Below are positions 1-64,000 of a stretch of DNA of 64,000 nucleotides, piece after piece. Position 1 is the first letter of the stretch. The number at the start of each line of letters is the position of its first letter. The DNA lies in the NCBI GenBank assembly GCA_976226885.1, contig OZ320319.1, positions 3,720,001 through 3,784,000 of the forward strand, given 5' to 3'. Made by a program: the position numbers and the translations under genes. A model generated the notes under the pieces. It had not been told where the DNA came from. It was given only the letters and a program-made list of their open reading frames with translations, and did no database searches. Source of the DNA: Iphione sp. A-MEVVRFRX5 (taxonomy: Eukaryota).

Positions 1-29
1 GGTAGCCTCCCAGTACTCGGCTTTCATGT

Positions 30-353
30 CTTAATCTGTCTCACTCAGCACTCTATTACCATAGCTGATTGCTTAGACCTGGACCTCACAGACATGATTA
101 ATCTGTCTCACCCAGCACTCTATGCCATAGCTCAATGCTTAGACCTGGACCTCACACTGCTTAGACCTGGACCTCACAGACATGATTAATCTGTCTAACC
201 CAGCACTCTATGCCAGAGCTCATTGCTTAGACCTGAACCTCACAGACATGATTAATCTGTCTCACCCAGCACTCTATGCCATAGCTCATTGCTTAGACCT
301 GGACCTCACACTGCTTAGACCTGGACCTCACAGATATGATTAATCTGTCTCAC
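30..353 (-). repeat. ~66-bp tandem repeat (about 5 copies) of the candidate exon at 354-405 plus its donor site
   Basis: Unit ttaatctgtctcacccagcactctatgccatagctcattgcttagacctggacctcacagacatga recurs; the divergent last copy is the candidate exon. Confidence 0.8.
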
Positions 354-405
354 CCAAAGCGCTTTGCCATAGCTCATTGCATAGATGTGGACCTCACAGA
401 CATAA
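354..405 (-). CDS. candidate 52-nt internal exon of an unidentified gene (YVCEVHIYAMSYGKALW)
   Basis: Minus strand cag|TTATGTC...TGG|gtgaga; only one frame is open. A-M-S-Y-G loosely resembles an alpha/beta-hydrolase nucleophile elbow (weak inference). Confidence 0.35.
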
Positions 406-1598
406 CTGCCAGGGCAGATAACACATGCAGATAAACTAGTGAAACATGGAGAGTAGTAGTGAATGTCATATGACAGCACATGCTCATCAATAACAAATGG
501 AAAACAAACACATCAGGTGTGTGTTCCTTCTTAATCACGAACTCCTCTTTATTTTCATGATATCCATTATGAAGCATATATAACAAATCAACAAAAGATG
601 TGTTCTTTTGTAGCCTGATTACTAGTATGCAATCGACAAACATTGCAAACCAGAGATATGAATAAATCCAACTTTCCCTACGAGTATGTCAAGAACATAG
701 CAGCTACAAACATCTCCCTAAATAAATAAGAGAAATAATATGGTATGTAGTGGGCTTCAAAATATGTATCACACATAAACACTATGTGAAGAGTAAAATA
801 ATCTAGATGACGGTGAGAGATAAATTGATTGCAACATCAATCTTTTCTGTTATATGTAGGTGCAGTATTACAACAAAAATTTGTCGTGAACCTTATAGGG
901 TTTTGTCCAAAAGTTACTTTTCATAATGAGATAAATATGTCTTTTGAAAATTACTTGGTTAGTCACAAATTCTTGGGAAATATTTCAAAATACGTATTTC
1001 AATTTGTACATGTTTCAATATAACAACACAGGACCTTTTGTTAAACCAATGTTTCAAGAGTGAAATTTTCTGGGCACAGGGAGTCAAAAACTTCCTACAT
1101 ACAATTAGGACTCGATATCTGAATGGTCATCGTTGCATGAAATATTAAAAAACTGAATTAATTTAGATACCGAGTATTATTGTTATGATAAAATGTTGGC
1201 TTGTTCTGGGAAAACTCATTCAGAAATCGAGTCCTGACTGTAAGTGCAGGAAACATGGTTAACGGATGAAGTCACAACCGGAACTAGTCAGTTCAGACAT
1301 CTGCAGCCTGTTTCCTACGAATTGTTACCCCTGCAGGTTTCTTTTCAGACGAATCCAATATGCCACATCACACAAAATTTATATTTAGAACCTCTCTAGC
1401 TACAGAAGCAAGTCTTGCCACGAGACCAGACCCATGGTTATTTAGTTATTGGCTCGTGGCAAGACACCCATCATCACCAAGGCAATTCGATGTAAACATC
1501 CCAGTTTTAAAGATCTTAAGCCATGCTTAGAACGTATCAAATAGAGCAGAATTTACAGATCACAGACTTATTAAGAGCTGCATGTTTTTTTCCTTTAG

Positions 1599-1700
1599 AT
1601 TCATTATTTTGACAAGGGTGTGGTCCTGGAAGGTCTACTGTCCCCTGCCAACCCTCGGTTCTGCCTGACTGGGCACACAGAGATCCTAGACTGCCACAAG
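1599..1700 (+). CDS. candidate phase-0/phase-0 102-nt exon, unidentified (IHYFDKGVVLEGLLSPANPRFCLTGHTEILDCHK)
   Basis: Strong acceptor ttttttcctttag, donor AAG|gtggta, open frame with protein-like composition; family not recognised. Confidence 0.35.
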
Positions 1701-2989
1701 GTGGTACTGGCAGAAGGGAAGTATTGATATGTGTGTGTGTGTGTGCGTGTGTGTGTGCATTTGAGTGCACTGTCAGACCTATAAATCCCTAAACCAGGTA
1801 TGTATGTTTGTGGGTGTGTTAGCAAAGGAGTAAATTAGTATAATTGTTTTCATAAAATACTTGAATTAGTACCATAATGACCCAGTGCCTCAAGTCCAAT
1901 TACAAAAGTATCATATATCAAAATCATTTCATTTGAATGAAGGGTTTGAGAGTTATAAGACCCACAAAAGTGTGACAGAAGGTCAGCCAGTCAGCAAACA
2001 GCATTCCTAAGGTCCCCCCCTTCTATGAGGGTTACAAAAACAATGTTGGTTTGTCTTGCTAAGAACAACAGCTGAATCTCACTCCCCAGATGCACCTGAG
2101 ATGTCCAAGCATCTCCCATGTAGATGCTTTGGACAGTTCCTTACATCTTCATTTTATTGCTTTGTGTTTATATATAGAGTGAAAGGTCCAAAACCCAGAC
2201 ACCTGTGGAATGGCCTACCAAAGTGACCGGATTTTTTTCTCACAAAAACACATTGATCGATTTGTCTAATCATGTCACACCAGAAAACTCTGAATACAAA
2301 GTACAGCAAAACAGGCTGGTTATGGAAGTTCACAGAATACAAATGTAAATTTCACACTACAGGCATTTGTATATTTTCCATAGATAGGCCCTTTCTGCAA
2401 TGCTCACACCTATTCTATTAAAAGAAAGTGAGACTTTTCTATGGTTTTTTTCTGGCTACTTTCGGAACTGCCCACCTTAATATCCGCAAGTTTGGAACAG
2501 ATGGTTGAACCCACAGAAAGGTTCTAAGCCTGTTAGGCGGGAACAAAAAAAGCTGACTGAATTTGGGTCGTTTCTAGTGAAGTTTGTTTCAGGGGAGCTC
2601 TCCCCTCAGGAGAACCACCCTTCCTAGGGACCATCCCTTCACAGATGTCCCTTCCCATGGAAGATGTCGAAACCGCGATACTTTTGTCCAGAGTAGAGAC
2701 CTGCATGAGAGACCAAGCTTGGGACTGGCCAATTTCGGTCTTGCCGATGGTTTGGTCTCATTAGACATACTCTACATAGAGGGAAATGAATGATTTTTAT
2801 TCATAGAAATCCTGGTTTTTGCCCCCAGTTTGGTCTCAACTGTCACGTGGCCTTGAACTGGGTTTCCACTGTATATGCTATGCTTGTTATACTTTCGAAG
2901 CAACTACAGTAGAAACCCTCACATGAAGCCAAGCTTGGGACTGGCTAATCTGAGTTGGTCTCCTTGGGAGGTTGGTCATAAGATCTTGA

Positions 2990-3230
2990 TCTCAGTCATG
3001 AGTTGGTCTCCCATATGGGCAAGTTTTTGATCCCAGTCATGAGTTGGTCTCCCATGTGGGCAGGTTTTTGATCTCAGTCATGAGTTGGCCTTCCACGTGG
3101 GCAGGTTTTTGATCCTAGTCATGAGTTGGTCTCCCATGTGGGCAGGTTTTTGATCTCAGTCATGAGTTGGTCTCCCATGTGGGCAGGTTTTTGATCTCAT
3201 CATGAGTTGGTCTTCCATGTGGGCAGGTCT
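2990..3230. repeat. ~41-bp minisatellite
   Basis: gatctcagtcatgagttggtctcccatgtgggcaggttttt repeated about 6 times. Confidence 0.9.
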
Positions 3231-3774
3231 TTAGGCAGGTTTCTACATGACATGTCAGGACTGGGAATGTGACTTCATGAAGGTAACTCCAGCCCAACTT
3301 ACAGCCTTCTCACACTTCACACTAGACCACAGCCAGATCATCCCTCAGTATGAATAATTATCTTCACTTATCCCATAGAAAAAAACCATATGCCTTGGCT
3401 ATGAATAGGATGTGACCTACTAGGAGTAGCTCCTGACCTGCTCAGAGCATTGTCAAACTTGAGGCTGTAATCAAACCACCCCCCAATTATACACTGGAAT
3501 CCCTTAATATGGACACCTTCTAATCAGATCATCCTACATTATGAACAATCAAGACACAGAACTAAGTCTGTAGATTCATGTTGAAATACTCCTGCTATTC
3601 TTGACATTTCTCTTTACAGTGTTTGGTCAGTTCCCCTGCTGCCCGTATTAGAGATTCCACTCCACATATAATCGACGTATATCCCATGAATACCTCACTA
3701 AAAGATTATTACACATTTAGGGTTTTATGGTACCTGACTGCAGAGCCTTGATACTTAAGTTTGACAAAAGACTG

Positions 3775-4225
3775 TAATAATGGTATATAACAGTAAGTGG
3801 CTTGTCATCCTACATATAGAATGAACCACCTCCATACAATCACCTCTATAATGAGGTCACCTCACAAATGGTATAACAGTAGCATCTCATCATTATACAT
3901 GTACATATAGAATGAACCTTCTGCATGCTATCACCTCTCTAATGAGGTCACCTCGCCAATGGTATAACAGTAAACAGCTCATCATTATACATATAGAATG
4001 AGCCACCTCCATACAATCACCTCTATAATGAGGTCACCTCACAAATGGTATAAGAGTTAGCAGCTCATAATCATACATGTACATATAGAATGAACCTTTT
4101 GCATGCTATCACCTCTCTAATGGGGTCACATCACCAATGGTATGACAGTAAGCAGCTCATTATTACACATATAGAATGAACCTTCTGCATACAATCACCT
4201 CACTAATGAGGTCACCTTGCCAATT
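3775..4225. repeat. ~80-bp tandem repeat
   Basis: tggtataacagtaag...catatagaatgaacc...atgaggtcacctc repeated about 5 times. Confidence 0.85.
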
Positions 4226-5791
4226 CAGCTAGTTGAGAGGAACGTGAATATTATAGCAAATACAAAATCAACACGCAGTAACCAAGTGGTCTTCATTGCA
4301 TGATTTGTTTGGGGAAATAATCTTTTTTGGATACTGAGTGTTATTTTTTTAATAAGAAACAGCCATTTGTGTAAGGAAAATTCGTAGTACATGTTGAACA
4401 TGTTGTAATCAAGTGTTGATTCTACATTACATCTTTCATCCGCTAATATAATTAGCAATTCCATGCTAATCAGCATGGAACCAGTGTTGCTCAAGTTCCA
4501 TGCCACACCCACATATACACTATATTGGATTCGTCTGAAGAACTTTGTACTTTTTTAATGTGTCTTTTGGAACCCTTTCCTGTTTTCCTCTTACAACTCA
4601 AAACAGGGGGGTGCTGGTGCACCATCTCTCTCCTGCTGTTACAAACTCAAGTCTATAGGAAGATGGCTTCCTTCCCGCACAAACAAACTCTGGTACAAAC
4701 ATAAGAAAAAAGGTCCTCTTTCCAAATATGTCAACAAGCGAAGCCTTACTTGGACTACTGTACCACTACACATAAATAAACCAATACTGACAACTTGCCA
4801 CTGGCCCACAGTCATTTAAAAAGAAACAATAAAACTATCCACAATTGTTGACCGGCAAAGCTCAGCTTGAACGGTTTAAGTCATTATGTCAGGCTTCATA
4901 TGGAAAATATATCACTTGTTGTGGCCTCACTAGCAGGAAGCATCTCGACGTGTCAAGGACAATTTCTTTTAAATACATTTACAACAATATTCACTATGAC
5001 TAAAACATATCTATTTTAGGTGTAGCGCTTTACAAACAGGATGAAGAAATTTCCTTGATTTCGTTATTTTTTTCAGCTGGCCAATAAACAAAAATGCATT
5101 ATCAATATAAAAACCTTTTTGTATATAGCAATTACATAACAAAAAACCTACTATATCTATACAAAAATGAGTAAATTCAACCGGAAAATGATGATTGTTT
5201 CCTTTATATATTAGCTAAAGAAATATAATATACACATGATACAAGATTACAGAGAGAAGCTTATAAGACGATGTCATGAAAATGAATGATGCTGATAAAC
5301 TGGTTGCCACACATGTAGACCAGTGAGACTACTCTTTCCCCTCGATGAGACATGGGTATTTATGGTCGATGGTTTGAAAGAAGTTTCGACTTGGCGAAGC
5401 GAATCTGGCATGCCATGGAAATCAGGGTGGTGGAGTGTTGGATTGAGAAGACCAACTGGCAGCTTTTCGCGACAGATGTCTGCCGTACTCTGCACATTGG
5501 AAGACTGTGCGCAGGTCATGGTGTGTATACACAAAAATACAGATGTGAGAGCTTGGATTTCAAGCATCACTACATAACTTCCACAGGCGGGTTTCAGACA
5601 AGTCACCTGATCACCACTGATCACATGACCAGCTACAGCAAGACCCTGCTGGAGGGTGTGCCAAGCTGGTTCACAGATAGTGAGTGTGGTGAGAGGAGAA
5701 GCAGGAGGAGGAGGAGGGAGCAGACAGGACGAGGGGGGGGGAGGGAAGGAGTCTGCAATGTGGAGGAAGGTGGCAGCTGGTATAGATGCGT

Positions 5792-5938
5792 TTACTTGGG
5801 ATGAGATATGGAGACAAGGATGATGGTGACGTTATCAGCACTAAGTCTACGAACAGCCTCGCTGGCCAACCGGTTGCATGCAGTCTCGAATTTGATGTCC
5901 TCAGCAGTCTTGGTTTCTGTTGCCTCCACATCTGTGTC
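5792..5938 (-). CDS. ILKAP: ILKAP exon 10 (FETACNRLASEAVRRLSADNVTIILV, stop)
   Basis: SADNVT motif, TAA at 5792-5794. Confidence 0.95.
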   Translation of the reverse strand, partial: DTDVEATETKTAEDIKFETACNRLASEAVRRLSADNVTIILVSISHPK

Positions 5939-8900
5939 CTAACAAGTAGAAAACCAGGTACAAATATATGTACAGTGGATCGATGATATTAAAGGAGAAG
6001 ATATGGTTTGTTGTGTTATCTGGGAAAGAGTCTTACAGGCAATTAACCATATTCACAAAATCCTGGGGTGTGGGGGGTGTGTGTGGGGGGTGTGGTGAAG
6101 AAACATACACACGACCCAGGATGACATGTATCCACATGCCATTGTGAGAGAAATACAAATGGAACAATTCTTAATGAACCAATCACCAACGGTTGAAGAA
6201 ATGGGCACTGTTAACATAATTTTTACTAACTGTGACATCATAATGGGAAGTGACCAATCAAATTGTTTAATGTTGTGACAATGTCACAATTAAAAAAATT
6301 ACATCTGCAGTACCCATTTCTTTAACCATTGGGGATAGGCTCGTTAACAGTTGGGTGCCAGAGAAGAGGTTTACGGGTCGCATCCATGTATGTGGCGGTA
6401 TCCTAGTAGGTGCCAAGCACAGGTAAATGCATGATTTCCAGTGGGTCCATGTAGGCGGCTTCCACTGGTATGTTTTTGATATCCATTCATTTGGTGCCAA
6501 TTCAGTGTCTGTTTTATGTTCATTTTCCAAACTGGACAACTGTATGATACCATCTGTTGACTAGATATTCTTACAAAAATGTACGCTAGCTAACGTACGA
6601 TCAAGAACATGGACAACTGGCCTTACTCTATCTAGATTTATCTTTACTTTGTATGAGTAGCACATTACATTTTCCTTGATGCATTAAAGTAAAAGCAGTG
6701 AATTATATGTTACTGCTTTCTTGTAGTTATTGTCTTCTGTTTTGATAAGTAAGACTCCCCCAGCCTTTTTAAATGCCGGGGTAGTAATTAACCCATCACG
6801 GAATGGATACAAAAGCGATTATAACGCCTTTTTTCAGTTTCACAACAAATATGGAGACTGTCACAATCCCTATTGGGCAAGTGCTTTGGTCAGAAACGGT
6901 ACAGCACACTTCTTTGTAGCTGGGTGGCTCAAACTTCAACAGCAATGGGTCCATTACAATGTTTGGCATACTTGATCTATGTGTCCATTACAAGGTTCAG
7001 CTTACTTGAACTATGTTGCTGATAAAGGCAATGGCTGACTCATTACAAGGTCTGGCTTACGTGAACTCATGTTGATGATGAAAGCAATGGCTAACTTTTT
7101 ACAAGGTTTGGCTTAATCAAACTATGTTGCTAATAAAGGTAATGGCTGACTTATTACAAGGTTTGGCTAACTTGAACCTCCTTGCTGATGAAGGCAATGG
7201 CTGACTCATTATAATGGCTGACTCATTACAATGTTTGGCTAACTTGAGCTATGTTGCTGATTAAGGCAATGGGTGACTCTTTATAATGGCTGATTCATTA
7301 CAATATTTGGTCTAATCAAACTATGTTTCTGATGAAGGCAAAGGCTGACTCATTATAATGGCTGACTCATTACAATGTTTGGCTTACTTGAACTATATTT
7401 TCGATGAAGGCAATGGCTGAGTCATTATAAAGGCTGCCTCATTACAAGGTTTGGCTTACTTGAACTATGTTGTTGATGAAGGCAATTGCTGACTCATTGT
7501 TGAATCGCTTCCACAGACCATCACATGCTATCAGCACATACCTATCACAACATATAAAAATCAAACCAGTTTAAACATAGTTTAATCATACTACAGAGAC
7601 TGGGGGAGGGGGGAGGGGGTGAAAGGAGGGATAGAGGTAGGAGGGAGAGAGAGGAGGAGGAAAGGAGAGAAACTGAAGGGAGCGGAGAGGAGGTTGAGGG
7701 GGGCAGCGAGAGGAGGGTAAGGCGAGGGGGTGTAGGAAAGGAGAGGTAGAAGGAGAAAGGGAGGGGAGAGGATAATGCCAGAAAACATGTCACAGTATCA
7801 GTACCTGACAGTTTAATATATTTCATAATGTCTATAGACGTTAGAAAATCAAATGTTTATGTATGCCTGAATTCAGCTGCATAACAGTTTTGCCGAATGT
7901 TTGAAATATGGGGCCATATTTTCTGGATGAACACCTAGATTTGCTGGTTTTGAGCTCTTTGAACATTCTGACCTACATCCTCAATGTAACACACTGTGTT
8001 GTCGTAATACGTATTTGTCTTTGATATGCACTTGTATTCTTGTTCGTATGCTCTTGTGGATTGTTGGAATCATGAAATTTTCTAGACTGGGAGAAACCCA
8101 TTCCTAATATCTTCCCACTTAGGTAGGGAACGAAAAGGAATTAAGAAAACCGTCATGAAAGCATCCCCACCTGTCCTGTTCTGTTAGCTGGCAACGTTTA
8201 ATGTCTGGCAAACACCAAACACCATGTTTCTTATAGGGGCCATCTCCAATAGACCGCGACACCTCCAGCTGTCCCATCACTCGACCATCCCTAAAAGTCA
8301 AAACAAAAAATGCAAGAGAACCCTCTATATTTCACTCTCATAATACAAGACTGTTTAAACTGAGCAGTTACAAATGACACAATACACATACGGTTAAAAG
8401 CCACAATACAGACACACCTTGGTTCTGACCAAAATGGTCCAGCCTTGTGATCACATCCACATTGTGACACTCAAATAAACCAGATTATACAATATTCGTT
8501 CTTTTAACATTCCTTAATTTTGGTAATGTCCACACAGGGGTCTGTCTATATTGTGGCATTTATATGTACAATGTATACAATTGACTTATCACTGCGTAAC
8601 CATGAAGCGCTCTGTGAGGCTCTGGACATCGTCCAATGACAGAGTGTGCATCATCCTACTGGTTCATCAAAATATACATGTACTCTGCCTTTCCAAGTCC
8701 AAAACACCCACTTTCTACATATCTGATCTTGATGAAACTTCTATCAAATGAAAGCTGAGGATCTAAGGAAAACCATGTCTCTCTAGAGCCATTATTAAAG
8801 ATTCTATGGCCCTGTGAAGTTTGCTGCAGACTTGCCGAAAAATGACATCAGAACATCGTTGGATGATGTCCAGTGCCTACAGATACATGGCAATCCCTAA

Positions 8901-11900
8901 CTGCGCGACTGCTCCCCATTTACAATGGTGAACACAAGGCACGGGACTTATGGGGTCTATGATCCCCTGCCAGCCACTCCATCAAGGGGAACTAATTAGT
9001 TCAAACTATGACATAGACACATCTGTACAGCAATAAGCACCATATTAGACAGTCAAACGGAGCACGACTGTGGATGGGCAAGTATGCCAGCCCCACTGTA
9101 ACTGGTATCTAGAGATTCACCTGTCCTGCGGATCTTCATCTGCTCTTTGATCATAGAAGGGTTCTTGACTCCTCAATTCTATTATTTCTAATCCACCTTT
9201 TTCTAGCTGCAAACCTTGCTGATACTTACCTCACCTGGCCTCCAGCCTTCTGGATCCTCATCCACTCTATATAAAGGTGCTTTCTACTGCTCAATTCTAT
9301 TACTTCTAATCCTCATCTGCTCTTTGTACCATAAAGGTGCTCTCTACTACTCAATTCTATTATTTCTAATCCACCTTTTTCTAGCTGCAAACCTTGCTGA
9401 TACCTAACCTGGCTGCAGCCTTCTGGATCCTCATCCACTCTATATAAAGGTGCTTTCTACTGCTCAATTCTATTACTTCTAATCCTCATCCACTCTTCGT
9501 ACTGTAAGGTGCTCTCTACTGCTCAATTCTATTACTTCTAATCCACCTTTTTCTACCTGCAAAGCTTGCTGATACTTACCTAACCTGCCCTCCAGCCTTC
9601 TGGATCCTCATCCACTCTTTGTACCATAAAGGTGCTTTCTACTACTCAATTCTATTACTTCTAATCCTCATCTGCTCTTTGTACCATAAAGGTGCTCTCT
9701 ACTACTCAATTCTATTACTTCTAACTCACTTTTCTCTAGCTGCAAACCTTGCTGATACTTACCTCACCTGCCCTCCCGCCTTCTGGATCCTCATCCGCTC
9801 TTCATACTGTAGAGGAGTGTGGTCCTTGCTGAGCGGCACCGCAGTGTACCGAGAGCTACCAGAGAGCTGCCGGCACAGGATGGCCTACCAACAAGGAAAG
9901 GTTTACACTGGTTATGATGAAGGCCTGAAAATTACTAGGGCTGAGAAAGTAAGGGCTAAAGTATCCATGATGGAATCTACATGGAGAGAGAGAAAAATGT
10001 TTCCACAGAGACAGATATACAGGCAGACACCAAAAGAAATAAGGTAAGTGATTAAAGATTTCAAAACAAATAATTCTAAAATCAAAAAGATTTTACTGTC
10101 TGAACGTATGAGAGAAAAAAGACCATAAGAGAGAGGTGGGGGGAGCCAGGTGGGGGGGCATGATGGTAAGTACAAAGATTTAGTTTTAATAATTGACAAG
10201 ATGACTGAAAAAGTGTTCATACACAGTCGAAACTCTATTTGCAACTACCAGTTGGGACCAAGCTGATATGGTCGTATTGGCCAATTTGGTCGTAAATCGA
10301 TGATAATTCCTATAGAAACTATGATTTTTGTTCCCATCTTCAATGGTCTGAAATAAGTTATGGTCGTTAATTGATGTGGTCACAAATAGGGTCTCCACTG
10401 TATTTCCCATATACATGGTGGCTACGGACAAACAGATATGTGCACACATGTACACATATACACACTCACATTCTCACCCACACATGGCAAAGCACACAGA
10501 TGTATGCACGCAAACACACACACACATACACACATTGGGGGAGGGAAGTTAGCTCAGTTGGGAAGAGTACTGGCTAGCACTGGTCCACTGATTGAGAGGT
10601 CCCAGGTTGAATCCTGGGCAAAGGACTGTAGCCCCAACCCAGAGTGGTCCACAACTTGTAACAAAGGCTGTGGGTGTATAGGATTCTGTCCCTTATATAT
10701 AAAAAGACCTCAGAAACCTATTTGAAATAAGAGTAGGGGGCAACCCTGGGTATTTGGGTCTCTCAATTGTTAATAATAGATGGTAGTATGCAACTCCAGG
10801 AGGATATGGAGGAAACTGCTAAAATGAAAGCTGGTTAAAGACACACTGAAAATGAAATGAAATGAAATAAAAGTAACCATCTCTTTATGAACAGAGGTTA
10901 GATCTACAGGTCTTTCTAACATGCGTTGCTGCAGTATCCTCTCCTGCCAGGTCAGGCCGCTTCTCACCCAGCACCCATTTATCCCAAGTTTTCATACAGA
11001 GATCACCAGATAGATGAGACTGACAACACTTAAGATAAGACACAAATTTGACTTGGGCTTAAAAAAAATATCTGTGCTTCCAGTAACATGCTGAAAAAAT
11101 ATGGGGTCAGTTGGTAGGTGTTTTTCTTTTATTTTTAATGTTAACTAATACTGAAACTAACTGATGTATAGGGCAATATCACTTCTACTACTTAGAGTGC
11201 TACGAAAGCTAATGATATAAGGAATAACTTGGTGTATTGCATGACTCTGTATCTTTAATTATTGTCTAGATAACCAAAAAACAGAAAAATAAAAATCTTC
11301 ATTGGCTCCAAAATCAGGGTTGGTCGGGTTACCGGAAATGCAGACATTTCTTTTTACTAAGCCTTATACAAGTACATCTACATGTACAAAAAAGCACCAC
11401 ACCATTACCTTGCTATCTCCTAGGTTAGAAATGTAGAGGGTGTTGTTTACAGCCAGCACCACCACAGCCGTGGACCCGTCCTTCCATGCCGGCCGACTGA
11501 GAAAATACAAATCAAAAACAAAAAGTTCCCACTCAGAAATGAAACACAAAAAAAGCTAAAACTTTCCTAGTCTGTGTTCTGTTCCAAGACAGTCATTGCC
11601 ACATGACAGGGTGTACCTCACATGGGTGCTCTAAGTTTGCTGCAGATGTAGTGGAAGAGTTGGTGCTCTGTTCCAAGGCACATGATCACATGGGAGAGTT
11701 GTCTCACCAGGGTGAAACCTAGCAGAATTTTACCTAGACTAAACCCATGGAACGGGAGCCCTAAGTTTGCCACAGATGTAGTGGAAGAGTTGGTGCTCTG
11801 TTCCAAGGCACATGATCACATGGGAGAGTTGTCTCACCAGGGTGAAACCTAGCAGAATTTTACCTAGACTAAACCCATGGAACGGGAGCCCTAAGTTTGC

Positions 11901-24254: not shown

Positions 24255-27200
24255 GTATTTTACACGTTTTATTGTTTAATTGCTGAGACTTTCAGTCTTT
24301 GTTATGTTATTAGCATAATGCTGTTTTCATAAGATATAAATGTATTTTAAGAAATTCAAGGTAGGTCTGCAGAAGAGTTTTTATCATGAAGGAGAGCGAA
24401 TTAGACTGAGGTTGTGGTGATCTGTTAGCCATTCCCATTAAAACGCAGTACCATTATTTACTCTGCGCGAAATAATAATGAGCTCTGCAGCAATGAAAAT
24501 CTGTTATTTCACAATATTCTATAAATTTGTCACGGAACTATGCAGAAAAATCGTATTCTAGCTGGTTTGCCTACCGGTCAGCAGTGGGTCAGTTCTGCCT
24601 TCATAGGGCAGGGACTTTATTATCCACAGATGTAAATGAACACTTAGATACTCTTACTCAACTATTTTGGTGCATATCTGTTTGGTTATTTACCATATTT
24701 GCTTTCAACTCTGTTGCTATAAGTGTCGCTATATGGCATTCTTGTTAAGTGCAACCACAGAAAATACTACGTTATGATATATACATGTACATGTACAGTC
24801 AAACCTCGTCTTCCGGACGACCTCAGGAATACAATATTTTGTACAGATACCGATTAATATGGAGTACGAAACGGTGACAATGCGTCTCCTGGTGGGGAAA
24901 ACTGTCACAACAATGGAGCATGTAGCTCTTACGTAATGGTTTCGCACATCTGTATTTGACGTGACAATACGAATACGGGGGTTACGGAAGAGGAGGTTCC
25001 TCTGTATACATGTTTATATGTGTGTGTATATCTTATTATACATCATTTATCAACATGACGTATGTTTTATTTTTACCGCCTAAAGTTCGAGCACAGTGAC
25101 TCCTAGACTAAAAGTAAGACTGTGTGGAGTTGATTGCAGTGGCACCACCTTTACTGTTCTCAGACACTTGTGTCCACACCCTGGTACAAAGTTCTGATCA
25201 CATTTCCCTGGTAAGTTCATGTAATCTACTAATTAACGTGCAATGTACTTTTATATTCAGTGCGTCATAACTCGACTACAACAAACTTCTTCACCAAGGA
25301 AATCGTTTTTTCCAATGAAAACAAAAGGCTAGCTCAGTCGGTGCTTGGTAAAGTAAACCCAGCACGGCGGGCTGACTCATCAAGAATCACCGACTCAACC
25401 CCCAAGGCAGCAGTGCTGGTTCCCCTCTGCGTCGTGGATGGGGTTCCTTCAATTCTATTCACTTTACGGTCCTTAGGGTTGTCGTCTCACCGAGGCGAGG
25501 TCAGGTGAGCAGATGCAATGAGTTATTCACAAGTTCACTCAACCCCCAAAGCAGCAGTGCTGGTTCCCCTCTCCAGCGTGGATGGGGTTCCTTCAATACT
25601 ATTCACCTTACGGTCTTAGTCATTGTTGCATCGAGGCGAGGTCAGGGGGGCAATGAACCCTTCGCCAACGGCTGAACTTTAGTACCAGCATAGGACACTA
25701 GGTGTCTCCCTGAGATACAGTCCAGTGGCGCTACGGGTACTGCCAATGTCACTTTTACTAAATTGTGACATTGTCACAGTTTTACACCATTTGATTGGTC
25801 AATTCTCAGTACAATGTCGTAGTCAGTGAAAATTACATCTGCAGAACCCGTTTCTTCGACGTTCAGCAATTGGCTCATTGCAGTGAGTGATTCATAAGTT
25901 AAAGAGTCACGCAGATTAGTACACCATATTGTATGTGGTTTTTGACGTGGACTATGTTCTCTGCTCTGTGTGCTACCGAGTGTGTATGTGCTAGCGGTGG
26001 AGCACAGATCATTCTGATGAGCTTCTTAGAGTAGTTCCTTTTCTTGATAGTTTTGTATCAGTGATTGCATGTAAGGTTACATCATAAATTAAACTGCTCT
26101 GAAGTCAAATTTACATTGAGAGTCAATGTTATGTCTTTCTCGTCTACTTTGATTCCTATTTTCTCTGAAAAGGATATGATGATTTTCACGTAAGAAGTTG
26201 TTCCTTCAGTGCTTGATCTCAAGGTATTGTATACATGATTACATAAAGAATGAGGTGAAGGTTGTAAAAATGTGAGTCTCATCTCGGCAAAATGGCACAG
26301 ATGTAGCGATTGCGATCTTTATACATTGTACTCACTTTAGTACCAATGGAAGACGCCATCTTTAAGGCAGAATCGAGAATAGAATAAAATAGAATGAGAA
26401 TGAAACAGACCTAAGTCAAAGAGCGCCCCCTGGGCACATCTTATTACCGCGCCTATAGGTAGTACAGATGACCACTGCGCCACCTGGACCTTCTCCGGGA
26501 GACACCTGGTGTCTGCCACTGGTACAAAGTAATGATTACTTTTTTTACTGATAGGTTCCTGTAATCTACTAACTTTAGTACCAGGGGTGGACACAAGGTG
26601 TGAGCTGTGTGTGGGGTCTGGTTGCCGTGGCGCCACCTGTACTCTATCTCAGTTAAGTTAGACACGTGTGTCGACACCCTGCCAGAAAGTTATGACAGCA
26701 TTTCACTGGTAAGGTCATGTAATCTACTAATGGAGGGATCGCCAGTAGAAGAACAAACCCGTTACAGCAATCATGTTTACTGTTTTTGCAGACAATGTCT
26801 GAAAATACTGCAACCTGAATAGAGTATTCTCTATTATGACGTCACAAATAGTAAAAATGGTCCGTTGTAGCGGCCTCTGGCGATACGTTAATTAAACTGT
26901 ATTTCATATACCTGCAGCTTTCCTGGAGGCCGGCATGACTCGACTGACAGCACACTAGAGGAGACGGCCCTGCGAGAGACCGAGGAGGAGCTGGGCATCT
27001 CCTCAAAGTCTGTAGACATTGTACTCATTAAACTGTATTTCATATACCTGCAGCTTTCCTGGAGGCCGGCATGACTCGACTGACAGCACACTAGGGGAGA
27101 CGGCCCTGCGAGAGACCGAGGAGGAGCTGGGCATCTCCTCGAAGGAGTTCGATGTGTGGGGTGACCTGGCACCAGTTCCTGGCAAGGTGGTTCTGATTCC

Positions 27201-30200
27201 AGTACGGTGGCTGCATGTTCCTAACTTTGTCCTTGTTTCCATGAATGCCAGTTCCTGCCTTGAGACACTATGCCTCTTTGATTGGGACAGTCCACATTCA
27301 AAGAAAGACGGTATCCATGGTGATTTGAGGCTGAATGCATGTACATGTAAATATGGCAAATGCTGGCACATGGAACTTTGGCCTAAATGCACAATTAAGC
27401 TTTTTTTTTAAGTTTATTCAGTTAAAATCAGTAATTGATCCAACTGGCCCAATTGTCAACTTGTCCTTGTACATTTCGAATATGTTCACAATAATCCATT
27501 TCTAACAAATTAACACCCATCCTTTATACACTATTCACAAGTATGAAATCACATTAAAAAAAGAAACACATCACAAGTTGATGAAATGAAATGTAATGGC
27601 ACACATAGTGATATGAGCGATTATATTGGATCTCTTGGATATCACCAGTGATGTTTTTCATTTTAAGTAACAGTTTGTAGGGGAACCCAGCACACTGCAC
27701 TATATTTATATTATTTTTTGTTTTGTTTTTTCCTGTGAGGTAGCCTTCTGTCAGTAATGTCTCCTTCACTCGCACTAATATTGATAAATATTAATTAGAC
27801 AATTTAGTGTGACTGCCTTGTCCCTACTTAACCAGCATTTAATGAGATCATTTTACATTCACCAAAATTAAAAGCCTGAAGAGCTCAGAGGAGCGAAACC
27901 CTGTTACATTTATGACAACAATTCTAAATAAAATGCTGAATGATTGTTTTGATTGTCCAATAGACCTCTAAACAGCAATACCACAGGTACTATTTGACCG
28001 GTGGATGAATCTGCTCGTGACAAGGCAGATCATTGGGCAGGAGGCATGGCAACTGCATTCCATTTGCCATAACAGGGTACCTTTTAGTGGATCGACAGCT
28101 CACTCTCCCATTTACAGTTAATTTTTTATTTTCATATTATTAATTCATTCTACTTACAACTGTTTATTTGATCACTCGCTTCTATACTACACGTTTTTTT
28201 TATTAATAGTAGATATTATATCGGTCCTTCAGTGGTAATTTTTTATCAGGAAGTTCTATGAATCCCATACCTTTCATTCAAGTTGTATATGTCCTGATTC
28301 GTTCTGCCATTTCTTGTGGATCACCACTGATATTTTCTTCTAACTGCTATTAGGTTACTTCAGTTAACGTTAATTTTAAGAGAATAACATATACATGTAC
28401 ATGTATTCGGTAGAAAAAAAAATGGATATTTGATGGTTATTGATGAAAACTTGCAGGACTACCGAGTTTTGGTGACCCCAGTTGTGGCCAACATTGGAGA
28501 TGTCAACATTGGAAAACTTCAATATAACAGGGACGAGGTGAGTTGGGCTTTTCTATGTATGTAATTTGATATTTCATGTACAGTGGTCCCCCCTTAACCG
28601 ACAACCTCTTAACCGACAATACTGCTTATCCTACCATGTTTCCAGGAACCAAATGTGAAAAATCAATCATAAATGTTTCCAAATCCAACAAATGTCACAT
28701 ATCTGACAAAATTTTACAGAACCAAAAATGTTGGATAAGGGGGGGCTACTGTACACCCAGCTCGTGTCTGTGTTCTGTTTGGAACCAAGCCGTAATAAAT
28801 CCAATCGCAGACTATTGCGCTGTGGTTGTAGTGCTCTCTCTTATTTAACTTAGTAATATGTGTCTGTTGAATCTTCCCCAAATTATTAGTCATTTATCCT
28901 TCAGTGTAGAATCATCGACACCGATAAAGGGTTTTGTGAGTTTGATGATTTCTTAAGAAAAGCCTGCTGAACCTATCTTGTCAATTCGGTCAACATCAGT
29001 GGTTGATGGTGTTTCTGGTTTCATGCACACGAACATCAAGGGTGAGGTGAGTGATTAAAATGGAATTACAGTCAATGCCGCATTAAAGACAGACGTGGAT
29101 ACTAACCCAAACTCTCAGTAACTCTGGTCAGGTCCACATTGTGGTTATATATTCAGTCGAAAGCTACCTTAGGCACCTGTCCCCAAGAGGGAAAAAGCTC
29201 TAATAGGACACTTTGGGGAAAAACTGTTTATGCTTTCTGAACATTAAAGGAAGTTTCTTATTAGAAACATGGCTCAGTTAAGGACAGTTTGGGAAATCAA
29301 GGGTATCCCAATAAGAGGCTTTCCACTGAATACGCGTATGTTGACCTATTCCAGATTGACTGTACATGTAGTTATGTTATGGTTAAACACTGTGACATGT
29401 CTGTAAAGTGGCTCTACTTTTTGGGCCGAAAACGTATCTTTTCCATTTAAACCTCTCAGGCTTTTCATATGCATCACAAACCAGCTATCCAGCTTTCACT
29501 AAAAGTGTATTCATTCTCCAGCTTGTGCATGAGTGCAAAATGGCAGGACGAGTAAACCAGGTTCGAAATTAACACCCCCCCCCAAAAAAAAATCGAAATT
29601 AACACTCACCGCGTCACCATTAGTCGACTCTTCTCAATACGGGTCAATACAGTTGGCCCCAAATGTAATCATTTTGACCCAGTGGATTGTTTATGATTTT
29701 CACAGGAAGAGCATAATCTCTAAAGTTTGCATTCCTAACTGCAGTTTTTCCATAAATCTGTGTACAGTGGAACCCCTCCACAATGGACATCGATGGGACT
29801 GACCTCAAACTGTCTGTTGTCAGGGGTGTCCGCTGTCGCCGGGCATTCTAAAAGTACCAACACCTCCTCCACAGAGGTTATTCATGTCTACCTTTCAAAA
29901 TGACTTCAGAAGTCTCTCTAAAGCCCCAAATTCGCGTAACAACACCTCATCCACAATAGTTATTCATGTCTACCTTTGAAAATGACCTCAGAATTCTCAT
30001 TGCTACCCCAGAATTGCACGACAACACCTTGATACAAGATAGAACAGCAACAAAATTAGTACAGCAGACACCCACCCTGTACAAGGGAGGGCAGACTGAA
30101 TGGTGGGTGTACACTGTAGACATTGTAAAATCAACGTTTGGGACTGAATAACAAGTGTCCAAAGGTGGGGTGTCCACTGTCTGTGAGTGTCCGCTGTGTC

Positions 30201-32061
30201 CGGGCCCTTGTAATCATGTTATTTACTGTTTTTGTTTGGGACTGGCACCAGGGCGTCCTTTGTAGGGGGCGTCCGCTGTCGCCGGGCATCCGTTAGGAGA
30301 GGTTATACTGTATTGTTTTTCTCATATATTCTCTGCTGGTTTCTGTTGAAATCTCTATACTACCGATGCACACTTTTCTTGAATCTCTTTAATATGAATC
30401 TTTTAACTTAAGTTTATTTTCATGTTTCCCAAGACTTGAGTAAATGCAGTCTTGTGCCAATCAATGATTGCTTGTTTACCCTTTTGCTCCCCACTTTTTT
30501 TCACCTCATAATTTATTTATCAGTGAATGTCAAACTGAGTTGTATCAGATCAGCACTTTATAGCATTCTGTCCCATTCCTACCATTCTTCATCCCCTTAA
30601 ATCTCCTTTCTGGTCTCTCTCTTCTTATCTCTCCCATTTTCCTTGCACCCCATCTTTTCTGTTGCTCCCCAGATCTCTCCTGGCTCACATTCCTAATGTT
30701 GCGTCTCCAATTGACGGATCACTGAACGTTGAAATAATGGGTAGTGCCAACATCATTTTTACAAATTGTGATGTCATAATTAGAATCGACCAATCAAATT
30801 GCTTTAAATTGTGACAATGTCACAATTTGGTGACAATTGTGTCCACACTATGCGTTATAGGTTGTAGTACGCATTGTCGGTTGTAGTACTTTTAGGATGT
30901 GTGGTACATCGCAAGACTAGGCAAGTTTTGTAAGTGTTTTTTTTTCTATGAAAGATATGAAACATATCCATGTACCTAATTATTTTTTTGTCACACAAAT
31001 ATTTATATGTTCATCATTTATTATTGCTTTAGTGAATAAGTAAGATAAGAGTAACAAGTAAGAATGAATGGTTGGGGGGATGCCAAGAGACTGCTGATAA
31101 TTTGTCCGTAAAAAGTCCGGGAAATTCGACGAATTTGGAAATCACAAAACTGTAGTAACCCTGAAAATTTTATTATTGAAGCATTTATAATGACCAGAAT
31201 AACTCATTTTGACATACAACGCACCTTTTCTCTGTCTCCCTCTCTCTCTTTCATCTCATTCTCTTNNNNNNNNNNNNNNNNNNNNNNNNNNNNNNNNNNN
31301 NNNNNNNNNNNNNNNNNNNNNNNNNNNNNNNNNNNNNNNNNNNNNNNNNNNNNNNNNNNNNNNNNNNNNNNNNNNNNNNNNNNNNNNNNNNNNNNNNNNC
31401 AACCATGCTGCCTCATGCATATGTAGCGGATCATACTAATACAACGTAGGTAGGTACCTTTCTGCATGAAAAACAACAGGTTGCAATATTTGTCTATGTG
31501 TATGGGCCATAGCTCTCTTAAAATAAAGGAAAACAAGGGAGGCTTGGAGCAAGTTTAACTTGAGAGCAGGAATGGTGAGCCCAGAAAATCAACCTCTTGA
31601 TGTCATCTCCTTAGTGATGTACTCCTGGGTAGAACGCGTTTTTAGAAAATAGCCTACGGGGAAAAAAACGTTCACTCTACTTTTAGGGTTGTCAGAACAA
31701 TTTGTTTCTGTTTGAATCTGTTTGGCTATCACCTTTACATACTCAGTAGTTGTTATTATCCTTCTCCTGGAAGACCTTGCCAGTTAAAGAACATGTACCC
31801 ATGACAGTATAAATAATGTGTATGTGTTTTTGTTGCTTTCTGTAGGTTGCTCAAGTGTTCTGTCAGAGTGTCGAGTCACTATGTCACCCGGAGAACAACG
31901 GATACACATATTTCCGAAAAGGCTACACGCTGCCAGTCTTTCGGGGCGGTCCCCACCGGATATGGGGGCTCACTGCCATCATCCTGTACACCACCCTCAA
32001 ATCTATCATCCCCAAAGAACAGTACACAGTCAATCTGAAGCAGTTAAAAGGTAGAAGGTGA
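24122..32061 (+). CDS. NUDT8: Nudix hydrolase 8-like (CoA pyrophosphatase, NUDT7/8 subfamily), 5 exons, 268 aa, basic N-terminus compatible with mitochondrial targeting
   Basis: Exons 24122-24254, 25261-25504, 27054-27186, 28457-28537, 31846-32061; phases consistent, total 807 nt. Motifs [14 protein letters not shown]...HRGEVSFPGG, Nudix box [40 protein letters not shown] typical of NUDT8. Confidence 0.92.
25261..25504 (+). CDS. NUDT8: NUDT8 exon 2
   Basis: ttcag/gtgagc sites; AAVLVPLC...HRGEV. Confidence 0.93.
25535..25645 (+). pseudogene. intronic decayed copy of the 3' half of NUDT8 exon 2
   Basis: actcaacccccaaagcagcagtgctggttcccctc...cgaggcgaggtcag; has an in-frame tag and the donor GT is replaced by GG. 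Confidence 0.9.
26891..27009 (+). pseudogene. upstream duplicate of the NUDT8 exon 3 acceptor and 5' 92 nt
   Basis: Nearly identical to 27027-27145 (period 136 bp); no donor of its own. Confidence 0.95.
27054..27186 (+). CDS. NUDT8: NUDT8 exon 3 (Nudix box)
   Basis: ctgcag/gtggtt sites; RETEEELG. Confidence 0.93.
28457..28537 (+). CDS. NUDT8: NUDT8 exon 4 ([14 protein letters not shown]...RDE)
   Basis: ttgcag/gtgagt sites. Confidence 0.9.
28581..28751. mobile_element. MITE, CAGT(G/A)G TIR family, TA flanks
   Basis: ta|cagtggtccccc ... gggggctactg|ta. Confidence 0.7.
29765..30310. mobile_element. MITE or composite, CAGTGGAACC family
   Basis: ta|cagtggaacccctcc ... ggagaggttatactg|ta with internal gtgtccgctgtc motifs also seen at about 50820-51062. 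Confidence 0.55.
31266..31399. other. assembly gap (N run)
   Basis: 134 Ns. Confidence 1.
31846..32061 (+). CDS. NUDT8: NUDT8 exon 5 with stop
   Basis: tgtag acceptor; [12 protein letters not shown]; TGA at 32059-32061. Confidence 0.93.
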   Translation, partial: VAQVFCQSVESLCHPENNGYTYFRKGYTLPVFRGGPHRIWGLTAIILYTTLKSIIPKEQYTVNLKQLKGRR

Positions 32062-32093
32062 CCTTGACTGTTAGTTGGTAACCTTGACAGTGG

Positions 32094-32392
32094 CCCCATC
32101 ACGCGTGGATATGGGGGCTCACTGCCATCATCCTATACATAACCCTGAGACCTGTCATCCTGAAAGAACAGTACACAGTCAATCTGAAGCAGTTAAAAGG
32201 TAGAAGGTGACCTTGACTGTTAGTTGGTAACCTTGACAGTGGCCCCATCACGCGTGGATATGGGGACTGACTGCCATCATCCTGTACACCACCCTCAAAT
32301 CTATCATCCCCAAAGAACAGTACACAGTCAATCTGAAGCAGTGAAAAGTAGAAGGTGGTCTTGACTGTTAGTTGTCAACTTTGACTGTGGCA
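32094..32392 (+). repeat. two extra ~149-bp copies of the NUDT8 terminal coding sequence and stop codon in the 3' UTR
   Basis: ggatatgggggctcactgccatcatcc...ggtagaaggtgaccttgactg repeated. Confidence 0.95.
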
Positions 32393-33788
32393 ACATCACT
32401 AGGGCCTAATAAAAGATTATATGTGCTTCCAGTAACCTGACCGACCCTACATTTGTGGGTATTGGAACTTTTTTTTTCATAAATGTTTTGTCAATATTTT
32501 GGTAATGAATTATGCTACAGACCTATTATGTTCCGTACATCTTTAGTTTTCATCTGATATGAGTTTCATTAAAATCAAAGCTGTAGAAGTTATATTACCA
32601 TGTACATTTGTTGGTTTCAGTTTTAATTAACATGGGGGAAAAAAAGAAAAAAAGAACTCCCGACCAACTCTATCATTTTTCAACATGTTACCAGAAACAC
32701 ATATACAATATACTTTTATGCCTAATTAGTGGCTGATCTCGGCTTCAGGGTGACAGTGTTTGGGGTTGATCTTGGAAGCTGGAAACCTTGTGATAATACA
32801 GTGCACTTTGTTTAAACTTGTATAGATGGAAATAGCAACAATAAAATCACATATAAGTGGAGCGCGATACCGCGGATTGCCACAGTAGCGACACCTTCCG
32901 GTTCTTTACTGAAAGGGTGTCCGTGGTAATGTTCACCTTATGGCCAAACACTCCTATAAAAGACAAATTCTGCAGCACTTGAAACTGTCCTTAATATGGT
33001 CATATCCACATTATGGTCTGTCCGCAATGTCATATATACGTACACCATAAAGCCTCTCGGAAATACCTTTTTAGATACATTTATGGTTGATTGTCAAATC
33101 GTTATTATTACCACAAAGAGGGAAAGTATGTGACTACATTAAATCGGTTCTATAAAAAAAATTATGATCACAGTGCGAACAAGACCGAAATTAGGGAGAG
33201 TTTGGTAAAGTATCAATATCTCTCGCCGGTTTGGCATTTAATGCACGGGTACGTAGAAATAGCCTCCAGAAACTGCAAAACAGTAGCCGCCCAAAAATGT
33301 CTATGTCTACAGAACATATAGGCAGCAAATCATTATTACATTTACATGTTTACATTAGGGAAGTGACCATAAGTGGCATCTGTATCATAATTTGTGCTTT
33401 GATGTATACGAAATGAACACATAGTGCTAAAATGTGGCAAAGAAATGCGATGAAGCAAACTACCTCAGTCAGACCCAAATTTTCTATTATTCAGAAAAAT
33501 ATGTGCCAAATTTCCACACAGATCCCTCCTTCCCCCTCTGTCTCACAGATGACTTATTCAACCCATTTGTTAATGCATGTACAGTCGAAAACCCTATTTC
33601 CGACCACAGCAAATTTCAGACCAAATCCACCATACCGACCGATTTAAAAGCTGGAATGCAAATATGCTCTCTACTTTATACTTATACATATATCAATTTC
33701 CGACCATCCCCGCTATTCCAACCAATTGAGAGATTGCCACACGGTGAAGAAACGTAGCATAGACGCATGCTTTACTAATACTGAGCAT

Positions 33789-33840
33789 CCACCAATCAAA
33801 TTGCTACCTTTGTCGGAAAAGGTAGCAATTTGATTGGTGG
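33789..33840. repeat. perfect 23-bp-stem hairpin with 6-nt loop
   Basis: ccaccaatcaaattgctaccttt-gtcgga-aaaggtagcaatttgattggtgg. Confidence 0.95.
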
Positions 33841-35559
33841 CACTGCTTGAACCTGTGTACATTTCCCTAGTGACAGACGACTTTTCAGTGCCCAGCGATC
33901 TGTCAATCAAGCTGGGACCGGGGTGGTGGTCATAAATAGGGTTTCGACTGGAGATGGATGGAGCTGCCATTGTTTGATTGAATGTGCATGTAATCAGCAT
34001 AGTGCTCACTCAGCTGTAATTGGTTAATCATAGTCGTTGACTAGACTACTTTTTGAACAGCTAGGGAGAGCCTGTGTGAGTGATACTGGAAAATACAATG
34101 TGTGGGAATGAAATTAACCCACATCTGTCAGAGCCTTGGTAGCCAAATTACCCGATATTGTAAATACAGTAGAACGACAGTAGAAAGACTGGGAGCACGT
34201 TTGGCCAGAACAGCATAAGATTTCCCCCCCCCCCGACTGGGGATACCCCTGGAAATGGAGACCCTTTCACTGGGAACCAAGGCTGTCCCCAGTTCTGGGT
34301 CATCTTGTACACTACCTTTAACAAATGGACTGAATTTGCTGTGACGGAAACGTCTGGTTGGAAAGGTGTGAATGTACAAACTGTTCACAATGATACCTCA
34401 CATTTTTAGCCTGTTCAATTAATTATCATATGTGCTAAGGCCGATGAGATTTTGCCAGTGTATTTATAAACTGGACTTTACTGGCGTACACGTTATTATT
34501 TCTCAGGCAACCCACAAAAACGTTTAATGCAGTGTGCACATACTTAACGTACCTTGAGCTTGTGGTTGGCGGTTGAGGTGCATTTTTAACCATTTTATAC
34601 ATATTTTGCAATGTGCAGTGCACTTATTCTGTATTGTTGCATTGTATTTGGGGTAGCACTTTCGGACGCTTCAGATTCTTCTTAAGTTGCACTTTGGGTT
34701 AAAAATATTCCTCTGATCATGGAGGTTAGATAAAGCAATTCATGTTATTAAAAACTTAAGAGTTTGGTTGTTTATGTTTCCCGGTTATTTGAATATTCAT
34801 TATCCCTCTCTAAATTAACAAATACAACTGATAAAGTATTTTCATGTAGAACAGAGTGTTCTGCTCAGAATAAATTCTGACAGTTGTAAATGTTTGTGAT
34901 AAACTTTTTGGAATTATTCACCCAACACCGGATGTCACTTTTATCACTACATGTATTATATAGGAGCGTTCTCTGTCTCATATGTAGCAATGTGTCCGAA
35001 TTGAAAACTTCACAAGATATGTGATATTTTGACTGATGTCTGCTATTGTATCATAAACATGATGATCTTTTTGTTTCCCTTTTGAAGAACCAACACACAC
35101 TATCTTTGCAGATCGTCCATGCAGTTTACGCAAGTTTAATTGTACTTTTTCCTTAAGTAAATGGCAGCGACTTTCTTATAAAGTAGAGACAAAGGTTTAC
35201 TATATAACTTTATATCAACAGGCGTTATTTATCTAGAAGTGTGTGTCTTCCTAACTAATTTGACCTCTCTGAAGGTATAATGCCTATCACCGGATAGATT
35301 TCCTGAATGGTTACCATGTAATGGATTGGCCGAAGCCATGATGTTTGCATTTTTCCAATGAGAATAAATATTTCTGCTCTCAACTGAGACTACGAGGGTT
35401 TCTTTTGGCGCACAGTGGTAGCTAAAGTCATCACCTTAGCCTGGATTTCCTTACATGCATGTTTCCCGGCCGTGTTTTAATGCTCTGGAGAACTGAGGAA
35501 AGTTCATGCTGTGTATTTCCCCCCAAACCACCGAAATAGCAATGGAGCTAGCATGGACC

Positions 35560-35960
35560 CTTGTATCACTCCCTGTATAAGTTTCCCCATCCAAAAAATT
35601 TGGGGGGGGGCATGGTGGTGAAAACATGCCAGATGGTCATACGCACACATAGGAGACACTCCCACTGTTATCCCATGTGCCCAAAACATGGCTGAACACA
35701 TAAGCAAAATATGACATTCCAAAAACATGACACACAGACTTGCTACATGGTACACACCCACATGAAATAAGACTCCTGCTGTTATCCGATATGCCCCCAA
35801 AACAGGCTGAAAAGATCACTGAAATAAGACATTCCGAAAACATGATATTTGGAGACCTGCAACAGGCTACATGGTACACAGTACACGCCCACATGGAGAC
35901 ACTCCTGCTGTTCCCCTATATGCCCAGTGAACATGCTGAAGATATGGCAACTTGGCTGTG
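35560..35960. repeat. degenerate ~125-bp tandem repeat, about 3 copies
   Basis: ctacatggtacac...acactcctgctgtt...aaaacatggctgaa recurs. Confidence 0.7.
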
Positions 35961-37619
35961 AAAACATGCATGTCAGGAGATTAGTCCTTAACAAAGACTC
36001 TGTAATGTGAGCCTGGTCTCCGATAAGTAAGACAAGTGAGAAATAACAACAATGATCCATAAAATATTAGGTTCACTCCAAATGCAGAAAATGGCCTGCT
36101 GAGGTGTAACTCTCTCATCGTGTAAGTGAGAGAATATCTGTTCATTCATTGAAAAAGTACATCTTTATATACTCCAGAATAGGTCATGCGACAATAATTA
36201 CATTGCTCAAAAATAGTTCTCCCATTATATCTGATTGGTCACTCTAGTAACTGTATTGATAGTGAATAATGAAGTGGTCATGTGACCACTGCAGGTGCAC
36301 TCTTATGCAATATTAATTAACGCTATTACACAACAGCAGTCAACTCTGGTGTCTATTCTTAGCATGGACAGGTATGTCCCTGCTACAACTGCATCGTGCC
36401 TTTGTGGCCTAAAAAATTGCAAGGTCCTGTTAGAACTGCATAGTACCAGCATTGCCTCATATTGAACAATCAAATGAACAATGTTCAATTATAACATTTA
36501 TTGTGCAAATGAAAATGATGAAATAATAGCATGCCTTCGAAAATTCTGGTATATGTGTTGGGGTATATGGTAACTTAAACCTGTCTTTTGTAATTGTCCT
36601 CCACCTCGTGGGGTGGGTGGGGGGAGTCTTGGAGAGTTGATGTCAGACCATCGGACCCTTTGTAGTGGTCTTGTGGATCTATCTCTTCTGAGCGATATTA
36701 CGTCAAATCATTGAACCTGACGCTTTTCCATATGACACTTGTTACTGGCTTTTTATGGTATAATTCAAAGCATTTGTAGTAAATTAAATGAGGGGAATGA
36801 TGTTAGAATTATAGAAACAGCATACAAGGCGCTGTAACACGGTCTTGTCATGTTTTATATTGTATATACATGCATTATTGTTGGAAATCGTGGCCAATAC
36901 AGCCAAGTAAAATAAACTTTAATAAAAGATCAGCAAAAAAGAGTGATCACCCTCAGTATATGTAAAGCTTAGATCCTTTGAGCAAAGATCATTGGGCACC
37001 AAGTGTGATGGGTTTCCTCAGTTTAAAGGTTATTTTCCTGCATGAAAATTGCTTGTGGTATATACGGGGGATTAGAACTACGCACACACACACATATACA
37101 CACACACGTGTGTACACACACACGGAGGTGAATGACCTAGTAGCACTCCATACTTCAAATGTCTACTGCTATTCCATAATTCAAACCCTTGTTACCATTC
37201 CCTATCTGTAACCCTTTTACCATTCTACTATTCCATGCCTCAAACCCCTATAGCTCATTCCATACTTAAAACACCTCCTACCATTCTATAACACCTCCTG
37301 CTATTCCGCACCCAAAACGTATCCTACCATTCCTAACTTGTAATACCCACTGCCATTCCATACATTAAACCACTTCTATCATTCTATATCTTAAATCTCA
37401 GCTACCATTGCATAATTCAAATCTTTCCTATCGTTCCATACCTAAAACCCCTTCCACAAATCCATACCCCAAACCCCCTCTACCTTTCCATGCTTCAAAC
37501 CCCTCCTATATTTCCTTAGATGAGATCACTATCAATGCATAATTCAAGCCCCTCCTAACATTCCATACCTGCTACCCCTCCTACCATTTCATATTTCAAA
37601 TTCCCCTACTATTTCTTAC

Positions 37620-37920
37620 TGCAAAACCCTCCTACCATTTCATACTTCAAATTCCCCCTACCATTCCATACTTCAAATTCCCCCTACCATTCCATACTTC
37701 CAATTCCCCTACCATTTCATACTTCAAATTCCCCCTACCATTTCATACTTCAAATTCCCCCTACCATTCCATACTTCAAATTCCCCCTATCATTCCATAC
37801 TTCCAATTCCCCTACCATTTCATACTTCAAATTCCCCCTACCATTCCATACTTCAAATTCCCCCTACCATTCCATACTTCAAATTCCCCCTACCATTCCA
37901 TACTTCAAATCCCTCCTACC
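37620..37920. repeat. ~26-bp minisatellite (ccattccatacttcaaattcccccta)
   Basis: About 11 near-perfect copies with a decayed extension to about 37200. Confidence 0.95.
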
Positions 37921-38067
37921 ATTCTATGTTTCCTATTCCTGCCACCATCCCTTACCTGTTACCAGTACATGTACTCTGTAGGGAAACATACAAGAATACA
38001 AATAGAATTATTTGATCTATTAAATTTCCTGTATTGCACAGAGGCGAACAAGTTAGGTAGCATATAA

Positions 38068-38176
38068 CAGGCCCATAACCAAGGGGGTATCGGGGGGTAT
38101 CGTGCGATAACCCCCAGAGGAGCCAAGAGTTCCACATCTCTAGGCCTATACTATAGCCAAGGGTGTATCATGAGAA

Positions 38177-38207
<31 letters not shown>

Positions 38208-38393
38208 GGGGAGAGAGAGGACAGACAGAGAGACTGACAGACAGACAGAGGAAGAAATACGAATAAATAAATAAATAAATAAATAAATTGCAAAGAAATA
38301 AAGAAATACCTCTCTAAGTTCCACCTCTCTACCTAAGAGTTCCACCTCTCTAATTTGAGATACCCCCCACAAGACTTCCTGGCTACGGGCCTG
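38068..38393. mobile_element. MITE, CAGGCCCGTAGCC TIR family
   Basis: caggcccataaccaagg ... cctggctacgggcctg. Confidence 0.7.
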
Positions 38394-39119
38394 TATAATT
38401 CATAGTCTCTCCCATGATTTGCTCTCATTAGGAGTTATCTATTTACCTATTGAAGCTTACTTTGGAAAATCTTGGGTCTCTATCTCCTTAATTGGTCTTC
38501 TCTGTGATGTAGTTAACTGGGTTCTAGTGGTTCTCAATTGTGTAAGTCTTCCAAACAGAGCTTGTGAGAATAAGCGAACCTGGAAAGTCAACCCAAATGA
38601 CCAACGTTATATAGTGATGGGGTGTGGAAATGTGACATCCCTCCCTCCCCCTCCCCTCACAAACCTAGACGGGAAACCTCATCCAGCCCCCCAGCCCCTC
38701 CTGGATAGCTGGCCTCGCGACAGACATGACAAGGGGTGCGATGATTATACACAATAATGCAGGGTACCAGTGTTATACACAGCAGGGCAGGACACCAGTG
38801 TAACAGCTGTGACAGCCTTGTATGGCCTTTATACGGGTTCTGCAAATAACGTACGTTCTTTCCTGGGGAAGAAGCGTAACGCATTCAACATTGAAATGCG
38901 TCGGCCACAGCTGGTCCCTTGTCGATGGTAGATAATGTATATTACTTTAATGCGTTCATATACGTACGTCCTTTTTTGTGCGTGCGTGTAACAGCGCAGT
39001 AAATGGCACATATGCAACGGGCACTGGTAAACGTGCGCAAATTTCACATCAAAACCAGAACTTTGTAAAACCTGACACTGTGTCACCTCTAAATGATGAC
39101 ATCTTCTAAGACTACAGGC

Positions 39120-39153
39120 CACGTGAAAGCGATGGTCACGTGAAGGTCACGTG
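39120..39153. promoter_or_regulatory. cluster of three CACGTG E-boxes upstream of a probable non-coding first exon (donor gtaagt at 39221)
   Basis: CACGTG at 39120, 39137 and 39148; two in the GTCACGTGA context. Confidence 0.55.
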
Positions 39154-39569
39154 AAAGCCTGGGTTGTCCACGACCCCCACACGGCCGGGGTAACAAGGGA
39201 GTTGCTAACAGCATGACATGGTAAGTACGCAAAAGGATTATTTGTAATTGACATACATGTAGGCCTACGTATTTCTTCTGTTGAAAGATCAGATGTGTAG
39301 GTCTATGTGTGAGTGGCGGTGTGTGTGCCTGTTTGTGTGTTTAGTAAGCCTAAAAAAGTAACCTGAGTAGTAGTAGGTGCACCTGATACCTCATAGACCA
39401 TAGACCTAAAAAGGTCTAAAAAAATGTTAATTCTGACTCCTTGGAGCTTGAGTGATGACTGACCAGTTGTATGACCTGAACTCTGTACCCATACCCCCTC
39501 TGGTAGGTCCCATTTTGTTCTATCTCAACACTAGGATACTTGGTATAAACTGGTTTCTCCCTGGGCTGG

Positions 39570-39731
39570 CAGGCCCGTAGCCAGAGCTAGGGTATTGCTA
39601 ACACCCCCCCCCCCCCCCACAAAGGCCAGTAGTTGCCTCTCTAGACTAGCCAGGAGTTCCACCTCTTTAACCAGGAGTTCTACCTCCATAATTTCCGATA
39701 CCCCCTAAGAAATTTTCTGGCTACAGGCCTG
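39570..39731. mobile_element. MITE, CAGGCCCGTAGCC TIR family
   Basis: caggcccgtagccag ... ctggctacaggcctg. Confidence 0.7.
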
Positions 39732-39952
39732 GCTAGTATCAACAATTATTCATACAGTGAAAAGCTCAAATTACTGCCTATTATTCTGTATCAAAACGTC
39801 ACATTCTAACCAAATCTTACCATGCGTTTCCCAAAAAAAAGATTCCCCACTTATCATCCTTGAGCATTTTTCCTCGAGAAGCTATTTTTACGTAAAATGT
39901 AAATATTTATATTACAGATTGCTTTTCACAATCAAGAAAGCACAAAGCCAAC

Positions 39953-41023
39953 ATGGAAAGCAACCACCTCAATTCGAGCGGTAGGCCTACACTTGATGAA
40001 GACAATTCCGTTCCGAAGAACGCCAGTGTCTTGTTTAGGGCAGCAAACAATGCCACCTCATCATCGACATCACTCGTCGTGCTGACGGAGACGCAGCAGG
40101 AAGTGCTGTTTATCGTCTGCATTATCGTGACGTATAGCATGTCGATGGTGATGCTTATCTTCGTTCTCACCAGGCGGCACTCGCAGCAGAAGCAGCGGAA
40201 CCACGCTCAAGTCTCGGGATTTCTCGCCGGCCTCGACGAGGCCCGACGGGACGCTGCGCGCGAGCAGGTGTTCAGGACCATTCTGCGCATGCCTGGAAAC
40301 TTCATCGGCAGCAGCATCCGGCCGACTGAGCGGGACCAGTACAACAGAGGGGTACGACGCCTGTCTTCCCTGGTACCCCCTCCCACCCCGACGCCGACGG
40401 TCAATTCCATGGCGTTTACTGACGTCACGTCTCTATCCCCTAGGATGACGTCATGGCATAGGTGTAGCTGCCCCCACGTGACGTACGCCGAGTCTTTCTC
40501 CGGGGAAGAAGCTGAAAGTAACGTTTTCATTAACGGCCCCCAGATGTCACTCCATGTCCTCCATCTCCAGCGGAGAGGAAGCGGAATGAGCAACACCTCC
40601 GCCACCTCGCGGACGGAAGAAATGACCGACGAATCTGACCTTCTGCTTCCAACGTCACTGCCTCTGAGTTTGACCCCTGCAGGAGGCGAGTTTCATCGCC
40701 GAGCAGGGAGGAGAAGTCCCACAAACTGTCTCACTGTGGGAAAATATCCCACCCGGCAGGGCCCAGCGTCCAGCCTCGGTCTCGGGGTGGTTGATAATAC
40801 ATTAAGGGGAGCAACTGGGGACTGTACAAACGACGAAACGAGCGCTGGGGAAGATAGACCGGTACCCAGCCCCTTGATTCATACAAAGGACGACTTTAAA
40901 GACAGGGCACCAGTCTGTGGTGAGGGTCCAGTGAGGATGACTGTTCCGGAGATTAGAATCGTTCTCTGCGATGATGAGGACCAGGAGAATTCTCCCGTGA
41001 CTACAGAGGAAAGCACCTGTTAG
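39953..41023 (+). CDS. uncharacterised 356-aa single-pass membrane protein, no signal peptide, long disordered cytoplasmic tail; KCNE/MRAP-like topology
   Basis: Long GC-rich ORF with aacATGg context; N-glycosylation sequons NSS, NAS, NAT precede one hydrophobic helix EVLFIVCIIVTYSMSMVMLIFVL followed by basic TRRH; acceptor ttacag at 39917. Confidence 0.85.
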   Translation: MESNHLNSSGRPTLDEDNSVPKNASVLFRAANNATSSSTSLVVLTETQQEVLFIVCIIVTYSMSMVMLIFVLTRRHSQQKQRNHAQVSGFLAGLDEARRDAAREQVFRTILRMPGNFIGSSIRPTERDQYNRGVRRLSSLVPPPTPTPTVNSMAFTDVTSLSPRMTSWHRCSCPHVTYAESFSGEEAESNVFINGPQMSLHVLHLQRRGSGMSNTSATSRTEEMTDESDLLLPTSLPLSLTPAGGEFHRRAGRRSPTNCLTVGKYPTRQGPASSLGLGVVDNTLRGATGDCTNDETSAGEDRPVPSPLIHTKDDFKDRAPVCGEGPVRMTVPEIRIVLCDDEDQENSPVTTEESTC

Positions 41024-41121
41024 GGACGACCTGGGGGTCTTTCTCAAACCGTCTATCAGAGACTTTCTAAATTGTACAAAAAATATTTCTTCTATAAGTG
41101 TTCCAATGGTAATTATATCTG

Positions 41122-41273
41122 CAGGCCTGTAGCTAAGGGGGTATCTAGTATCACCAGATACCCCCAACAAAAATTGATGCCTACAGGTATACATAGAGAT
41201 GGTTGCCTGCAGCTTCAGCTCTGGGGTCTGCGGGTATCCGATACCCCGCACAAATGTCCTGGCTACGGGCCTG
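41122..41273. mobile_element. MITE, CAGGCCCGTAGCC TIR family
   Basis: caggcctgtagct ... cctggctacgggcctg. Confidence 0.7.
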
Positions 41274-42527
41274 ATATGTTCCATAGGATGCATGCCAGTG
41301 AGGGCACTTTCAACCGTCGTCTGCAAGAAAGTGTACGTGTGTGTAGAATAAAGTTACCTGCTATTTTATGGGGAGAATAGAGTATGTACCTGTACGTGTG
41401 TAACCTAGGGCAGCATTGTAAAGTTCTCAAGCTGTATAGGAATCTTTTAAATGGGTTTGATTGATTTTCAGACGTGTAGAATTGCATTATGGAGACAATG
41501 GCCTAATTTCAATGTGCATGTGTTTTACAGACAGGGTACCATCTTTTCACAGTGCATTGTGGGAACTATGGATAATGCAAGGAGTAAATCCATGTGTGCC
41601 GGTACCATGTAACATGTTTTATGGCTGTGTTGCTGTGATTTTGGATTTGGATAGGTTCCCAAACTCCACACTAGTGCATATATGTTTTTGCTGTCTTTAT
41701 TGGGAACTGTGGTTAACACAAGGGTTGCTACAAGGGTCTATGCTAGTTCTATCTCTGCATCATTGGTTTGGATGAATAACATGGCGTAAACCTTTCACAG
41801 CGCCCCACAGTGTTCAAGCATGCTACATTGGTACATGGGCACATGGACATTAAGCCTATAACCGGAAGTATTTTGGTAGAACCAGGAGGGATTTTGGAAA
41901 TAAACATGAAGACAAACTTTATCGTCAAATTGATTTCTCCATTGCAAATACCATTTCGAAAATATACTCATTTAATACAGGTTGTTCGCACTTGAAAGTA
42001 CATGCGGGTATGCTGAAATTATATACCAGTACAATTTTTTTTTCAACTTTTTATTTCCACTGGATGTATCGTACAATAGCACAAGGGTCCAGTATCTTAC
42101 AACAATTCTTTCCAAATGAAATACGATGATGATGTAGGATAGCATATTATTACAGCATACTTCCTATCGTCGAGATAAGCAACTTTACTTGCTATTGTAA
42201 CACAGTACTAAAATGAGTTAAGAATATATGCATGAGAAAAGGGCGTACTGTGTTGTGTATAGTGTACAGATATACATGTTTAAGAAAGGCCTTTTACTGG
42301 AGACGCAGTTAAAATTTTCGATTGGCGTACGTGACGCCCAACTTGTAAACAGGTTGTTCCTTATCTTGTTAACGAAGTGACCATTACAATTAACGAGGTA
42401 TTATCAGTAGAGGCATGCGGTATTGTCGCTAGTTGGAGTCGACACAATGGGTGATCAATCGTGTGCTGTCCAACGAGACTTCCGCTGCTGATAGCGCGGC
42501 GGGCTTTGCATACTTTCGTAGCGTTGT

Positions 42528-42702
42528 TTACGTCACTGTTTGGTATATAAGGAGAGAGTTGCATGTCCTTGTTGGGACCCGCCAGAGACGACCGTGTAAC
42601 CTGTGATGCTGCTTCAGAAATAAAGGCCGGACGATTTGAAGAACCTGCTCGTGGTGTTCTTTGTTACACTATGTACCTATACGAGCTTGATGTTAGGTGA
42701 GT
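42528..42702 (+). promoter_or_regulatory. candidate TATA promoter and first exon of an unidentified transcript
   Basis: CRE-like TTACGTCA at 42528, TATATAA at 42544, CpG-rich upstream, ATG at 42671, strong donor AG|gtgagt at 42697. Confidence 0.4.
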
Positions 42703-43603
42703 AAGTGTTATGGAGTGTCATGGAGGTCAACTCTCTTACTTAGTACATGTTGTTTAGGTAACCTATGCTATTACCCTACCTGGTCTTGGCACTTGCCCGT
42801 CTTTTTGAATTTTACTTCTATGATTCATCAATGAAATTCGATTTAACAACACAGCAATGAGCATGTTTATGATTATCTGAGTGATTTGGTGTGATTTCTA
42901 CCCAATCCACCAGCGGCAATGCCACTTGGCCTTGTCACAACCAGCGGCATGGCCACTTGGTTGTACCTACTACCACAATATCAATTCCGATCCCTCCCTG
43001 CCCTCAGAGACTCATGGGACTTTCAAGGACATTTTGTAGGTCTTTCCTAGACCCCTGACGTATTTTCTAAATTTCTCTACTGTCATGTTAGTCACTACAT
43101 CGGGCAACCTATCCCATACTACCTTACATTAACCAGGTAAAAGTTATATCAAACTACATATAAATTCTCTTTCGCAAATACAAAGTTTTTTACGAACACA
43201 CTTGCTCGTTTAGACGATGCTCTAATTATTGAATGGATGTATGAATGTTAATTATTATCATCTCTGTACAATCGGTTTACAGTGTTTTTCATGATAATAT
43301 TTAATAAAACACATACAAATAAGAAAAGACACAGATTTGAATGTTACAGGTAAGTGATTATACATTGGATTCAAAGGTGCACAGCACTGTCCATCATCAG
43401 GACCACGTCACATAAGATACTTATCCATATAAATGATTTACACAGCCTTCAGATCAGTACATCACGGCAGGGTCTCAAGCAGGACATAGATCAGTTTTCA
43501 CTTCAATCTAACAAAAGTCGAATTCGACACATGAAGTATTACTCATGGTACATTTGTTCAGCAGAATAGGAAGTGGCTTCACGCCCATAGTGTCAAGAGT
43601 ATA

Positions 43604-43780
43604 CAGTGGAGTCTCTATTTACGACCACATCACTTTGCCACCATTCTCAATTTCAGACCAGCTGAGATGGGTACCAAAATATTGATTTGTATACATTTAA
43701 TACCCCATTTACGACCAAACTCACAAATAAGACCATTTTAGCCTGGTCCCAAGTGGTGGTCGTAAATAGAGACTCCACTG
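43604..43780. mobile_element. MITE with perfect 25-bp TIRs and TA target-site duplication (Tc1/mariner-type)
   Basis: ta|cagtggagtctctatttacgaccac ... gtggtcgtaaatagagactccactg|ta. Confidence 0.92.
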
Positions 43781-44117
43781 TAAATAAGCTGATAGAGCAG
43801 GTTACCACTCATAATGCAAACAGTTCTACATAGGATAACCCAGCATAGCAAGACACTCATTAAAGACACTCTGTTTGTGTACATGTTTATATAGTGGTAG
43901 GCTTTGTCTTCTACTGTCGATTGTAAATCATACGTATCTGATCAGTTCCATTTCATGTTATACTGGTTTATACGTGTATATTGATCCTCTCCAATTAGCA
44001 CAAATTGTATTCATCATTTTGGCACGCTAAGCACAACCTTTTGGGTTTGCGAGGGGTCCACCATTTGTGTGCTTTGAACAATAACAATAGTAACTCGTAA
44101 TACATGGAGCCGAGAAC

Positions 44118-44531
44118 ACAGGGGGGGTCAACTATTTTGGTGAAGCGTTAGTGATGATTTTAATTCTTCGCGAAATGTTATTCACTGTTCTTAAAATCAG
44201 GGCTGGGCACCCAAAGAAAAGTTGTCGCATTTTTTAACATCTGTGTGGCAAAAACTATTTCATTTTTCTAAAGTTTGAAGGTCTTATTCTGGAACATAAG
44301 TGTAGAGCAAAAGGGAGTTGTCGCATTTTTTAATGTCTTTGTCGCACATTTTTTGCGACATAGCGACAATTGCCCAGCCCTGAAAATGCGCGAAGCGTTA
44401 TGGGACATATCCTGGTGAAGCGCCATCAAAGAATTAATTCCACGTGAAGCGTTATTTGCCGATTCTTTAAGCGTTACAGACGGTCTGAATTCTTGGTGAT
44501 GCGTTATTGGGTACCTCCTGACTCCCCCTGT
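44118..44531. mobile_element. non-autonomous DNA transposon (TIR acagggggNgtca, apparent 6-bp TSD gagaac) containing a nested MITE
   Basis: gagaac|acagggggggtca ... tgactccccctgt|gagaac; a related right end lies at about 46960-47013. Confidence 0.75.
44198..44382. mobile_element. nested MITE, TIR cagggctgggca, apparent 5-bp TSD aaaat
   Basis: aaaat|cagggctgggca ... tgcccagccctg|aaaat. Confidence 0.8.
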
Positions 44532-45382
44532 GAGAACGGTTTAGGAAGCACAAGCTGAATGTAAACTAAGATCTTCAGTCGTCAGACCAAGGCTCAAAAG
44601 ATACACATTGCGTCTGTCTGTCGAACAAGTTTGATCTGCAAGGTCCATTGTCCTCCACCTTGGTTGTGACCTTAATGGAAAATCCCCAAAGCCTCAGATC
44701 TCTGAAGATATTTTTCACAGTCGACACCGAAATAATGGTTGCGTGATTAGGTTCGTGGGTTTTCTTTGGTCACATGTGAGAATGTGTATATAGCCACATA
44801 GAATGGTGGGTGCATGCGTGTGTAAGGAGGTTCGTGGGTTGGTCTGGTAGAATGTGTGTATGACCGCATAGAATGGTGGGTGCGTGGGTGCGTAAGTAGG
44901 TTCGTGGGTTCGTCTGGTGGCCAGACACGTAAGTGGAAGCGAATTCTCATTTTAGTCGACAAATATAGTTTAATCCGTCTGATGCTTTCCTATGTTCAGA
45001 TGATAGCCTATGGGGATTGTTTTAATATGATAGTTGTGCCTGGTATAATGCTTCCTGACTGAACCTATAACCAAGCATTACGGCTTATCAAACGTTACTC
45101 TATGTCGATCCAGGATGTGACTTCTCTCTTGAGGCTTCTCTCTTCACTATTTCAAAATAAGTATTCTGATTCTCCTCGAACAAATTGGAGATAATTTGCT
45201 TAATGAATCGTCTTGCTTGTGGGATGTGAACCTTTATTTTTTATCGCAAAGCTTGTAAAATTTGCAATTCAAATTCTTCATATTTTGGCAGGTTTTTAAA
45301 AGAAAACTTTGTGTCAATAAGTCATTCTTAACAAAATATAGAAATTTCATTACATTCCCATTAAACCCAGAACAATGTAATA

Positions 45383-45556
45383 CTGTGGAATCTCTATTTC
45401 CGACCACCACTTGGGGCCGACCCAAACTGGTTGGATGGGTGATTTGGTTGGAAATAGAGGAAACAGTATAGAAATCAAGCCTTTTGTTCCCATCATAAAT
45501 GGTCAGAAAAAGGATTTGGTTGGAAATAGGTGTGGTTGGAAATGGTGTTTCCACTG
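45383..45556. mobile_element. MITE, CAGTGGA TIR family
   Basis: ta|ctgtggaatctctatttccgaccac ... gtggttggaaatggtgtttccactg|ta. Confidence 0.7.
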
Positions 45557-47447
45557 TACAGTGAAGGTAGATTAGCTGTGTTAAGAGTGTAAAAGAGTGT
45601 TAAGAGTGTAAAATACTAAATATAACATCTGTGACCATTATGTAGCCTTTCCAGTGCTTCATAATGATATAAGAATAATAGATAAGATTGCCTCAGGTGA
45701 AGTCAGAGGTTAAATGAATAACCTTTAGGGTCAAAACCATGTAATCATTTATGAGAGTATATAGATATATGAGGGGAGAGCCAATTCGCTCACTTTAGAC
45801 TCACCAACCTATTGCCTATGCTGAATAAACTGAAGCCGAACAAGAGCCTACTTGATGCAGTCTATCCGTTACTTTGTTACAACAACAATGACGTGGCTTG
45901 ATGTTGTAATTGAAGAGATTTGGGAGATCAGAATTTTCAGAGAACTTATTATTCATTCCTACATGTAAAGACAATGCTCATTTAACCCGGATACAGCAGG
46001 AGACTTTGTATGCATTTGAGAGCTCTAAGGGGGTATTTCCATGTGTACAGGTTATATGGACCCGCACCGGGGGCTGGATAGTCCATACCACTATGTTCAA
46101 TGATGGTAGACACATGTACACAGGTTGTCCGGCCCCACATGTGGATCTTTGTAGACTGCTTCACATGGTGGTCAATCCAGACCTCCATACATATCCGTAC
46201 TGACCCATGGAAAGGACCCTTAATATGTTTAGATATATTGATGGAAAATTTCAAATGTAATTGATAAGGTATTCAGCTTTAGAGAGTTGGTATGGTACTG
46301 CAGATGGCAGTGGCAGTGTGTTTTCCTAACCCTCTCACCAGGGGGCTGGAGCGGTCCTCCCAATATAACTACAATGTACTGTCCTCCTATGGTTCACTGC
46401 CCGTTGCTGAATGCTTGGCACAACCGCTCCTGTAAAACAGTAAAATATTTTTACTATGTCAAAGAAAGCAGAGGACAAGACAGCCATCCTGGAGGTACAG
46501 AAATATATTTCTGAAATAACACAGTAAATGAAAAGCTCTGAAGCCCACATGGAATCAGCAGAGAACAATTTAATGAGCACATGCAGACACATACACACAT
46601 ATACATGTACATGTACATGTATTGACCTATCCAGTATTGCTACCACTGCATAGCTACGTTTGGTATGCACCACTTAGGCCTACTATTGCAATTAAAGACT
46701 ATGTATAACTGTGTAATTTTGAGTGAAAACTCTCCATGCTTAATTAGTGGTAAATTTTGCTTTATAAACTATATTACAAGTATATGATAAGGAAATAGAT
46801 GAGGATACCTTACGATTTTTAAGTGCATATCTATCAAACGTATCCCTAGTTTGTTTATAGCAAGCCTGGGAGTTCTCAAAGGAACACATGTATGTATTAA
46901 CTTCACCATTATCACACATTCTTCACCGAAGCGTTATCTAGCTATTATTTAAGTGTGATGAGTGTTTTCAATTCTTGGTGAAGCGTTATAGGGTACCCCC
47001 TGTCCCCCCTGTGATTTAATGGTAATAGTTTATATATATATGTAGGTAAAGCCCACACTGGTAGACTAGCCTCGACCCCCCATATATATATGTATGTTTG
47101 TATGTGCATACGTTTACAGCTCGTTCTCCCGATTCACACATATTTCATTGGCACACTCCCTGCACGTGGGGGGTCGCTGCGTCTCACTGAACGCCGACCA
47201 GACGCGGGCACACACCCAGTCTTTGAGACACCAGGAAACAACATATTTCATCAGAATCTCACTTCCTTATCAGGGAAGGAGGTCCTCCGATGTTTCAGTA
47301 CTGGATCCCACTCAAGCCGGGGGCACGCCCTGTCTATCCCGCTTGTAGATCTACAAACAAACTAAGGAAGTATCTGAGACTATTTAACTGACGGTCAACT
47401 TCGGATCAGACGCACTAAGTGCACTACGGATCGGTGGAGAAGACATT

Positions 47448-50400
47448 ATGGCGGCCTTCTTGGGAATTCTTCTGACCATCGTGGTGCTGGTGGCTGTCAG
47501 AGGTAAGCTAACACTTCTAATTTGGGTGAGAACTCTATACCATTCATTCTAGTCAACTTATGGCCATTAAAAGAGGTCATATGCTAGGGAGAGGTTGCTT
47601 AGTGTATATATTACGTATCAGTTAATCCCCAAACTATTCAACAATAGTTCTGAGGAGGTGACCACTGGGGAGAGATCTCTGTTAAGACAGTTATACTGTA
47701 CATACCTTCTAAAAAGGAGACAGTCCACTTCAATAACTACATGCATTTGCTGGTATGTATGTGTGTCTGTGTGTAAGGGACCACCTCTACCTCCTCCCAC
47801 TTTACAAATTTGTAGAGCTGGCTGATAGCACCAGCAGTTGTGGTGTCTGTGCTTGTGCATGTGTGTGTGTGTGTTACATAGCAGTCGCATATACACTTGA
47901 AGCCCCCCCCCCCCCAATACAGGCACCAGTAGGACTGATCAGAACTTACCTTATTGGTGACCTTATTTTAGAAAGTTTTTTTCCATGAAAGAGCACACTA
48001 AGTTCTCTTTTGAGTCTCACCGTATAAATTGGAAACCCAGTTAACTGCCAGACCATAAAGGAGACCTAACTAGGAGAGACCAAGATTTCAAAGTCCTAAA
48101 CTACCTTAAATAAGTGTACAGATGACAAATAATGCAAACTGTGCAAAGGACCAAAATTGATTAGCCCCTAGCTTAGTTGACTAGGTGAGTCTGCACTCTA
48201 TCTTAGCTTTATTACAGAGCTGACCTTATTACAGATCTGACCTTATTACAGAGCCAACCTTATCACAGAGCTGACCTTATTACAGAGCTGACCTTATCAC
48301 AGAGCTGCCCTTATTACAGAACCGACCTTAGTGCAGAGCTGACCTTATTACAGAGCTGGCTTTATCACACAGCTGACCTTATTACACAGCTGACCTTATT
48401 ACAGAGCTGGCTTTATCACACAGCTGACCTTATTACAGAGCTGCCCTTATTACAGAACTGACCTTAGTGCAGAGCTCACATAGGGAGGGTATTTACCATA
48501 TTTTCTAAGGAAAAGAAGAGACACTTAAATCACCACTTCAATAACTATTTACTTATCCATATAAATCTGTAAAGTATAATGGAGACCTAATCACTCATAA
48601 AATTTGGTATCTGATCACTAATAAAATTTGGTATCTGACAATGATAGTTTCACTAATGATAACTATCACTAATAGTAGTTTGATATCCCTAAAGTGTCCC
48701 TGCTAGAGGTATGTCCCTATTGGAGTCATGTCCCTGAGGTGACTTCTCCTGAACATAGTCCTCTAGCAGTTGTCTTCTGGAAATTAGAAACTGATTTTTA
48801 TGAATTATATCTTTTCTTTTAAGGAGAAGTATGCCAAGCACCTCTTGATCTGGCAGTTGTCCTGGATGAATCTGCTTCTATCAGCCCCAGTGATTGGGAG
48901 CTGATGAAAGACTTTACTGAGGCTCTTATTCGGGACATTTCAGTTGACTTTGATAGGGCTAGAGTCGCCCTGTTATCCTTTGACGATGAAGTTTCCATTA
49001 TCACTCAGTTAAACCAATACAATGAGGCTGATGGTGTCCTATCAGCATTGAGAAGTTATCCTCAAAGCAGTGGTGGAACAGATACGTATCTAGCCCTCAA
49101 TGTTCTCCATCAGATTACATTCACACCCCGTAATGGAGATCGTGATGGTATTCCCAACATTGGTAAGTTTCCATTATCACTCAAATAAACCAATACTATG
49201 AAACTGAGGTTGTCCTATTAGCATTGAGAAGTTATCCTCGAAGCAGTGGTGGAACAGACACTTATCTAGCCCTCAATGTTCTCCATCAGATTACATTCAT
49301 GCCCCGCAATGGAGATCGTGATGGTATTCCCTACATTGGTAAGTTTCCATTATCACTCAAATAATCCAATACAATGAAACTGAGCGTGTTGTCTTTATTA
49401 ATATTTTTGATAAATACTGAAAGCAAGAAATGTATATGGCAGTATCACTTCTACTGCTCAGAACTGGTCTCATATGAAAGCTAATCAAGGAACAAAATGA
49501 TGTAACGATATGTCTCTATAATTATTCATTCTGAAGTTATTTACAAAGCAAGAAACAATAAAGTCCTCCATTAGTAAAAAAAATCTAGGTCAGTCAGGTT
49601 ACCAGAAACACAAATATTTTTTCACTAGGCCATAAAGCCTTGGTAAAAACATCATTAAAATTTGATTTTATATGTTTTTGTGGTTATGCCATGGGATTCA
49701 TGTATTGATTCCTGGAGTCTTTATTATGACAACACACAGGCAGAAATTAACACTCTTCTTGATTGTAGTTAGAAAAATTGCTACAAAGCAATATGTTTTG
49801 TTTTTCTGACATCAAAATGAGTACTCACCCAATCTTTATTTAGTGACATTCTTCATATTTGTTTGGAAACTACGTAAAGATTATGCTGTTACATACTTTA
49901 TAGCTGCCCAGTGAAAGATAAATTGAAATCAAATCTAATGAAATACCATAAAACTGCATACCTTTCAAGTCCTTAATGGTGGTCATCCACTTTGATCTAC
50001 ACGGAATACCATAGTTGTATTTGCATGCAATACCAAAATATTGTGTACCTTTCACATCTTTAATAGTAGTCATCTATTTCTACTTACAGTGGTACTTGTT
50101 ACTGATGGCCACTCTTCTAATAGTACTAGAACTCTCCAAGAGGCTGCAATTCTTCATGGAATGTCAGACACTTATGTATTTGCAGTAGGAATTGGTTCTG
50201 TTGACCGTGCTGAAATCAATGGTAGGTGTATTTATATTAATAGTGTAGAATGGTTGTGTTGTATAAGTTATAATCTCGCTGTAAATATGTGAGCCGAGAC
50301 TGGCCAGTGTTGTATGTACAGAATGGGGGCAATAATCCCCCCACGTATGGGGGGAATAATCCCCTGGTATTGGTTGGGGCAGGCAGTAATCCCCCAGTAT

Positions 50401-50609
50401 TGCCACCTGTTAAAGACTGTAAATAAAGCCAAGTTATTGCTAAGAAATTAAGAACTGCTTGTTCATATTAAGTATTTGTAGAATTTATTTTACCACAGGG
50501 ATAGCATCAGATCCTGATACATATTTTGCACACGCCATTGAAGAGTTCAACTTCCTCGCATCCATTACCACCATTCTTGGACCTCGTATCTGTCAGGTCG
50601 GATTGTCAG
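47448..50609 (+). CDS. secreted von Willebrand factor type A domain protein (matrilin/collagen-VI-type vWA), 3' end unresolved
   Basis: Exons 47448-47502 (signal peptide MAAFLGILLTIVVLVAVRG), 48824-49162, 50090-50221, 50499-50609; phases consistent. MIDAS elements LDLAVVLDESAS (DxSxS), GGTDT, VVLVTDG; FAVGIG and IASDP motifs. Confidence 0.88.
48220..48480. repeat. 17-bp minisatellite (gctgaccttattacaga)
   Basis: About 15 copies in vWA intron 1. Confidence 0.95.
49163..49385 (+). pseudogene. 176-bp tandem copy of the vWA exon 2 3' half plus donor, and the start of a third copy
   Basis: cattggtaagtttccattatcactc at 49158 and 49334. Confidence 0.95.
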
Positions 50610-51599
50610 GTAGGCATGTGTAAATGGTATATGGTACAATGGTAAATGATACACTAACCCTTCACTATTATGACATTGCTTGGTAGAGGTTTTTATTATA
50701 CTTTCTTTTCAGTTTTTTTTCAAGGCATTTTGCTTAGAATGCAAAAGGCACTGGACCATCATACTGGGTGGCTGTGTATTAGACATGAATCTTGGTTAGT
50801 CCCAAACAAAAACAAGGAAATAGATGTTTATTACAGCCCGGACACGGCGGACACTCACCTACGGACACTTATTTTACAGTCCCATACAGTGATTTTACAG
50901 GGTTTACAGCGGACAGACATGCTTCCGTCACTTCTTTGATGGTCCCTCACACCTGGAAGAGGTGTGATCTGGTCACAACAGCCCGGACACAGCGGACACC
51001 CTCGACAGCGGACACTCTAAGGACAGTCCTGAAAATGTCCGTTGTGGTGGGGTTCCACTGTATATACAGAGCACTGGAATACCATGGTGGTGTAATATAC
51101 TGAGGGGTTGTCTATTAGACATGAATTGGGTGTCTGTGCTAATGTATGTAGGGCACTGGAATACCAAGGTGGTGTAATACTGAGGAGTTGTCTGTTAAAC
51201 CTAAATCTGGTACCTGTGCTATCTGTATCCTGTAAACAGCAGAGACTCTTACAGGACCAAAGAGTTTCACATTCATTTGTTATATGAGAGAAGCCGAACA
51301 GAAAACAGCAGACTAGCCTGAGACAAAGGGAAACAAATCTCAAAGAGGACAGAGAACACCACCCAGATGATCATATTTGTAATATTCCCTTGCTGGGTAA
51401 TAATAACACAAGATTTAACTTAGTTTTCTACTCCTTTACTGCACAGCACATGTGGTGTTATTCCATGGCTCCTGGATGGTGGTGTCTCACTCCATGTTCA
51501 CCTCTAACATGTTACACGGTGCTACTGGTACACTACAATATTGACTTGAAGTCCTCTCAAAACAAAGGGATTAAGCTATACTTTAATGTGATAAGTTAT

Positions 51600-51925
51600 G
51601 GGTGGGAAGTTAGGTCTGCTGGTAGGAGGGCTGACTTGCACTGACCTCTCTGATTGAGAGGACACTGGTTCAATCCTGGGCCATGGTCTCTTAGTCATCA
51701 TTAGACTGATTTACTGTAGCCCTCACCCAGATTAGTCCACAACTTATAAACAAGGCTGTGGATGTATAGGATTCTGAGAACTAAGAGTAGGGAACAACCC
51801 TGGGTATTCCAGTCTCTCAGTTCTCAATAATAGTTGGTAGTATGCTTCCTTGGAAGATATCAAAGAACAGCTCCTAAGATAGTTGAATATCTAGTGCCCA
51901 GTTGAAGATAAAATGGGAATGATAA
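51600..51925 (+). mobile_element. diverged copy of the tRNA-derived SINE
   Basis: ggttcaatcctggg B box and the shared core. Confidence 0.75.
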
Positions 51926-52045
51926 AAAATTAGTTTACTCCTACTACATAGTCTCTACAGGACAGGTTTGGCTTGATGAAAGGTATTGTTAATTACAGTT
52001 TTCTTTATCTTCTTCTGACTCTTCAATTAATCTTTAGCTTAAAGT

Positions 52046-52404
52046 GGGTGGGGAGTTAGCTCAGTGGTAGAGCACTGGTCCACTGATTGAGAGGTCACAG
52101 GTTCAATCCCAGGCTTGGGCTCTTGATCACGACCAGACAGATTTACTGTAGCCCCAACCCAGAGTGGTCCACAACTCGTAAAAAGGCCGTGGGTGTATAG
52201 GATTCTGTCCCCTATGCACAAAAAGACCCCAGAAACCTATTCGAAATAAGAGTAGGGGGCAACCCCGGGTATTCTGGTCTCTCGATTCTCGACAATAGAT
52301 GGTAGTATGCTACCCCAGGAGGATATGGAAGAGCTCTGTCATGTGACAGAGAATATCTAGTTCCTGGTTAAAGATACAATGAAATGAAATGAAATGAAAT
52401 GAAA
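52046..52404 (+). mobile_element. tRNA-derived SINE (best-preserved copy), Meta-domain-like core, (TGAAA)n tail
   Basis: A box tagctcagtggtagagc, B box ggttcaatcc, tail tgaaatgaaatgaaatgaaatgaa. Confidence 0.9.
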
Positions 52405-52635
52405 GTTCACTTTAAACTTATTTTCCATTGAAGGTATTATAGTTTTGAGTATTTAATCATGTCTGTAGTCCTCCTGATCCACCAGTATATTAAATCTAAC
52501 ATAGTCTTGTCTGAGATCACAAAAACACAAACCTCTATTACAATATCAAAGATCTATGAAAGATATGATGGGAAACCAGTACAATAGACCAGATCGCAGC
52601 TGAGACCCGACCTGGGGAACCAAAGAATGCATTTC

Positions 52636-55060
52636 CTATATGATTCTAGAGACTACACGGAAGACCAGACAGCAGGGGTGACCATATTTCTGCAGTCTCC
52701 CAAGTGGCTGCCTAAAGCGGGAGTCCCTGTAGTTTCAATCATTTAATATGGAACACAGGAAGTTGCCTAAGTTGCCTAAATCTATGCAGGATCTTTGGAA
52801 AACACAGAAGATAGTATTAAAAATAAAAGTCAAACAATGTAATGTTCTTCCACAGGAATACTTATTTCATTTCATTTCATTGTATCTTTCACCAGGAATA
52901 TATTCAGCTATCATCAGGACAGGGCTCTTCCATATCCTCCTGGGTAGCACACTACTATCTATTATTGAGAATTGAGAGACCAGAATACCTGGGATTGCCC
53001 CCTATGCAAGCTGCGAGTTATAGATGATCTAATATGAGAGGGGGAGGGTATTTAATAGCTATTTAGCTATTTTATTGCTGAGAAGGATATACTGAGAGGG
53101 TCCCCCTTCCTCCAAGAGCAGCTCACATATTCATATACATCCTCTCATGTACGTAGAAGCCAACTGGCTTCAGCTGTGGCTTCTTATCTATGATCACCAA
53201 GTTACTTCCTAGGCCTATAAAGAAAATACCTGTATTTCTGGTAATCCTACCATCCCTGATGTCGCCGCTAAATGGAAGTTTTAATTTAATTTTTGTGTTG
53301 TTAATATCATGACGATGAATAAGGTTACAGACTCATAATCCACCACTGCCTTCCATGTACAGAGGAGACTCCAAAACCAAACACTCAAAATCCGAATTTT
53401 CTAAAATCCAAACATATTTGTCCATTACCAATTGTTTTCTCTGTTAAAATACTCATATAACTGAACATTTGTATTCAAAATCCGAACGAATTTGAGCAAA
53501 TTTGGCTGGTTTTTGTCAATTTTTTGTTAGGAATTTGGCTAGTTTTTGCCTAATTTCAGACAAATTTGACTGATTTTCGGACTAATTTGGCTGAGTTTTG
53601 CCAATTGTCAGACTAATTTGGCTGAGTTTTGCCAATTTTCAGATGAATTTGACTGAGTTAGACATTTTTTAGGACAAATTTGGCTGAGTTTTGCCAATTT
53701 TCAGATCATTAGGATTTTGAGTATTGACTGTACCATTAGTTTTCACCAGCCTAACTGCCCTTATTTCCAAACATGTTATTGGAGACACAGATATATATTT
53801 TTTTATCTTATCAGGTTACTGAAGCCACAGATCCTCAGTGGTTGTTAGATGACTCAAGTATAGAGTGGCTTCATCTCAGAGGCATACAGGCACATATAGT
53901 TCAATGTTTTCCTTCACCTCTTTTGACAATGAAATGGAGGAATCTGCTGATTCTGGGTAATACAGTAGAGCCTCTCTTAGGAGACCAAGCTTGGGACTGA
54001 CCAATTTTGGTCTCAACTGAGAGGCAGTCTCCCCTGTGAAGCACTTGTCTTCTGTGCTCCCAAGTGATAATAAATATTAATCACATACAACAAAAGAGAA
54101 AAAACTGATATGAACTCTTATTCATTAAAATCTATAAATCCTTTATACATTGCCTAGGTGATTAAGATTGGGAGCAAGGTTGCACCTCTCCTAGGGGTTG
54201 GTACCCATCAAAGGAGCAAGAATCGTACCTCGTTCCCATTGTCGGGAGCAAAGTTGCACCTCTCCCAGTTGTTGGTACCAATCAAAGGAGCTCTTGGTTG
54301 CCTCTGCGAGGCAAAACCTGGTCTTTGGTACTGAAATTCTTGGTCTCTCCCTAGAGGTGGTCTCCTCTGTGAAGTGGTCTCTTTTGAGAGGCTTTTATAT
54401 ATAGGAAATGTACAGAAATTTGTTCCGTTCTGACTGATTTTGGTCTCTCCCGAGGTTTGGTCTCCCCTGTGAAATGGTCTTTAGGAGAGGCTCTACTGTA
54501 CAGGATAAGTTTGTCCGGTCCCAGTGCTATATTTCCTATAATACAACCACCTCACATAACCGGGAAATGTATAGTTCAAAACAAAATTGTTTGGTCCTAT
54601 TTTTTTTGTCTTTAGTCTTAATTGCTACTGTATCAGATTGATTATATTAAGTATAATGGCAGTTGAGGGTCTCAACAGAAGACATAATGAGTTTGGCTTG
54701 GACCTTGTTTATTTGTCGCAGTTTTCACCGACTCATACATATATGATAAAAAAAATAAGAGAAAATATCCTGCTTAAACTTCTGCCCAATGTAAATGTCC
54801 AGCACTCTAAGAAATAACAGACTTGGCACCTCACTGCCACTACTGGGTTGTACAATTAAAGCTCTTAGCAGTTATACATGTCAAACTGACAAGTTCACAA
54901 TCAAAGCTATACATATTGTAAAGCATGAATAGCTACACATACATGTGCACTATAGGCTCATCTAACATAAGCATGTGTTTACTGACCTCCTTCTTCTTTT
55001 CTTGTAGTTGAAATGCATTAATTCTGGCAAAGAAATCCACTTTAAGTGACTGGATGCCAT
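52636..55060 (-). CDS. unidentified small protein, tentative exons 54987-55060, 53918-53952, 53127-53214, 52636-52726
   Basis: Phase-compatible splicing gives MASSHLKWISLPELMHFNYKKRRRRISRFLHFIVKRGLGSNLVIIDKKPQLKPVGFYVHERMYMNMDSRFRQPLGRLQKYGHPCCLVFRVVSRII*. The last two exons have good sites; the 35-nt exon is weak; an acceptor before the ATG suggests further upstream exons. Confidence 0.45.
52862..53005 (-). mobile_element. antisense 3' half of the same SINE
   Basis: atttcatttcatttcattgtatcttt...gagaccagaatacctgggattgcccc. Confidence 0.75.
53360..53730. mobile_element. MITE-like element with an internal 30-bp tandem repeat
   Basis: ta|cagaggagactccaaaacc...ctcaaaatcc ... ggattttgagtattgactg|ta; aatttggctgagttttgccaattttcagac units inside. 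Confidence 0.55.
53963..54498. mobile_element. MITE, CAGTAGAGCC TIR family, TA flanks
   Basis: ta|cagtagagcctctcttaggagacca ... tggtctttaggagaggctctactg|ta; related fragments at about 2690-2960. Confidence 0.75.
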
Positions 55061-55878
55061 CTTATTTCTGTCTATATTAGAGAATTCCTTGCAAACTAAT
55101 TTAAATAACTGCTACTAGATGGCAGCAGGTGCATGACTACTCTTACATAAAGATTAAACACAAAATTTATTCTACCAATATATATATGTATAGAGATATA
55201 TACAAAACCTTTATATGCACCCTTACACAAAACGTCACAGGACTGGCAAAAAGAAAATCATAATTTATTCAAACATAGCAATTTTTCATGGTGTCAAATA
55301 ACTTTTAGCATAAATTATCTTGTCATTTTCTCCCCCAAGAATAGGTCGGGAATGCTTTAATGTGCTGTTCTCCACGATGCATGTATATATTTTCCTCTTT
55401 TAGGAGGCCCTCCACCTTCAACTCCTTCCGCACCTTCCAAGTGAGTATTTCTTTTGATATACACCTCAGTTTAACTTCATGTTGTGTACATGTATGACAC
55501 AGCATCAAATTACATTTTACAAGTAAAGATGATGAGAATTCGTGCATATTGAATTGAAACTCGTTTATTCGCATCTCTGGTTACATAGCATAACAGGAGG
55601 TCTTCCAGTGAAATGTTATTGGCGAATATTGATGTATCAGTGAATCGAGTGTTGGAATACAGGTAGTGTTGATTTCAACAATGTTATATATACAAGTTAA
55701 GCACAACAATGATAAATCACAGTATGGTGTTGATGGTTTGATACAGGTAATGATACATATACAGAAAATAGACAATGATCACAAGTAATATGGTTCAGGA
55801 CTGGTTCCTTTACAATTTGCGAAAAGTGTTTTGTCAAATGCAGTCTGTTGCAATTCAACGAGAAGATTCAGGCTTGAT

Positions 55879-58678
55879 TCATGACTCAAGCAGATTTTGA
55901 CTTTTGATTCTCTTCTTGAACTTCAGGTAGCTGCTTTCAGCTCTGAGCTCTGGTGTAAGTGTATTCCACCTCTGCACATTTTGATACCAACTGCTCCTCT
56001 TGAACCTTGCAAGGGCTGGTTTATACAGAGGCAGGGCTGGTCCCACACTCCTCCTTGTCTGTCTTTTTGATATTTTTAGATGACATAACTTTAGATTCAC
56101 TATCCTGTGAACTTGCAGCATACCCTGTATCTTCCCCCTGTCTTCCAGACTTCGTAGTCCCAGTTGCCGTCTCAGTTGTTTTGCAGATTTTATACCTTTC
56201 CTTGTTCCTAGAATAATTCTTTTCATTAAGTTGTTATACTCAATTTGTAGGTTAGTTCATAGCTTATTCCCCGCAGATACTATATGACTTAGGCCATATT
56301 CAAAGATTGGATCTATGAAGGCCTTAAAAACTCTAACCCTGTCTTTAAACTGCAGAAATTTTGAGAATCTTGAAATGCCTAAAGCACGCTGTCTGGCTGT
56401 TGTTCTTATGTGTTTGGCTTGATTTATCCATGTCAGTTCTGAGTCCAGTCTGTAGCCGAGAAATGTTGAGTCACCGTTGTAATGGAAGTCCATGTAGTCT
56501 GAGGTCTAGGTCAAGAGTCGGGCCATGCCCAAAGACCATGTAGTTGCTTTTAGTTGGATTGATTACCAACCCGACTCTTTTGCACCATTGTACCACATCA
56601 TTCAGTCCTCTTTGCAGTTTCAGGCGGAGACTCATAAGATTTGTTCCCGTGGCATAGAGGGTTATGTCATCAGCGTACAACAATACTTTCCTTATCGCTA
56701 GACTATCCGGTAGAGAATTCATGACAATTGAAAACAGAAGGGGGCCTAAGTGGCTTCCCTGAGGTACCCCTTGCCCAACAGGACAGATTGATGACTCTTT
56801 GCCATTACATTTTACGAATTGGCGCCTATCTTGTAAATAGGAGACTAACCAACTGACAGTACGCATCGACAGGTTAAATCGACCCAAACAACTGATAAGG
56901 TAATTATGATTTATAATGTCGAAAGCCGACGTCAAGTCTAGGAAAATCGTCCCGAAATGAGTTCTTCTATTAAGTGAGTCGTAACATTCCTTCATGAGGT
57001 ATGTCATTGCAGTCGAGGTTCCCCTATTGGGCCTAAACCCATGTTGTTCAGGTGCAAGTTTGAGCGATTTCTCTAGATATTCTGACAGTTTTTGCTGCAC
57101 ATGACACTCCACAATCTTACCCATCCCGTGAATGATGGAGACGGGTCGGTAATTCTCCTTTTTGGTGGATGGCTTTTTCTTAAGGATTGGTCTGACTCTT
57201 GCAGTTTTCCAAGACATTAGAAAGTTGGCGCTTGTGAGTGAAATGTTGACTATGCTCAACACTAGTATCAAATTTAACATCAGGAAATCTTTTAGAACTC
57301 TCATTGGAACACCCTCAATACCACTAGACTTTTTCTCATCAAGACACCGTACAGCCTTTCTCAACTCTGTTTCCTTCATAGATGGAACAGTCCACCCTGC
57401 CTGATTTGACTCAGCTTTTTCTTTTTCAATTTGTGAACTTGCGCCCGTTGCAAGAGCCTTTGCCTTTTGACTGAACCACTCATTAAAGACCTCTGGTACC
57501 TGTTCCATGGGGACTGATACATCGTTGTCAATCAAGGAAATTTCCTTTTCAACTTGGTTAAGTTTTAAGACGTCGGTATTGATAACATCCCAATAGTCCC
57601 TGGCATTGGTGCAATCATTTAGTTTTTCCTTATAATAATTCTTCTTAGCTTCCTTTACAAGCTTTGTTACCATTTTCCTATAAAATTTTCCTATTCTGTA
57701 CGAGTCTATGTCACCCCGCTTGCGATAATCTCTCAGAAAAAAGTCCCTATTCTTAATGGCCTCAATAATCCTGGGGGTCACCCATTCGTGTTGTTTTCTG
57801 CTTTTGTACCTTCGCCATGGGCATAACTCATTGGCCCCTTCCCTCATTGCATTTTCTAGTCCTACCCAAACTTCTTCCAGATTGTCACTATTAGGAATTG
57901 GGAGGTTATCAACCTTGGTCTGTATGTGATCATGAAGTGCAGATCTACTGTAACTTGTATATGTCCTTCCTTCAAACTCTACCGTGACATACCTTTCCCT
58001 CTCCTTTTTATTTCTCAAGAACACAGGGTAATGGTCACTGGCTGCAGTGGCCAGAGAACCCGCTGCGGTAATATGTGTCATATTGCTAAACATCAGATCC
58101 AAACATGATTTGGCCGAATTGTGGATCAGAGTTTGTCCCTTTATGTACTGACACATGCCCCGCAATTTCATCATTTGTTCTAATGCTATCTTATTAGCAC
58201 TGTCTGTGAGCCAGTTTATGTTGAGATCACCACAAATTATGACATCTTTCCCTGGTTTTATTGAATTTAGGCAAGTTAATAAGTAGTCACTGACAATTTT
58301 AAAATTTATGGGTGGAATAACATAACAACAGCAAAGTAGCAGCGGCTTTCTGTGATTGGACCTTATTTCTAACCAGATAGACTCTATATGTTCATTCATA
58401 ATGTCCAGTTCATTTTGCTCCGTTACCTGACAACTGTCACTTATATATACACAAACACCGCCCCCCTTGCTCTTCACTGTCGATTGACGATCACGTCTGT
58501 ACAGCGTATATGCAGGGACCTGTATTTGACTGTCCACAGTAGATGGCGTCAGCCATGTTTCCACCAGCCCAACTGCAGTAGGCTTGCGTTGTCTAGCCAT
58601 GGCTTCGACCTCATGCAATTTTGGTATTAGGCTGCGGATGTTCCAGGAAATAAATTCGCGTCCTTTTCCAGCTGCCAT
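55879..58678 (-). pseudogene. LINE ORF2p (APE endonuclease + reverse transcriptase), frameshift near 56470 and stop at 56257
   Basis: APE motifs SWNIRSL, ETWL, GDLN, SCLD, SDH; RT motifs QHGFR, FLDLTSAFD, GVPQGS.LGP, YADD; C-terminus continues in ORFs 56257-56493 and 55879-56226 (WNTLT..R...FK). Confidence 0.93.
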
Positions 58679-58766
58679 TTTCCATATGTGCCAGGACCTA
58701 TGACCGCAGAGTCAATAATGTATATGGATTAATGACAGCTCAGTCGAGCTTCCTGATGGTGCTGAC

Positions 58767-59384
58767 CTAGAGTAGCCGTACAATGTAATTGCCTACATTG
58801 CACGCCCAGTTGTAGACCACGTGATGATTCGCCATACCTGTTGCACTCACCTCCTCCGGCCGAAAGATCACTGTACCACCTGTGCATTCATGTATGGGCC
58901 ATGAAGTCTCAGGAGTAGAGAGTCCGGCAGTGAGGTTTGTCTCCTCCACCGCCAGGTTGAAATGGCATATTTGGGCGTTCAATAGAGACTGCTCATCACT
59001 ATTCTCGCCATCCAGCGATACTCCATGAATTGGTAGGAAGAGAACAGGTTGGCCCCTGATGTTGGTTAGATAGTGTGCGATGGTGGCCAGATGATTTATA
59101 ATGTCACTGTCCACATCTTCATCGCTAACATCTCTCAATACCCACTGTCCTCTGTCACGTTCTACAAAAGTATGCAGCCCCACTCTGAATACTGTGAGGG
59201 CGAACGGCCCTATAGGTAACGACGATATGTTGCGAGCCACATCCTCCAAGCGTATTTCCGAATATACGTGTGTTGACAAGAAGAAGGTATCAAAGTGTTG
59301 TTCTTGGATGTGGTAGCTGAGCTCCACTCCTGTCCCGTCGGTTATATATCGCACTAAAGGATTCATACCTGGAACACATACCAA
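58767..59384 (-). CDS. middle ORF of the LINE, SGNH/GDSL-esterase-like fold, N-terminus apparently disrupted
   Basis: 205-aa open frame (first ATG at 59366) with VCVPG, VFRVGLHTF, LN..I..FN and terminal WA..V segments; upstream fragment MATRNYQELGRLHILTN* (ATG at 59509) is out of frame. Confidence 0.55.
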   Translation of the reverse strand: MVCVPGMNPLVRYITDGTGVELSYHIQEQHFDTFFLSTHVYSEIRLEDVARNISSLPIGPFALTVFRVGLHTFVERDRGQWVLRDVSDEDVDSDIINHLATIAHYLTNIRGQPVLFLPIHGVSLDGENSDEQSLLNAQICHFNLAVEETNLTAGLSTPETSWPIHECTGGTVIFRPEEVSATGMANHHVVYNWACNVGNYIVRLL

Positions 59385-59554
59385 GCGAATACAGTTTTAA
59401 CCTGAAGTAAGTTGTAGGTATGCACTATAATAGAGAGTTCAATATTTTTACTGGTTCAATTTGTCAATATATGTAATCGCCCAAGTTCTTGGTAATTTCT
59501 AGTAGCCATTGATTTTCATTTGTAGTCCACTTATGGCGTGTTTGTGTTCCCCAG

Positions 59555-61072
59555 TTATTTGTTAATATACATATCATGCCGTATTTGCATAAGTGCTTTT
59601 CCCACCAGGTTGTGCCCCTTATGCTCTTTCCCTACAGTGCACGAATGCCATAGATTAAGACCCGATCCTAGCTCACAGTCATACGTTGCCTCTGTTAGGT
59701 ACAGGTCCTCGGATCGTTTCAAGTAGTCTAATAGATGTGGATTCTGATCAAACTTACTTCTGTATATGTCAATGAGAGTCTCCAAGCCTTTTTTTCCCCA
59801 CTCTTCCGTAGCACGTACGCGAGAGCCGATTGACCTTACTGTTACAGGGTCAATCTCGCCTAGTATCTTCTCTGCTGCCGCCTGGTTGTCAGCTTGTACT
59901 GCTTTCGTGTGTTGGAAGGCTTGTTCCGCTGATGTATAAGTAATATCGTTGTATACTATCGGGCAACAGTATAGGTTTGAAACCGGCACGTGTACCCCTC
60001 TGAATGCTAGCGTGTGGTCAGAGTGGTAGGAGTTAGCTTCTGCTGGTGACAGGGCCGGCGGTAGCTCGTCCAGTTTGTCGTGGGTATATCCAATGCCGTC
60101 TATTGTTAGACTAATCCCTGTGACACTTGCTCTGTGCCCTAGCTCGCGTGCATGTCGAGCGATTGCGTGTAAGTCACGGTTCAGTGGTTGGAGGTCTTTT
60201 GGTATATCTTCATTGAGGTATACGTTCCTGTAGCTGGTATGTTTTCGCAATTTAAATCTGCCACGATAAGCGATGTCTCTCGCCCACTTTTTCTTGAAAG
60301 TAACTATGATGTTTCTTTGCTTGTTCCCCTTGAACATACCCAGTCGTTTCGCTTCCAAGATTTCCTCGTGATCTAGTACCTCGTCAATAACGGTTAAGAC
60401 TTCGAGAACTTTTTCTACAGTGTCCTCATTTTCTCCATCTGCCACACCCTGTATTAATAAATTTCTTCCTCGGTCTGCTAATTGGGTGCTTTCTTCGGCT
60501 CGAAAGTCTTCATCTGTAATCTCCTCCCAGCTACTGATAGATGATTGGACTTTCGTTATCTGTTCATCTAGGTTGTCGATTTTCGAATGTAATCTCCCTG
60601 TCTCGTTTGAGAGAGTATCCACTGCTCTTTTCTCCTGTTCAGATGATCTGTTCTCTATTGATTCTAGCCTTTTTTCGATGTTGTTTAATAGTGCTGTTGT
60701 TTGTGCTAGCCATTCACTCAACTTTTTTGCACAGCTGCACTCTGCCTTCTTTTCTTCCCTATTTTCCTGTTCGCGTGTTGCAGTAGTTGTTTGTTGCGTT
60801 TTTAATAGATGCAGGATCTCCTCGATATTTCTTCCTACCTTAGACGATTCAATTGTCTCCTCATTTGTTGGCTGGGAATCAGTATTGTTATCCCCCGGGT
60901 GGTCGTCCCTACTGTTCCCGGGTGTGGGCGACGATAATAGGTAGTCCCGCGCGTCCCCTTGGTTCTGTGCTGTACTCGACCGAGTGACCGGTGTGTGCGT
61001 GTTCCCTTCTGGTGTACTCTCCGTCTGTTTCACCTTTCCTTTTGTTTTTCTTGGCTTGGTCCGGTTAGTCAT
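59555..61072 (-). CDS. LINE ORF1p (coiled coil + RRM) fused to a C-terminal NADAR/YbiA domain, 505 aa, intact
   Basis: Heptad-like LNNIEKRLESIENR; RRM-type RGRNLLIQGV...RNIIVTF...VYLNEDIP. Residues 355-505 (59558-60010) align by eye to E. coli YbiA: F..SN, TSAEQAFQHTK, KFDQNPHL, LTEATYD, GHNLVGKALMQIR. Confidence 0.9.
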   Translation of the reverse strand: MTNRTKPRKTKGKVKQTESTPEGNTHTPVTRSSTAQNQGDARDYLLSSPTPGNSRDDHPGDNNTDSQPTNEETIESSKVGRNIEEILHLLKTQQTTTATREQENREEKKAECSCAKKLSEWLAQTTALLNNIEKRLESIENRSSEQEKRAVDTLSNETGRLHSKIDNLDEQITKVQSSISSWEEITDEDFRAEESTQLADRGRNLLIQGVADGENEDTVEKVLEVLTVIDEVLDHEEILEAKRLGMFKGNKQRNIIVTFKKKWARDIAYRGRFKLRKHTSYRNVYLNEDIPKDLQPLNRDLHAIARHARELGHRASVTGISLTIDGIGYTHDKLDELPPALSPAEANSYHSDHTLAFRGVHVPVSNLYCCPIVYNDITYTSAEQAFQHTKAVQADNQAAAEKILGEIDPVTVRSIGSRVRATEEWGKKGLETLIDIYRSKFDQNPHLLDYLKRSEDLYLTEATYDCELGSGLNLWHSCTVGKEHKGHNLVGKALMQIRHDMYINK

Positions 61073-61719
61073 TTCACCCTGTACACTCCACTGTTTGTCT
61101 ATGCAGGTTTTATGCCGTCTTTCCTGTTTTCATATACTTTTTTAACGATTCTTAACCAGTCTTATCGAGAGCGTCCCCCAAGACACGTCTGCACACCTCC
61201 GCGACCAACTGAATATATAAGGCCTATTTTATATTTTCTTAGTCAAAATATAAAATAATGAATAATATGGTCACTAGTCTTAATACTCGTTGTATGCCAC
61301 TCAGACATCCCCGATACCTAAAGGCTTAATTATGTCCACTACTTTTTTATCTTTAAAAGTATTGGACTTATTATTGGTGAGTTTAGTGCATCAGTGATTT
61401 GTGTGTCACCTAATTATAATCTACTTGGAACGAACACGCAAATGTAAATTTCCAGAATCTCCTGTGGTATGGCTGACTGCTATTTGGTTCAAAATATGAC
61501 ATTCTAATATACAGAGTCAGTATCTGCATACTAACACACATGTGCCCTTTCTGTGAGTACTTTTCTGAGGATAACTGGTTACAGAAAATGTTACTCAATC
61601 TAAAATTAGTTCTTACTTCCTGGATAACTGAATTGGCCAGTTTTAATGGTATCGGTAAAAAAAACAGGAAACATTCCAGCACAAGTCCCAAAAATAGTAC
61701 ATTTTCATTGGAGAAGCTC

Positions 61720-62490
61720 CACTGACTTTCTGGTAAGAAGCCTTGTTCGCAATGTGTTATTAGGTTATTGAGGATGATTCTAGCAAGAATTTTCCTGGCA
61801 ATCAACAGAAGGGATACATCTCAGTAGTTGTCATAATACTGACAGTTCCCTTTCCTTTTGTAAAGGTGAATGATATTTGCATCCTTGAACCCTTGGGTTA
61901 AGGTAGCCTTGTCCCGGATGTTTTGTAAGAGTAATGTTAGCTTCTCAAATAGTTTGGGACCTCCCTGCTTATAGACTTCAGCTGGTATGGCATACCCTTT
62001 GGTGCCTTTCTACTCGATAGTTACTTATTAGCCCTTTCTATTTCTACTATAGAGGGAATAATGTTGACGTGTTCACTGATCCGTACCTGAGATAGATGCT
62101 CAATAACTTCATTGTTCATCTGGGAAGTTTGGTTTCGAACATTATTGATGTGTTCAGCCCAATGTGATAGAATCTTTTTCTTGTCCGCCAGTAATTTGTT
62201 CCCCTCTGCAGATAGAATCGGGATGACACTGGATGGTTGTGTCCCTCAGACTGGTTTTAGGGCTGTATACAAGTTTTTCATGTCGTGTCTGTCAGCAAAG
62301 CTTTGAATCTCTTGGGCTTTATTGCATAACCATTGATTTTGCAAATTTCTGAGTTTATGCTGGATGACATTACAGTATTGTTTCTAAGCATTGTCTCGCT
62401 TGCCTCAGTTGGATTGTTGTTGCTTGTTCTTTGTAGTTGTTGCTTTTGCTCTAACAGGTTTATGATTTTTGTGCCATTTTCATCAAACCC
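61720..62490 (-). mobile_element. decayed RTE/BovB-like LINE ORF2 fragment
   Basis: FDEN...KAQEIQSFADRHDMKNLY...KILSHWAEH...KGKGN...IARKILARIILN...LPESQ with many stops and frameshifts. Confidence 0.85.
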
Positions 62491-62901
62491 TCCACTGTAC
62501 TTTGACTATAATATACAAGTAATAATTATACTATACACTGTTGCATATCTTCAGCCTCCCTGAGTTTTAAGAAAAGCCTAAATTAGTACGGTGCTATTGA
62601 ATGGAGAGTTATGAACTAAAGATAACGCCAACTGAAATATAAACTACGTGATTCTGCCAGAAGGTTTTATTAGGTAAAAGCATACTTCCTACACTTCGTC
62701 TTTTTACACTTGACTGTCAGTTACTTCAAATAAGTAAAAAAAATGTTTTGAAAAGACTAAAAATAGGATATATTTCCACCGAAAAATATTTGAATATGAT
62801 ACAATTTCGTTGCAACAAGAGATCGATTCAAAATGTCACTTAGAGGATGAATTTTATCATTCTGTATCGTGCAAAGTATTTTACTGCCCTTCTGTAAACA
62901 G

Positions 62902-63620
62902 GAGTCACCATTGGAGTCCTCGCAGCAGGGGCTGTAATCGCGGGCGCGACAGGTGGAGTTGTGTAAGTATACGTTTATCCCATGCCTGTATGATATCAGT
63001 CCCTCAGCTAACAGTATACTGCTGGTGGGGGGGGGGGGTTGGTTGGGGCTAGTAGACAAAGTGGCGGCACAGGTTTGTTTTGATTAAGTCCAACCCTCCA
63101 GATCTTGTAGTCTGTATAACTCCTCAACCAAGGAAGCTACTAATTCTAAAATCGACAAAAGAAGATATTCTGAGAGATTGAAGATGAAAGATTCATTGCT
63201 GGTAAAGGAACCCGAATAAGCCCCTTTTGGTCTACTTGCCCTTATAAAAGAACACCATAGGTCACTTGGTGATGGAGGATAAGATATTTTTTTAGAATCT
63301 TTATCTAACCTGAAAGTACATTGGTATCAGGACATACTCCACGTGTCGGTCTCCAAAAGAATACTATATGATTCGAATCAACGTACCTCGAAGCAACACT
63401 GCCTGGTTTCAAATATATAGCACAGGCAAATACAAAAGCACTGACAATGCTTAGTTCTAATTGAAACTGGAATTGCATTTGCTGCTATAAAATGCTCTAT
63501 TCTAACTTAGGTAATGTTCTCTCCCTTAGTATGATCTTATCTGTCAATGTACCACTATTTTATCAGAGTTTTAGGGACACATCATTAGCAAAGCGAGATC
63601 ACAAGCTGCTCCATCTGCTG
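62902..63620 (+). CDS. partial unidentified gene with a glycine-rich hydrophobic segment; tentative exons 62902-62962, 63111-63201, 63575-63620
   Basis: Phase-compatible: GVTIGVLAAGAVIAGATGGVV-LYNSSTKEATNSKIDKRRYSERLKMKDSLL-GHIISKARSQAAPSA; first exon has cag/gtaagt sites. Confidence 0.45.
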
Positions 63621-64000
63621 GTCTGTCTGAGTGATCAGCCAACATAAAAAAATGACACGGTTGAGTGGCCACAACCTGCTCCATCTGTTGGTCTGTCTGT
63701 GTGATCAGCAGACATAGAAAGATGACACAGTTGAGTGGGTTGTACCTGCTCATGGTTTAATCCAGTTATAATATCAACCATTTCTCAACATGTATTCCTT
63801 TCATCATTATGTACTAGCCACATGTCAGCTTTCTAACTTGTCACTGTACTTCTCAACCTTCTCATCTGATACATCCTCTTGCTTAATCTGTCATCTCACT
63901 GTCTTGGATTATGCTCAGGTATTTATATTTCTATATGGTGCAAGGAAAGTTATTTACTTGGTCACTACTTTCCTGCCTGGAGCATTCAGCCACCTTATTC

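What the first reader, a model, noticed from the sequence alone, without database searches (positions are those of the whole stretch)
59555..61072. LINE ORF1 protein fused to a NADAR (YbiA-family) ADP-ribose/N-glycoside hydrolase domain
Seen: an intact 505-aa ORF at the 5' end of an APE-RT LINE with coiled coil, RRM and a 151-aa C-terminal domain carrying NADAR hallmarks (SN, TSAEQAFQ..K, KF.QNP.L, LTE...D, G.N..G..LM.IR). The conserved Trp of the YWG motif is Leu here (DCELGSG). Established: NADAR proteins cleave N-glycosidic bonds (riboflavin-pathway intermediates) and remove ADP-ribose from guanine in DNA as the antitoxin of DarT1; RNA viruses use macrodomains to reverse host ADP-ribosylation; guanine-specific DNA ADP-ribosyltransferases (pierisin, clam CARP-1) occur in invertebrates. 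The LINE ORF1 accessory domains I know are PHD, zinc knuckle and esterase, not NADAR. Inference: the retrotransposon may package an eraser of nucleic-acid ADP-ribosylation into its RNP as a counter-defence, or to keep the target or cDNA unmodified during TPRT.
Basis: partly seen in the sequence, partly recalled or inferred. Interest (0 to 1): 0.92.

Follow-up and report, generated by a model that had tools for sequence, protein, structure and literature searches.

The report
LINE ORF1 protein carrying NADAR enzyme
A jumping gene (LINE retrotransposon) in this invertebrate genome has an RNA-packaging protein that ends in a conserved NADAR enzyme domain, of a kind known to strip ADP-ribose off DNA and RNA bases. 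The fusion is real, ancient, abundant and under selection, but it was mentioned once in print in 2025 and its function has never been tested.

Summary
The 505-aa ORF (minus strand, 61072->59555) is an L1-type ORF1p (coiled coil, RRM, CTD) with a C-terminal NADAR domain: Pfam 73.6 bits; structural Z 18.1 to Phytophthora NADAR.

It starts a three-ORF LINE: ORF1-NADAR, a 199-aa SGNH-fold ORF, then APE-RT. The ORF2 of this copy has a frameshift and a premature stop.

It is not a one-off:
- All 30 own-genome relatives fetched (30-70% aa identity) show the same layout.
- About 4,400 NADAR candidates occur in the genome.
- 908 public 50%-identity clusters match at E<=1e-30, nearly all as contiguous fusions.

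NADAR dN/dS is 0.11-0.19. The catalytic Glu/Lys/Glu is kept in 20 of 22 relatives.

Removal of nucleic-acid ADP-ribose as counter-defence is plausible but untested.

Novelty is limited. A 2025 paper notes NADAR in oyster "Tx1" LINE ORF1s, and this scan has already reported the fusion many times on other DNA of this genome. The element here looks CR1/L2-like rather than Tx1, and the third ORF is not described in that paper.

The parts
55548..61072 (-). Three-ORF LINE copy. The 5' boundary upstream of the ORF1 ATG is not defined; the 3' end lies near 55548.
   Evidence: ORF layout. The 3' end comes from a conserved terminal box shared with diverged families. At DNA level this family is single-copy; the next best own-genome match is 68-72% nt identical.
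59555..61072 (-). ORF1, 505 aa plus stop: an L1-type ORF1p fused to NADAR
   Evidence: The conserved start MTNRTK is shared by relatives.
60848..61072 (-). ORF1 aa 1-75: basic, low-confidence (disordered) N-terminus
   Evidence: pLDDT below 50 for residues 1-75. Mean pairwise identity among relatives is 26%.
60536..60859 (-). ORF1 aa 72-179: long helices, predicted coiled coil
   Evidence: Helices 72-107 and 114-179 in the model. The L1 ORF1p trimer alignment starts at residue 141-147. Trimer formation was not tested.
60203..60475 (-). ORF1 aa 200-290: RRM
   Evidence: 2W7A (human L1 ORF1p RRM) Z 10.2, rmsd 2.9 A, model residues 200-289.
60050..60202 (-). ORF1 aa 291-341: CTD of L1-type ORF1p, the most conserved block (63% mean pairwise identity)
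   Evidence: 2YKP and 2LDY alignments run to residue 341-343. Conservation.
59558..60049 (-). ORF1 aa 342-505: NADAR domain. Key codons: E383 at 59924-59926, K390 at 59903-59905, E461 at 59690-59692, L468 (W133 position) at 59669-59671, W475 at 59648-59650.
   Evidence: Pfam; 8BAU Z 18.1; residue mapping; conservation; dN/dS 0.11-0.19.
58767..59366 (-). ORFx, 199 aa plus stop: free-standing SGNH/GDSL-fold protein, probably catalytically dead in this sublineage
   Evidence: AF2 pLDDT 87. Foldseek matches GDSL esterases with TM 0.6-0.73 and E about 1e-6. No Pfam hit. At the block I position, where SGNH enzymes (from my own knowledge of the family) carry GDS, this copy reads TDGTG; the His expected in the C-terminal block (DxxH) is not conserved. 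The ORF is present at the same place in relatives.
56471..58678 (-). ORF2 first piece, 735 aa: APE endonuclease plus reverse transcriptase, ending at a frameshift
   Evidence: Pfam Exo_endo_phos, Exo_endo_phos_2 and RVT_1. Alignment to intact relatives' ORF2 of 929-936 aa.
55879..56493 (-). ORF2 remainder in another frame, interrupted by an in-frame stop at 56259-56257
55548..55618 (-). Conserved 3'-terminal box followed by a short microsatellite-like tail; no poly(A)
   Evidence: 85-91% identity to the 3' ends of families that are otherwise about 65-70% identical. Alignment. No significant single-sequence RNA fold (z 0.39).

Best explanation
Shown: the ORF encodes the ORF1 protein of a three-ORF, CR1/L2-like LINE. 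It is a complete L1-type ORF1p (basic tail, coiled coil, RRM, CTD) with a NADAR domain added at its C-terminus. The NADAR domain is a stable, selected part of a very large LINE lineage. It keeps the Glu-Lys-Glu that positions and cleaves the distal ribose in characterised NADARs.

Inferred: because ORF1p coats the element's own RNA, the fusion places an N-glycohydrolase on the LINE RNP. Its most likely job is to remove base-linked ADP-ribose (G-ADPr or C-ADPr) from the LINE RNA, the nascent cDNA or the target DNA. That would keep the template and product readable during target-primed reverse transcription, and could counter host nucleic-acid ADP-ribosylation.

Caveat: this sublineage has rebuilt part of the ADP-ribose pyrophosphate site (fixed Leu at the W133 position plus a new invariant Trp seven residues later). 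The exact substrate may therefore differ from that of canonical NADARs.
For: NADAR identity:
- Pfam 73.6 bits; family profile against 8BAU E 1e-10; Foldseek and VIA-align Z 18.1.

Catalytic residues, mapped through the 8BAU alignment onto Schuller et al. numbering. Counts are for 22 diverged own-genome ORF1s:
- E43 = E383, kept in 20 of 22.
- K50 = K390, kept in 22 of 22.
- E125 = E461, kept in 22 of 22.
- W89 = W425, kept in 22 of 22.

Among 146 public fusions: Glu at the E383 position in 143, Lys in 101 and Arg in 31 at the K390 position, Glu at the E461 position in 143.

Selection:
- NADAR dN/dS is 0.19 (dS 0.20) and 0.11 (dS 0.42) in the two unsaturated pairs.
- In saturated pairs pN is 0.13-0.28 against pS 0.72-0.91.
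- Mean pairwise identity: NADAR 54%, RRM 49%, CTD 63%, coiled coil 21%.

Not a chimera:
- 30 of 30 loci have ORF1-NADAR, ORFx and APE in the same order.
- 7 of 12 full-length relatives have all three ORFs open.
- 4,416 NADAR candidates in the genome; all 150 scored pass the cut-off.
- 908 public cluster representatives at E<=1e-30, about 146 of the top 150 as one contiguous coiled coil-RRM-CTD-NADAR match.
- LINE context confirmed in other assemblies.

Biochemical precedent:
[quoted passage not shown] Some, including an animal (sponge) NADAR, also remove C-ADPr (PMC12945103; PMC11543638).
- CARP-1-type guanine ARTs occur mainly in bivalves and other invertebrates.
- NADAR is embedded in replicase polyproteins of invertebrate RNA viruses (PMC9503650; BFVD matches).
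Against: - No enzymatic, expression or retrotransposition data exist; no sequencing run could be listed.
- In 8BAU, W133 and R79 contact the ADP-ribose pyrophosphate and Y84 stacks on the adenine. Here W133 is Leu (invariant in the 22 relatives aligned), R79 aligns with Ser/Asn, and the Y84 loop is shorter.
- I found no base-directed ART in the host. The Pfam families I could try gave nothing, and their controls were silent, so this is uninformative.
- Other notes of this scan report LINE families in the same genome with catalytically dead NADAR domains. I did not check these.
- This particular copy has a broken ORF2 and no close paralogues, so it may be inert.
Confidence: 0.45

Rival explanations
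1. The NADAR domain acts on soluble molecules rather than on nucleic-acid adducts. Candidates are NAD/ADP-ribose-derived immune signals, or by-products of RNA-end processing such as ADP-ribose 1''-2'' cyclic phosphate. This would blunt a host signalling pathway or tidy RNA ends near the RNP.
For: Iyer et al. 2022 argue that many viral NADARs prefer low-molecular-weight ADPr derivatives and link NADAR to RNA-repair systems (PMC9503650). The catalytic core is conserved while nucleic-acid specificity is unknown.
Against: Fusion to a nucleic-acid-coating protein argues for a polymer-bound substrate. The same authors favour macromolecular targets for NADARs of animal RNA viruses. The pyrophosphate-contact changes would hurt soluble ADPr binding just as much.
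Confidence: 0.2
2. The domain is an N-glycosidase with a substrate that is not ADP-ribose. It might be another ribosylated or damaged base or nucleotide, in the way E. coli YbiA cleaves riboflavin-pathway intermediates.
For: This sublineage has a fixed Leu at W133, Ser/Asn at R79 and a shortened Y84 loop, all ADP-moiety contacts in 8BAU. The ribose-side residues E383, E461 and D465 are kept. YbiA is the second-best structural match (Z 14.2).
Against: 125 of 146 public ORF1-NADAR fusions keep the canonical Trp, so the ancestral fusion probably bound ADP-ribose. YbiA-type enzymes themselves remove G-ADPr and C-ADPr in vitro. A new invariant Trp475 may compensate for the lost Trp, but this is inference.
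Confidence: 0.15
3. The domain is no longer an enzyme. It serves as an extra nucleic-acid-binding or ADP-ribose-reading module, or as a structural extension of the CTD.
For: Other notes in this scan report dead NADAR versions on other LINE ORF1s in this genome; I did not test these. Multi-NADAR proteins exist in which most repeats lack the first Glu (P0003). The pyrophosphate site is altered here.
Against: Glu383, Lys390 and Glu461 are held across lineages whose synonymous sites are saturated. They are also held in 143, 132 (Lys or Arg) and 143 of 146 public fusions. That pattern is expected for catalysis rather than for mere folding.
Confidence: 0.15
4. The fusion is a one-off chimera, a captured host exon or an assembly or annotation artefact at this locus.
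For: This copy's family is single-copy at DNA level.
Against: The same architecture is found in 30 of 30 diverged loci, in other assemblies and in hundreds of public clusters. The host's own stand-alone NADAR is only 27% identical to the LINE NADAR.
Confidence: 0.01

Closest known systems
ORF1 proteins of Repbase 'Tx1' LINE families of Crassostrea gigas with YbiA-family NADAR domains (one paragraph in PMC12477816, Genome Biol 2025)
   Same: A NADAR domain on a LINE ORF1 protein in an invertebrate. The role is unknown, and that paper suggests RNA processing.
   Different: That paper gives no anatomy, selection analysis or copy numbers. The element here does not look Tx1/L1-like. Its ORF2 is about 930 aa with APE and RT only. 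Its nearest ORF2 relatives include PHD-APE-RT proteins, and zf-RVT (L1-type) proteins are the weakest hits. It has a microsatellite-like 3' tail. It also has a separate SGNH-fold ORF and a fixed Leu at the W133 position. I could not compare directly with the Repbase sequences.
Phytophthora nicotianae NADAR (PDB 8BAU) and E. coli YbiA (2B3W)
   Same: Same fold (Z 18.1 and 14.2). The equivalents of E43, K50, E125, D130 and W89 are present.
   Different: 22-26% identity. W133 is Leu, R79 is Ser, and the Y84 loop is shorter. The known enzymes are stand-alone, whereas this domain is the C-terminal domain of an RNA-coating protein.
Human LINE-1 ORF1p (2YKP, 2W7A, 2LDY); Type II ORF1 of Khazina & Weichenrieder
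   Same: Coiled coil, RRM and CTD in the same order. Type II ORF1 is known in L1, CR1, L2 and R1 clades (PMC4120745).
   Different: No sequence-level match to Pfam Transposase_22. It carries an extra 164-aa enzyme domain.
Esterase-type (Type IV) ORF1 of CR1/L2 elements, e.g. ZfL2-1 (PMC3905857; PMC4120745)
   Same: An SGNH-fold module encoded upstream of APE-RT in a CR1/L2-like LINE.
   Different: Here the SGNH fold is a separate middle ORF, not part of ORF1. In this sublineage it lacks the GDS Ser and the conserved His.
NADAR and macrodomains in replicase polyproteins of invertebrate RNA viruses; phage NADARs that neutralise DarT1 (PMC9503650, PMC11825919)
   Same: A selfish replicating element carries its own ADP-ribose-removing domain next to its replication machinery. 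BFVD fold matches include invertebrate RNA-virus polyproteins and yellow head virus ORF1b.
   Different: Those are viruses. Here the carrier is a chromosomal non-LTR retrotransposon, and the domain sits on the RNA-coating protein rather than on the polymerase.

Membership tests
NADAR superfamily (Pfam PF08719; YbiA-like) | Sequence match above the curated Pfam threshold | tested here: met
   73.6 bits against a cut-off of 35.1. 22 of 22 relatives match.
NADAR superfamily (Pfam PF08719; YbiA-like) | Alpha-helical core flanked by two small beta sheets (YbiA-like fold) | tested here: met
   8BAU Z 18.1, rmsd 2.7 A, 161 aligned. 2B3W Z 14.2. pLDDT 85-95.
NADAR superfamily (Pfam PF08719; YbiA-like) | Catalytic and ribose-coordinating residues E43, K50 and E125 (P. 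nicotianae numbering) | tested here: met
   E383, K390 and E461 are present here. They are kept in 20, 22 and 22 of 22 relatives. In 146 public fusions the counts are 143, 101 (plus 31 Arg) and 143.
NADAR superfamily (Pfam PF08719; YbiA-like) | ADP-ribose pyrophosphate and adenine contacts W133, R79, Y84 | tested here: not met
   W133 is Leu468, invariant in the 22 relatives aligned. R79 is Ser/Asn. The Y84 position falls in a 2-residue deletion. The W89 equivalent is kept.
NADAR superfamily (Pfam PF08719; YbiA-like) | N-glycosidic hydrolysis of ADPr-guanine or ADPr-cytosine | not testable with these tools
   Needs biochemistry.
Type II (L1-type) LINE ORF1p | N-terminal coiled coil that trimerises | tested here: inconclusive
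   Long helices at 72-179, aligned in part to the L1 ORF1p trimer stalk. The oligomeric state was not tested.
Type II (L1-type) LINE ORF1p | Single RRM followed by a CTD | tested here: met
   2W7A Z 10.2 (residues 200-289). 2YKP Z 10.4 and 2LDY Z 8.0, both running to residue about 342. Foldseek E 6.7e-6.
Type II (L1-type) LINE ORF1p | Sequence match to Pfam Transposase_22 | tested here: not met
   No hit in any of 22 members, nor by profile against PDB sequences. The similarity is structural only.
CR1/L2-like (Jockey-superfamily) LINE | ORF2 with APE and RT only (no RNase H, no C-terminal zinc knuckle), about 900-1000 aa | tested here: met
   Intact relatives have ORF2 of 929-936 aa with only Exo_endo_phos and RVT_1.
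CR1/L2-like (Jockey-superfamily) LINE | 3' end with a conserved box and short tandem repeats rather than poly(A) | tested here: met
   That this trait is typical of CR1/L2 is from my own knowledge.
CR1/L2-like (Jockey-superfamily) LINE | RT phylogeny placing it with CR1/L2 reference elements | not tested
   No reference TE library was available. The only indirect evidence is the ranking of ORF2 homologues.
Tx1/L1-group LINE (the label used in PMC12477816) | L1-type ORF2 of about 1250 aa with a zf-RVT/CCHC region | tested here: not met
   No such domain. zf-RVT-bearing proteins are the weakest hits (E 1e-4 to 1e-11 against 1e-99 for the best). PDB L1 ORF2p scores no better than R2.
SGNH/GDSL hydrolases (for ORFx) | SGNH alpha/beta fold | tested here: met
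   pLDDT 87. TM 0.6-0.73 to GDSL esterases.
SGNH/GDSL hydrolases (for ORFx) | Block I GDS nucleophile and block V DxxH histidine | tested here: not met
   This copy reads TDGTG, and relatives have E, D, G or N at the Ser position. The His is not conserved. There is no Pfam hit. Some other families in this genome do read SDSRG (L053).

The most novel reading that the evidence does not exclude
[quoted passage not shown] This would be the retrotransposon counterpart of viral macrodomains and phage anti-DarT NADARs. In the sublineage containing this copy, the Leu468/Trp475 rearrangement would be a re-tuning of substrate recognition in that arms race.
Probability: 0.3. Interest if true: 0.85.

Novelty: new variant of a known kind. 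Interest (0 to 1): 0.6.

Why it matters
LINE ORF1 proteins are regarded as RNA chaperones or coats, with a short list of accessory domains (zinc knuckle, PHD, esterase). An enzyme of the ADP-ribose-erasing class has here been kept under purifying selection on thousands of copies and hundreds of diverged lineages. That would point to nucleic-acid ADP-ribosylation as a force acting on retrotransposition in animals, which has not been demonstrated. It also supplies ready-made proteins and mutants for testing the idea. If the domain proves to act on another substrate, it would still be the first catalytic nucleic-acid-repair-type activity attached to an ORF1p.

Tried and rejected
- The look-up of sequencing runs listed no run, so expression could not be examined and read laying was not used.
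- The search for homologous proteins gave only 2 hits with the whole ORF1 and none with the NADAR domain alone. This is a limit of its word index, because the exhaustive profile search found 24,460 hits.
- Host writer enzymes: Pfam Enterotoxin_a and ADPrib_exo_Tox gave no hit in the own genome, but the control genomes were silent too, so this is uninformative. I had no CARP-1 or pierisin sequence from a tool and did not type one from memory.
- hhalign of the ORFx family against the 207-aa middle ORF of the ENA element L043 was not significant (probability 0.2%). Only motif-level resemblance remains.
- The conserved 3' box shows no significant single-sequence RNA structure (z 0.39). Rfam found nothing relevant, and no tandem repeats were found.
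- The host taxon was not determined. The Atlas hints at annelids, one multi-NADAR relative is from Haliotis, and a paper search for GCA_013332695 found nothing.
- The chimera/artefact reading is rejected.
- The 272 N in the window were left untouched.
Full report
**Observation**

The ORF lies at window 59555-61072 on the minus strand: ATG at 61072, stop at 59557-59555, 505 aa.

- Pfam NADAR (PF08719) matches aa 371-500 at E 2.8e-20, 73.6 bits against a curated cut-off of 35.1.
- An AlphaFold2 model built on 22 diverged relatives has pLDDT 85-95 over the C-terminal domain.
- Foldseek ranks Phytophthora nicotianae NADAR (8BAU, E 1.8e-8) and E. coli YbiA (2B3W, E 2.1e-7) first, then the human LINE-1 ORF1p trimer (2YKP, E 6.7e-6).
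- VIA-align gives 8BAU Z 18.1 (rmsd 2.7 A, 161 residues, model 342-505) and YbiA Z 14.2. It also gives L1 ORF1p Z 10.4 (model 146-342) and the L1 RRM 2W7A Z 10.2 (model 200-289).

The domain map is therefore:

| Residues | Domain |
|---|---|
| 1-75 | disordered basic tail |
| 72-179 | coiled coil |
| 200-290 | RRM |
| 291-341 | CTD |
| 342-505 | NADAR |

**Surroundings**

Downstream on the same strand lie two more ORFs.

- A 199-aa ORF (ATG 59366, stop 58769-58767) follows ORF1. It has no Pfam match. It folds confidently (pLDDT 87) into an SGNH/GDSL hydrolase fold (TM 0.6-0.73).
- An APE plus RT ORF2 starts at 58678. In this copy ORF2 changes frame near 56470-56495 and has an in-frame stop at 56259-56257. 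The copy therefore has open ORF1 and ORFx but a broken ORF2.
- The element ends near 55548. There a roughly 70-nt box is 85-91% identical to the 3' ends of families that are otherwise only 65-70% identical. A short microsatellite-like tail follows, not poly(A).
- At DNA level this family has no close paralogue; the best other match is 68-72% identical.

**Is it a one-off?**

No.

- A six-frame search of the 1.18-Gb genome with ORF1 gave 86 scored matches out of 4,737 first-look candidates. They are 30-70% identical, and most are full length without stops.
- In all 30 loci fetched, the same three ORFs follow each other with conserved start motifs.
- Of 12 full-length relatives fetched, 7 have all three ORFs open, with ORF2 at 929-936 aa.
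- Pfam NADAR finds 4,416 candidates in the genome. All 150 that were scored pass the cut-off, mostly at the end of 500-600-aa open frames.
- Six of the higher-scoring ones that I fetched belong to other families with the same three-ORF plan.
- An exhaustive profile search of 1.84 billion cluster representatives gave 24,460 hits, 908 of them at E<=1e-30. About 146 of the best 150 match as a single stretch from the coiled coil through the NADAR domain.
- Three such proteins looked up in public assemblies sit upstream of APE/RT genes, one of them with a 207-aa middle ORF.
- The protein Atlas lists NADAR-only clusters of 415-489 aa, with annelid records the commonest.

**Selection and active site**

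In the two unsaturated pairs, NADAR dN/dS is 0.19 (dS 0.20) and 0.11 (dS 0.42). In saturated pairs pN is 0.13-0.28 against pS 0.72-0.91.

Mean pairwise amino-acid identity by domain:

| Domain | Identity |
|---|---|
| NADAR | 54% |
| RRM | 49% |
| CTD | 63% |
| Coiled coil | 21% |

I mapped the residues through the phmmer alignment to 8BAU (chain index = paper numbering + 2) onto the residues defined by Schuller et al. 2023.

| 8BAU residue | Residue here | Kept in 22 relatives |
|---|---|---|
| E43 | E383 | 20 |
| K50 | K390 | 22 |
| E125 | E461 | 22 |
| D130 | D465 | about 90% |
| W89 | W425 | 22 |

- In 146 public fusions the three catalytic positions read Glu in 143, Lys in 101 (Arg in 31) and Glu in 143.
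It is not decay of this copy: Leu is invariant in all 22 relatives.
- The Leu is accompanied by a lineage-specific invariant Trp475 and Cys478.
- By contrast, 125 of 146 public fusions keep Trp, and none has Leu (F in 13, Y in 7).
- Other families in this genome read YWGAG or FFGAG at this position.
- R79 aligns with Ser/Asn, and the Y84 loop is two residues shorter.
- The host has its own canonical stand-alone NADAR (IWGIG), only 27% identical to the LINE domain.

**Which LINE clade?**

- The ORF2 of relatives carries only APE and RT.
- The best public ORF2 homologues (31% identity or less) are APE-RT proteins of about 960 aa, some with an N-terminal PHD finger.
- RNase H-bearing and especially zf-RVT (L1-type) proteins are progressively weaker hits.
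- PDB L1 ORF2p scores no better than R2.
- Together with the 3' tail and the SGNH ORF, this points to a CR1/L2-like (Jockey-superfamily) element, not to Tx1. I could not run a reference RT phylogeny, so this assignment is provisional.

**Mechanism**

Shown: a conserved, probably catalytically competent NADAR domain is covalently tied to the protein that coats the LINE RNA.

Inferred: it hydrolyses base-linked ADP-ribose on the element's RNA, cDNA or target DNA. Published support:

[quoted passage not shown] A sponge NADAR and YbiA-type enzymes also remove C-ADPr (PMC12945103).
- CARP-1-type guanine ARTs are found mainly in bivalves and other invertebrates.
- NADAR or macrodomains are embedded in invertebrate RNA-virus replicases (PMC9503650; BFVD matches).

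Against: no functional data exist, the ADP-moiety site is altered in this sublineage, and I could not demonstrate a host writer (searches are uninformative).

Rivals are action on soluble ADPr derivatives, a non-ADPr N-glycoside substrate, and a non-catalytic binding role.

**Prior knowledge**

- ORF1 classifications list coiled coil/RRM/CTD, zinc knuckle, PHD and esterase, but not NADAR (PMC4120745).
- Full-text searches for NADAR or DUF1768 with LINE, ORF1 or retrotransposon terms found only PMC12477816. In one paragraph it notes NADAR domains on ORF1 proteins of several Repbase Tx1 LINE families of Crassostrea gigas, and on an Ectocarpus Gypsy lineage.
- This scan has also reported the fusion many times on other DNA of this same genome. 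One such note says most copies have lost a key catalytic residue. In my samples that does not hold: 20 of 22 relatives, 5 of 6 other-family copies and 100 of 145 public fusions have strict Glu-Lys-Glu, and more do if Arg is allowed.

**Verdict**

New here relative to the printed note:
- the three-ORF CR1/L2-like anatomy;
- the strength of selection;
- the scale (thousands of copies, hundreds of public clusters);
- the lineage-fixed Leu468/Trp475 rearrangement.

Noticed in passing
window 58767-59366 (-): Free-standing 199-aa SGNH-fold ORF between ORF1 and ORF2, conserved in position in the relatives examined. This sublineage lacks the GDS Ser (it reads TDGTG here) and the block V His. Other families in the genome read SDGRG, and one reads SDSRG (L053).
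   Followed up: partly
window 55548-55618 (-); L035-L037, L039 3' ends: A roughly 45-70-nt 3'-terminal box (CACTGGAAGACCTCC...GCGAATAAA) is conserved at 85-91% across families whose coding DNA is only 65-70% identical. It is followed by short tandem repeats such as (CAATT)n, (GAATTT)n or (CAAT)n. It is a likely RT recognition site. No significant single-sequence fold was found.
   Followed up: partly
P0003, P0004, P0005, P0091 (public proteins): These are proteins made of 3 to 7 or more tandem NADAR domains. They include a 4,240-aa Haliotis rufescens protein (XP_048255699.1) with 7 NADAR matches. In P0003 most repeats lack the first catalytic Glu and have Tyr or Leu at the W133 position. Whether they are host genes derived from LINE NADARs or merged gene models is unknown.
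   Followed up: partly
G000:C22:27636416-27636865 (L047:3276-3929, -): The host's own canonical stand-alone NADAR gene (Pfam 176 bits, motifs CAEQ...HQKA and VEAS...IWGIG). It is only 27% identical to the LINE NADAR.
   Followed up: partly
L048-L053 (own genome): Other LINE families with more canonical NADAR (YWGAG) have the same three-ORF plan: ORF1 of about 550 aa, middle ORF of about 220-230 aa, ORF2 of about 940 aa. They score 93-109 bits in Pfam, against 73.6 for the window copy.
   Followed up: partly
L045 (NCBI GCA_013332695.1, JAAUYH010034287.1): An ORF1-NADAR of 532 aa with the canonical FWGVG is followed, after about 950 nt without a called gene, by a 1,038-aa RT ORF. This shows the fusion in a differently built LINE of another organism.
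   Followed up: no
ORF1 model against BFVD; Atlas: The RRM/CTD part of the ORF1 model also matches baculovirus FP25K ('few polyhedra') proteins (Foldseek E 4.5e-5). The Atlas lists a Baculo_FP_2nd cluster at 0.78. This hints at a shared fold between FP25K and L1-type ORF1p.
   Followed up: no
window 39953-41023 (+): A 356-aa ORF with no Pfam match, one hydrophobic stretch and Ser/Thr/Pro-rich tails. It is the only other ORF above 180 aa in the window and is possibly a host exon.
   Followed up: no
same genome, other windows (scan notes s1-349294, s1-317800, s1-353830): Other agents report L1/Tx1-type LINEs with catalytically dead NADAR on ORF1p, and a PolB-NADAR fusion, in this genome. If true, several unrelated mobile elements here carry NADAR.
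   Followed up: no
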